Of a stretch of DNA of 41,076 nucleotides, positions 1-41,076 are shown piece after piece (positions within the stretch are counted from its first letter, which is position 1; each line of letters opens with the position of its first letter). The notes below the pieces were generated by a model. It was not told the DNA's origin. It saw only the letters and a program-made list of their open reading frames with translations, and searched no databases. The DNA is from Candidatus Bathyarchaeum sp. GTDB taxonomy: Archaea > Thermoproteota > Bathyarchaeia > Bathyarchaeales > Bathyarchaeaceae. The stretch is taken from NCBI GenBank assembly GCA_026014495.1, contig JAOZIF010000192.1:1-41076 (forward strand). Direction: 5' to 3'. The translations under genes were made by a program, and so were the position numbers.

Positions 1-118
1 AACAGACTCCCTTCCAGAAACAGAATATGGTTGGAGAGTAGAATAATCTATTTTAGGATTGACCCTTAAATTTTCGTATCAACACTAAACTTTTAAAACT
101 TTCAAGCGGGGCTTTGAT

Positions 119-868
119 GTGGAAAAATTAAATCAACTTCTTTTTGAACTCGCAAGTCCAGATAGAACAAAAATCTTATTTCAGCTCCAAAAAGAGCCGC
201 TAAAGCTTTCTCACATATCCCGCAAGCTTGATTTGACCGTTACTGAAACAACAAGGCATTTGAAACGACTAACTGATGTCAAGCTGATTATAAAAAATGC
301 TAAAGGGTTATTTGAAGTCACTCAATATGGAGAACTTGCTTTATCCTTGCTTTCACCCCTTGATTTTTTGACAAATCATCAAAACTATTTTTTGGAATAT
401 GATGTGTCTCCACTTCCATCCGAATTTATCAGCAGGATTGGAGAGCTAAAAAACGGAGAGTTAGGGACTGACATTTTGAGTAACTTAGAATACACAGAGA
501 ATCAGTTGCGAAAAGCAGAGAAGTTCATATGGATTCAAACAAACCAAGTTATGCAAAACATGATTTCCATAGTTTATGAAAAAATTAAAAAACCCTTTGA
601 CTTCAGATTTATTTCTCCACAAGAAATTATTCCTCCTGATAATGAAGCTCCAATACCCACTTCGATGCCCAATTCTGAAAAAAGAACGCTCCCAAAAGTG
701 GAAGTCATAATTATAGTTACAGACAAAGCAGCAGGTTTTTGTTTGCCCCAAAAAAATGGACAAATCGATTATAGAAACATGCATGGACAAGATGAATCAT
801 TCAAAAAATGGTGTAAAGATCTTTTCATACATTATTGGAACAATGCAAAACCAGTTCTTCCCAGATAA
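119..868 (+). CDS. Archaeal winged-HTH transcriptional regulator with C-terminal effector domain (DUF1724/TrmB-like)
   Basis: N-terminal ArsR-like wHTH (LASPDRTKILFQL...LSHISRKLDLTVTETTRHLKRL...FEVTQYG). The C-terminus ending FKKWCKDLFIHYWNNA is typical of this archaeal family. GTG start. Confidence 0.75.
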   Translation: MEKLNQLLFELASPDRTKILFQLQKEPLKLSHISRKLDLTVTETTRHLKRLTDVKLIIKNAKGLFEVTQYGELALSLLSPLDFLTNHQNYFLEYDVSPLPSEFISRIGELKNGELGTDILSNLEYTENQLRKAEKFIWIQTNQVMQNMISIVYEKIKKPFDFRFISPQEIIPPDNEAPIPTSMPNSEKRTLPKVEVIIIVTDKAAGFCLPQKNGQIDYRNMHGQDESFKKWCKDLFIHYWNNAKPVLPR

Positions 869-992
869 TTAGTTTGGGTTTGGAAATTTTAACCCAAAAT
901 GTGATATAAAAATTTTTTACAAAATGACCAATTCAGAAAGTAGAAATGAGTGTCTAATAGTATATTTTATTTTATAAATTAACCTTAGTAAA

Positions 993-1108
993 CTAATAGA
1001 GGTACATTGTTGAAAACTAGGTTTTTCTGAAAAATTTAGCACAGCACAAGTTTGTTGCTAAAGTTCACACTAACATCAGTATAACCTAACAGAACATGCT
1101 AAAACCTG
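993..1108 (+). repeat. Dispersed intergenic element, copy A
   Basis: CTAATAGAGGTACATTGTTGAAAA (993-1016) is identical to 26852-26875. Collinear shared blocks follow: TCTGAAAAATT, GCACAAG, AAAGTTCACAC, AAAACCTG. Confidence 0.85.
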
Positions 1109-1193
1109 TTCTCAATCATTATTTGTGCTTCATAATTGTTTAAACGTGAAACAGCAATCAGCAAATAAAACAACTGATGTTCTGGTGATGCTG

Positions 1194-1445
1194 ATGACTC
1201 TGCAGATAAACCAACAGCAAATCTGCCTTGCCCTAAATAATCCTCTTAGATGCTGGATTATAGAGCTGCTACAGTCTCACAGCGCTTTAAGTTCAACTGA
1301 CCTAGCAAGTTTACTGCACATAAGTTTGGGCAAATGCCATTACCATCTTGACAACTTAGATGGATTAATTAAACAAGACAACGAAAAACGATACTTCCTA
1401 ACCGAAGAAGGAAAAAGAGCCTTCCAGTTGCTAATTAAACTCTAA
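1194..1445 (+). CDS. Small ArsR-like winged-HTH protein
   Basis: ALNNPLRCWIIELL...SSTDLASLLHISLGKCHYHLDNL...YFLTEEGK is an ArsR/wHTH pattern. Start moved from 1125 to ATG 1194, which follows a GGTGA ribosome-binding site. Confidence 0.75.
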   Translation: MTLQINQQQICLALNNPLRCWIIELLQSHSALSSTDLASLLHISLGKCHYHLDNLDGLIKQDNEKRYFLTEEGKRAFQLLIKL

Positions 1446-1634
1446 ATTTACTCTGCTTTTGTGTACTTGCTTTTTAGTTTGTACGCGCTTCTCCTAAACA
1501 ACAATCCACTTTTTGATAAAAACTAATCTTGCGCATATTAACCCAAGCTCGTACAATAAAATAAAATGTAAACCACTCTCATTTTACTCCTACAAACTTT
1601 TCTAAAACTGAAAAACACCAATCATATTAGGAGA

Positions 1635-1710
1635 CTAATAGCAGATGATTGTTGAAAACCACCTTTTTTGAAATTTACTGCAACAGCAATTTTTTTGTTA
1701 CCTAAAAGCT
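1635..1710 (+). repeat. Dispersed intergenic element, diverged copy C (upstream of valS)
   Basis: CTAATAG-N6-ATTGTTGAAAAC-N..TTTTTTGAAATTT...TTTGTTACCTAAAAGCT has the same spacing as copy A. Confidence 0.65.
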
Positions 1711-1762
1711 AAATTACTTCCGCGTTAATTTTACGATAAATCACTGTTACTGAGGCTAACTG

Positions 1763-4216
1763 ATGAAAAAGTTCCCTAAAAAATTCAATTTACTTTTAAT
1801 CGAGGAGAAGTGGCAAAAAGACTGGGAAGAAATGGGCATATACAGATTCAACCGAGAAGACTCTCGCCCCTCATTTACAATTGATACTCCTCCTCCGTAT
1901 CCTTCAGGCAACTTTCACATGGGAAACGTCCTCAACTGGACATACATAGACACCCTAGCCCGCTACAAACGCATGCAAGGCTATAACGTGCTGTTTCCGC
2001 AGGGCTGGGACTGCCATGGGCTTCCAACAGAAGTCAAAACAGAAGAAATCCACAAAATCAAAAAAACCGACTTGCCCCCCGCAGAATTCGTTAAACTCTG
2101 CAAACAGGTCATCAACAAGTATATTGCCATAATGAAAAAAGCCATCATACGTCTTGGCTGCAGTGTGGACTGGACAACAGAATACAAAACCATGAACCCA
2201 AACTACTGGAAAAACACCCAGCTAAGCTTCATACAACTCCACAAAAAAGGATTAATCTACAAGGGAACGCACCCCATCAGCTGGTGCACAAGCTGCGAAA
2301 CAGCAATCGCAGACGCCGAAGTAGAACACGAACAAAAAGACGGCACTTTGTACTACATCAAATTCATGCTAGAAGACGGTAACCACCTTTTGATAGCTAC
2401 TAGTCGCCCTGAACTTTTGCAAGCTTGCGTAACCGTAGCAGTGAACCCAAAAGACAGCCGCTACACCAAATACATCGGCAAAAACATCACCGTCCCCATA
2501 GCAAACAGACAAGTCAAAATAATAGCCGAAAAAGCCGTAGACCCAAAATTCGGAACAGGCGTTCTGATGATTTGCACATACGGAGACAAAGCAGACGTAA
2601 AAGCTGTATCTGCCCTCAAACTGCCAGCAATCATCCTAATCGACGACAAAGGCAAAATGAACGAAAAAGCAGGAAAATATGTAGGACTAACCGCCAAACA
2701 AGCAAGAAAAGCCATAGTGGCAGACATAAAACAAGCAGGTCTTCTAGAAAAAACAGAGCCTCTTAGTCACGAAGTTGGCACTTGCTGGAGATGCAAAACT
2801 CCAATCGAAATCTTGGAGCATGAACAATGGTTCATGAAAACTCGTACATTCACAGAACAAGTCAAAAAGAACACCCATGACGTAACATGGTATCCAAACA
2901 ACATGAAAAAACGCATGATTGACTGGACAAACAGCCTAGACTGGGACTGGGTAATCTCACGCCAAAGAATCTTTGCAACTCCAATACCTGTGTGGTACTG
3001 CAAAGGCTGCCAAGAACAAATAATCGCACAGCCAGACTGGGTGCCAATAGACCCAAGAACTGAAGCCCCAAAACTTGACAGGTGCCCAAAATGTGGCTCA
3101 ACAGAATTTGTTCCAGAAACGGATGTTCTGGACACATGGTTTGATTCATCTATTACTTGTGCTGTTCATGCGGGCTGGCCAGACAAACCTGACTGGCAAA
3201 AGCTGTACCCCGCAGATGTGCATCCTTCTGGTTATGATATTATTCGAACATGGGCTTACTACTTGATGGTTCGTGGTCTGGCCCTGTTTGACCAAAGACC
3301 ATACAACAGTGTTCTAATCAACGGCATGGTTCTTGGAACCGATGGCAGAAAAATGAGCAAATCCCTGGGCAACTTCGTAGCCACACCAGACGTATTCCAG
3401 AAATATGGCGCCGACGCGCCCCGACAATGGGCAACAGGTGGAGGAGCTACAGGGTCAGATATTCCATTCAGGTGGGAAGACGTGGAATATGCGTGGAGAT
3501 ACCTGCGAAAACTTTGGAATGCCTCCCGATTCGCAGCAATGCACTTAGAAGACTACAACCCAAAAAGTAAACAGCCCAAATTAGAACCAATAGATCGCTG
3601 GTTGCTCAGCAAAATGGAGCAAGTCACCCAGAAGGTAACTGACGCATTGGAAAGCTGCCAATTCAATGTAGCCACAGACGAAATCCGACAATTTACATGG
3701 CACAGCTTCTGTGACAACTACATTGAAGCCGTCAAACATCGGCTATATCAACCTGAAACATACGGTGCAGAAAAACGACAAGCAGCCCAGTACACTCTTT
3801 ACACGGCGATTTACAGGATAATTCAGATGCTATCCCCAATTTCACCACACATAACAGAAGAACTATACCAGATAATGTTTGCAGATGATAAACAACTTGA
3901 TAGCATTCATGTTTCTCAGTGGCCTACAATCCACAAAGAACTAATCGATAAAGACACCGAAAAAAGCGGCGACCTTATTGTTGCTGTTATGAGCGAAATT
4001 CGTAGAGACAAAGCGGAAAATCAAAAACCGTTGAATGCTCAAATCCAAAAATTAACGGTATATACAGAAGACAAACAAACCGCAGATATTCTAGCAAAAG
4101 CTGAAGAAGATCTTGCTGGAACATGCAAAATAGAAAAACTGACAATTGAGTTAACTAAAGGCAAAGGAAAAGAAGTGCAAGGATATCCAAACATACAATT
4201 TGTTGCAGAATACTAG
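1763..4216 (+). CDS. valS: Valine--tRNA ligase (archaeal type)
   Basis: IDTPPPYPSGNFHMGN (HIGH-like motif), GWDCHGLP, DWVISRQR, KMSKS and a C-terminal anticodon-binding domain; 817 aa. Confidence 0.95.
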   Translation: MKKFPKKFNLLLIEEKWQKDWEEMGIYRFNREDSRPSFTIDTPPPYPSGNFHMGNVLNWTYIDTLARYKRMQGYNVLFPQGWDCHGLPTEVKTEEIHKIKKTDLPPAEFVKLCKQVINKYIAIMKKAIIRLGCSVDWTTEYKTMNPNYWKNTQLSFIQLHKKGLIYKGTHPISWCTSCETAIADAEVEHEQKDGTLYYIKFMLEDGNHLLIATSRPELLQACVTVAVNPKDSRYTKYIGKNITVPIANRQVKIIAEKAVDPKFGTGVLMICTYGDKADVKAVSALKLPAIILIDDKGKMNEKAGKYVGLTAKQARKAIVADIKQAGLLEKTEPLSHEVGTCWRCKTPIEILEHEQWFMKTRTFTEQVKKNTHDVTWYPNNMKKRMIDWTNSLDWDWVISRQRIFATPIPVWYCKGCQEQIIAQPDWVPIDPRTEAPKLDRCPKCGSTEFVPETDVLDTWFDSSITCAVHAGWPDKPDWQKLYPADVHPSGYDIIRTWAYYLMVRGLALFDQRPYNSVLINGMVLGTDGRKMSKSLGNFVATPDVFQKYGADAPRQWATGGGATGSDIPFRWEDVEYAWRYLRKLWNASRFAAMHLEDYNPKSKQPKLEPIDRWLLSKMEQVTQKVTDALESCQFNVATDEIRQFTWHSFCDNYIEAVKHRLYQPETYGAEKRQAAQYTLYTAIYRIIQMLSPISPHITEELYQIMFADDKQLDSIHVSQWPTIHKELIDKDTEKSGDLIVAVMSEIRRDKAENQKPLNAQIQKLTVYTEDKQTADILAKAEEDLAGTCKIEKLTIELTKGKGKEVQGYPNIQFVAEY

Positions 4217-5472
4217 ACTGCCGCTTTGTATCGAAGAATTGCTGCCACTCCACCAAATGATTTTTTGAGCATTTGGCCCTCTTCAGTGTCTGCTGATATT
4301 ATTTCTATGTTTGTTCCAATGATTTCTGCCGTTTCAGCCAAGTCATCGATGAGCTCTTTTGTTTCAACCACCGCCAATGTTGGAACGGTACACTTTGGGC
4401 AAGCACTACCGTTGGTGTTCTGTTCAAACTCTGCAATTTTATGCATCTTCATTGTTTCGTTTTTGGTGTATTCGCATGAACCACATTTCACTGTAACAAG
4501 AATGGAATCAAGGTCTTCAGAAAGCAACAAAGTATCCACAATACCATTGTTCAAATATTTCCGAACTTCCGCTTCACCGTAGGTGGCTAAGCCCGTATCT
4601 TGACCAATTTCACGCAGAAACTTTTGTACGATTTTCTTTTCTTCAAAATACCTCAATTTCTGCAAAATCTCTTTTGAGCCTTCTATAACCTCTTCTACAC
4701 CATGTTCGTCCGTGTATGATGTGTCAATTGTGGCTAACATCTTATCTTTCAAAGTGTAATGTAGAAAGTTTCCTTTTTCAAACTCTTCTTTTGTAGGGCC
4801 TGGTCCACCCAAAAGTATGCCCTTTAAGTTTTCAATTGGCAGAAAAATTTCGTTACCGTATTCGCCAATTCGAGTGAAAAACTCGTGCACTTTTGCTTGA
4901 CGCATTCGAACAAACCTTTTTGCGGATTGCCCTCCTGCCCTGAATTTTCCAGGAATACCTGAGGTTACTTGTTTTATTATATCAAGGTGTTTTCCTCTTG
5001 CCGTAGCAAAAGTTGCCTGTGCAGAGTCTAACACGATTATTCCGTATGTTTCTTTTTCTTTCAAGAACTCTGCTAGGTGTTCAGTGTGGAATCTGGCATC
5101 GCATCGATATAGATAAATTTGTATCGGTTCAGGTGGAGAAATGATGTATAACTCAATTTTTTCGCTTCCAGGACCATTCTGAGGAATTGCCCCACAAAAA
5201 AGTACCAACCCGTTTTCTGGTACGGTCTTAAACATTTTCATTCTTTGTGTAACCCTAGTGATTGCATCTTGAACGTTTTTTCTAGTTGTGTTTGATTTGA
5301 TGTTAGTTGCTGTTCCATATTCATTGTTTAGCATGGCCACTACTTCACTGACCTGTCTGCCCGGAGGTACATAAAGGGAAACAAGCTCTGTTCCTCTGCC
5401 TTCTCTGGCTGCTAATCTCTCTAAATTTCGTTTTAAACGAAAACGTAGAAGCGAATCTTGTTTGGTACTCAA
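4213..5472 (-). CDS. prf1: Peptide chain release factor aRF1
   Basis: NIKS, YRCDARF (YxCxxxF) and GGQS motifs, plus CxxC...CxxC in the C-domain. TTG start. Confidence 0.97.
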   Translation of the reverse strand: MSTKQDSLLRFRLKRNLERLAAREGRGTELVSLYVPPGRQVSEVVAMLNNEYGTATNIKSNTTRKNVQDAITRVTQRMKMFKTVPENGLVLFCGAIPQNGPGSEKIELYIISPPEPIQIYLYRCDARFHTEHLAEFLKEKETYGIIVLDSAQATFATARGKHLDIIKQVTSGIPGKFRAGGQSAKRFVRMRQAKVHEFFTRIGEYGNEIFLPIENLKGILLGGPGPTKEEFEKGNFLHYTLKDKMLATIDTSYTDEHGVEEVIEGSKEILQKLRYFEEKKIVQKFLREIGQDTGLATYGEAEVRKYLNNGIVDTLLLSEDLDSILVTVKCGSCEYTKNETMKMHKIAEFEQNTNGSACPKCTVPTLAVVETKELIDDLAETAEIIGTNIEIISADTEEGQMLKKSFGGVAAILRYKAAV

Positions 5473-5689
5473 TGTTAATTACGCTCTGTCTTAGAGCTTA
5501 ACAATGTAGCATGGCTGATAAAAGTTATCTTTTAGTCTGCAGACTACTTGAACCCTTGACTTTGTTAAACTATCCTGTTGTGGGGTGTAAGGGCAAGATT
5601 ATTCAAACTGAACTTAACTATGTGTGTGGACATAAACAGTGTCTAGTATTGTTTAGGGTGGGAGAAAAAAGATTCCAGCTCAACGGCTA

Positions 5690-6610
5690 GTGTTTGTTGG
5701 TCACATATCTGTTGACAAAGTCGAAAACGTCAACGGTACACATGTTCAGCCTGGAGGCGCAGCCCTATACGCGGCGATGGCAGCTAGAACCCTGTTCCAG
5801 AACGTCACTTTAATCTCGGCTACTGGAAAAGACAATAAATTCATTGATGTTCTCAATCTTTTGCCATACAAAGACGTGAAAACATACGATGCATCCTCAA
5901 CAAAGTTTCACATCAAGTATGACAGTAGCTGGGAAGCCAATTACCTAAAAGTCGAACATGGTGCTGGTTCCAAAATAACGTCCCGTAGAATATCAAAACG
6001 GTGGCTCAAACACAAAAGTATCTTCCATATTTCACCTATGCAGCCCTCGAATGTTGCCAAAATATTGGACAAGATAAAGCAGAAGTCTCCAGAGACCAAA
6101 GTTTCAGTTAACACGTGGATAAACTACATCCGAGAAAGTCGGAAAAACAGGAAAATCCTCAAGGATATTGCTTTGAAGGCAGACTTTTTTATTGTAAACG
6201 ACACTGAAGCTAAAGCATTAGCCCAGACTACCTCTATCTCTTCTGCTGTTAGGCTTCTTAAAGCCAAGAATCTAATTCTTACATTGGGAAACCTAGGTGC
6301 TGTAGTAAACAGTGAAAAAGTAGGTCTACAGATGATTCCTTCTGTAACTTTAGCGCCAGATAAGATCGTTGACACAACAGGGGCAGGAGATGTTTGGTGT
6401 GGTGCTTTTTTGGCGGCCTATAACCTCACTGAAGATTTTGGCAAATCAATTGGTGTTGCATCTACAATTTCGCGTATTAAATGCTCTGATTGGGGCTTTA
6501 AGAGTCTGATTAATCTGCGTTTCAAGGAACCCGACGATGTGATAGACTTCTTTATGAGTCTGAAGGACGGCGTCATTCAAAAAACAATGCCTGACTACAT
6601 AAAAGATTGA
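5690..6610 (+). CDS. PfkB-family carbohydrate/nucleoside kinase
   Basis: PGGAALYAA and VDTTGAGDVWCGAF (anion hole plus catalytic Asp). The true start may be slightly upstream (ATT 5672). Confidence 0.9.
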   Translation: MFVGHISVDKVENVNGTHVQPGGAALYAAMAARTLFQNVTLISATGKDNKFIDVLNLLPYKDVKTYDASSTKFHIKYDSSWEANYLKVEHGAGSKITSRRISKRWLKHKSIFHISPMQPSNVAKILDKIKQKSPETKVSVNTWINYIRESRKNRKILKDIALKADFFIVNDTEAKALAQTTSISSAVRLLKAKNLILTLGNLGAVVNSEKVGLQMIPSVTLAPDKIVDTTGAGDVWCGAFLAAYNLTEDFGKSIGVASTISRIKCSDWGFKSLINLRFKEPDDVIDFFMSLKDGVIQKTMPDYIKD

Positions 6611-6727
6611 GTCACCACGGCATTCTTGTTTGCTTTAATAAAATCTTTTAAACACCGAAGTTTGAGAACAATCTAAAAAGAAACATTCTTTAGGATATTT
6701 AGCCGCATAAGATGTGGAGACGATTGC

Positions 6728-6967
6728 ATGCCCATGGCCTATGTGTTGATTAATACCGAACCAAAACATATGGAAAACGTTGTAGCAACTTTAGAGAAAC
6801 TTGACTCTGTTGTGGAAATCTTTCCAGTATACGGCGTCTATGATGTAGTAGCAAAAATTCAAGCAGAAACCATGGAAAAACTCAAAGACACAGTCACTTG
6901 GAAAGTACGCAGTCTAGACGAGGTCCGCTCAACAATAACAATGCTGATTCTAGAAGACAAAAAATAG
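6728..6967 (+). CDS. Stand-alone Lrp/AsnC ligand-binding (RAM) domain protein
   Basis: AYVLIN...VYGVYDVVAKIQA...VRSLDEVRSTITM; no HTH domain. Confidence 0.9.
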   Translation: MPMAYVLINTEPKHMENVVATLEKLDSVVEIFPVYGVYDVVAKIQAETMEKLKDTVTWKVRSLDEVRSTITMLILEDKK

Positions 6968-7013
6968 CATTGACTACTATAGTTTACTGTTTATAAAAAA
7001 GAAGAGTTTAGCA

Positions 7014-7550
7014 TTGAAGAATGCAGCAATAATTTACTGGTCAAGCACTGGGAACACACAGAAAGTAGCTTTTGCAATAAAGGACGGTTTAGAGGCTGCG
7101 GGAGTAAACGTTTCGTTAATGAAAACAACCAAGGCCTATGACATAGACTACTTTGATTATGACCTTGTCTGTGTTGGTTGTCCATCTATTCAGTGGCATC
7201 CGCCCAAACCTGTTACCGAGTTTTTGCTCAAAAAATTTGACGATTACAAAAAGCAGGAAAAAATCAAAACAGGCGCTCCAAAGGTTCCCGGAAAAAACGC
7301 ATTAATCTTTTGCACCTATTCAGGACCACACACTGGGCTTCGTGAAGCAACACCTGTAGGCAAGTATGTTGGGCAGTTCTTTGAACACATTGGATTCACG
7401 GTAGTGGATGAATGGTATGTTCTAAGCGAGTTTATCGGCTCAGAGGAACGTAGCACAAAAGGCAGAATGGGTGATATTAGAGGAAAACCAACAAAGGAAG
7501 AATTGCAAAAAATAATGATGGATGCCAAAAACTTGGCTTCCAAACTCTAA
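7014..7550 (+). CDS. Flavodoxin-domain protein
   Basis: IIYWSSTGNTQKVAFAI phosphate-binding loop and YDLVCVGCP. TTG start shortly after TTTATAAA. Confidence 0.9.
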   Translation: MKNAAIIYWSSTGNTQKVAFAIKDGLEAAGVNVSLMKTTKAYDIDYFDYDLVCVGCPSIQWHPPKPVTEFLLKKFDDYKKQEKIKTGAPKVPGKNALIFCTYSGPHTGLREATPVGKYVGQFFEHIGFTVVDEWYVLSEFIGSEERSTKGRMGDIRGKPTKEELQKIMMDAKNLASKL

Positions 7551-7590
7551 AAGAGAATTATATCTTCTATTTTGTGTGCTAATTTTTTTC

Positions 7591-9672
7591 TCAAATACTT
7601 CCATAATTGTTTGAGGCCCGTTTTCTTCTTTTCCAAATGAGCACAGCCAGTGAAATTATTGATATCCCAACAACAGCACCAATTAACCATGATGGAACCC
7701 CAGTAGACGCCACAGTTACTCTTATCTGAGTTGTACCAGTGTTGCCTGCGCTATCTTGAACTGTTAATGTTACTGTGTATTTTCCCTCGGCACTGTATTG
7801 ATATGTTAGTTCTTGGCCTGTGCCTGTTGCTCCGTTCCCAAAATCCCATTCGTAGCTGACCAACCCTGAGGTATCGCTAGATCTTCTGGCTGTGAATGTC
7901 ACATCTGTGTCAACACTTACTGTCTGGTCCGACCCAGCATCTGTTTTAGGCTCAATTGTGTCAACTGTTATACTGTCTTTGTATTCGTCTGAAACTAGAC
8001 CTGCGTTGTCCATGAACTGCACATAAACTGTTTTAATTCCATCGCCCATTAACAATCTCCAACTCTTAGATGACGAATACGTTTCCCAACTGCTCCACTC
8101 TGTCCTGTCGTTGGTGAAACGCATCTGAGATACACCTGAAGCAGGGTCATATGTAGACAGCGTCAAAGTCACATAAACCGAGTTAACGTACGCTGTGTTT
8201 TCGTTAATCGCAACAGAACCAACAGGCGCCGTTTTGTCTAACTTGCAAGTCTCAGTTTTTGTGTCTTCAACATTTCCTGCTTTATCTACTGACCTGTAGT
8301 AAATCAATAAATTGCCTTCACTGGCGATTGTAACTGGTGTCGAATATGTGTTCCAGACTTGATTATCAAGACTATATTCTATCCTGTCTACTTCAGAAAT
8401 TGCATCACTTGCATAAACAGTTACGGTGACGTCCGAAGTGAACCAGCCCTCATTACCTACTACACCATTCAAATTAATTAAAGATGCAGGATGCGACTTG
8501 TCCAATTTTATTTCCTCAACTAGTTTATGGCTTTCCTCTTTTCCAGAATTATCAACACTCCAGTATTCCAAAGTGTTGCTCGGTCCTTCAGTAGTGATGA
8601 CTGGTTGCCCATCAGAACGCACTGTTCTCGTTGGTTCACCATTAATTTTGTAATATGTTTCTGCAACTCCGCTTTCCTGATCCGTAGCTGTCAATGTTAT
8701 GGTGATGTCAGATGTGTGCCACAAACCGTTATAATCGTCAACGGTGACTGGAACCGCAAAATCTTGAGACACTGTTACGTTGGATGACACATTATTTGTG
8801 AATCCATCTTCATCCGTAATTGTTAACGTAACGCAATAACTGCCCGTTGCAGTATATGTATGGATTACAATTGGTGTACTTGATGACGTAATATTGTAGT
8901 CGCCGAAATCCCAAGTATAGTTAACAATGTTGCTGTATCCACTGCTTTCAGATGCGTCAAAAGTTATTTCTGCATCAATGTATGGCATTGAAGGCGAATA
9001 CACAAACTTTGGTGTGAGCAACTGTACATTATCATCTTGCGGAAGTGATTCCCCCTCGTTAGGTATGTTCGCGTATTCTATTTTATAGTAATCGCCAGTG
9101 TTGTATGCGCCATAATACGGCAATTCTCCTTCATAATACTCGACAGAGTTTTCATAATCAGCTGCAAGTAAGATTATGTCGTCATCCTCAAAAGTGAAAT
9201 CGAAGCCTACGTGACTTTTGTAAAAATAGTATGTTCGTAAACCGTCAATTGGGTGAGTCCTCTGCTCAGACATAAAAGGGGATTCCGCCGTGACCTGATG
9301 AATAGATACGTTGCCCCCATAAACTCCTTGGATGCCAAAGCCGGGCATAATCTGTGCGCTTCCTTGGTCTAATTTTTCAGATAACCCAATGCTCCAATTA
9401 CCCACTGGAATCGGTTCAGTTTCTCTTATCACCCACACCCTGAAGTTAATTTTGTCAGCCCACTGTGAAACAGTAAATACTGACCATATAACCGTACCTT
9501 CTGAGCCATTCATGCCCTCTAATCCTACATAACGAACTGAAGGCGATGTCTGCGCTTTTACAGTCTGAATACTTGGTGCAATCAACAATAACGTGAATAG
9601 AAACACAAACATGACGCTGTAACGTCTGTTTTTCAGGGCATCTCCCATTGCAGTTAACATCATACTTAACAT
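7591..9672 (-). CDS. Membrane-anchored surface protein with two PKD domains and Ig-like (OmpL47-type) repeats
   Basis: Signal peptide. PKD motifs YTWDFGD...HTY...VTLTITD and YEWDFGNG...YQY...VTLTVQD. Repeats TLTATDQESGVAETYY / VYASDAISEVDRIEYSLD. C-terminal TM segment plus KRRKR. Start may be 9663, 9660 or 9648. Confidence 0.9.
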   Translation of the reverse strand: MLSMMLTAMGDALKNRRYSVMFVFLFTLLLIAPSIQTVKAQTSPSVRYVGLEGMNGSEGTVIWSVFTVSQWADKINFRVWVIRETEPIPVGNWSIGLSEKLDQGSAQIMPGFGIQGVYGGNVSIHQVTAESPFMSEQRTHPIDGLRTYYFYKSHVGFDFTFEDDDIILLAADYENSVEYYEGELPYYGAYNTGDYYKIEYANIPNEGESLPQDDNVQLLTPKFVYSPSMPYIDAEITFDASESSGYSNIVNYTWDFGDYNITSSSTPIVIHTYTATGSYCVTLTITDEDGFTNNVSSNVTVSQDFAVPVTVDDYNGLWHTSDITITLTATDQESGVAETYYKINGEPTRTVRSDGQPVITTEGPSNTLEYWSVDNSGKEESHKLVEEIKLDKSHPASLINLNGVVGNEGWFTSDVTVTVYASDAISEVDRIEYSLDNQVWNTYSTPVTIASEGNLLIYYRSVDKAGNVEDTKTETCKLDKTAPVGSVAINENTAYVNSVYVTLTLSTYDPASGVSQMRFTNDRTEWSSWETYSSSKSWRLLMGDGIKTVYVQFMDNAGLVSDEYKDSITVDTIEPKTDAGSDQTVSVDTDVTFTARRSSDTSGLVSYEWDFGNGATGTGQELTYQYSAEGKYTVTLTVQDSAGNTGTTQIRVTVASTGVPSWLIGAVVGISIISLAVLIWKRRKRASNNYGSI

Positions 9673-9932
9673 TTTATCATTTGAGATATTTTATGTGTTA
9701 TGCCATATTGTTATGCCCGTTAATTATGCTGTTCTCGAAAATCAAACCAAAATCAGAGATGAAAAAAGAAAACATGACCAATAATGTGTTTGAGCTTGAG
9801 CTTAAATTAAACCCCACCCGACAAATAAACATCGGCTTGTTTAACTGTATTTGCTTTCTCCTATTTGCCTCACTCTGTGCACATTCTTTTTACGATGTTG
9901 TTTGTGGCAAACACGGTTTCTTTTTTCCGTTC

Positions 9933-9941
9933 CTTTATAAG
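9933..9941 (+). promoter_or_regulatory. Candidate TATA box of the first CxxC-x17-CxxC gene
   Basis: CTTTATAAG about 105 nt upstream of ATG 10045. The identical 9-mer precedes the paralog at 15700 (minus). Confidence 0.45.
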
Positions 9942-10044
9942 GATGCAAACCTTAGTGTACCTTGAAGAATTTCTTTTATTACATTGGACTTGTTCTACTG
10001 GATAACTGGACTTTTTCTATACAAGTTTACCGAGGTGAGTTTGC

Positions 10045-10287
10045 ATGTCCCAAAAAAAGATGTTCGAAGTTAAATGCACTGATTGCGGCAAATCTACTAC
10101 TGTGCCTTTTGAACCCACAAAAGGTAAACCAGTTTACTGCAGAGCATGTTTTCCAAAACACAGGTCTAATCAACGAAGAACGCCTAGTGAGCCCATCAGC
10201 TTTAATATGAAAAATGCATGGGCAAGGCGAGGCGATAAGGTGCACGAAAGAAAACCAGAACATCACAGCGTTTTCAAAAAGATGTAG
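10045..10287 (+). CDS. CxxC-x17-CxxC zinc-ribbon protein
   Basis: CTDC-GKSTTVPFEPTKGKPVY(17)-CRAC, a basic tail, and a GAGGTGA RBS. Confidence 0.9.
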   Translation: MSQKKMFEVKCTDCGKSTTVPFEPTKGKPVYCRACFPKHRSNQRRTPSEPISFNMKNAWARRGDKVHERKPEHHSVFKKM

Positions 10288-10463
10288 TTTATTGCATGTT
10301 CACCGGTGGTGAATTCACCGGCAACTATACATCCACCGTTTTTGGTTACTCACTTTATATTTTAATCATACTTCAGCTGTTCACTTATTTCCTGTTACTT
10401 AAATACATTTAAAAGGGCAGTGGTTGTTTTTGAGTTAATGTTTAACTTTGTAGGTGTACGTTT

Positions 10464-10673
10464 TTGGTGAAATGGGAGTATAGTGTACTTGCGTTAAAGA
10501 CTAAAATTCATATTAGTCCGCGTGAACGCGAACAAAATCCTGTCCTGCAAAATGTGCAAACTGACTTGAATGATTTGGGGGAACAGGGGTGGGAATTAGT
10601 GTGCGTTCAAAACGTTCGTTTAGAAACTGGTATGCTGTTTACTGTTGCATACCTTAAGCGCGAAAAATCATAA
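10464..10673 (+). CDS. DUF4177-domain protein
   Basis: KWEYSV...LNDLGEQGWELV pattern. Confidence 0.8.
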   Translation: MVKWEYSVLALKTKIHISPREREQNPVLQNVQTDLNDLGEQGWELVCVQNVRLETGMLFTVAYLKREKS

Positions 10674-10701
10674 TAAACTCTGTAATCAGCAGAGTATAAC
10701 T

Positions 10702-10902
10702 TTAGAGATAATACTTGTGGTCTTTAGTTTTCTTTATGCTGCCTAGAAAAGAGCCAGCAAAATAGTCTAACCAGCACTGTTCCTGAACATCTAGTTTAGC
10801 CTCTGAAAAAGTTACAGCCGTTTCCTCTGAAACAGCTCCCACTTTCTCAAATTTTCTGATAATCCGTTGACGCATTTTAAATTGAATCCCCGACATAGAC
10901 AA
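10702..10902 (-). CDS. Small hypothetical protein (possible winged-helix-like)
   Basis: Protein-like 66-aa ORF (IIRKFEKVGAVSEETAVT...KKTKDHKYYL) filling an intergenic gap. Confidence 0.6.
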   Translation of the reverse strand: MSMSGIQFKMRQRIIRKFEKVGAVSEETAVTFSEAKLDVQEQCWLDYFAGSFLGSIKKTKDHKYYL

Positions 10903-11097
10903 CTCGTATCATGCTTCCTATTTTCACTTACAGAATACTCAAAATAAACGACAAACCACTGCACGCCTTTTTGTCGTCATTCACTAAGAGAATTCTACGG
11001 GCTAATATAAGGCAGCGTTGCATATATAGCGTGCGGGTTTTAGGCTACTTTTTGCTTTTACTGTTTTGTCCCTCTATTTGTTGATTGCCCTGTTCTG

Positions 11098-11478
11098 TTA
11101 AACATTGATTTTCTTTGGTTTTCCTTCCCAAACTCCGTGTAGGTTACAAAATTCTTGTGCCCTTAGTGTGGTGGACTCGTTCAAGGTTACATTAAGTGTT
11201 ACAACGTAGCCATCTGACAGCTCAGCGCCAAACTCTATCTTAGAAATTAATCGTTCTCCCGCATAAAGTGCAACCCAGTTTATCCAGTGGCTCAAAGTGT
11301 TAGGGTGCTCAACTCCGTCTATTCCACCGACCTTAATTTTCACGACAAAAGGTTCGTTGGCTTTAACGTTGCTTGGGGCCTCAATTATGGGCACATGTTT
11401 TTTTGCCATTACAGGTAGATTACTCCAGTCTGCTGGTTTGTTTAATTCAGTTAAAGAAAACTCTTTTTCGGTACTCAA
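11098..11478 (-). CDS. sor: Superoxide reductase, 1Fe neelaredoxin type (class II SORL domain)
   Basis: KKHVP, EHP, SHWI and CNLHG give the four His plus one Cys iron ligands. GGGAG RBS, TTG start. Confidence 0.9.
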   Translation of the reverse strand: MSTEKEFSLTELNKPADWSNLPVMAKKHVPIIEAPSNVKANEPFVVKIKVGGIDGVEHPNTLSHWINWVALYAGERLISKIEFGAELSDGYVVTLNVTLNESTTLRAQEFCNLHGVWEGKPKKINV

Positions 11479-11527
11479 AAATTACAACTCCCAAAAAATA
11501 CTGCTTTTCGGAGTCTAAAAAACATTC

Positions 11528-13084
11528 TTATATCTTCACTTCTACGCCCTTTTCTGGTCTATGAACTTTTCCTGCAGAGTTCCTAAACATTTCAGGATGT
11601 TGTGTGTGAACAGGAACCAACATCTTTGGTTTGATTTTATCGATCATCTCTTGTATTTCAGGACCAGACGCGTGACCGCTGGCATGAATCTGATGTGGCT
11701 TCCAGCCATTATCAGTGTTGATGTTAAAGTGCTTTAGCCAACGTAACAGCCGCTTATGCGAAAGCTCCATCTTAGGATTAAACGGTTCACATTGTGCTCT
11801 CACAAAAACGGAGCCTTCTGGAAGCTCAAAGTCTAGGATATTCTTGAACCTAAAATAATCTAAGTGCAAAACGTAACTGGACGGGTTCTCGTTAAGTTCA
11901 AGAGCAGAAACTCCCTTCTCAAGATGCTTTGTATCCACCACTATATCGTCGCGTTTGTTGCTCCATTCCGAAAGCGCCATGTCTCCAACTTTGTGTTTGG
12001 AGTTGCTATAATCTCCCGGAGAATAAAGCATTGACCCACATCTTTCAAGAAACACTCTGGCGCCCTCATCATATGCGCTTCGTCCAATCCTGCCCAACAA
12101 ATATGCTAACCGCGGATCAAAAACTGGAATTCTGCCACTCTTTATTGCTGCATCACGCACAGTCTCGTACCTGTCTATGTCCTTCCATGTGAATCCAACC
12201 ATTGCCAAGCCTTTGCATTTAGAAAATATGTCCGTTAGGTCTGTTTCCACTTGTTTTTCGTTGTCCGGCTCTTTTTTGTCAATGCGTGTTCCTTCACAAA
12301 ACATTACATCCGGCTCAAGGCCACATAATTCATCGCCTAAATTGTAGCCAGACTTGCCATGAAATCGCACATCTCCAGTATACAACACCTGTGTGCTTTT
12401 ATTTTCTACAAGGCACGCCATTGATCCTGGTATCGAGTGGTCCACATTAAATCCTGTAACGGTGAATTTGTTGTTGATTGTCTGGGCTTTTTTGTGTTCC
12501 AGATTACAGAATTCCCTGTTTGCCTCTTGTTTTGAGTAGCCGATTTTGGGTTCGCCCGGAAAATATCCTGTTTTTAGCTCCCCCATCTCGCGCTCCTTTG
12601 TGGCTGTTAGTTGTTTGTCTAAGCCCTGCAGGTTTCCAATTTCAGCTACTGCATCCATCAGTTTTTGGGTCATCTGAGAACATAAGAACGGAAATGCGCC
12701 CAGATATGGGGCATACCCGCAGTGGTCTAGGTGCGCATGTGAGATGAATACTGCGTCAGGGCGCCACGAGCCTGTTTTTGTTGCATCTTCAAACGTTTGT
12801 ACATCTGTTTTCCACAACTTTTCTGCCTTAATATTGTAGTCTTCAAAATCTGTTGGGCATATGGCGTCTTGCCTGTAGATTCCGTCTATTTGTGGTAATA
12901 GTCCCAGTTTCAGTAAATCGTGTATTTTGCATCCTGATCGTGGCTGCAAAAATTCTTCAAAAAACTGGCTTTCTTCACTGTATGATAAGCCAAAATCGAG
13001 GAACATGGAACCTTTGTCGAGTTTGACAAGTATTTTGTTTCCTCCAATGTCATCTACTCCCCCATAGCAAGTGAATTTAATCAT
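11528..13084 (-). CDS. Metallo-beta-lactamase fold, beta-CASP family nuclease (RNase J-like)
   Basis: GGVDDIGGNK, FLDFG, HAHLDH, DHSIPG, YTGD, CEGT, HASGH and PVHTQH motifs. Start placed at ATG 13084. Confidence 0.85.
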   Translation of the reverse strand: MIKFTCYGGVDDIGGNKILVKLDKGSMFLDFGLSYSEESQFFEEFLQPRSGCKIHDLLKLGLLPQIDGIYRQDAICPTDFEDYNIKAEKLWKTDVQTFEDATKTGSWRPDAVFISHAHLDHCGYAPYLGAFPFLCSQMTQKLMDAVAEIGNLQGLDKQLTATKEREMGELKTGYFPGEPKIGYSKQEANREFCNLEHKKAQTINNKFTVTGFNVDHSIPGSMACLVENKSTQVLYTGDVRFHGKSGYNLGDELCGLEPDVMFCEGTRIDKKEPDNEKQVETDLTDIFSKCKGLAMVGFTWKDIDRYETVRDAAIKSGRIPVFDPRLAYLLGRIGRSAYDEGARVFLERCGSMLYSPGDYSNSKHKVGDMALSEWSNKRDDIVVDTKHLEKGVSALELNENPSSYVLHLDYFRFKNILDFELPEGSVFVRAQCEPFNPKMELSHKRLLRWLKHFNINTDNGWKPHQIHASGHASGPEIQEMIDKIKPKMLVPVHTQHPEMFRNSAGKVHRPEKGVEVKI

Positions 13085-13145
13085 AAACTGCAGCCCCACA
13101 ACAAGAGTTAGTTCTCAAGAGCCAAATATAAAACGTGCCAAACTG

Positions 13146-13724
13146 TCATGTTTTTTCTAGAAACCTATAGATTGCCAAGTCATATTGTGCGGTTTCTTTG
13201 AATGCTTCCACCGCCAAAGCTTTTCTTGTTTTGGCACTTACCTCACCGTTTTTCTTGTATTCTATTATGATTTGATTGTACCTTTTGGGGTTAACAATCA
13301 CAACTACGTTTTCAAAATTTTTTGCTGCTGCCCTAACCATATTAGGCCCACCTATGTCAATATTTTCTAGGGCTGTTTTTAGGCTCGCTCCTTGTTGTGT
13401 TACCTTTACAAAAGGATACAAATTGCAAACAACCATGTCAACCGGTTCCGCTCCAAACCTTTCAAGCTCGTTCATGTGCTCGTTTTTGTCTCTTTGTGCA
13501 AGTATGCCCCCCATCAGTTTTGGATGCTCAGTTTTGACTCTGCCTTCCAGTATTTCAGGAAAGCCTGTAACCTCAGAAACGTGTTTTAGGCGTTTAACTC
13601 CACCCTTCTTTAGGCTTTCTAGTGTTCCGCCTGTCGAAATTACTGTAAATCCCAATTTGTTTAGTTCTTTGGCAAAGTCAACTATTCCTGTTTTGTCGTA
13701 AACTGAAATCAGGGCACTCTTCAT
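13146..13724 (-). CDS. purH: Stand-alone IMP cyclohydrolase (PurH N-terminal MGS-like domain)
   Basis: SVYDKTG, STGGT, TGFPEILEGRVKTEHP, VCNLYPF, IDIGGPNMVRAAAKN. No AICAR transformylase domain. Start placed at ATG 13724. Confidence 0.9.
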   Translation of the reverse strand: MKSALISVYDKTGIVDFAKELNKLGFTVISTGGTLESLKKGGVKRLKHVSEVTGFPEILEGRVKTEHPKLMGGILAQRDKNEHMNELERFGAEPVDMVVCNLYPFVKVTQQGASLKTALENIDIGGPNMVRAAAKNFENVVVIVNPKRYNQIIIEYKKNGEVSAKTRKALAVEAFKETAQYDLAIYRFLEKT

Positions 13725-13916
13725 ACTTGTTAGCACCAACTAATACTACTGTTATGGTTTATAGTAACAAAAGTCTTTCAATCCTAATTTTTATGACAAA
13801 AATTAAAAGCACTAACATGACAATAAACTAAATGGAAACAGGTTCATTTTATGAATCTGATTCTAAAAATGCAAAGACAAAGTAGACTTAAAGAAGCAAA
13901 ATAAGGAGGTGTCTAT

Positions 13917-14192
13917 GTGTCAAAGGATGCAAACACGATCTATGTTGGGACAAAACCTGCAATGAGCTACGTTTTGGCGGTGATTACTCATTTCAACGAA
14001 GCTAAAGTAAAAGATGTTACCTTGAAGGCTAGAGGTCGAGCAATAACAACTGCTATAGATGTGGTCGAAATAGTTCGTCGCAAATTCATAAAAGAACTGA
14101 AAACTGCCAAAATAGAGATTGGAACTGAAGAATTGCAACGAGAAGATGGAACAAGAAACGTTTCAACAATAGAAATAAACTTGAAGCGCTGA
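13917..14192 (+). CDS. albA: DNA/RNA-binding protein Alba
   Basis: IYVGTKPAMSYVLA, LKARGRAITTAIDVVE, RNVSTIEI. AGGAGGTG RBS, GTG start. Confidence 0.95.
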   Translation: MSKDANTIYVGTKPAMSYVLAVITHFNEAKVKDVTLKARGRAITTAIDVVEIVRRKFIKELKTAKIEIGTEELQREDGTRNVSTIEINLKR

Positions 14193-14304
14193 CCGTCTGG
14201 CCGCTTTTATTTCTGAAATAAAATCCCCGTTTTTGTCTTTTTCTTTTTTCTGTTTGCCCCGTAACCTTATGGTTGTAGTCGTACTATTTTTGGCGCGTTT
14301 TTGT

Positions 14305-14652
14305 TTAGAAAGAGTCGTCTTGTTTTAGATAGTAATCGTCCTCTTTTTTTGCTCCAAAGCTTCTTACGCCCTTCGTTTTAAGTTGTTTTCTAAGTTTTTT
14401 GGCGTATTCTGGGCTTATTTCCTGTCTTTTTTCTAAGTAGCAGATTATCTCTTCGGCTTGCTCTGCTTTGTCGCATCTACGGAGAAAATCAATCGCATCT
14501 GGATTGTAGCTTATAAATTTTTTTGCAACTGCCTGCTCGGCAGTAGATGCGTCCGATCGAACCGCATTTATTTTTGTTCCACCGTTTTCCTTTGTAATTT
14601 CTTGAGCTAGGTTCGGGAACATTTTTTGAAACTTTTTCTTTTCAAGGTCCAT
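14305..14652 (-). CDS. DUF2095-family archaeal protein
   Basis: FQKMFPNLAQEI...YNPDAIDFLRRC...GVRSFGAKKEDDYY. Confidence 0.8.
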   Translation of the reverse strand: MDLEKKKFQKMFPNLAQEITKENGGTKINAVRSDASTAEQAVAKKFISYNPDAIDFLRRCDKAEQAEEIICYLEKRQEISPEYAKKLRKQLKTKGVRSFGAKKEDDYYLKQDDSF

Positions 14653-14747
14653 CTTTGGGATTTCTCCTTTTGATGATTTTTTGCTGTTGAGTGTTTTTCT
14701 GTATTTTTTCTTTTAGCGAACACCTATTTAAATTGTAATCGGCTTTT

Positions 14748-15434
14748 TTAGGTGGGCACAAACTTTTGAAGCGGATTCTCTTTTAGTGTTCTGGCAAGCT
14801 GGTTTAGGTTTAGTCCTGCTTTTACATCTCCGTATGTTTCGCATCTTTCTTCTTGCCCCAGATGCTCTGGGCTTCGAACCACAATTTCTACACCATCTCT
14901 AGATTGAAGAATGACATGAATGTGAAACGATGACTCTTTGTTACCTGCTTTAGTTACTGACCGCAACTCTGAGCTTCCAATTTTATAATTTTGTTTCTGA
15001 AGCTTTTCTACTACCTGAATGTGGTCCTGACAAAACACATGCACGTCTATATCACTGTTTTTGCGGGCTGTTCCTCTCCAAACACTTCCTACAAGACATG
15101 GACTAAACTCTTTGACTGTTTCCATAATCTCTTTTGCCTCTTTTCGCATTCTTAGAAGCAGTTCCCTTCTTTGGGGGCCTTCTATTTCTTCGGCGATTCT
15201 GTCAAGCTCTTGTGCTACTTCAAAGTTGCTTGGAAGACCTCGAGCCCCTAGTGTTTCTGCTGCCCTTTGTTTGGCTTGTTTGTACTCTTTTTCTTGGGAC
15301 GTGTAGAGCAGCTGTGCCGCTTCTTGGGCAACTTTGTTTCTTAACATTTTTGAACGGTTGCCTTTCAAAGCAGTTCCCTTACTCCATATTACTTGTGGAT
15401 GAAACTTTTGGGTGTTGCTGTCTGTTTTATTCAT
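14748..15434 (-). CDS. Pol-beta-family nucleotidyltransferase-domain protein
   Basis: GSVWRG...SDIDVHV signature and N-terminal KVAQEAAQLLY helix. Start uncertain (15443, 15434 or later). Confidence 0.8.
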   Translation of the reverse strand: MNKTDSNTQKFHPQVIWSKGTALKGNRSKMLRNKVAQEAAQLLYTSQEKEYKQAKQRAAETLGARGLPSNFEVAQELDRIAEEIEGPQRRELLLRMRKEAKEIMETVKEFSPCLVGSVWRGTARKNSDIDVHVFCQDHIQVVEKLQKQNYKIGSSELRSVTKAGNKESSFHIHVILQSRDGVEIVVRSPEHLGQEERCETYGDVKAGLNLNQLARTLKENPLQKFVPT

Positions 15435-15562
15435 TAGATGCATGGTCGCAGACGTAAACCAAGTAAACAATATGTGATTACTTTAAAGCTGGGTCAATAA
15501 CAACAAAAAAATAAAAAAAGAAAAAAAGGTTCTAAACGAAGGCTTGACATCAGCTTGTGATG

Positions 15563-15700
15563 TTAGTATCTTCTTCGTTTAGCAAAGCATTCTCTGCAGT
15601 ATACAGGTCTAGCGCCGCTAGGCTTGAATGGTACTTCACACTCTTTGCCGCACTCTGCGCATGTTGCTTTATGCATTTCGCGATTCTCTCTATAAGACAA
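15563..15700 (-). CDS. Second CxxC-x17-CxxC zinc-ribbon protein (45 aa; absent from the ORF track)
   Basis: Manual translation: MSYRENREMHKATCAECGKECEVPFKPSGARPVYCRECFAKRRRY*. TTG start 9 nt after GGAGGTG; T-rich tract downstream. Confidence 0.92.
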   Translation of the reverse strand: MSYRENREMHKATCAECGKECEVPFKPSGARPVYCRECFAKRRRY

Positions 15701-15785
15701 GTTAACTTACACCTCCGATTTACTCGAAAAGAACTAGTTCTTATTTGACTCCAATTCTTACGTGTAAGCTCAATTGCTTCATTTA

Positions 15786-15794
15786 CTTATAAAG
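15786..15794 (-). promoter_or_regulatory. Candidate TATA box of the second CxxC-x17-CxxC gene
   Basis: CTTTATAAG on the minus strand about 90 nt upstream of TTG 15700. Confidence 0.45.
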
Positions 15795-15840
15795 CGTCCG
15801 CTAAATTTTAACACTAAACATTTGGTCCACAAATTTTTTT

Positions 15841-17301
15841 TCAATCCATAACCTCTGTGAAAAATAGCCTTGTTTGTCCCATTGTCTTGATATCCAGTGC
15901 CCTGACTTTTGCCATTACAGGAAAATCGTTAACCGCTTTTCCAATGAGCAAACAGTGATGGGGTGGAAGTTCCTGAGCAATAGACTTCACAGTTTCTGAA
16001 TCAACTCTTGCGGCCTTTGATACCGTCTCCAAATCGCGGCCATTTGTGAAGTTGAACAAAAAGATGCTGTCGGCTTGGCGGTAGATGTTCTCTTTTATTG
16101 TGTCAGGCTGATTAGTTACAAAGTTAGTAAACAAACCAAAATGTCTCATTCGAGTAACAATATCTTCCCAGTACGTTTCCCTGAGGTAAAGATGAGCCTC
16201 CTCAGCAAACAAGAAAACGGACTTGAGCTTCCACTGCCCCAAAAGTTTCACAAGATTCCCAAGAGTATACTCTAGCACAATCTGACGGTCAACGGCTGAA
16301 ACATCCTTTAAGTTAATCACCAGTGCTCCGCCGTCATTCTTTGTTTTTTCAAAGAGCTTCTCAAAACTTGTTGCTGACTCTTCGTTGTCTGTAAAAAAGC
16401 CCGAATTTACAAGACTATAATAACGAGAAAACAGGGCATCACGCACGTGCATGTTTCCTCCTGATTGTTTGATTGCTTCTCCAAGCGCTTCAAGAGAGAT
16501 GTTTCTTTGTTGGCACAACGTTTTCCATATGTGCTTAAATTCTCTGGTGGATGTTCCGGGTAGACCCAGCGCGTGAATCATTATCTTTAAGATGACGCTT
16601 AAGCCCATCTGAGCCAAAGACACCTTGAAGTTGGCTCCTGGAGTAAGTACATGCACTCTGCTGCTGTACTGGTTTTCTCCTCCTTTTGTGGACAGCCCCA
16701 GTCCAGTGTATTCGCCGTTAAGGTCAAGAACCACAACCGTGGCCTTGTAGTCAACAAGCCCCAAAACAAGCAGTTTTGAAAGATGCGACTTTCCCGTTCC
16801 CTTTTTGCCTGTTATGATGTTTAGTCTACCATCAAGGTCATGAGCTGTTATGCTCAAAGGCGAACCATCATTTGTTACGCCAATGTTAATGGGAAGCTCT
16901 TTGTTGCAACCAACATGCGCCAGCAACGCGTTGATTGGAATTTTTGTGATTCCCGACTTGGAGCGGCTAGGAAGCCACGAAGAATTAACGCGTAGTGTAT
17001 CATTTTGTATTGTTCCCCTGATTTTGCAGATGAGCATTCGAGCGTCTTGTATGTGGTTTATGTGTGACGAAACGCCTAATGGGTCAAAGTCTTCGCCATA
17101 AATTTGTTCTTCGGATGTGGAATCACGCAGAAGCTCTTCAAGAAGCCCTGGAACCGCTGCGAACTGAACATCTATTACCTGTGTAATTAGTTTCCTGTTG
17201 ATTGTTGTGTCCTCTACGAGAAGATAATCGCCCTTCTCAACATCGTCGCTTGGGGCGCTGAGAATCTGGATGCTGTTTCCCTCTTTCTTGTAGAGCCTCA
17301 T
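15841..17301 (-). CDS. herA: HerA-like/DUF87 ATPase with N-terminal HAS-barrel-like domain
   Basis: Walker A GKKGTGKS, VVLDLNGEY, Walker B FLFAEEAH and Arg-finger RMRHFG. ATGA overlap with the upstream NurA-like gene. May be a paralog rather than the ortholog. Confidence 0.75.
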   Translation of the reverse strand: MRLYKKEGNSIQILSAPSDDVEKGDYLLVEDTTINRKLITQVIDVQFAAVPGLLEELLRDSTSEEQIYGEDFDPLGVSSHINHIQDARMLICKIRGTIQNDTLRVNSSWLPSRSKSGITKIPINALLAHVGCNKELPINIGVTNDGSPLSITAHDLDGRLNIITGKKGTGKSHLSKLLVLGLVDYKATVVVLDLNGEYTGLGLSTKGGENQYSSRVHVLTPGANFKVSLAQMGLSVILKIMIHALGLPGTSTREFKHIWKTLCQQRNISLEALGEAIKQSGGNMHVRDALFSRYYSLVNSGFFTDNEESATSFEKLFEKTKNDGGALVINLKDVSAVDRQIVLEYTLGNLVKLLGQWKLKSVFLFAEEAHLYLRETYWEDIVTRMRHFGLFTNFVTNQPDTIKENIYRQADSIFLFNFTNGRDLETVSKAARVDSETVKSIAQELPPHHCLLIGKAVNDFPVMAKVRALDIKTMGQTRLFFTEVMD

Positions 17302-18386
17302 TGTTTTGCCTCTCCTCCTTTTCCGAAGGGACCAAAAAGCATCCGCCGCACATTTGGTCTTGTAACTATCTTGAGACTGTACTGATGCGCTATGAAACGC
17401 TGGATTCCAATAACTTCAGTGGCTGTAAATGTTGAATAAATGTGAGCCAACCGCAACGTTTCAGGGTAGCTTTGAACAAGAAGGTCGCTTCCAAGAAGAC
17501 ACTGAACCGCTTCTATTCCCTGCTCTTTTGGAACCTTTTTGTCGATGTCTAGCCTAAACGCGCATACTCCACGAGTTAGTTTTGCGACGTAAATGTCTCC
17601 AAGCAGCAGGACTGAACCTTGAACTGCTGGAAAGTTGCCTATTTGAAGAAGGCATGGAGGCACAGCTTTTTTTGCATAATCTGTTAGTTTGTGACCTGAA
17701 AACCGCAGGTTAGTATTCTTGGAGAACGCTAAAACCGTACTTAGGCGGTTTCTTGCGGTTTCTAAAAGCCTAGACATTTCATCAACTGGACAGTCAAGCA
17801 TTCCTGCTGTCATGGAACCGTCCCATAGGATGATTGTGCTGTATGCTGAGCAGGAGATGCTCAGTTGGAGCATACGCTCAAGCAGGTTGCCCATTCTGGC
17901 TTGCATGTTGATTGTGTTTGGGGTTTCTGAGAATTCAAAGTGGCTGTTTTTGAAGAGTTTGTGGATTTCTTTTTTGTTTTGTTCTGTTATGTGAAAAGGG
18001 AACGGTCCTATTCTTTGGTATTTGTATCTGTTCTTTTGTTTCCAGACGATTGCGCCTCTTATTGCGCATAGTTCACCTGTTTGTGTTTCTCCTATGTGTA
18101 TGCTTGAGACGTCTACTGCGATGACTGGTTTTTCGTTTGTTGTTGGTTCCAGTGGGATTGTCTTTATTGTGGATGGTTGTTGAATCTTCATGATTGGTGT
18201 TGCGTCTGCAATATTGTTTGTTGGAGGTTTGTTGAGGTGTGCTTGGTTGGGTTGTAGGTAGCGGCTTTTTATGTTTTTCATGGTGCTTTGGCTTAGTTCT
18301 ATGAATGTTTGTGGGAGTTGTATGTGTTCGATGGAGGGTGGTAAGTTATATGTTGGTGTTGTTGTATAGTTTAATTGTTCAATCAA
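17298..18386 (-). CDS. nurA: NurA-like nuclease
   Basis: VIAVDVSS, ILWDGS and SYPETLRLAH match the NurA acidic and C-terminal motifs; coupled to a HerA-like gene. Confidence 0.7.
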   Translation of the reverse strand: MIEQLNYTTTPTYNLPPSIEHIQLPQTFIELSQSTMKNIKSRYLQPNQAHLNKPPTNNIADATPIMKIQQPSTIKTIPLEPTTNEKPVIAVDVSSIHIGETQTGELCAIRGAIVWKQKNRYKYQRIGPFPFHITEQNKKEIHKLFKNSHFEFSETPNTINMQARMGNLLERMLQLSISCSAYSTIILWDGSMTAGMLDCPVDEMSRLLETARNRLSTVLAFSKNTNLRFSGHKLTDYAKKAVPPCLLQIGNFPAVQGSVLLLGDIYVAKLTRGVCAFRLDIDKKVPKEQGIEAVQCLLGSDLLVQSYPETLRLAHIYSTFTATEVIGIQRFIAHQYSLKIVTRPNVRRMLFGPFGKGGEAKQ

Positions 18387-18420
18387 TAAGATTCACCAAT
18401 ATAGAAGTGGTTTAGTTGGT

Positions 18421-18456
18421 GCAATATTTAAATGTTGCGCATGCACATGTTGTGCA
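18421..18456. promoter_or_regulatory. Symmetric TATA-like palindrome and adjacent inverted repeat in the nurA / wHTH divergent spacer
   Basis: GCAATATTTAAATGTTGC (18421-18438, one mismatch) and TGCACA-TGT-TGTGCA (18442-18456). Confidence 0.45.
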
Positions 18457-18481
18457 ATACAATATACAATAAGGGAACAAA

Positions 18482-18883
18482 ATGACAGAAAACACAGACC
18501 CACCAATACGCCTCAAAATGAAAGTAGGCAACCTAGAATTCGAAATCGAATGCCAACAAGACCAACTAGAAGAATCCGTAAAACGAATCCTATCAACAGT
18601 AACAACATACGCAAAAGAACCCGCCCTAGCACCCGAACGTAACCTTCCACCACCAAGAGCAGAAACCTGCAAAAGCCTCATACAACAACTCTGGACCGAA
18701 GGATGGTTCGCAAACCCACATGGACTGGGCGAAGTCCACAGTGAAATGGCCCGTAGAGGATTCCACTACGATCGAACAGCAGTCGCTCACGCACTAGTAG
18801 ACCTAATGAAAGAAGGTTTACTCACAAGAGAAGGACGACCAAGACGCTACCGCTACGCCCAAAAAAGACCGCCCAGAACCTAA
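18482..18883 (+). CDS. Conserved archaeal protein with C-terminal winged-HTH
   Basis: LIQQLWTEGWF...LGEVHSEMARRGFHYDRTAVAHALVDLMKEGLLTREG...YRY. Confidence 0.75.
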   Translation: MTENTDPPIRLKMKVGNLEFEIECQQDQLEESVKRILSTVTTYAKEPALAPERNLPPPRAETCKSLIQQLWTEGWFANPHGLGEVHSEMARRGFHYDRTAVAHALVDLMKEGLLTREGRPRRYRYAQKRPPRT

Positions 18884-18898
18884 ATTTAATCAAAGCAC

Positions 18899-19150
18899 TT
18901 AGAAATACTCTTTTAGTTCACTCCACTTTGCAACAAAATCCCGTCCCCTATCGGTTGTCACATATTTTGTTGGCTCATCTTTGACTTCCAATAGACCATG
19001 CTCTTGCATGTAACCAAGATAATGCTGGAGCATTCTCCATGACAGGTTTGTGCCATACATAACTCTGGTTTTGCTCTTTGGTTTTGAGCATAAACCAAGA
19101 ATCTCTGCCATAATTTCTACGCGGTCTCTCTTAGTACCCATTACGCTCAC
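18899..19150 (-). CDS. Small winged-HTH protein (HTH_45-like)
   Basis: RDRVEIMAEIL...KTRVMYGTNLSW...YVTTDRG. Confidence 0.85.
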   Translation of the reverse strand: MSVMGTKRDRVEIMAEILGLCSKPKSKTRVMYGTNLSWRMLQHYLGYMQEHGLLEVKDEPTKYVTTDRGRDFVAKWSELKEYF

Positions 19151-19428
19151 ACAAACATAATCCCTTTGTCAATGAAACGTTTTTAATGTATCTGTTCTGT
19201 ATTACTGTTCAACAACATTTTCTTAGGTGCCCTTTGTTATTTTCCATGAATTTTCTCTGGGCATCACCATGTTATGGCTCCTTCTGTGAGCAAATCGGAC
19301 CTGTTTATTGTATCCCAGAACGTGGATAATTTGCTAAACAACCTGATGATCTCTTCATTTTTCATTATTATGTCGAAAAACAATTAAACATCGCCTACAA
19401 AGTACTGTAACTGAACGGGGGCTACAAA

Positions 19429-19845
19429 ATGAAGTGGGGGAAGTTTTGGTCTCTATTAGTCATATCCTGTGTAGCTATCACAATAATGCAAGGCATTTTG
19501 TATCTTTTAGCTTACATTAAATTGTTCACACTTTTCAGCGGCATTCTAATTGTTCTGCTCTCGATTCCTTTGACTTACACAGTTGCATACGTGCACACAA
19601 AATATCAATACTCAAAAAGTGTCAAGTTAACAAACAAGATAGCCTTCATAGTGGCTGGAGCTTTTGTGGCGCCCGCAATAACTTTGTTCACAGTAGCTTT
19701 CATCGCTTTGGCTACGGGATTTGGTTTAACCAACTACATCGGGGGCTGGGGTTTCTTAGCCCTAATGTACATTGCAGCTCCAATTATTGGGGCTTCTATA
19801 ACCTACTGGATAGGCAAAAGAAGAAACTTTATGCCATACGTGTAA
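19429..19845 (+). CDS. Hypothetical integral membrane protein (about 4 TM)
   Basis: Four hydrophobic segments, GGGGG RBS, ATG start. Confidence 0.7.
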   Translation: MKWGKFWSLLVISCVAITIMQGILYLLAYIKLFTLFSGILIVLLSIPLTYTVAYVHTKYQYSKSVKLTNKIAFIVAGAFVAPAITLFTVAFIALATGFGLTNYIGGWGFLALMYIAAPIIGASITYWIGKRRNFMPYV

Positions 19846-19860
19846 CGGTTACCTAAACTC

Positions 19861-20160
19861 TTACTTTTTTGGTTTCCAAATACACGCTATAGCATTCTGG
19901 CTGCACGCCACAACACAAGGTACATTGCCTTCTTCAGGTTTGCATGATGAACATGTGTACCTGATTTTTTTGCGTTGCTCCTCAGTGACTGCGGCTACCA
20001 TTTTGTCTTCGAGGTCAATAAACATGGCTTCCATAACCAAGGCGCCTTCAGGACAAACCTTGATGCAGTCACCGCAGCTATTGCATTTCTCTGCATCGAT
20101 AACTATGTAATATTCGCCTGAACCGTCAGTGTAGCCATAATATGTTATGAACGCTCTCAC
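19861..20160 (-). CDS. 2x[4Fe-4S] ferredoxin, BzdM-like
   Basis: YGYTDGSGEYYIVID-CNSCGDCIKVCP...IRYTCSSCKP-x6-PCVVAC. The N-terminus resembles ferredoxins of bzd-type benzoyl-CoA reductase clusters. GTG start overlaps the upstream stop. Confidence 0.85.
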   Translation of the reverse strand: MRAFITYYGYTDGSGEYYIVIDAEKCNSCGDCIKVCPEGALVMEAMFIDLEDKMVAAVTEEQRKKIRYTCSSCKPEEGNVPCVVACSQNAIACIWKPKK

Positions 20161-21068
20161 CCTCTAACGTTTTGTGATTTTTCGTACAATGCTTTAGCAA
20201 ATAAGGCAGCTCCAATGGCGCCTGCAGAAGCTGGGTCACGTCCGCTTTCGTCCAAGTTTGGAACCGGAAGTCGCTTTATACCAAGTATATTCTCTACTCT
20301 GTGTACTAAACCTATGTTTTTGGATTGCCCACCAGTGATTACAAAGTCTTTTTCACAGCCCACTTTTTCTATTAGTTCACTCATTCTGGTAGCCATGGCA
20401 CGAAGATATGCAGCTAACACTTTTTCTTTGGTCCAGCCTTTTCGTAGTAGTCCAACTGCCTCACTTTTTGCGAAGACTACACAGGTGCTGCTTACTGGCT
20501 CTGGCTCTTCAGTTACGCTAAGAGACACTTTACCTACATCTTCAATGGGTATCTGTAGCAGGTCAGCGATGACTTCCATTCCTCGTCCCGTGCCTGCCGC
20601 ACATTTATCATTCATCAAAAACGAGACTACTTTTCCTGTTTCGTCACATCTGATTGCCTTAACGTCTTGTCCGCCAACATCTAGAACCGTTCTTACTGTG
20701 GGTCCCCAGATGTAATTGGCGCCTTTGGCATGGCATGCAATTTCTGTGATTGCCCTGTTTGCCATGGGAACGTTTACTCTGCCGTACCCTGTTCCCACAA
20801 TATACTGAAAATCCTTTAGTGTTAAACCCGTGCCTTCCATAGCCCATCCGAGCGCTTTGTTTGCGCTGTCTGAGCTGTTTGAGCCCGTTCTCATAACACT
20901 CCACGCATATATCTCGCCATCAAGCATGATTACTGCCTTGGAGCCAACCGAGCCAACATCCACTCCTGCTGTTACTATTTTTGCGTCTTTCCAGTTCATG
21001 TTTGGCATGGATTTTCTGTACTCGAGCCATCTCCAGTATTCGGTTTTTCCGTTGTTATTGTTGGTCAT
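20157..21068 (-). CDS. bzdQ: ATP-dependent activase subunit, BzdQ/BcrA-like (ASKHA fold)
   Basis: EYWRW N-terminus, AGVDVGS, TGYGR, LDVGGQDVK, NDKCAAGTG, SSTCVVFAKSE. Confidence 0.8.
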   Translation of the reverse strand: MTNNNNGKTEYWRWLEYRKSMPNMNWKDAKIVTAGVDVGSVGSKAVIMLDGEIYAWSVMRTGSNSSDSANKALGWAMEGTGLTLKDFQYIVGTGYGRVNVPMANRAITEIACHAKGANYIWGPTVRTVLDVGGQDVKAIRCDETGKVVSFLMNDKCAAGTGRGMEVIADLLQIPIEDVGKVSLSVTEEPEPVSSTCVVFAKSEAVGLLRKGWTKEKVLAAYLRAMATRMSELIEKVGCEKDFVITGGQSKNIGLVHRVENILGIKRLPVPNLDESGRDPASAGAIGAALFAKALYEKSQNVRG

Positions 21069-21073
21069 TTTGT

Positions 21074-21859
21074 TTAGTGCCTCCTTTTTGCTCGTTTGGC
21101 TGCAACTAATGCGGCGCCCACTGCGCCAGCGTATATTGGTTCTTCAGGTATTAAGATGTCAATTCCCAGCCGTCTTTTAAGAGAAGCAACAAAACCCACA
21201 TCTTTAGCTACTCCGCCAATAAGCACAACATCTGGAGTTACTCCAAGCCTATTGACCATAGAGGAGACCCTCTCAGCCATTGCATCAAAGATTGCTCGTG
21301 CGATTTCGCTTTTGGGTTCTTCTCGGTGAATCAAAGAAACTACGTCTGATTCTGCGAAGATTACGCAACTTGCGTTTATTGGGCTTGCCCGTTCTGCATT
21401 CAGGGACAATGAGCCCATATCATTCATTTCCACTTCTAGTGCTCTTGCCATGGCTTCGATGAATGTGCCTGCTCCTGCTGCGCATCTTGCGTTTACAACA
21501 AAGTCCATCATTACTCCGTTTTCGTCACATTTTACTGCGCGTGCGTCCTCAGCTCCGACGTCCATTATTGTTCTGGCTGATGGGAAATAGTATGCTCCTG
21601 CTTTTGCGTCTGCTCCCATCATGCTTATTGTGCTGTCTGCAAAGGATGCCATGTTTACGCCTGCACCTGTGGCTGTTATGTGTTCTATGTCTTCGCGGGA
21701 CAGTTTTGCGCTTTCCAAAGCCTCTTTTAGTGTTTGTTCAGCAACTTTGGCTGGTTCAAATCCTGAAAAGTTTTGGCTCTGAGCGATTATTTGTTTGTCT
21801 TTTATTATGGCCACTTTCACCCTTTGGGTGCCCATATCTATTCCAGCGGATATCATCAT
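21074..21859 (-). CDS. ATP-dependent activase subunit, BzdP/BcrD/HgdC-like
   Basis: AGIDMGT, DVGAEDAR, NARCAAGAG, NASCVIFAESD, VGAALVA. Confidence 0.85.
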   Translation of the reverse strand: MMISAGIDMGTQRVKVAIIKDKQIIAQSQNFSGFEPAKVAEQTLKEALESAKLSREDIEHITATGAGVNMASFADSTISMMGADAKAGAYYFPSARTIMDVGAEDARAVKCDENGVMMDFVVNARCAAGAGTFIEAMARALEVEMNDMGSLSLNAERASPINASCVIFAESDVVSLIHREEPKSEIARAIFDAMAERVSSMVNRLGVTPDVVLIGGVAKDVGFVASLKRRLGIDILIPEEPIYAGAVGAALVAAKRAKRRH

Positions 21860-21873
21860 CGTTTGTTCTCCTT

Positions 21874-23208
21874 TTATATGTCGATTCTTGCTTCAAGCAT
21901 TTCTAAGAATGCTTCTACTCTTGTTTTCATTTGTCCAACATCTTCTCTTGTGTATTCTGTGTCTAGGTAGTATACGGGTATTCCCATTTTGTCTAGTACC
22001 TTTTTTATTCGGGCGTATTCCATTGCATAGAGGATGCATCCTCTGACCACGTAGTAGATTACGCCGTCAACTTTGTATTCTTTGATTCTGTCAATTATCC
22101 AGTTTATTCTGTCTTCATTTCCATGCTCTGACGTGAAGCAAGGACATGTGCATGCCATGATGTATCGTTCGCTTATGGCGTTTAGCATGTCGCTCATGTT
22201 CCATTCGTCTACTCCAACTGGGTCATACAGAATTCTGTCGCTTGAACACTGCTCGTCAACAACAACTACTCCCTGCGGGTTAGATTCTTCAATCAGGTTG
22301 GGCACCTTCCAGCTGTCAGGCCAAATCATTGGAGTTCCTGTAATCATAACCCGTGGAGTGTCAGGATACGAGGAATAATCTTTTTGTTCAACCCGCTTTT
22401 CAAGCTCATCGCACAACTCGTTTACTTTTTGGGTCCAACGTTCAATGTCGTCCCAGAGGCTTGTTTGGTTCACCAGCATGGCGTCTCTTCCATTTATCAC
22501 AGGTGCACCTTTCCTTAGTTCCTGTAGTCTGCGAAACGCCTTTGTTGCTTGCTGCATCTTCTCTATTGCTTCTTTGAGTTTTTGTCTAGTGATCTTGTTT
22601 CCTGTCAGCTTCTCAATTTTCTCTTTTATTACTAGTATCTCTTTTTTCCACATGTCCAATGTGTGGGTGTCATCTTTGACTCGTGGAGGATTCATGTACC
22701 ATATCGGCTTAAAGTCTGACAACATTTCGCTCAGTTTGGTTCTGCCGTCACATGTGAGAGGAATTACTATGGCGTCGCTGAGCTCAAGATACGGAGACAA
22801 ACTTACCATCTTTGCGCCCACTGTAGAGCGGATGACTGGACAGATTTCGACGGGCATGATTCTGTCTCCTAGTTTTGCTGTGTCATACCACCCTGAGCCT
22901 ACGCGAACTGGGATGGCGTCTGCCGCTAAAATCAGTTCGATTGGCGCGAATATGCAGGAGTATCCAATAATCTTTTTTCCTGCAGCTTTTTGTTCTTCCA
23001 GCTCTTTTGCGCGTTTTCCAAAAAGGTTTGAGATTTCATCGAAGTATTCCATGGCTTTTGGTCGATTCTTCCATGTTTTTTTCATTCTTTCGATGTTGTC
23101 TTCAATCACTTTAATGGATGCAGCTTTAATCGATTTGTTTAGTTCATCGATTTCACTTTGAGCCATTTCAGGGATATATTTTGGTTCTTTTTCGATTTTG
23201 CTTGCCAT
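21874..23208 (-). CDS. Double-cubane-cluster (DCCP)-like reductase of the 2-hydroxyacyl-CoA dehydratase family
   Basis: NRPKAMEYFD, KVNELCDELEKRV, PRVMITGTP, GQMKTRVEAFLEM. Cys85, 123, 153 and Cys321, 355, 391 fit the 3+3 double-cubane ligand pattern. Confidence 0.75.
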   Translation of the reverse strand: MASKIEKEPKYIPEMAQSEIDELNKSIKAASIKVIEDNIERMKKTWKNRPKAMEYFDEISNLFGKRAKELEEQKAAGKKIIGYSCIFAPIELILAADAIPVRVGSGWYDTAKLGDRIMPVEICPVIRSTVGAKMVSLSPYLELSDAIVIPLTCDGRTKLSEMLSDFKPIWYMNPPRVKDDTHTLDMWKKEILVIKEKIEKLTGNKITRQKLKEAIEKMQQATKAFRRLQELRKGAPVINGRDAMLVNQTSLWDDIERWTQKVNELCDELEKRVEQKDYSSYPDTPRVMITGTPMIWPDSWKVPNLIEESNPQGVVVVDEQCSSDRILYDPVGVDEWNMSDMLNAISERYIMACTCPCFTSEHGNEDRINWIIDRIKEYKVDGVIYYVVRGCILYAMEYARIKKVLDKMGIPVYYLDTEYTREDVGQMKTRVEAFLEMLEARIDI

Positions 23209-23218
23209 TCCGTTTTCC

Positions 23219-24397
23219 TCATTCTTCTTCGTTTAGCCAGTTTTTGGATTTGTAGATTGGTTTGCCTGCAACTTCCACTTTTAGACAGCCCTCGTATGGG
23301 CACATTTCTACGCAGCGGAAGCATAGTATGCAGTCGGATACGGTTACGTCGCCTCCTTTTTCTTCGTAGACGTCAGTAACCTGTGGTGGGCACACTCGTT
23401 TGCATATGCCACATTTTGTACATTTTTCTTCTACTTTAGTTATTTTGATGGGTGAAAGCCGTTTGAAGGGTCCAAATCTGCTAAATATTGCGATTAGTCC
23501 ACCTAGTGGGCAGATTCGGCACCATAGGCGTCTTACCATAAATGAACCTACAGTTACTATGCCTAGAATAACAATGTTAATTGAGGTAAGATACCACCCT
23601 GTTAATGCAAAGTCTCCTATTGTTCTGGATAGGGCATAATCGATGTCCATGTATCCTAAGCCACTTTCTACGAGCACAAACAGGGGTTTAGCGGGACAGA
23701 CTTGGCAGAACGGTATTTCTAGGTATCGTCCCAGTTCTGACTCTGAGACAAGCTCTATTCCTGCGATGGCGTTCATGCCTAAAATAAAGCTGAGTATCAA
23801 AAATGCGGCTATAATCAGGTATCTGGATTGCTTTAGCATCTCGTTGGTTCTTTCTGAAAGCGTCCAATGTTTGATTTTCAGGGCTTTTCTTAGGCGAGTT
23901 AGTAGGTCCATGTACAGCCCGAATGGGCATATCCATCCGCAGAGGAATCTGCCAAAAATTAGCGAAAATATGACAAGAAAACCTGTGGCGATTGCCAGTC
24001 TTTCTATGCCCGTTGTGAGGTACACGTTACTTGTTGCGTAGTCGGGGAACAGGTAGCTTTGGAGTTGCCAGACTACACAGGTTGCTGTTCTTCCGGATGC
24101 ATAGTAGCATGAGAATGTGGGCACAGTTAGTCCATCTGGGTATGGTGACCCTAGAATGTTTGTGCCTACTACTATGTCCCTTGGTGCTGTGCCAAGATAC
24201 GCCCACTGGTCTAGTCCAAAGGGTCCAATTATTAATCCCAGAAAGATTACGGCTACTGACACTATCTGGATGAAAAGGCGCATGGCGCTTAGTTTTCTTG
24301 TGAGGTTTTTAACCCAGATTAGTATCGCCAGTATTCCAGCTAAAATCAGCCCTACTGCTATTGTTGCCCGCAACGTTTCTGCAACGATTTCCAGCAT
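23219..24397 (-). CDS. Membrane-bound 4Fe-4S protein, NapH/MauN/FixG-like
   Basis: Several TM helices; GRFLCGWICPFG, FCQVCP, WCRICPLG and two ferredoxin motifs (CTKCGICKRVCP, CILCFRCVEMCP). Confidence 0.9.
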   Translation of the reverse strand: MLEIVAETLRATIAVGLILAGILAILIWVKNLTRKLSAMRLFIQIVSVAVIFLGLIIGPFGLDQWAYLGTAPRDIVVGTNILGSPYPDGLTVPTFSCYYASGRTATCVVWQLQSYLFPDYATSNVYLTTGIERLAIATGFLVIFSLIFGRFLCGWICPFGLYMDLLTRLRKALKIKHWTLSERTNEMLKQSRYLIIAAFLILSFILGMNAIAGIELVSESELGRYLEIPFCQVCPAKPLFVLVESGLGYMDIDYALSRTIGDFALTGWYLTSINIVILGIVTVGSFMVRRLWCRICPLGGLIAIFSRFGPFKRLSPIKITKVEEKCTKCGICKRVCPPQVTDVYEEKGGDVTVSDCILCFRCVEMCPYEGCLKVEVAGKPIYKSKNWLNEEE

Positions 24398-24415
24398 CCC
24401 TGTTTTTTCTCCATT

Positions 24416-25099
24416 TTAGATGATTGTTATTATTGCGTTAAGTAATACGCCAAGTCCCATTGCAACAAGGGCTATTCCTCCAATTTTTGATAGCCACTTA
24501 CTAAAGAGCGGTGCCTTGTTTAGAAGCCAGCCTGTTGCTCCTCCAAGAATCAAAAGCGGAGATAATGCAGTTCCTAGTCCAAACAGAACCGCTACAAGTG
24601 TTAAATTAACCTGTGAAAGTGTCACCGCATACAAGAGAAGCCCAACTAAGGCAGGGCACAATACAAGACCTCTAGTGAATCCCATACTAAATGCGCGCAG
24701 GTCAAACCTGTTTGTTAGTTTTGAGATTCCAAACCTGTCTGACGTTTGTTCTGGGCAGTCGCATTTGGTGCCCGATTTTTTCATCAATATTGTTGCTCCA
24801 ATGAATATGACTATTGCTGCGAATGCAAAAGAAGAATACTCTTGATATGCGCTGAGGATTTCCTCGCTTACTACCACACTGAGCAGCCCCACTGCTGTTC
24901 CTATAATTGCATATGCCAATATGCGGCCTGCGTTGTAGATTGTGGTGACTGCAAGTCCTTTTTTGAATCCTGCTCCTATGCCTGCGATGTAACTTACAAT
25001 GTATGGAAGACACGCAGAAGTGCAGAAAGTGAGCCCATACAGTAGCCCTAAAACCAGAGAAGCAAGGTAAGGATTCGAAATCTGCTCTAGCACAGTCAT
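24416..25099 (-). CDS. DsbD_2 / TauE-SafE / UreH-like polytopic membrane protein
   Basis: GLLYGLTFCTSAC, YNAGRILAYAIIG, GFTRGLVLCP, FGLGT; 6-7 TM. Start ATG 25099 preferred over TTG 25201. Confidence 0.8.
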   Translation of the reverse strand: MTVLEQISNPYLASLVLGLLYGLTFCTSACLPYIVSYIAGIGAGFKKGLAVTTIYNAGRILAYAIIGTAVGLLSVVVSEEILSAYQEYSSFAFAAIVIFIGATILMKKSGTKCDCPEQTSDRFGISKLTNRFDLRAFSMGFTRGLVLCPALVGLLLYAVTLSQVNLTLVAVLFGLGTALSPLLILGGATGWLLNKAPLFSKWLSKIGGIALVAMGLGVLLNAIITII

Positions 25100-25316
25100 C
25101 TTAAACTTAGCCCTTGAGCTTGTTAGAGCAGAAAATACACCACCACCGAATTTAACTATTGCCGTAAAAACACAAAATAGGCTACCAATTATCACTGTCA
25201 AAACTGTAAATGTACTGGATCTTTTTCATATGACTCACATTGCCAAAAATAATCCTGCATATATGTTAACTAACACTAGTTGGGGTTCTTCCTTTGAAAG
25301 GGTGTAACTGACCGAA

Positions 25317-26672
25317 CTATTTGCGTGAGAGAAAGAGAACAACCGTTGGTCCTGAGCTAATAATCATTATACTGCCAAAAAACGCTATTAAGAAACCTAA
25401 TAACGAACTTCTCAGCGTAGTTACTGAACTCCATTCCATCCTTGCCGAAAGATTTATTGTTTCTTTCGTATCTACGAGGGGGTTTTCAGTTACAACATAA
25501 ATTCTGGATAGTGCTTCTTCTTTCAAAAGTGGTATAGAAAAAGAAATGGAATCTATATTCGTTTTTTGGTAATAAAACTCACATGGCTCATAATTTTTCC
25601 ATTTTTCATAATTTGTTTCATTGAGTACATACAAGTTAAATACATTGCCTGACATCTCAGTTGCTGAACCTTTGAGTACAAAATCTTTTGGTTCATTTTC
25701 ATCTTGTGTACTTGTAAAGTTTCTTACCGTAATCTTTGATAAGTCTATTTCGCGTGAGGTGTAGTGGTTTCCAAGTTGAGCCCAACTGCAACGTCCAGTT
25801 ACTAATACTGTTGGCGATTGTTCTTCGTTAAAATCATCTATTACAAAGTAGAATGTCATAGAGTCTTGGGGGACTGAGAACCCGAATGTAATAGATGTTT
25901 TTACTTCCGAAATTGGAACCTCGGTTTCATAATATGTTGTATATGTTGTTATTCCTTGAGACCAAAGATTAAAGTTGTATTCATCAAGCACGTAAATACT
26001 AAAAGGCAATTGGGGAGAATTTTGCTCCATCGCCTGTACAGTAATCTTGATGTCTTTTTTTTCGATTGTGGGGTCGTCTCCAGTATGTACTTGATATGCA
26101 GAATAAAAAGCACAACTAGCATCTATTTCAAGCGTGAATTCTTGACTTTTTGTGCTCCACCCTGTTGCGACATTAACGGGAATCTCACTTAAAAAACCGT
26201 ATTGATCTGTACTCCTAAACAGTGGACTGTCTGAAGAATCAGTCGCTGTTACAATTCCAAAGATGAAGCTGGTTAAACCTAATATGAAAAGTATGGTAAC
26301 CAAAAGTTTAGATACACGTTGCCTTTTAGCGTTAATCACTCGGTTTCTAACACCAAAACCAACGTATGAAAAGACGTAAAATGTACAAAACAGAGCAATT
26401 AGACTCAGGTATGGCAATTGAGATAAACCTTCTGTTGGAGCCCACGGATTAAATAGCGACCAAAGAAAGGCATGTTCAAAACAGAATTCGTTGGTCTCAA
26501 CTTTTTTTCCAACATTTTCCACATAATAATCAGCGCGTGCCCCACAAGCGTCGCATAATCCATCGTTATCATAGCGCCAAGTTGAGGTCATGATGTTCCC
26601 CACTAACACAAAAATTGACATTATTACCAGTGCTAGTGCCAGAGAATTTTCACTCGGCTTCAAGAGTCCCAT
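25317..26672 (-). CDS. Hypothetical multi-pass membrane protein with large extracytoplasmic two-repeat domain
   Basis: Three N-terminal TM segments, repeats FSIYVLDEYNFNLW and FNLYVLNETNYEKW, C-terminal TM segment plus RK. Confidence 0.75.
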   Translation of the reverse strand: MGLLKPSENSLALALVIMSIFVLVGNIMTSTWRYDNDGLCDACGARADYYVENVGKKVETNEFCFEHAFLWSLFNPWAPTEGLSQLPYLSLIALFCTFYVFSYVGFGVRNRVINAKRQRVSKLLVTILFILGLTSFIFGIVTATDSSDSPLFRSTDQYGFLSEIPVNVATGWSTKSQEFTLEIDASCAFYSAYQVHTGDDPTIEKKDIKITVQAMEQNSPQLPFSIYVLDEYNFNLWSQGITTYTTYYETEVPISEVKTSITFGFSVPQDSMTFYFVIDDFNEEQSPTVLVTGRCSWAQLGNHYTSREIDLSKITVRNFTSTQDENEPKDFVLKGSATEMSGNVFNLYVLNETNYEKWKNYEPCEFYYQKTNIDSISFSIPLLKEEALSRIYVVTENPLVDTKETINLSARMEWSSVTTLRSSLLGFLIAFFGSIMIISSGPTVVLFLSRK

Positions 26673-26851
26673 CTCTTATATGTAATGCTACAATGCAAGA
26701 GTATAATCGAATAAAATATAAGATTACTTGTGTTTATTCATTTACTTGAACTTGTTTGTACAAAATACTTGAAGCCCACAAAAGAACATGGGGCTAAAAC
26801 ATACAATCAAGAATGTGTTTGCATCAAAATTATCTTGAGCATATTTGGTTC

Positions 26852-26960
26852 CTAATAGAGGTACATTGTTGAAAAACAGCTTTTCTCTGAAAAATTTCTA
26901 CACCGCACAAGAACAAAAGTTCACACAGGCACTTAGTACTAGCGTATTGTTGAAAACCTG
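26852..26960 (+). repeat. Dispersed intergenic element, copy B (upstream of lplA)
   Basis: 24-bp identity with copy A and collinear downstream blocks; a second ATTGTTGAAAAC at 26946-26957. Confidence 0.85.
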
Positions 26961-27027
26961 CAACCGCATTTCTTAGGCTTCACATTTAATAACATGCTTT
27001 TCATTTTTAGCATCTGAGGCAACAAAC

Positions 27028-27825
27028 ATGGACTGTTGGAGACTGCTAAAACTCGAAACCGCAGACGCGTACACAAACATGGCAGTCGACGAAGCAATAT
27101 TGACTGCAAGAATCGAGAACAAAGTCCCCGACACCCTCAGGTTTTACCAGTGGAAGCCCTCAGCAGTTTCGATAGGACGCTTCCAGACCCTAACCGACCA
27201 AATCCATGTTGACGCATGCAAAAAACTTGGCGTAGACGTTGTAAGAAGAATAAGCGGCGGAGGAGCAGTATACCACGACCAAGACGGAGAAGTCACCTAC
27301 AGCATAGTGGCCAAACTAAGCGACCTAGGCTGCAAAGATCTAGACATGCTCAGTGTATACCCAAAAATATGCAACGGACTAAACGAAGCAATAAAAATCC
27401 TTGGAACAAAAGCCGAATACCGTCCCCCAGACCCAAAACGGTGCCCCAACCTAGCAATAAGCGGAAAAAAAATTTCAGGAAACGCCCAAACATCCAAAAA
27501 AGGCGTGCTACTCCAGCATGGAACCTTTATGATGGACATAGACCACACAAAAATGTTCAGTTTACTTAGGGTACCTTGGGCAAAAACATTAGACGACATT
27601 CTTGCAGTCTCAAAAAGAAAGCTAACCTCTGCACGACAAGAACTTGGCTCAAACTTTAGCACACAAGATGCATACCACGCATTAATTGAAGGATTCAAGA
27701 TCGCCCTAAACATCCAGCTTGTGGAATCTACGCTCACAGAATATGAACAAAAACTCTCCAAAAAATTGAGAAAAGAAAGGTTTGTGACCGAGGACTGGAA
27801 CATCCTCGGTAAAACATCTGTCTAG
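27028..27825 (+). CDS. lplA: Lipoate/octanoate-protein ligase, catalytic (LplA N-terminal) domain only
   Basis: NMAVDEAIL, TLRFYQW, VRRISGGGAVYHD, KKISGNAQ, LQHGT. 265 aa, lacking the C-terminal accessory domain. Confidence 0.9.
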   Translation: MDCWRLLKLETADAYTNMAVDEAILTARIENKVPDTLRFYQWKPSAVSIGRFQTLTDQIHVDACKKLGVDVVRRISGGGAVYHDQDGEVTYSIVAKLSDLGCKDLDMLSVYPKICNGLNEAIKILGTKAEYRPPDPKRCPNLAISGKKISGNAQTSKKGVLLQHGTFMMDIDHTKMFSLLRVPWAKTLDDILAVSKRKLTSARQELGSNFSTQDAYHALIEGFKIALNIQLVESTLTEYEQKLSKKLRKERFVTEDWNILGKTSV

Positions 27826-27834
27826 ATGCGATTT

Positions 27835-29895
27835 CTACAATAATGCATACAACACTATTGTTGGAGCAAATACTGAAGCTACCAAAGACATCACAGTTAT
27901 CAGCGTATTCAGTGAAGGTCCTGCCGTGTCCTTGAATGGGTCACCAACAGTGTCGCCTACAACAGTAGCTTTGTGCGTATCTGAACCTTTACCGCCAAGC
28001 GCTCCAGCCTCAACATATTTCTTAGCATTGTCCCACAGTCCACCAGCATTAGACATCAACAAAGCAAATATCAGTCCCGAAAAGATACTGCCTGCCAGAT
28101 AACCGCCAAGCGCTTGTATTCCACCAATGAACCCTACCGCTAACGTGATGCTGATAGAAAGAACACTTGGAAGAATCAACTCTTTTAGTGCACCTTTTGT
28201 GGCTATGTCAACACAAGACGCGTAATCTGCTTTCACTCCTTCTTTGCCCTCTTTTAGACCCGGAATCTCTCTGAACTGTCGCCTGATTTCTTCAATCATA
28301 ACAAATGCATTTTTGCCTACACTGAGCATTACCAACGCTGAAAACACTGCTGGTATAGCAATACCAATAAGTGCTCCAGTTAACACCAGCGGGTCCATCA
28401 AATCAAAGTTGATTGTTACTCCTGTTTCGGCTTGAACTATTGCTTGGAACGCTGCAAGCAACGCAATTACTGTTAATCCTGCTGCTCCAATAGCAAATCC
28501 TTTTGTTATAGCTTTGGAAGTGTTGCCCGCTGCATCAAGCTTAGCCGTAATATCTAGAACTTCCTCGTCTAATCCTGCTTGCTCTGCAATTCCGCCCGCG
28601 TTGTCTGAGATTGGTCCGAAAGCGTCACCCGCTACAATCATTCCAACAATAGATAACATTCCAACTGCTGCCATGCCAATGCCGTAAACACCAGCTCCTT
28701 CAGCTTCAATAAAGTATTCAGCGACTGTGTATGCTCCTATGGATGCAAATGCAATTCCTAGAAGTGCTGGGAACATGCTAAGTAATCCGTAAGAAAAGCC
28801 TGTGATTATGTTAACCGCCGTACCCGTCTGTGATGCTTCTGCTGTTTTTATTACTGGACTTTTGTCTATTGAGGTAAAGTAGTCTGTTGTGATTCCTATG
28901 ATAACACCGCCAACTAATCCAATGACCGCTGATGCCCAAACACCAATATTGATGTCCAAGTAGCATGTTGCTCCAAGAGTTATCAACGCAAACATTATGC
29001 ATGTTAGATATGTTCCGATGTTGAGTGCTGTTCCAGGGTTTCCGTTTTTGCCAACTCGAACTATTGCAACTCCCAAGATTGAAGCTACAATTCCTAGTCC
29101 CGCAAACACCAGTGGCACGTCGACAAATGAGATTGATGCATATGACGCCAAATTGGATAGTGCTACACCAAGTATCATAACTGCAACAATGCTTGCTACG
29201 TATGAATCAAAAAGGTCTGCTCCCATGCCTGCGACGTCACCAACGTTATCGCCAACATTGTCCGCGATTACTCCAGGGTTTCTAGGGTCATCTTCGGGTA
29301 TGTCCATTTCCACTTTGCCTACAAGGTCTGCGCCAACGTCAGCAGTTTTTGTGTAGATGCCGCCTCCAATCTTTGCGAACAATGCCATTGCGCTTGCTCC
29401 AAAGCTGAAGCCCAGAACTATTTCTGGGTCACCAGTTAACGCATAAACAACACTTAAGCCAAGTAGGGCTAATCCAACTACTGCTAACCCCATAACTGCT
29501 CCTCCACGGAACGCTATTGGGAATGCTTTGTTTAGTCCCTGTTTTGCGGCGTTTGCTGATCTGACGTTTGCTTTTAGTGCAACTGTCATTCCCAAGACGC
29601 CTGCAACTGCAGAACATATTGAACCAAAAACGAATGCTATTCCCATAAGGGAGCTAAGCCCAATATCTGCAACCATAGGTACAAACGTTAAGATAACCGC
29701 TATGACCGCAACGAACACTGCTAGATATTTGAATTCCACTTTCAGAAATGCTCTGGCGCCTTCTTGTATGGCGTCAGCAATTTCCTGCATTTTTTCTGTT
29801 CCGCTACTTTGTTTGCTTATGTAGAAATAAAGGTAAACTGCAACTAGAATCGATATTGATGCCGTAATCGGCGCGATTGTCCAATCAATTATCAT
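27835..29895 (-). CDS. hppA: Membrane-integral pyrophosphatase, K+-independent H+-translocating type
   Basis: DVGADLVGKVE, EDDPRNPGVIADNVGDNVGD, GDTVGDPFKD. GNTSKA has Lys at the K+-dependence determinant. Confidence 0.93.
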   Translation of the reverse strand: MIIDWTIAPITASISILVAVYLYFYISKQSSGTEKMQEIADAIQEGARAFLKVEFKYLAVFVAVIAVILTFVPMVADIGLSSLMGIAFVFGSICSAVAGVLGMTVALKANVRSANAAKQGLNKAFPIAFRGGAVMGLAVVGLALLGLSVVYALTGDPEIVLGFSFGASAMALFAKIGGGIYTKTADVGADLVGKVEMDIPEDDPRNPGVIADNVGDNVGDVAGMGADLFDSYVASIVAVMILGVALSNLASYASISFVDVPLVFAGLGIVASILGVAIVRVGKNGNPGTALNIGTYLTCIMFALITLGATCYLDINIGVWASAVIGLVGGVIIGITTDYFTSIDKSPVIKTAEASQTGTAVNIITGFSYGLLSMFPALLGIAFASIGAYTVAEYFIEAEGAGVYGIGMAAVGMLSIVGMIVAGDAFGPISDNAGGIAEQAGLDEEVLDITAKLDAAGNTSKAITKGFAIGAAGLTVIALLAAFQAIVQAETGVTINFDLMDPLVLTGALIGIAIPAVFSALVMLSVGKNAFVMIEEIRRQFREIPGLKEGKEGVKADYASCVDIATKGALKELILPSVLSISITLAVGFIGGIQALGGYLAGSIFSGLIFALLMSNAGGLWDNAKKYVEAGALGGKGSDTHKATVVGDTVGDPFKDTAGPSLNTLITVMSLVASVFAPTIVLYALL

Positions 29896-30135
29896 CGTAA
29901 TTTTTCCATCCTTAGTTTAGAAGTATTACGGTCTTTGTTAGAGTGCTTTAAGTTTTTCGTAGAAGTGTCAAACAACATTGATTCAAACCCCACTTTTTGT
30001 TATTATACACTAAAGTTCTAACCCCCAATTGGGTATACCCTAGAATTTTTGTTCAAGAACTGCTAAGAAACGCTTTTTAATGAATATCACATCCTTACAC
30101 TTCTAACTTCCACGTCAGTAATACAGGCGGTTGAA

Positions 30136-32838
30136 ATGAGCTCTGAATCATACACGATGGAAAAAAAGCAACTTCTAGACTCCCTAAACGCCACCGAAAA
30201 AGGGTTAACAACTGAAGAAGCTGAACGCCGACTCGCCGAGTACGGCCCAAACGAGTTAACGGCAAAGAAAGGCGTAACTCCTCTGCAGATATTCCTTGGA
30301 CAATTCAAAGATATTTTCGTAATTATGCTCCTAATAGCAATATGCATCTCAGTTGCAATAAACGAGTTCGTAGACGCTGCAACCATAGGCACAATCGTAT
30401 TCCTTAATGCCATAGTCGGTTTTATTCAAGAATATCGCTCAGAAAAAGCAATGGAAGCCATGAAACAACTCACGGCTCCCAAAGCCCGCGTTCTAAGAGA
30501 TGGAAAAGAACAATTCATTGCGTCACGGGAAGTTGTACCTGGAGACATCGTTCTCTTGGAAGCAGGAGACCGAATCCCAGCTGACGCACGACTCCTCGAA
30601 GTTGTGGACCTAAAAACCGACGAAGCACTCTTAACCGGAGAATCCACAGCAGTAGCCAAAAAAGATGTTGTTCTTACCGGAAAAACTCCTGTAGCTGACC
30701 AGAAAAACTCAGTTTTTATGGCAACCCACGTAACTTATGGTCGAGGAAAAGCAGTAATTGCTTCCACGGGAATGCAAACCCAATTCGGAAAAGTCGCTGA
30801 GATGGTTCAATCCGTGGAAACGGTGGACACGCCTCTCAAACAAAAACTCACCAAGTTCGCCAAAAAACTCGGACTAATAATCGTGGCTGTTTGTACAATC
30901 ATCTTCGCGCTTGAGTTGTATGACATCTTTGTTCTCGGAACAGGTGGATTAGACCAGATAATAATCGCTTTTGAGACTGCGATTGCTCTTGCTGTCTCAG
31001 CAGTTCCAGAGGGTCTGCCTGCAGTAGTAACCGTATCACTTGCCTTAGGTGCCAGAGAACTAGCAAAACGTAACGCTCTAATCAGGAAACTCTCTTCAGC
31101 AGAGACACTAGGCGCTACAGATATCATCTGTTCCGACAAAACTGGCACTCTGACAAAGGGCGAAATGACAGTGCGAAAAATCTACGTCGACAACAAAATG
31201 GTTGACGTAACTGGAGCTGGATACGAGCCCACAGGAGAATTCCTGATAAACGAAGCTCCAATTGACCCAAAGGCAGATGCTGATCTAGATTTACTGTTGA
31301 AAGCAAGTACTTTGTGTTCTAACATCAGTTATGATGGGAAAAAAATACTTGGTGACACAACTGAGGGCGCTTTAGTTGTTGCAGCTGTTAAAGCAGGAAT
31401 AAATAAAGAAAATTTGGAAATCGATTATCCGCGTCTGCAGGAAGTTCCCTTTACTTCTGAAAGAAAACGCATGACTACAGTTCACAAATCTCCTGAAGGA
31501 AAAGTTTTCGTCTACGTTAAAGGTGCCGTAGAGTCCATCTTAGAGCGCTCCAAATCCGTCTTAAAGGATGGCAAAATTGAATCTCTCACAAAAAACCGAA
31601 AAGAAAAAATCCTAAAAACAAACGAAGAATTGGCGAGTCAAGCTCTTCGTGTTCTTGCAGTAGCCTACAAAGAATTACCAAAAGCTGAAAACAAAAAATA
31701 TGATGATGACGAACTGGAAAACGAACTAGTTTTCATCGGTTTGGCAGGAATGATTGACCCGCCCCGAGTTGAAGCCAAGGGCGCAAATGAACTGTGCAGA
31801 AAGGCAGGCATAAAGACCGTTATGATTACTGGAGACCACAAACTTACAGCGGTTGCCATAGCTAAAGAATTAACCATAATGAACGAAGGTGACTTAGCTT
31901 TTACAGGCGCCGAACTTGACAAAATGAGTGACGCTGAATTTGAGAAAATTGTTGAGAAAGCAGTTGTATATGCTCGTGTTTCTCCTGAACACAAGCTTCG
32001 AATCGTAAAAGCCCTCAAGGACAAAGGTCACATTGTCGCCATGACTGGAGACGGAGTTAACGACGCACCCGCCCTTAAACAAGCAGACATCGGAATAGCA
32101 ATGGGAATCACCGGAACCGACGTAACCCGAGAAGCCGCAGACATGGTCCTAGCAGATGACAACTTCGCTACAATCGTTACTGCTGTTGAAGGTGGACGAG
32201 CAATATATGACAACATACGCAAATTCTCATTCTTCTTATTGCGTTCCAACTTTGACGAACTGCTTGTTATCGGGCTCTTCGCCTTATTGGGACTCGAATT
32301 GCCCTTAGCGGCTGGAATGATTCTGTGGATAAATCTGATAACAGATGGAGGTCCTGCCCTAGCTTTGAGCTTGGATCCCCCACAGAAAGACTTGATGGAA
32401 AGACCTCCACGTGATCCAAAAGAAGGTATACTTCATGGGCGCTTCGCTTCGATATTAATGAGTTTCATAACACAGTTCCTTGGAACCGGAGTAGTGTTCT
32501 TTATTGTCTTCTATGTATGGGGAGGCGGTGCACCTGAAGCACTTCCACGTGCCAGAACAATGGCTTTCATGCAGGCTACCCTTCGTGAATTGATGGTTGT
32601 TTGGAACTGCCGATCAGAAAGAAAGAACGCCTTCAGGGTCGGGTTTACCTCTAACAAATGGCTGCTCTTTGCTGTAGTTGCTTCGGCAATTGTGACAATG
32701 ATTGTGCCCTTCACAGGCTTGTTCGGAACAACCCCATTAAGCCTCGAGGACTGGGCCATAGTTATACCCTTGTCGTTCTCAGGATTGCTGATATTGCCCG
32801 AAATCTTCTATGATAGAAAGATTTGGCGCTGGAGATAA
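30136..32838 (+). CDS. P2A-type (SERCA-like) cation-transporting ATPase
   Basis: TGES, PEGL, DKTGT phosphorylation site, KGA, DPPR, TGDGVND, and WINLITDG in M6. Confidence 0.93.
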   Translation: MSSESYTMEKKQLLDSLNATEKGLTTEEAERRLAEYGPNELTAKKGVTPLQIFLGQFKDIFVIMLLIAICISVAINEFVDAATIGTIVFLNAIVGFIQEYRSEKAMEAMKQLTAPKARVLRDGKEQFIASREVVPGDIVLLEAGDRIPADARLLEVVDLKTDEALLTGESTAVAKKDVVLTGKTPVADQKNSVFMATHVTYGRGKAVIASTGMQTQFGKVAEMVQSVETVDTPLKQKLTKFAKKLGLIIVAVCTIIFALELYDIFVLGTGGLDQIIIAFETAIALAVSAVPEGLPAVVTVSLALGARELAKRNALIRKLSSAETLGATDIICSDKTGTLTKGEMTVRKIYVDNKMVDVTGAGYEPTGEFLINEAPIDPKADADLDLLLKASTLCSNISYDGKKILGDTTEGALVVAAVKAGINKENLEIDYPRLQEVPFTSERKRMTTVHKSPEGKVFVYVKGAVESILERSKSVLKDGKIESLTKNRKEKILKTNEELASQALRVLAVAYKELPKAENKKYDDDELENELVFIGLAGMIDPPRVEAKGANELCRKAGIKTVMITGDHKLTAVAIAKELTIMNEGDLAFTGAELDKMSDAEFEKIVEKAVVYARVSPEHKLRIVKALKDKGHIVAMTGDGVNDAPALKQADIGIAMGITGTDVTREAADMVLADDNFATIVTAVEGGRAIYDNIRKFSFFLLRSNFDELLVIGLFALLGLELPLAAGMILWINLITDGGPALALSLDPPQKDLMERPPRDPKEGILHGRFASILMSFITQFLGTGVVFFIVFYVWGGGAPEALPRARTMAFMQATLRELMVVWNCRSERKNAFRVGFTSNKWLLFAVVASAIVTMIVPFTGLFGTTPLSLEDWAIVIPLSFSGLLILPEIFYDRKIWRWR

Positions 32839-32852
32839 ACTGTAGAGCCATC

Positions 32853-32894
32853 GGATTAGCTGCCTAGAAATAGGTAGTTCAAATCCTTTTTTTT
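32853..32894 (+). terminator. Hairpin plus oligo-T terminator-like element after the P-type ATPase
   Basis: GGATT-AGCTGCCTA-GAAA-TAGGTAGTT-CA-AATCC followed directly by eight Ts. Confidence 0.65.
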
Positions 32895-32956
32895 ACTCTT
32901 TATTTTCTTTTCATAAGTAAGAATAAGGTCATAGCGTAAGCATTTTTCGAAGAACA

Positions 32957-33187
32957 ATGTTTAAACCGCCACTACGTTTACAGTTCCTGTTCCACAGTTT
33001 TGGTCTAGGTTGCGTAAGCAGCGCTATCTTTTTGCAGGCACTGGTCTTCTGGGACATATCGCAAACTGGATTCTTTAGAGCAACTGAGCAAAACCAAATG
33101 ATATTGTCGTTTGAAATTTTTCTGACAATTTTTGCTTTGGTCTATTTTGGTTATGTGTACCAACGTTTAATTCGTTCAATACAATAA
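32957..33187 (+). CDS. Small hypothetical membrane protein (2 TM)
   Basis: Two hydrophobic segments, ATG start, fills an intergenic gap. Confidence 0.5.
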   Translation: MFKPPLRLQFLFHSFGLGCVSSAIFLQALVFWDISQTGFFRATEQNQMILSFEIFLTIFALVYFGYVYQRLIRSIQ

Positions 33188-33319
33188 ATTATGCCTAAAC
33201 AATATTTCCTATTTGGTGGCTTTTCAAAATCAACCTTGCCGCATTTTCGGGGCAAATGGTAACTGTTAAATATTTCTCTACAAGAAAATGAGACAAGTGG
33301 GTTTTGAGAGGTAAAAACA

Positions 33320-33985
33320 TTGAAGCTCAAAAAATTGTATGTGACTGTTTTGTGTGCTCTTCTTGTGGCGTTAGCTTTTTTTGGGGTAGCCCAGTGTGCT
33401 CCTGAAGACGTAACAAGTGTTTATGACCTAGAGTATGGTGGCCTCAAAATAGACATTAGTGCTCCTACTCAATCTTATCCCGGAGAAAACATAACAGTTA
33501 CAGTTAAAGCAGAAGCCATAACCGAACTTTACGTCAAATATATCCAAGTGACAATTTATGGCGCCCTAAATGCTACCGAAAAAGTTACCTTACGCGAAAT
33601 TACACACCTAGAAAACTCTTCTTTCTCTTCTTCATATGTGGTCCAATACAATATATCAATCCCAAGTAACATGTCCCCTGGGTTAACCTATGGTATAGTA
33701 AGCTGTGAATGGGAACTGATGGGTTCCCCCCAAAAGATTCCCTCATCTGGATTTGCTTTAACTTACATCAGAAATGTGGACTTGGAACAGCTTCAAGAAG
33801 ACTATGAAGAACTTAGTGTCACACACCAATTGGTTCTGCAAAACTACACCGAACTGGAATCGGGCTTAAGTGAAGAATTGGATTCTACCAGAAATCTGAT
33901 GTACATCTTTGTTGCAACAACTGTTGTAGCCAGTATCACAGTTATTGTTTTGTTAATGAGGAAACCCAAAAAAGTGTGGATTTAA
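33320..33985 (+). CDS. Hypothetical secreted, C-terminally anchored protein
   Basis: Signal peptide, beta-rich domain, short coiled coil, C-terminal TM plus RKPKK. GAGGT RBS, TTG start. Confidence 0.75.
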   Translation: MKLKKLYVTVLCALLVALAFFGVAQCAPEDVTSVYDLEYGGLKIDISAPTQSYPGENITVTVKAEAITELYVKYIQVTIYGALNATEKVTLREITHLENSSFSSSYVVQYNISIPSNMSPGLTYGIVSCEWELMGSPQKIPSSGFALTYIRNVDLEQLQEDYEELSVTHQLVLQNYTELESGLSEELDSTRNLMYIFVATTVVASITVIVLLMRKPKKVWI

Positions 33986-34983
33986 AAGCCCAACACTTTT
34001 TTTGTTTCTTCGATTTCTTTTTGCCTCATTTGCCGTGGATAGTTGTAGATTGGTCCACTTGGTCTTTCATTGTAGTATGGTCGATTGCATCCTGGGCATC
34101 CAGAAGTGAGAAATGGCTTGCCCGATTCTATTGCTTCTAGCACCTTTTCTTTAGAGACTCCAAACTCTATGATGTGCCCCTCATCATTGAATCCCATATT
34201 TTCAAGGCGCGTTTTTCTTTGAGTTAACAGGTAATGGGCAAGTTGAACCCTGCGGTAACTGCTTAGATTTGGAGATGATTTGCTTTCAAGAGCCGTTCCA
34301 GAAATTGGCGTAAATGCAAATAATCCCGGATATACCCCTGAATCAATACACCATTGAATACTTTGACAAAGCTCTTGTTCTGTTTCTCCAAGACCTACAA
34401 TAAGATGTGTGCTCACAGAGCCTTTTCCGAAGACATCTGTTGCCTCCTTTAGTGCTTCATGTTGTTTTTCCCATTGGTAAGGTCCACCGATGTTCCTCCC
34501 TTTAACATCATTAAATACATCCTCTGTAGCGGCATCCAATGCGATACTCACTCGGTTAACGCCTGCTTCTGCCCATTTTTCCATTTTTTGTTTGTTTAGT
34601 GGCTTGCATGAAACGGAAATTGAAACCGCTATTCTAGACTTGATTTGTGTAACAAGAAACAAAACGTCGTCAAAAGCCTCTGGATAATTTAATGACTGTA
34701 TACAAACCCGCTTTATTGTCCCCGTTTTTGAGGCACTTTGTATCCCCGTAACTACCTTTTCTGTCGAGAAAGTAGGCCAAGTGACTCTAGACAGCCTGTC
34801 TGCTCTACCTTTACTGTCTTTGGCTTGAGGGCAAAATCCGCAGTTGGCAGAACACTTTTCGTTTCGACACATGAGCAAATATGCAGTTGTGGGTTTGGCG
34901 TCTAGTCTGCCTTTTAGTAGCCCTAACACGATTGCTGAGCCTGTAGAAACACGTAATCTTTCGGGGAAGCATGTCTCACTCAT
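33982..34983 (-). CDS. lipS2: Radical SAM lipoyl synthase subunit, LipS2 type
   Basis: CSANCGFC (Cx3Cx2C) plus C-terminal TSGCPGCNRP, matching the LipS2 TxGCPxC(N/D)RP motif. Confidence 0.85.
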   Translation of the reverse strand: MSETCFPERLRVSTGSAIVLGLLKGRLDAKPTTAYLLMCRNEKCSANCGFCPQAKDSKGRADRLSRVTWPTFSTEKVVTGIQSASKTGTIKRVCIQSLNYPEAFDDVLFLVTQIKSRIAVSISVSCKPLNKQKMEKWAEAGVNRVSIALDAATEDVFNDVKGRNIGGPYQWEKQHEALKEATDVFGKGSVSTHLIVGLGETEQELCQSIQWCIDSGVYPGLFAFTPISGTALESKSSPNLSSYRRVQLAHYLLTQRKTRLENMGFNDEGHIIEFGVSKEKVLEAIESGKPFLTSGCPGCNRPYYNERPSGPIYNYPRQMRQKEIEETKKVLGF

Positions 34984-35122
34984 CTGTTAGCACCAAATTT
35001 TTGATTCCGTAGTTTAGTAATTTGGCGCCTATATTTATCTCTACCAAAAACCATACTCTGAAAACAGAACCTTATTATGGGTTTGGTCTTCTCTTTTGTT
35101 TGATTGTTTTTGGGGAATTAAA

Positions 35123-35455
35123 ATGGCTGATGGTCCTCGCATAAAACGAGAGAAAAAAACTGTTGACGCCATGATACGTCATTATTGCCATAAACATCAT
35201 GCAACTGGTGATGCGCTCTGTCCAGAATGCTCTGAGCTTCATGATTATGCGATGCTGCGACTGTCAAAGTGTCCTTTCCAAGAAGACAAGCCAACTTGTG
35301 GCAAATGTTTAGTTCATTGCTACAAACCAGACATGAAAAAGAAGATAACAGCGGTTATGCGCTATTCTGGACCCCGAATGCTGCTTCATCATCCAATTCT
35401 TGCGTTGCATCATGTCTTTGATGGAAGAAAAAAGCCTGAACCACTAAAGAAATAG
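35123..35455 (+). CDS. ygbA: YgbA-family (nitrous oxide-stimulated promoter family) Cys-rich protein
   Basis: RIKREKKTV..MIRHYC...CPEC...CPFQEDKPTCGKCLVHCYKP...VMRYSGPRM. Start at ATG 35123. Confidence 0.85.
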   Translation: MADGPRIKREKKTVDAMIRHYCHKHHATGDALCPECSELHDYAMLRLSKCPFQEDKPTCGKCLVHCYKPDMKKKITAVMRYSGPRMLLHHPILALHHVFDGRKKPEPLKK

Positions 35456-35509
35456 CCTGTCTTTGTGTGTCAAAAGGTTTTTAGAAACCCAAGCTGATTG
35501 TAGGCAAGT

Positions 35510-36499
35510 ATGACGAGCCTAGACGCTGAAACAGTATGGTATCTGCCAAAAAAAGAGCTAGTTAATCTAATTGAGAGTGGAACTTTTTCTAACAAGGCAA
35601 AACAGATTCAGTTCTATGCTCCAAGTTTTGTACACTACAAAAACAAGTATTTTCGTTCAAGTCACAATTCTTTTCCATCTATATCAATCACTGGCTCTTC
35701 TTGTGCACTCAAATGCAAGCACTGCAACGGAAAAGTGCTAGACACAATGGTTTCTGCCTCGACTTCAGCAGCACTCTTTGGTTTATGTGAAAAACTGAAG
35801 AGCGATGGGGCTGTTGGTTGCCTAATAAGTGGAGGGTGTCTTCCAGACGGTTCTGTTCCCCTTGATATTTTTATAGATGCTATCGCCAAGGTAAAACGTG
35901 AACTTGGTCTAACTGTTATTGTTCACACAGGAGTAATCGACGTTTCTTCCGCAAAACAGTTGAAGGCTGCTGGTGTTGATGCGGCGTTAATTGATATAAT
36001 AGGCTCAAACGAAACAATCCGTGAAGTATACAACCTTGATGTCAGTGTCGCAGATTATGAACAGTCACTAAAGGCTTTTCATGAAACAAAAATCCCGTTT
36101 GTTCCACATGTGCTTGCGGGACTACATTATGGCGAACTGAAAGGAGAACTTGAGGCACTAAAAATGATGGCAAAATATTCTCCTTCTGCAGTCATAACTA
36201 TAGCCTTCATGCCTATCCGTGGAACCCCAATGGAAAAAGTGACCCCGCCCGAACCTGAAGACATTGCTAGAGTTCTGGTTGCTGCTAAACTGTTGATGCC
36301 CAAAACTCCAATTGTTTTGGGATGCATGAGACCCAAAGGTGAACACAGAAAAAAAACTGACATGCTCGCTGTGAAAGCTGGCGTAGACGCTATTGCCTTT
36401 CCCGTCGAAGACGCCATACAGCTTGCAGAGTCTCTGAACCTTGAGATTTATTTTTCGCCTCTTTGCTGTTCACAGATTTTTGAAACAATAAACCTTTGA
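35510..36499 (+). CDS. lipS1: Radical SAM lipoyl synthase subunit, LipS1 type
   Basis: SITGSSCALKCKHC (Cx3Cx2C), LGCMRP (GC(M/A)R) and C-terminal LCCS (CC motif). Confidence 0.85.
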   Translation: MTSLDAETVWYLPKKELVNLIESGTFSNKAKQIQFYAPSFVHYKNKYFRSSHNSFPSISITGSSCALKCKHCNGKVLDTMVSASTSAALFGLCEKLKSDGAVGCLISGGCLPDGSVPLDIFIDAIAKVKRELGLTVIVHTGVIDVSSAKQLKAAGVDAALIDIIGSNETIREVYNLDVSVADYEQSLKAFHETKIPFVPHVLAGLHYGELKGELEALKMMAKYSPSAVITIAFMPIRGTPMEKVTPPEPEDIARVLVAAKLLMPKTPIVLGCMRPKGEHRKKTDMLAVKAGVDAIAFPVEDAIQLAESLNLEIYFSPLCCSQIFETINL

Positions 36500-36529
36500 C
36501 TTAGCCACACATTTTCTATTTTGGACTGT

Positions 36530-36922
36530 TTAGCTGATGTAAGATAACTTTAGGGGCGTACTCTTTTTGCTACAATCTTTGTGTTTCAAGATTGTGAACT
36601 CTATTGCCTGTGCCAAGTCTTCTTTTGGAAGCGCTCCCACAACACCGTTAACTGGTCGCCCTCCACAGAAAAACATGAATGTTGGAGTTCCCATAACACC
36701 ATATTTTACCGCAAGATGTTCGTTTTCGATGCTATCTACAACATTGAGTTTAGTGAACTTTAGCTTGCCTTTGTATTCTCCTGCAAGTTCATCGTAAACT
36801 GGTTTAATTGCCTGACAATGGGAACAGAACGGATGCCAGAACTGCACCACAACCAACTTTTTTGCTTCTAAAACCTGTTCTTTCCAGTTTGACGAATTTG
36901 TCTCCTTTATCTCCCCAAACAC
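36530..36922 (-). CDS. Thioredoxin-family protein
   Basis: VVVQFWHPFCSHC active site and VMGTPTFMFF cis-Pro motif. Confidence 0.9.
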   Translation of the reverse strand: MFGEIKETNSSNWKEQVLEAKKLVVVQFWHPFCSHCQAIKPVYDELAGEYKGKLKFTKLNVVDSIENEHLAVKYGVMGTPTFMFFCGGRPVNGVVGALPKEDLAQAIEFTILKHKDCSKKSTPLKLSYIS

Positions 36923-37084
36923 TAGCTGTCACCTAATTTCCTGTTTTACTTCTGAAAATAAGTCCTTTTTGCTTAAATGCTGCTTCTTAGATGTTTTACC
37001 CGATGGTTTTTCCTTTATTTCAATCGTTATCTTTTTAAGATAAACAGCTATCACAATACGGTAACTGAAAGAAGGTGGAAAATA

Positions 37085-37504
37085 ATGGTCAAGGTAGAAG
37101 ACTACGAAGTGCCTGAAAACCTATGTTACCACAAAGAATACCTCTGGGCTAAAAAAGAAGACGATGGTAAAGTAAAAATCGGAATGATCGATTTTGCTCA
37201 GAAACAGCTCCACGACATCGTATATGTTGAACTTCCAAGCGTAGGTGACACCATAACCCAGAATGAACCCTTCGGAACCCTAGAGTCCGTGAAAGCAGTC
37301 TCAGACCTAGTTGCTCCAGTAAACGGCACGATTGAAGCCGTAAATGAAGAACTGGAATCAAAACCTGAGCTACTCAACGAAGACCCCTATGGCGAGGGAT
37401 GGATTCTAATAGTATCCCCATCAAATCTAGATGAAGATCTGAAAGCAATTCTGGACTTCAATGCAGCTGTAGAGTGGCACAAAGAACTCGCAAAAGAGGG
37501 TTAA
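37085..37504 (+). CDS. gcvH: Glycine cleavage H protein-like lipoyl carrier
   Basis: IGMIDFAQKQLHDIVYVELP, GTLESVKAVSD (lipoyl Lys), NEDPYGEGWI. Start moved to ATG 37085, after GAAGGTGG. Confidence 0.93.
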   Translation: MVKVEDYEVPENLCYHKEYLWAKKEDDGKVKIGMIDFAQKQLHDIVYVELPSVGDTITQNEPFGTLESVKAVSDLVAPVNGTIEAVNEELESKPELLNEDPYGEGWILIVSPSNLDEDLKAILDFNAAVEWHKELAKEG

Positions 37505-37654
37505 CCGGGCTTTATCGGTAAGCACCTTTTAGGTTTTCCTCGGAAAACATGTGAGGTTCTTAATAGGGGTTAATCCAAAACCATTTTTTTAATAAAAGAT
37601 TTTTTATCTATGATTAGACAATTACTATGAAAGTTAAATAAGCTGGAATCCATA

Positions 37655-37843
37655 ATGGCAAAAATCCATAACCAAATACTCAAATTGCTATCAGAAAAAC
37701 CAATGACCCTCCCTGAGATTGCAGAACAACTCGAATACACCGAAAAAAAAGTTTTTAACGCCTTAAAGAAGCTCTTCAGCGACGGGAAAGTCAACTCCAA
37801 CGCAAAAACTCGTCAATACTATCTTGCAGACGAGCAAAGCTAA
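37655..37843 (+). CDS. Small winged-HTH protein
   Basis: ILKLLSEKPMTLPEIAEQLEYTEKKVFNALKKL...YYL. Confidence 0.75.
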   Translation: MAKIHNQILKLLSEKPMTLPEIAEQLEYTEKKVFNALKKLFSDGKVNSNAKTRQYYLADEQS

Positions 37844-37937
37844 AACTTTTTGTTCAATTTTTAACTTGAACTATCAACTGAGAATAAGATTAATATGGAA
37901 ACCAGTTATTACTTTGACAGCCAGAGTTGAGATTTAA

Positions 37938-39278
37938 ATGCCCCGAAAAATTGTAATTATTGGAGCTCATGCTGCAGGTCTTGATGCGGCTTCTGCAGCG
38001 CGTAAAACCGATAGAACCGCTGAAATCACTCTTATAACAAAAGAGAAAAAAGCAGCATACTCCCGTTGCGGTCTTCCCTTTGTTCTGGGTGGACACATAA
38101 AAACATTCGATGACCTTGTGGTTTTTCCTGACAGATTCTACAAAATGATGAAACTAAACCTTCTAACTGAGACCACAGTAACGAATGTCGATTCTAAAGC
38201 AAAAACTGTAGATATACAGGACAAAAGTGGAAACAAAGATACACTTTCGTATGATAGTTTAATTATCGCCACTGGAGCTGACCCATTCTTGCCTCCCATT
38301 AAAGGCCGGGACAAAAAGGGAATTTTTGTTGTTCGAACCATAAACGATGGAGAAAGAATCAACAAAGCAATTGAAATCGCACAATCAGCAGTGATTATCG
38401 GCGCTGGGCTAATAGGTCTTGAAGTTGCAGTGGCATGCCTTGAACGTGGACTAAAAACCACAGTTGTTGAATTCCTGCCGTATGTTCTTCCTGTTCTCTT
38501 GGACAAAGCAATGGCTGACCACGTCCAGAAAGCGCTTGAAGAAAAAGGTCTAAACATAATTGTCGGGAAAGGAGCAGAAGAATTCCTTGGAACCGACAAA
38601 GTTACTGGAGTACTTGTTGCAGGCGAAACAATTCCAGCAGACTTGGTAGTTGTAGCCACAGGGGTACGCTCTAACCTTGAATTGGCAAAAAATGCTGGAG
38701 TAGAACTTGGAAAACAGGGCATAAAAACCAACGTGAGAATGGAAACTAACATCAAAGATGTTTACGCAGCTGGAGACTGCGCCGAATCGATATACTTAGT
38801 CACTAGTAGACCTATGATGAGCCAGCTTGGAACCACCGCTGTACGCCAAGCAAAAGTTGCAGGAATCAATTCTGCTGGAGGCTACTCCACATTTACCGGA
38901 GCTTTAGGTTCTTGGATTACTCGATTGTTTGACACCGAAGTCGGTGGAACTGGACTTACAGAATTCATGGCTGGGCGTTCAGGAATAGAAACAGTTTCTG
39001 CAACACTGGTTTCTAAAACAAGGGCTGATTACTTCCCTGGTGCATTGCCTGTCAGAGTCAAGCTCGTCGCAGACAAAGAAACAGGTAAGCTAATTGGCGG
39101 TCAAATAATTGGTGGCGAAGAAGTAACCCAACGCATAAACGTCTTATCATTTGCTATCCTAAACGAAATGACCATCCAAGAATTTGCAAAAGCTGAAACC
39201 TGCTACGCACCCCCCGTCTCCGAAACATGGGAGCCTATGGTCTTAGCTGCAGAAATGTTACTTAGAAAACTTAAGTAA
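37938..39278 (+). CDS. FAD-dependent pyridine nucleotide-disulfide oxidoreductase, CoA-disulfide reductase/NADH oxidase family
   Basis: Single redox Cys in YSRCGLP, IATGA, GAGLIGLE, YAAGDCA, and C-terminal CYAPP. Confidence 0.88.
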   Translation: MPRKIVIIGAHAAGLDAASAARKTDRTAEITLITKEKKAAYSRCGLPFVLGGHIKTFDDLVVFPDRFYKMMKLNLLTETTVTNVDSKAKTVDIQDKSGNKDTLSYDSLIIATGADPFLPPIKGRDKKGIFVVRTINDGERINKAIEIAQSAVIIGAGLIGLEVAVACLERGLKTTVVEFLPYVLPVLLDKAMADHVQKALEEKGLNIIVGKGAEEFLGTDKVTGVLVAGETIPADLVVVATGVRSNLELAKNAGVELGKQGIKTNVRMETNIKDVYAAGDCAESIYLVTSRPMMSQLGTTAVRQAKVAGINSAGGYSTFTGALGSWITRLFDTEVGGTGLTEFMAGRSGIETVSATLVSKTRADYFPGALPVRVKLVADKETGKLIGGQIIGGEEVTQRINVLSFAILNEMTIQEFAKAETCYAPPVSETWEPMVLAAEMLLRKLK

Positions 39279-39308
39279 CATATTTGTGTCCCAACTTTAA
39301 AATTCCAA

Positions 39309-39334
39309 GCCTAGCCTTTTTTGTTTGGTTAGGC
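39309..39334 (+). terminator. Hairpin with T-rich loop after the oxidoreductase
   Basis: GCCTAGCC-TTTTTTGTTT-GGTTAGGC, 30 nt after the stop codon. Confidence 0.4.
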
Positions 39335-39436
39335 AACCATAATCTCTTCTTTATAGTTGTCTCATTTTTTGGTTAAAAAGAAAGCTTTATTTGTCCGCTT
39401 ATCTTTAATCGAGTTTCTTGTAAACGGTGATTCCTA

Positions 39437-40381
39437 ATGGGAAAGGAAAAACTAAAGATCGCTTTTTATTGGGCGGCTAGTTGTGGAGGCTGCGAAGTAG
39501 CTGTTCTGGACGTCAACGAGAAAATCTTAGATGTCGTTGCAGCTGCTGACATTGTTTTCTGGCCTGTAGCAATTGACATCAAATACAAAGATGTCGAAGC
39601 TATGCCAGACAAAAGCATAGACGCGTGCTTCTTTAACGGCGCAATAAGAACAGAAGAAAACGAGAAAATGGCTAAACTTCTAAGACAAAAATCAAAGATA
39701 CTTGTGGCTTTTGGGTCATGCGCCAACGATGGGTGTGTAAAAAGCCTCGCAAATCTTTGGAACAAGGACGATGTCTTTGAGCGTGCCTATCTTGAAACTC
39801 AATCAACTGTGAACCCTGAATCTGTGACACCTAAAACGCGTGTCAAAGTCAAGGAGGGAGAACTAGAACTTCCTGAAATATATGACACTGTGAAAACCTT
39901 GCCCCAAACTGTGGATGTTGACTACACCATTTCTGGTTGTCCTCCACCTGTTCCAGCCATACTTAATATGTTCACTGCATTCATAACTGGTAATCTGCCT
40001 CCTAAGGGTTCAAGCTTCTTGCCCGACAAATCAGTTTGTGATGAGTGCCCACGAGAAAAGAAGCACACACAAATCACTGAAATAAAAAGAATCTACGAAA
40101 TTGAAGACGATGGTGTAACCTGTTTCTTGGACCAAGGCGTAATTTGTATGGGTCTAGCTACTCGTGCTGGTTGCGGTTCTCAGTGCCCAAACGTTAACAT
40201 ACCTTGCACTGGTTGTGGCGGTCCAGGTCCCCGTGTGGACGACCAAGGTGCAGCTGCTATTAGTGCTATTGCATCACTCGCAGCCGATTCAGATGTTGTG
40301 AAGCAGGTTGTTGACCCCATAGGAACATTCTACAAGTATTCATTAGCTAATTCTATTCTTAGAAGGAAGGTACAGAAATGA
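39437..40381 (+). CDS. mvhG: [NiFe]-hydrogenase small subunit, group 3 (MvhG-like)
   Basis: YWAASCGGCE, GSCA, SGCPP, CDECP, CFLDQGVICMG...CPNVNIPCTGC. Confidence 0.88.
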   Translation: MGKEKLKIAFYWAASCGGCEVAVLDVNEKILDVVAAADIVFWPVAIDIKYKDVEAMPDKSIDACFFNGAIRTEENEKMAKLLRQKSKILVAFGSCANDGCVKSLANLWNKDDVFERAYLETQSTVNPESVTPKTRVKVKEGELELPEIYDTVKTLPQTVDVDYTISGCPPPVPAILNMFTAFITGNLPPKGSSFLPDKSVCDECPREKKHTQITEIKRIYEIEDDGVTCFLDQGVICMGLATRAGCGSQCPNVNIPCTGCGGPGPRVDDQGAAAISAIASLAADSDVVKQVVDPIGTFYKYSLANSILRRKVQK

Positions 40382-41076
40382 GAGAAATAGTAATCGACCC
40401 AATTACTCGACTAGAAGGACACGGAAAAATAACCATATTCCTAAACGATGCCGGAAACGTTGAAAACGCGTACTTCCAAGTTCCAGAACTTCGAGGCTTT
40501 GAAAAATTCTGTGAAGGAAGACGCGCTGAAGACCTGCCCATAATAACCACCCGAATCTGTGGAGTCTGCCCAGTTGCTCACCACATGGCAGGAGCAAAGG
40601 CATTAGACGCCTCATTCAATGTAGAGCCAACAGAGACCGCCAAGAAACTAAGAGAACTCGAATATTGCGGCTACTTCATCTACGACCACATACTTCACTT
40701 CTATTTCTTGGGTGGTCCAGACTTTGTTGTTGGACCTGACGCTCCCGCAGCTAAACGTAACATTCTTGGAGTAATCGAGAAAGTTGGTTTGGATGTCGCT
40801 GGCGAGGTCATAAAGCACCGTGCTTTTGGACAAAGAATTACAGGCATCATTGGAGGAAGACCCACTCATCCTGTAAGTGCTGCTATGCCAGGAGGTATAG
40901 CTAAATCTCTTAATGAGGAAGAACGGCAAGACATCGAAACCATGCTTAAGAGCTGTCACGAATTCGCTAAATTCAGTCTGAAAATCTTTGATGATGTTGT
41001 TCTAAAGAATGCTGACTATGTTAACTTGATTACAAGTGACCCTTACAACTTGAAGACCTGCTACATGGGTACGGTT
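40378..41076 (+). CDS. mvhA: [NiFe]-hydrogenase large subunit (MvhA-like), truncated by the window end; absent from the ORF track
   Basis: Manual translation MREIVIDPITRLEGH...ELRGFEKF...RICGVCP (L1 motif)...HILHFYFLGGPDF. ATGA overlap with mvhG; the frame stays open to the window end. Confidence 0.9.
   Translation, partial: MREIVIDPITRLEGHGKITIFLNDAGNVENAYFQVPELRGFEKFCEGRRAEDLPIITTRICGVCPVAHHMAGAKALDASFNVEPTETAKKLRELEYCGYFIYDHILHFYFLGGPDFVVGPDAPAAKRNILGVIEKVGLDVAGEVIKHRAFGQRITGIIGGRPTHPVSAAMPGGIAKSLNEEERQDIETMLKSCHEFAKFSLKIFDDVVLKNADYVNLITSDPYNLKTCYMGTV

Follow-up and report, generated by a model that had tools for sequence, protein, structure and literature searches.

Organization of the operon

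The window analysed here, a stretch of 41,076 nucleotides from Candidatus Bathyarchaeum sp., contains the six genes g1 to g6 (Table 1). Listing of its open reading frames reproduced the layout given in an earlier note on this DNA, that is, six co-oriented genes between positions 19861 and 25099, on the minus strand, with gaps of 18, 10, 14, 5 and -4 nt. The g1 frame as listed spans 24416-25201; we set its start at the ATG at 25099, giving 227 aa, because its orthologues are 224-233 aa long. The arrangement of g1 to g6 is not due to chance, as its recurrence among 44 distinct Bathyarchaeia loci shows (the full set in 22, the two activases behind DCCP in all). The operon is described in no searchable paper.

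Table 1. Genes of the operon, in order of transcription (positions within the window)
Gene	Position	Strand	Length (aa)	Predicted product
g1	24416..25099	-	227	DsbD_2/CcdA-like membrane protein, six helices
g2	23219..24397	-	392	NapH/NosR/CcoG-type membrane Fe-S protein
g3	21874..23208	-	444	Double-cubane cluster protein (DCCP family)
g4	21074..21859	-	261	Archerase ATPase subunit, orthologous to P' (short 'P' subunit) of archaeal Bzd operons
g5	20157..21068	-	303	Archerase ATPase subunit, BzdQ orthologue
g6	19861..20160	-	99	2x[4Fe-4S] ferredoxin

g3 belongs to the DCCP family

The earlier note had likened g3 to neither BzdN nor BzdO but to DCCP, and we confirmed this assignment. Firstly, g3 scores 359.5 bits against NCBIfam NF040772, a margin of just 9 bits over the cut-off of 350, and matches 7YYL_C/6ENO among PDB sequences with an E-value of 1e-79. 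Secondly, its AF2 model (pLDDT 91.7) aligns in Foldseek with 6ENO at TM-scores of 0.88/0.92 and 35% identity, and with BzdN at 0.76/0.89. As BzdN, BzdO, BcrC or HadC the protein was rejected, with profile scores of 94, 26, 77 and 110 bits. Thirdly, the motifs quoted in the note (NRPKAMEYFD, KVNELCDELEKRV and PRVMITGTP) are present and align with the DCCP of Carboxydothermus, as does the 3+3 cysteine set of g3 with the DCCP ligands: Cys 85, 123, 153, 321, 355 and 391 are invariant in the family alignment (n=30 sequences) and kept in 81/82 aligned rows, the odd one out being a BCR-like outgroup row. On sequence and model, g3 is thus a predicted double-cubane protein with all six [8Fe-9S] ligands.

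The characterised reference is the DCCP/DCCP-R pair of Carboxydothermus hydrogenoformans (CHY_0487/0488; PDB 6ENO, 7YYL, 7YZM; Jeoung & Dobbek). Besides family, fold and cluster cysteines, g3 and its model share with this DCCP an N-terminal helical extension, which in DCCP closes a CoA-sized channel (PMC7317905). In contrast, the seventh conserved cysteine of the family, Cys94 in Carboxydothermus, located beside the opening above the cluster, is replaced by Gly104 in g3; it is missing throughout the Bathyarchaeia orthologue group of g3, and from BzdN as well. In both systems the reductase is accompanied by archerase-type ATPases that carry paired cysteines for the bridging [4Fe-4S] cluster, but DCCP-R is homodimeric, whereas the present operon encodes two unlike Bzd-descended subunits and adds a ferredoxin of its own as well as the two membrane proteins. 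YjiM/YjiL of Escherichia coli, an uncharacterised class II DCCP system, likewise pairs a DCCP-family protein with an adjacent activase; however, YjiM (about 31% identity) lacks the N-terminal extension and keeps the seventh cysteine, and the system comprises a single activase without membrane partners.

The ATPase pair and the ferredoxin resemble those of Bzd operons

The note had also described two different activases of BzdPQ type, each giving two cysteines, and a BzdM-like ferredoxin. Both cluster Cys pairs are indeed conserved, in 45 loci. In g4 the pair is Cys126 and Cys165, and the phosphate-2 motif reads D-V-G-A-E-D in place of D-I-G-G-Q-D. This subunit scores 209.5 bits against TIGR00241 and matched no specific equivalog; it is 52% identical to P' of a Thermoplasmata BzdNOPQ operon and branches as sister to P' of a Bathyarchaeia Bzd operon (SH-aLRT 97), within the archaeal P' clade (100). 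g5, which has both cluster cysteines and an N-terminal extension of BzdQ type, matches the BzdQ profile TIGR03192 over its full length with 390.1 bits (cut-off 380.2), whereas the single activases of other NapH-linked DCCPs reach only 150-170 bits. It is 68% identical to the Thermoplasmata BzdQ, whose own score is 443 bits, and falls within the BzdQ clade of archaea (SH-aLRT 100). DCCP-R (7YYL_E) ranks just fourth among the PDB matches of g4 and g5. The ferredoxin g6 matches Pfam Fer4 families, has C-x2-C-x8-C-x3-C as its second motif, and is 44% identical to the ferredoxin of the Thermoplasmata Bzd operon and 62% to the terminal ferredoxin of a Bzd operon from a Bathyarchaeia sister genus. 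This genus, of the same family, still carries BzdN-BzdO-P'-Q-Fd (L210); the reference archaeal operon (L203) scores 537 bits for BzdN, 669 for BzdO and 443 for BzdQ.

In unchanged order, g4, g5 and g6 therefore correspond to the last three genes of archaeal Bzd operons, P'-Q-Fd. Sequence comparison and comparative genomics show that they were recruited from a Bathyarchaeial BzdNOPQ-ferredoxin operon, with a single DCCP-type protein standing where BzdN and BzdO stand in class I benzoyl-CoA reductases of Bzd type (PDB 8S02; MbdNOPQ, 9GAI). Because g4, g5 and g6 are orthologous to that cassette, the mixture of two designs described in the note holds in the literal sense, and the comparisons support its hybrid interpretation. 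The two designs are nevertheless closer than the note assumed, since BzdN also carries an [8Fe-9S] cluster, there a relay and not the active site (PMC11971306). Loss of the seventh cysteine in the g3 group, which parallels the relay cluster of BzdN, counts against reading the g3 cluster as catalytic.

The membrane proteins accompany one branch of the DCCP tree

g1, the sole DsbD_2 gene of the genome, matches this Pfam family with an E-value of 2.5e-19. Its helices and loop sides were read from the sequence rather than from a topology program. Cysteines lie in TM1 (C-x3-C-x-P), in TM4 (Cys-Pro) and, as C-D-C, in a lysine-rich, presumably cytoplasmic, loop. The six helices and the TM1 and TM4 cysteines are shared with CcdA/DsbD-type transporters and DsbD_2 (UreH-like) proteins, but the locus lacks a cytochrome c maturation or thioredoxin partner. 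An assignment as ArsG was rejected (42 bits, cut-off 200). g2 matches Pfam Fer4_5 (E 4.5e-14) and Fer4 domains, and scores 85.6 bits against NCBIfam NapH/MauN, far under the cut-off of 213. Its topology, derived solely by the positive-inside rule, comprises five helices with two C-x3-C-P motifs on the cytoplasmic side, a 2x[4Fe-4S] ferredoxin domain at the C-terminus, likewise predicted to be cytoplasmic, and two additional Cys pairs in predicted outer loops (C96/C106; C-Q-V-C-P); no solved structure matched the membrane part. g2 shares the helical domain, the two motifs and the ferredoxin domain with NapH/NosR/CcoG, but lacks a NapG/NapC, NosZ or cbb3 context and belongs to a subfamily encoded directly beside DCCP (invariant cysteines of the NapH-like proteins are displayed in alignment A3). 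It is 29-32% identical to its NapH-like counterparts from Sulfurovum (E 4e-40) and from a Methanomassiliicoccales-type contig (E 1e-46).

The synteny check proposed in the note showed the membrane genes beside DCCP both inside and outside Bathyarchaeia. Orthologues of the operon occur in 12/12 species of the genus and in most of a second family, where the NapH-like protein is mostly short, missing the outer loop and its cysteines. Among the 44 Bathyarchaeia loci, both activases lie downstream of the DCCP gene in all 44, the ferredoxin is kept in 43, and the complete six-gene set occurs in 22. A NapH-like gene lies immediately upstream of DCCP in 34 (absent in 10) and DsbD_2 is found in 30 (absent in 14), so the DCCP-P'-Q-Fd core can work without them. 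Outside Bathyarchaeia, 16 of 50 DCCP loci, from many phyla, have a NapH-like gene immediately upstream; the pairing extends to Thermoplasmatota, DPANN, Desulfobacterales, Spirochaetes and Sulfurovum. These loci have mostly one adjacent activase or none, and most lack a separate ferredoxin gene. From Thermoplasmatota to Campylobacterota the spacing between the NapH-like gene and DCCP is about -60 to +20 nt, so that the two genes adjoin or overlap, and DsbD_2 recurs at DCCP loci of Sulfurovum, Desulfobacterales and Pseudomonadota, the Sulfurovum locus being headed by a homologue of g1 whose TM1 and TM4 carry the same Cys motifs. In the DCCP tree, a soluble clade of 31 rows (SH-aLRT 99) lacks the NapH-like gene in 30; judging by its motif around Cys94, I-G-L-C, the Carboxydothermus DCCP belongs with it. 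Lineages outside this clade, g3 among them, are nearly all NapH-linked. Comparative genomics thus shows g2 and g1 as conserved partners of a whole DCCP branch in archaea and bacteria.

The flanking genes vary. A CARDB surface protein is encoded just upstream in 24 Bathyarchaeia loci, beta-propellers upstream in Methanomassiliicoccales-type loci, a CDF transporter upstream in 9 loci, and a TonB receptor with a DUF4198-like protein (DUF4198 matches under the Pfam cut-off) in Gram-negative loci; one genome has an HMA protein in place of g1 and g2.

Search for benzoyl-CoA pathway genes in the genome

In the genome, 93% complete, profile searches found no HGD-D gene besides g3, no BcrAD_BadFG ATPase besides g4 and g5, and no BzdN or BzdO. 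The best scores for benzoate-CoA ligase and the ring hydrolase Oah were 201 bits (cut-off 375) and 82 bits (cut-off 464); MqnA, MenA and SelD gave nothing above cut-off. The note had expected mislabelling as benzoyl-CoA reductase. This does occur: JGI names the gene BcrC/BadD/HgdB, g5 exceeds the NCBI BzdQ equivalog cut-off, and the Bathyarchaeum tardum paper reports 'BcrACD' in an organism that is inhibited by benzoate and lacks benzoate-CoA ligases (PMC10477458). It is not general, some NCBI records already reading 'double-cubane-cluster-containing anaerobic reductase'.

Proposed function and alternatives

We consider it probable, from sequence and model, that this operon encodes a double-cubane reductase that is driven by ATP and associated with the membrane, and not a benzoyl-CoA reductase. 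Reduced g6, the presumed donor to the ATPase pair, would pass one electron to the [4Fe-4S] cluster bridging the g4:g5 heterodimer. By analogy with the DCCP:DCCP-R complex, ATP hydrolysis would then push it into the double-cubane clusters of g3, which would be a homodimer. Docking on the cytoplasmic ferredoxin domain of g2 may keep g3 at the membrane, where the g3 cluster would reduce a small, non-CoA substrate; the g1/g2 pair may deliver the substrate or pass reducing power onward. We know of no solved precedent for a heterodimeric ATPase acting on a symmetric DCCP homodimer. Our best guess for the substrate is a thiol or metal(loid) species, because of the HMA, CDF, TonB and DUF4198-like neighbours, which are weak and varied indicators.

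Alternatively, the double-cubane cluster could, like that of BzdN, store electrons at the expense of ATP and not be a catalytic site. Its very low-potential electrons would then cross the membrane through the NapH-like Fe-S clusters and DsbD_2 and reach an acceptor outside the cytoplasm, on surface proteins. NapH, NosR and RdhC each work for reductases located outside the cytoplasm, and the Cys pairs in the outer loops of g2, the surface or periplasmic proteins encoded just upstream in many lineages and the loss of the seventh cysteine common to the g3 group and BzdN agree with this, as does the absence of MqnA and MenA hits, which leaves the NapH-like protein without its usual quinol partner. 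We nevertheless regard it as unlikely: the operon encodes no extracytoplasmic redox enzyme, most second-family NapH-like proteins lack the outer loop, a quarter to a third of loci do without the membrane genes, and in Carboxydothermus catalysis occurs at the cluster.

The note's membrane electron-input chain, in which g2 gathers membrane electrons for the ATPase pair and DCCP, is one possibility for g1 and g2, which may equally take electrons out. NapH works as the quinol dehydrogenase of Nap systems, and at the many NapH-linked loci lacking a separate ferredoxin the NapH-like ferredoxin domain could be the donor. As an account of g2 it is nonetheless very improbable, given the missing MqnA and MenA, the near-universal retention of a dedicated Bzd-descended ferredoxin, and the very large gap that one ATP-coupled transfer would have to bridge from quinol potential to a cluster irreducible by dithionite. 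About equally improbable is a reading in which only g3-g6 form the functional unit and the membrane genes, for instance of metal homeostasis, lie beside them without any link in function: many loci of the genus do lack g1 and g2, but the tight linkage of the NapH-like gene across phyla, its presence along one side of the DCCP tree and the recurrence of DsbD_2 argue against it. Least probable of all is an aroyl-CoA (aromatic-ring) reductase in which the DCCP-like protein replaced BzdNO in function: the inherited ATPases and ferredoxin, the seemingly complementary distribution within the family (one genus with BzdNOPQ-Fd, this one with DCCP-P'Q-Fd) and the association of these lineages with lignin and with methoxylated aromatic compounds (PMC10477458, PMC12694404) are outweighed by the missing BzdO-type catalytic subunit and second HGD-D gene, the low Bzd scores of g3, its retained channel-closing extension, the sub-threshold ligase and hydrolase, and the benzoate inhibition of B. 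tardum.

Papers have read this operon as evidence that Bathyarchaeia, abundant archaea of sediments, degrade aromatic rings. Since it joins a DCCP-type reductase with Bzd ATPases, a Bzd ferredoxin and membrane redox proteins, that reading is very probably wrong.

Organization of the operon and its surroundings

The six genes g1 to g6 form an operon on the minus strand of the window, and their arrangement with gaps of 18, 10, 14, 5 and −4 nt, proposed in the earlier note, is borne out by the list of open reading frames (ORFs; see the table). The most likely start of g1 is the ATG at 25099, predicting a protein of 227 aa; this start is favoured because the orthologues are 224–233 aa long. The window also carries genes for eRF1, H+-PPase and HerA, as expected of archaeal DNA. 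It belongs to an archaeal metagenome-assembled genome (MAG) of 2.19 Mb that is 93% complete, in which our searches returned one HGD-D gene, one DsbD_2 gene and two activases (g4 and g5 only). The genome encodes five Fer4_5 proteins; besides g2, there are four NapH-like proteins of 308–562 aa on contigs C82, C174, C153 and C103 (loci L177–L183).

Features of the operon, of its neighbours and of two loci compared with it
Feature	Position	Strand	Description	Source
g1	24416-25201	minus	DsbD_2 membrane protein	ORF list
g2	23219-24397	minus	NapH-like Fe-S membrane protein	ORF list
g3	21874-23208	minus	double-cubane cluster protein (DCCP)	ORF list
g4	21074-21859	minus	activase	ORF list
g5	20157-21068	minus	activase	ORF list
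g6	19861-20160	minus	ferredoxin	ORF list
Upstream ORF	25317-26672	minus	451 aa	
Downstream ORF	18899-19150	minus	83 aa, HTH_45 cluster	
DACND-like/DUF87 pair	15841-18386	minus	362 aa and 486 aa	
L084, Sulfurovum mangrovi	NZ_CP087125.1, 353961-367166	all co-oriented	two TonB receptor genes, DsbD_2, 722-aa Fer4_5 protein, NapH-like, DCCP, one activase, RND efflux pump	
L202, Methanomassiliicoccales Bzd operon	G406:C1:1479000-1497000; FdhA-like gene 10461-13367		968-aa FdhA-like gene after BzdQ	

The co-oriented upstream ORF is separated from the g1 ATG by 217 nt and has no Pfam match. Its product may be a surface protein, to judge from hydrophobic helices at the N-terminus, an extended beta-rich central part and a hydrophobic anchor at the C-terminus; the ORF occupies the position of the CARDB gene in the operons of a second Bathyarchaeia family, and no homologue was found in the other 43 Bathyarchaeia loci compared. 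The downstream ORF, whose cluster is annotated as HTH_45 (winged helix) in related loci, is kept just downstream of the operon in about nine loci of the genus and could encode its regulator. Beyond it, a protein with a weak DACND sensor-domain match overlaps by 4 nt a HerA-like DUF87 ATPase, and the two genes are retained beside the operon in seven loci of the genus.

Assignment of the reductase g3

Several lines of evidence place g3, of the HGD-D family, among the DCCPs. Firstly, among NCBIfam models it scores highest for NF040772, which describes a "double-cubane-cluster-containing anaerobic reductase" (359.5 bits, a narrow margin over the cut-off of 350), all other family models scoring at most 110 bits (HadC 110, BzdN 94, BcrC 77) and the two Bzd models remaining under their cut-offs (BzdN 93.7 versus 453.8 bits; BzdO 26.4 versus 448.6 bits). 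Secondly, when compared with solved structures, it matches the DCCP of Carboxydothermus with an E-value of 1e-79 (272 bits), BzdN with 94 bits and HadC with 72. Thirdly, residues C85, C123, C153, C321, C355 and C391 are in register with the Cys ligands of the [8Fe-9S] cluster in structure 6ENO, numbered according to a 2020 review (PMC7317905). All 30 sequences of alignment A4 keep these six Cys, as do 81 of 82 aligned rows, the sole exception being a BCR-like outgroup row; the DCCP motifs and the 3+3 Cys set listed in the earlier note all align with the Carboxydothermus protein. Finally, the AlphaFold (AF2) model of g3 (pLDDT 91.7) has the DCCP fold including its N-terminal helical extension, and Foldseek superimposed it on 6ENO with an E-value of 1.7e-34 and TM scores of 0.88/0.92 over 428 columns (35% identity), BzdN coming next (TM 0.76/0.89). 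Judged from its sequence and modelled fold, g3 is thus a member of the DCCP family, and by analogy it is predicted to hold an [8Fe-9S] cofactor and may reduce acetylene, azide or hydrazine at the expense of ATP.

A seventh conserved Cys, Cys94 in the Carboxydothermus DCCP, lies beside the opening above the cluster; the seven-Cys motif is that of DCCP classes I and II, while class III proteins also lack this residue but are fused to their reductase (PMC7317905). Inspection of the alignment column revealed that it is absent from g3, with Gly104 in its place, and that the Bathyarchaeia orthologues all have N, S, G or Y in this column and 45 of the 53 other rows have Cys. Hence, g3 combines a class I-type extension with the six-Cys set of class III, yet is not fused to its reductase, and therefore fits none of the three classes. 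BzdN, whose double-cubane cluster is an electron relay (PMC11971306), likewise has no seventh Cys and shares the local motif P-V-R-V with g3.

Origin of the ATPase pair and ferredoxin

Whereas the Carboxydothermus DCCP is served by a homodimeric ATPase, DCCP-R, g3 lies beside two different ATPase genes of Bzd-operon descent. Pfam and NCBIfam assign g6 to the 2x[4Fe-4S] ferredoxins and g4 to the acyl-CoA dehydratase activases in general; g5 exceeds the BzdQ equivalog cut-off (390.1 versus 380.2 bits). Both cluster Cys are kept in g4 and in g5, as had been read from the sequence, and are strongly conserved over 45 loci; the activase tree indicates that the two genes are not recent duplicates. 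An unusual motif, D-V-G-A-E-D, occurs in g4.

Activases were sought in other archaea having a NapH-DCCP pair; adjacent activase pairs were found elsewhere in these genomes and the loci were widened. In Thermoplasmata and in one unclassified archaeon, the gene order is BzdN-BzdO-P'-Q with a closing ferredoxin, P' being a short BzdP-type subunit; a Hecatellales contig ended after the activases. The Thermoplasmata operon exceeds the NCBIfam cut-offs for BzdN (537 versus 454 bits), BzdO (669 versus 449) and BzdQ (443 versus 380), and its short P' has the same score profile as g4. A complete BzdN-BzdO-P'-Q-ferredoxin operon was also found in a genus of the same Bathyarchaeia family (L210). In the Methanomassiliicoccales operon (L202), the place of the small ferredoxin of Thermoplasmata is taken by a 968-aa protein (Fdh-alpha 844 bits, HoxU/NuoG-like N-terminus), which may be a built-in electron source.

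Identities to the Thermoplasmata operon are 52% for g4 and P', 68% for g5 and Q and 44% for the ferredoxins, g6 being 62% identical to its counterpart in the sister genus; against single DCCP activases, the identity of g4, g5 and g6 is at most about 41%. In the trees, the g4 clade is sister to Bathyarchaeial P' (SH-aLRT 97) within the archaeal P' clade (100), the g5 clade falls within archaeal BzdQ (100), and the single activases of other NapH-linked DCCPs form a separate group (94). Curated models do not cover P' or the operon ferredoxin; g4 and g6 were assigned by identity, and g4 also by clade. A first tree with weak support and no true Bzd references had placed g4 with the activases of soluble DCCPs; this placement was overturned once the archaeal Bzd operons were added. 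In five bacterial genomes with NapH-linked DCCPs, no protein exceeded the BzdQ cut-off. The identities of g4, g5 and g6 and the nesting of g4 and g5 in Bzd-operon clades show that a Bzd operon was the source of the P'-Q-ferredoxin cassette. The locus, previously described as a hybrid of two designs, is literally one in the evolutionary sense: a DCCP-type reductase joined to a Bzd-operon cassette.

Membrane proteins and their linkage to DCCP

The first gene, g1, encodes a DsbD_2/CcdA-like membrane protein (Pfam/NCBIfam). The second encodes a NapH/NosR-type membrane protein of Fer4_5 architecture with a C-terminal 2x[4Fe-4S] domain, which stays below the NapH equivalog cut-offs (79.5–85.6 versus 213–234 bits). 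Its two C-x3-C-P motifs are invariant, and the positive-inside rule predicts that these motifs and the eight Cys of the ferredoxin domain face the cytoplasm. Two more Cys pairs, in predicted outer loops, are common to most partners outside Bathyarchaeia and are lost in a short form of g2 common in the second family. A fold search with the g2 model returned matches for the ferredoxin domain only; for the membrane part, no solved structure was matched. We rejected g2 as a quinol dehydrogenase since neither MqnA nor MenA was matched over cut-off in the 93%-complete host genome, and a selenium link (Haft preprint) since SelD was not either; these genes are "not found" rather than proven absent.

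The comparison of gene order covered 44 distinct loci of Bathyarchaeia: the window, 40 representatives of species and three loci reached by protein look-ups. DCCP is followed by both activases in all 44, and the ferredoxin is present in 43, while the NapH-like gene lies immediately upstream of DCCP in 34 and DsbD_2 is found in 30, the complete six-gene set occurring in 22; the adjacency on which the earlier proposal depended is conserved. In the second family, a CARDB surface protein usually opens the operon (24 loci), with a CDF metal transporter farther upstream in nine loci. One complete Bathyarchaeum genome has an HMA-domain protein in place of g1 and g2. A further DCCP paralogue, sharing about 40% identity with g3, occurs in many second-family genomes (G347, G193, G373, G217 and others).

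We then scanned one genome per species across prokaryotes with a seven-sequence alignment as query, reading the loci with HMMs made from the operon. A NapH-like gene abuts DCCP in Methanomassiliicoccales, Hecatellales, DPANN archaea, Omnitrophica and FCPU426, and likewise in Spirochaetes, Calditrichaceae, Desulfobacterales and Pseudomonadota. Most of these loci have one activase or none adjacent, Omnitrophica and FCPU426 having two. On the Sulfurovum mangrovi replicon, DsbD_2 is followed by two Fer4_5 proteins, DCCP and one activase, and the 722-aa Fer4_5 protein has a weak DUF4198 match; the NapH-like gene of Gram-negative loci comes after genes for a TonB-dependent receptor and a DUF4198-like protein, the DUF4198 matches being weak. 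E. coli YjiM and the DCCPs of Firmicutes, Actinomycetota and many Deltaproteobacteria lack a NapH-like neighbour. One clade of the DCCP tree (31 rows, SH-aLRT 99) unites these soluble types with two rows from Thermoplasmata and one from a NapH-linked Bathyarchaeota locus (L124), and the remaining lineages, nearly all NapH-linked, lie on the opposite side; the local Cys94 motif I-G-L-C (versus P-V-R-L-C) places the Carboxydothermus DCCP with the soluble clade. A Limnocylindrales MAG labelled bacterial (L118) carries a Bathyarchaeia-type operon (DCCP HMM 835 bits, two activases), which may come from mis-binning or transfer. In a putative Patescibacteria MAG (L091), a divergent DCCP (449 bits) is accompanied by one activase and DsbD_2.

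Possible mechanisms

The comparisons establish the parts list, the ancestry and the conserved linkage of the operon. By analogy with class I benzoyl-CoA reductase (BCR) and with the DCCP:DCCP-R complex, the latter for the step from ATPase to DCCP (PMC9351452), g4 and g5 would form a heterodimer bridged by a [4Fe-4S] cluster; g6 would reduce this cluster, and ATP hydrolysis would push the electron on to the [8Fe-9S] clusters of g3, itself a homodimer in this scheme. The gene coupling suggests that the cytoplasmic ferredoxin domain of g2 could be a docking site for g3. The reading that we prefer, in which this core identity holds and the cluster reduces a small cytoplasmic substrate, is, taken as a whole, somewhat probable. 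Hints of a recurrent metal or thiol flavour come from the neighbours (HMA, CDF, DsbD_2, TonB receptors, DUF4198-like proteins) and from the CcoG-type relatives of g2.

It is rather unlikely that the cluster instead passes electrons outward through g2 and g1. Extended to the NapH-linked DCCP branch, such a scheme would make of it an ATP-charged device for transmembrane electron export, a proposal that we hold to be just as doubtful: the double-cubane cluster would store electrons beyond the potential of ferredoxin and hand them to the NapH-like protein, with DsbD_2, for surface-bound acceptors. If electron export were true, quinone-less sediment archaea and diverse bacteria would be able to reduce refractory substrates outside the cell or in the periplasm, for example very stable metal chelates, and it would be the first physiological role of a double-cubane protein outside BCR. 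That g2 supplies electrons inward seems improbable.

Least probable of all is a true aroyl-CoA reductase. BzdO is the catalytic, CoA-binding subunit of such enzymes. Although BzdQ, the short P'-type subunit and the operon ferredoxin of class I BCR (Bzd type) are present here, BzdN, BzdO and the pathway context are not, and this identity is very unlikely because BzdO is absent, the channel-closing extension is present in g3 and the benzoyl-CoA pathway is missing. In the 93%-complete host genome, g3 fails both the BzdN and BzdO models and is the only HGD-D gene; the best matches for benzoate-CoA ligase (TIGR02262, 201 versus 375 bits) and for the ring hydrolase Oah (TIGR03200, 82 versus 464 bits) count as "not found", not as proven absent. 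The search for bzdN/bzdO and a ligase elsewhere in the 93%-complete genome, suggested earlier, turned up neither. In Bathyarchaeum tardum, "three adjacent genes encoding BcrACD, BcrB not detected" were reported, growth was inhibited by benzoate and ligases were absent (PMC10477458); a 2025 review cites BCR as a Bathyarchaeia trait (PMC12694404). "BcrACD" or "bcr" calls of the present type in Bathyarchaeia are no evidence for anaerobic aromatic-ring reduction.

Significance

The observation of the operon is confirmed and its interpretation as a hybrid is supported. We found no literature pairing the double-cubane cluster with NapH or with Bathyarchaeia, and nothing relevant on PF13386/DsbD_2. 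New here are the archaeal BzdNOPQ-ferredoxin operons, including one in a sister genus, as the cassette source; the bacterial reach of the DsbD_2/NapH/DCCP link and the division of the DCCP tree into two sides; the loss, as in BzdN, of the seventh Cys; and the failure to find quinone, selenium and benzoyl-CoA pathway genes.

DCCPs form a large enzyme family whose cofactor resembles that of nitrogenase and which, to our knowledge, has no established physiological role. The operon offers three handles on them. Firstly, in many phyla, the genes of a whole DCCP branch are linked to that of a NapH-like membrane protein. Secondly, one of the most abundant groups of sediment archaea has conserved this branch. 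Thirdly, the Bathyarchaeia enzyme gave up its own activase and took over the ferredoxin and two-subunit ATPase of a BCR; electron-activating modules are therefore interchangeable between catalytic partners. The main interest of the operon is that the physiology of DCCPs becomes testable in a defined and widespread system.
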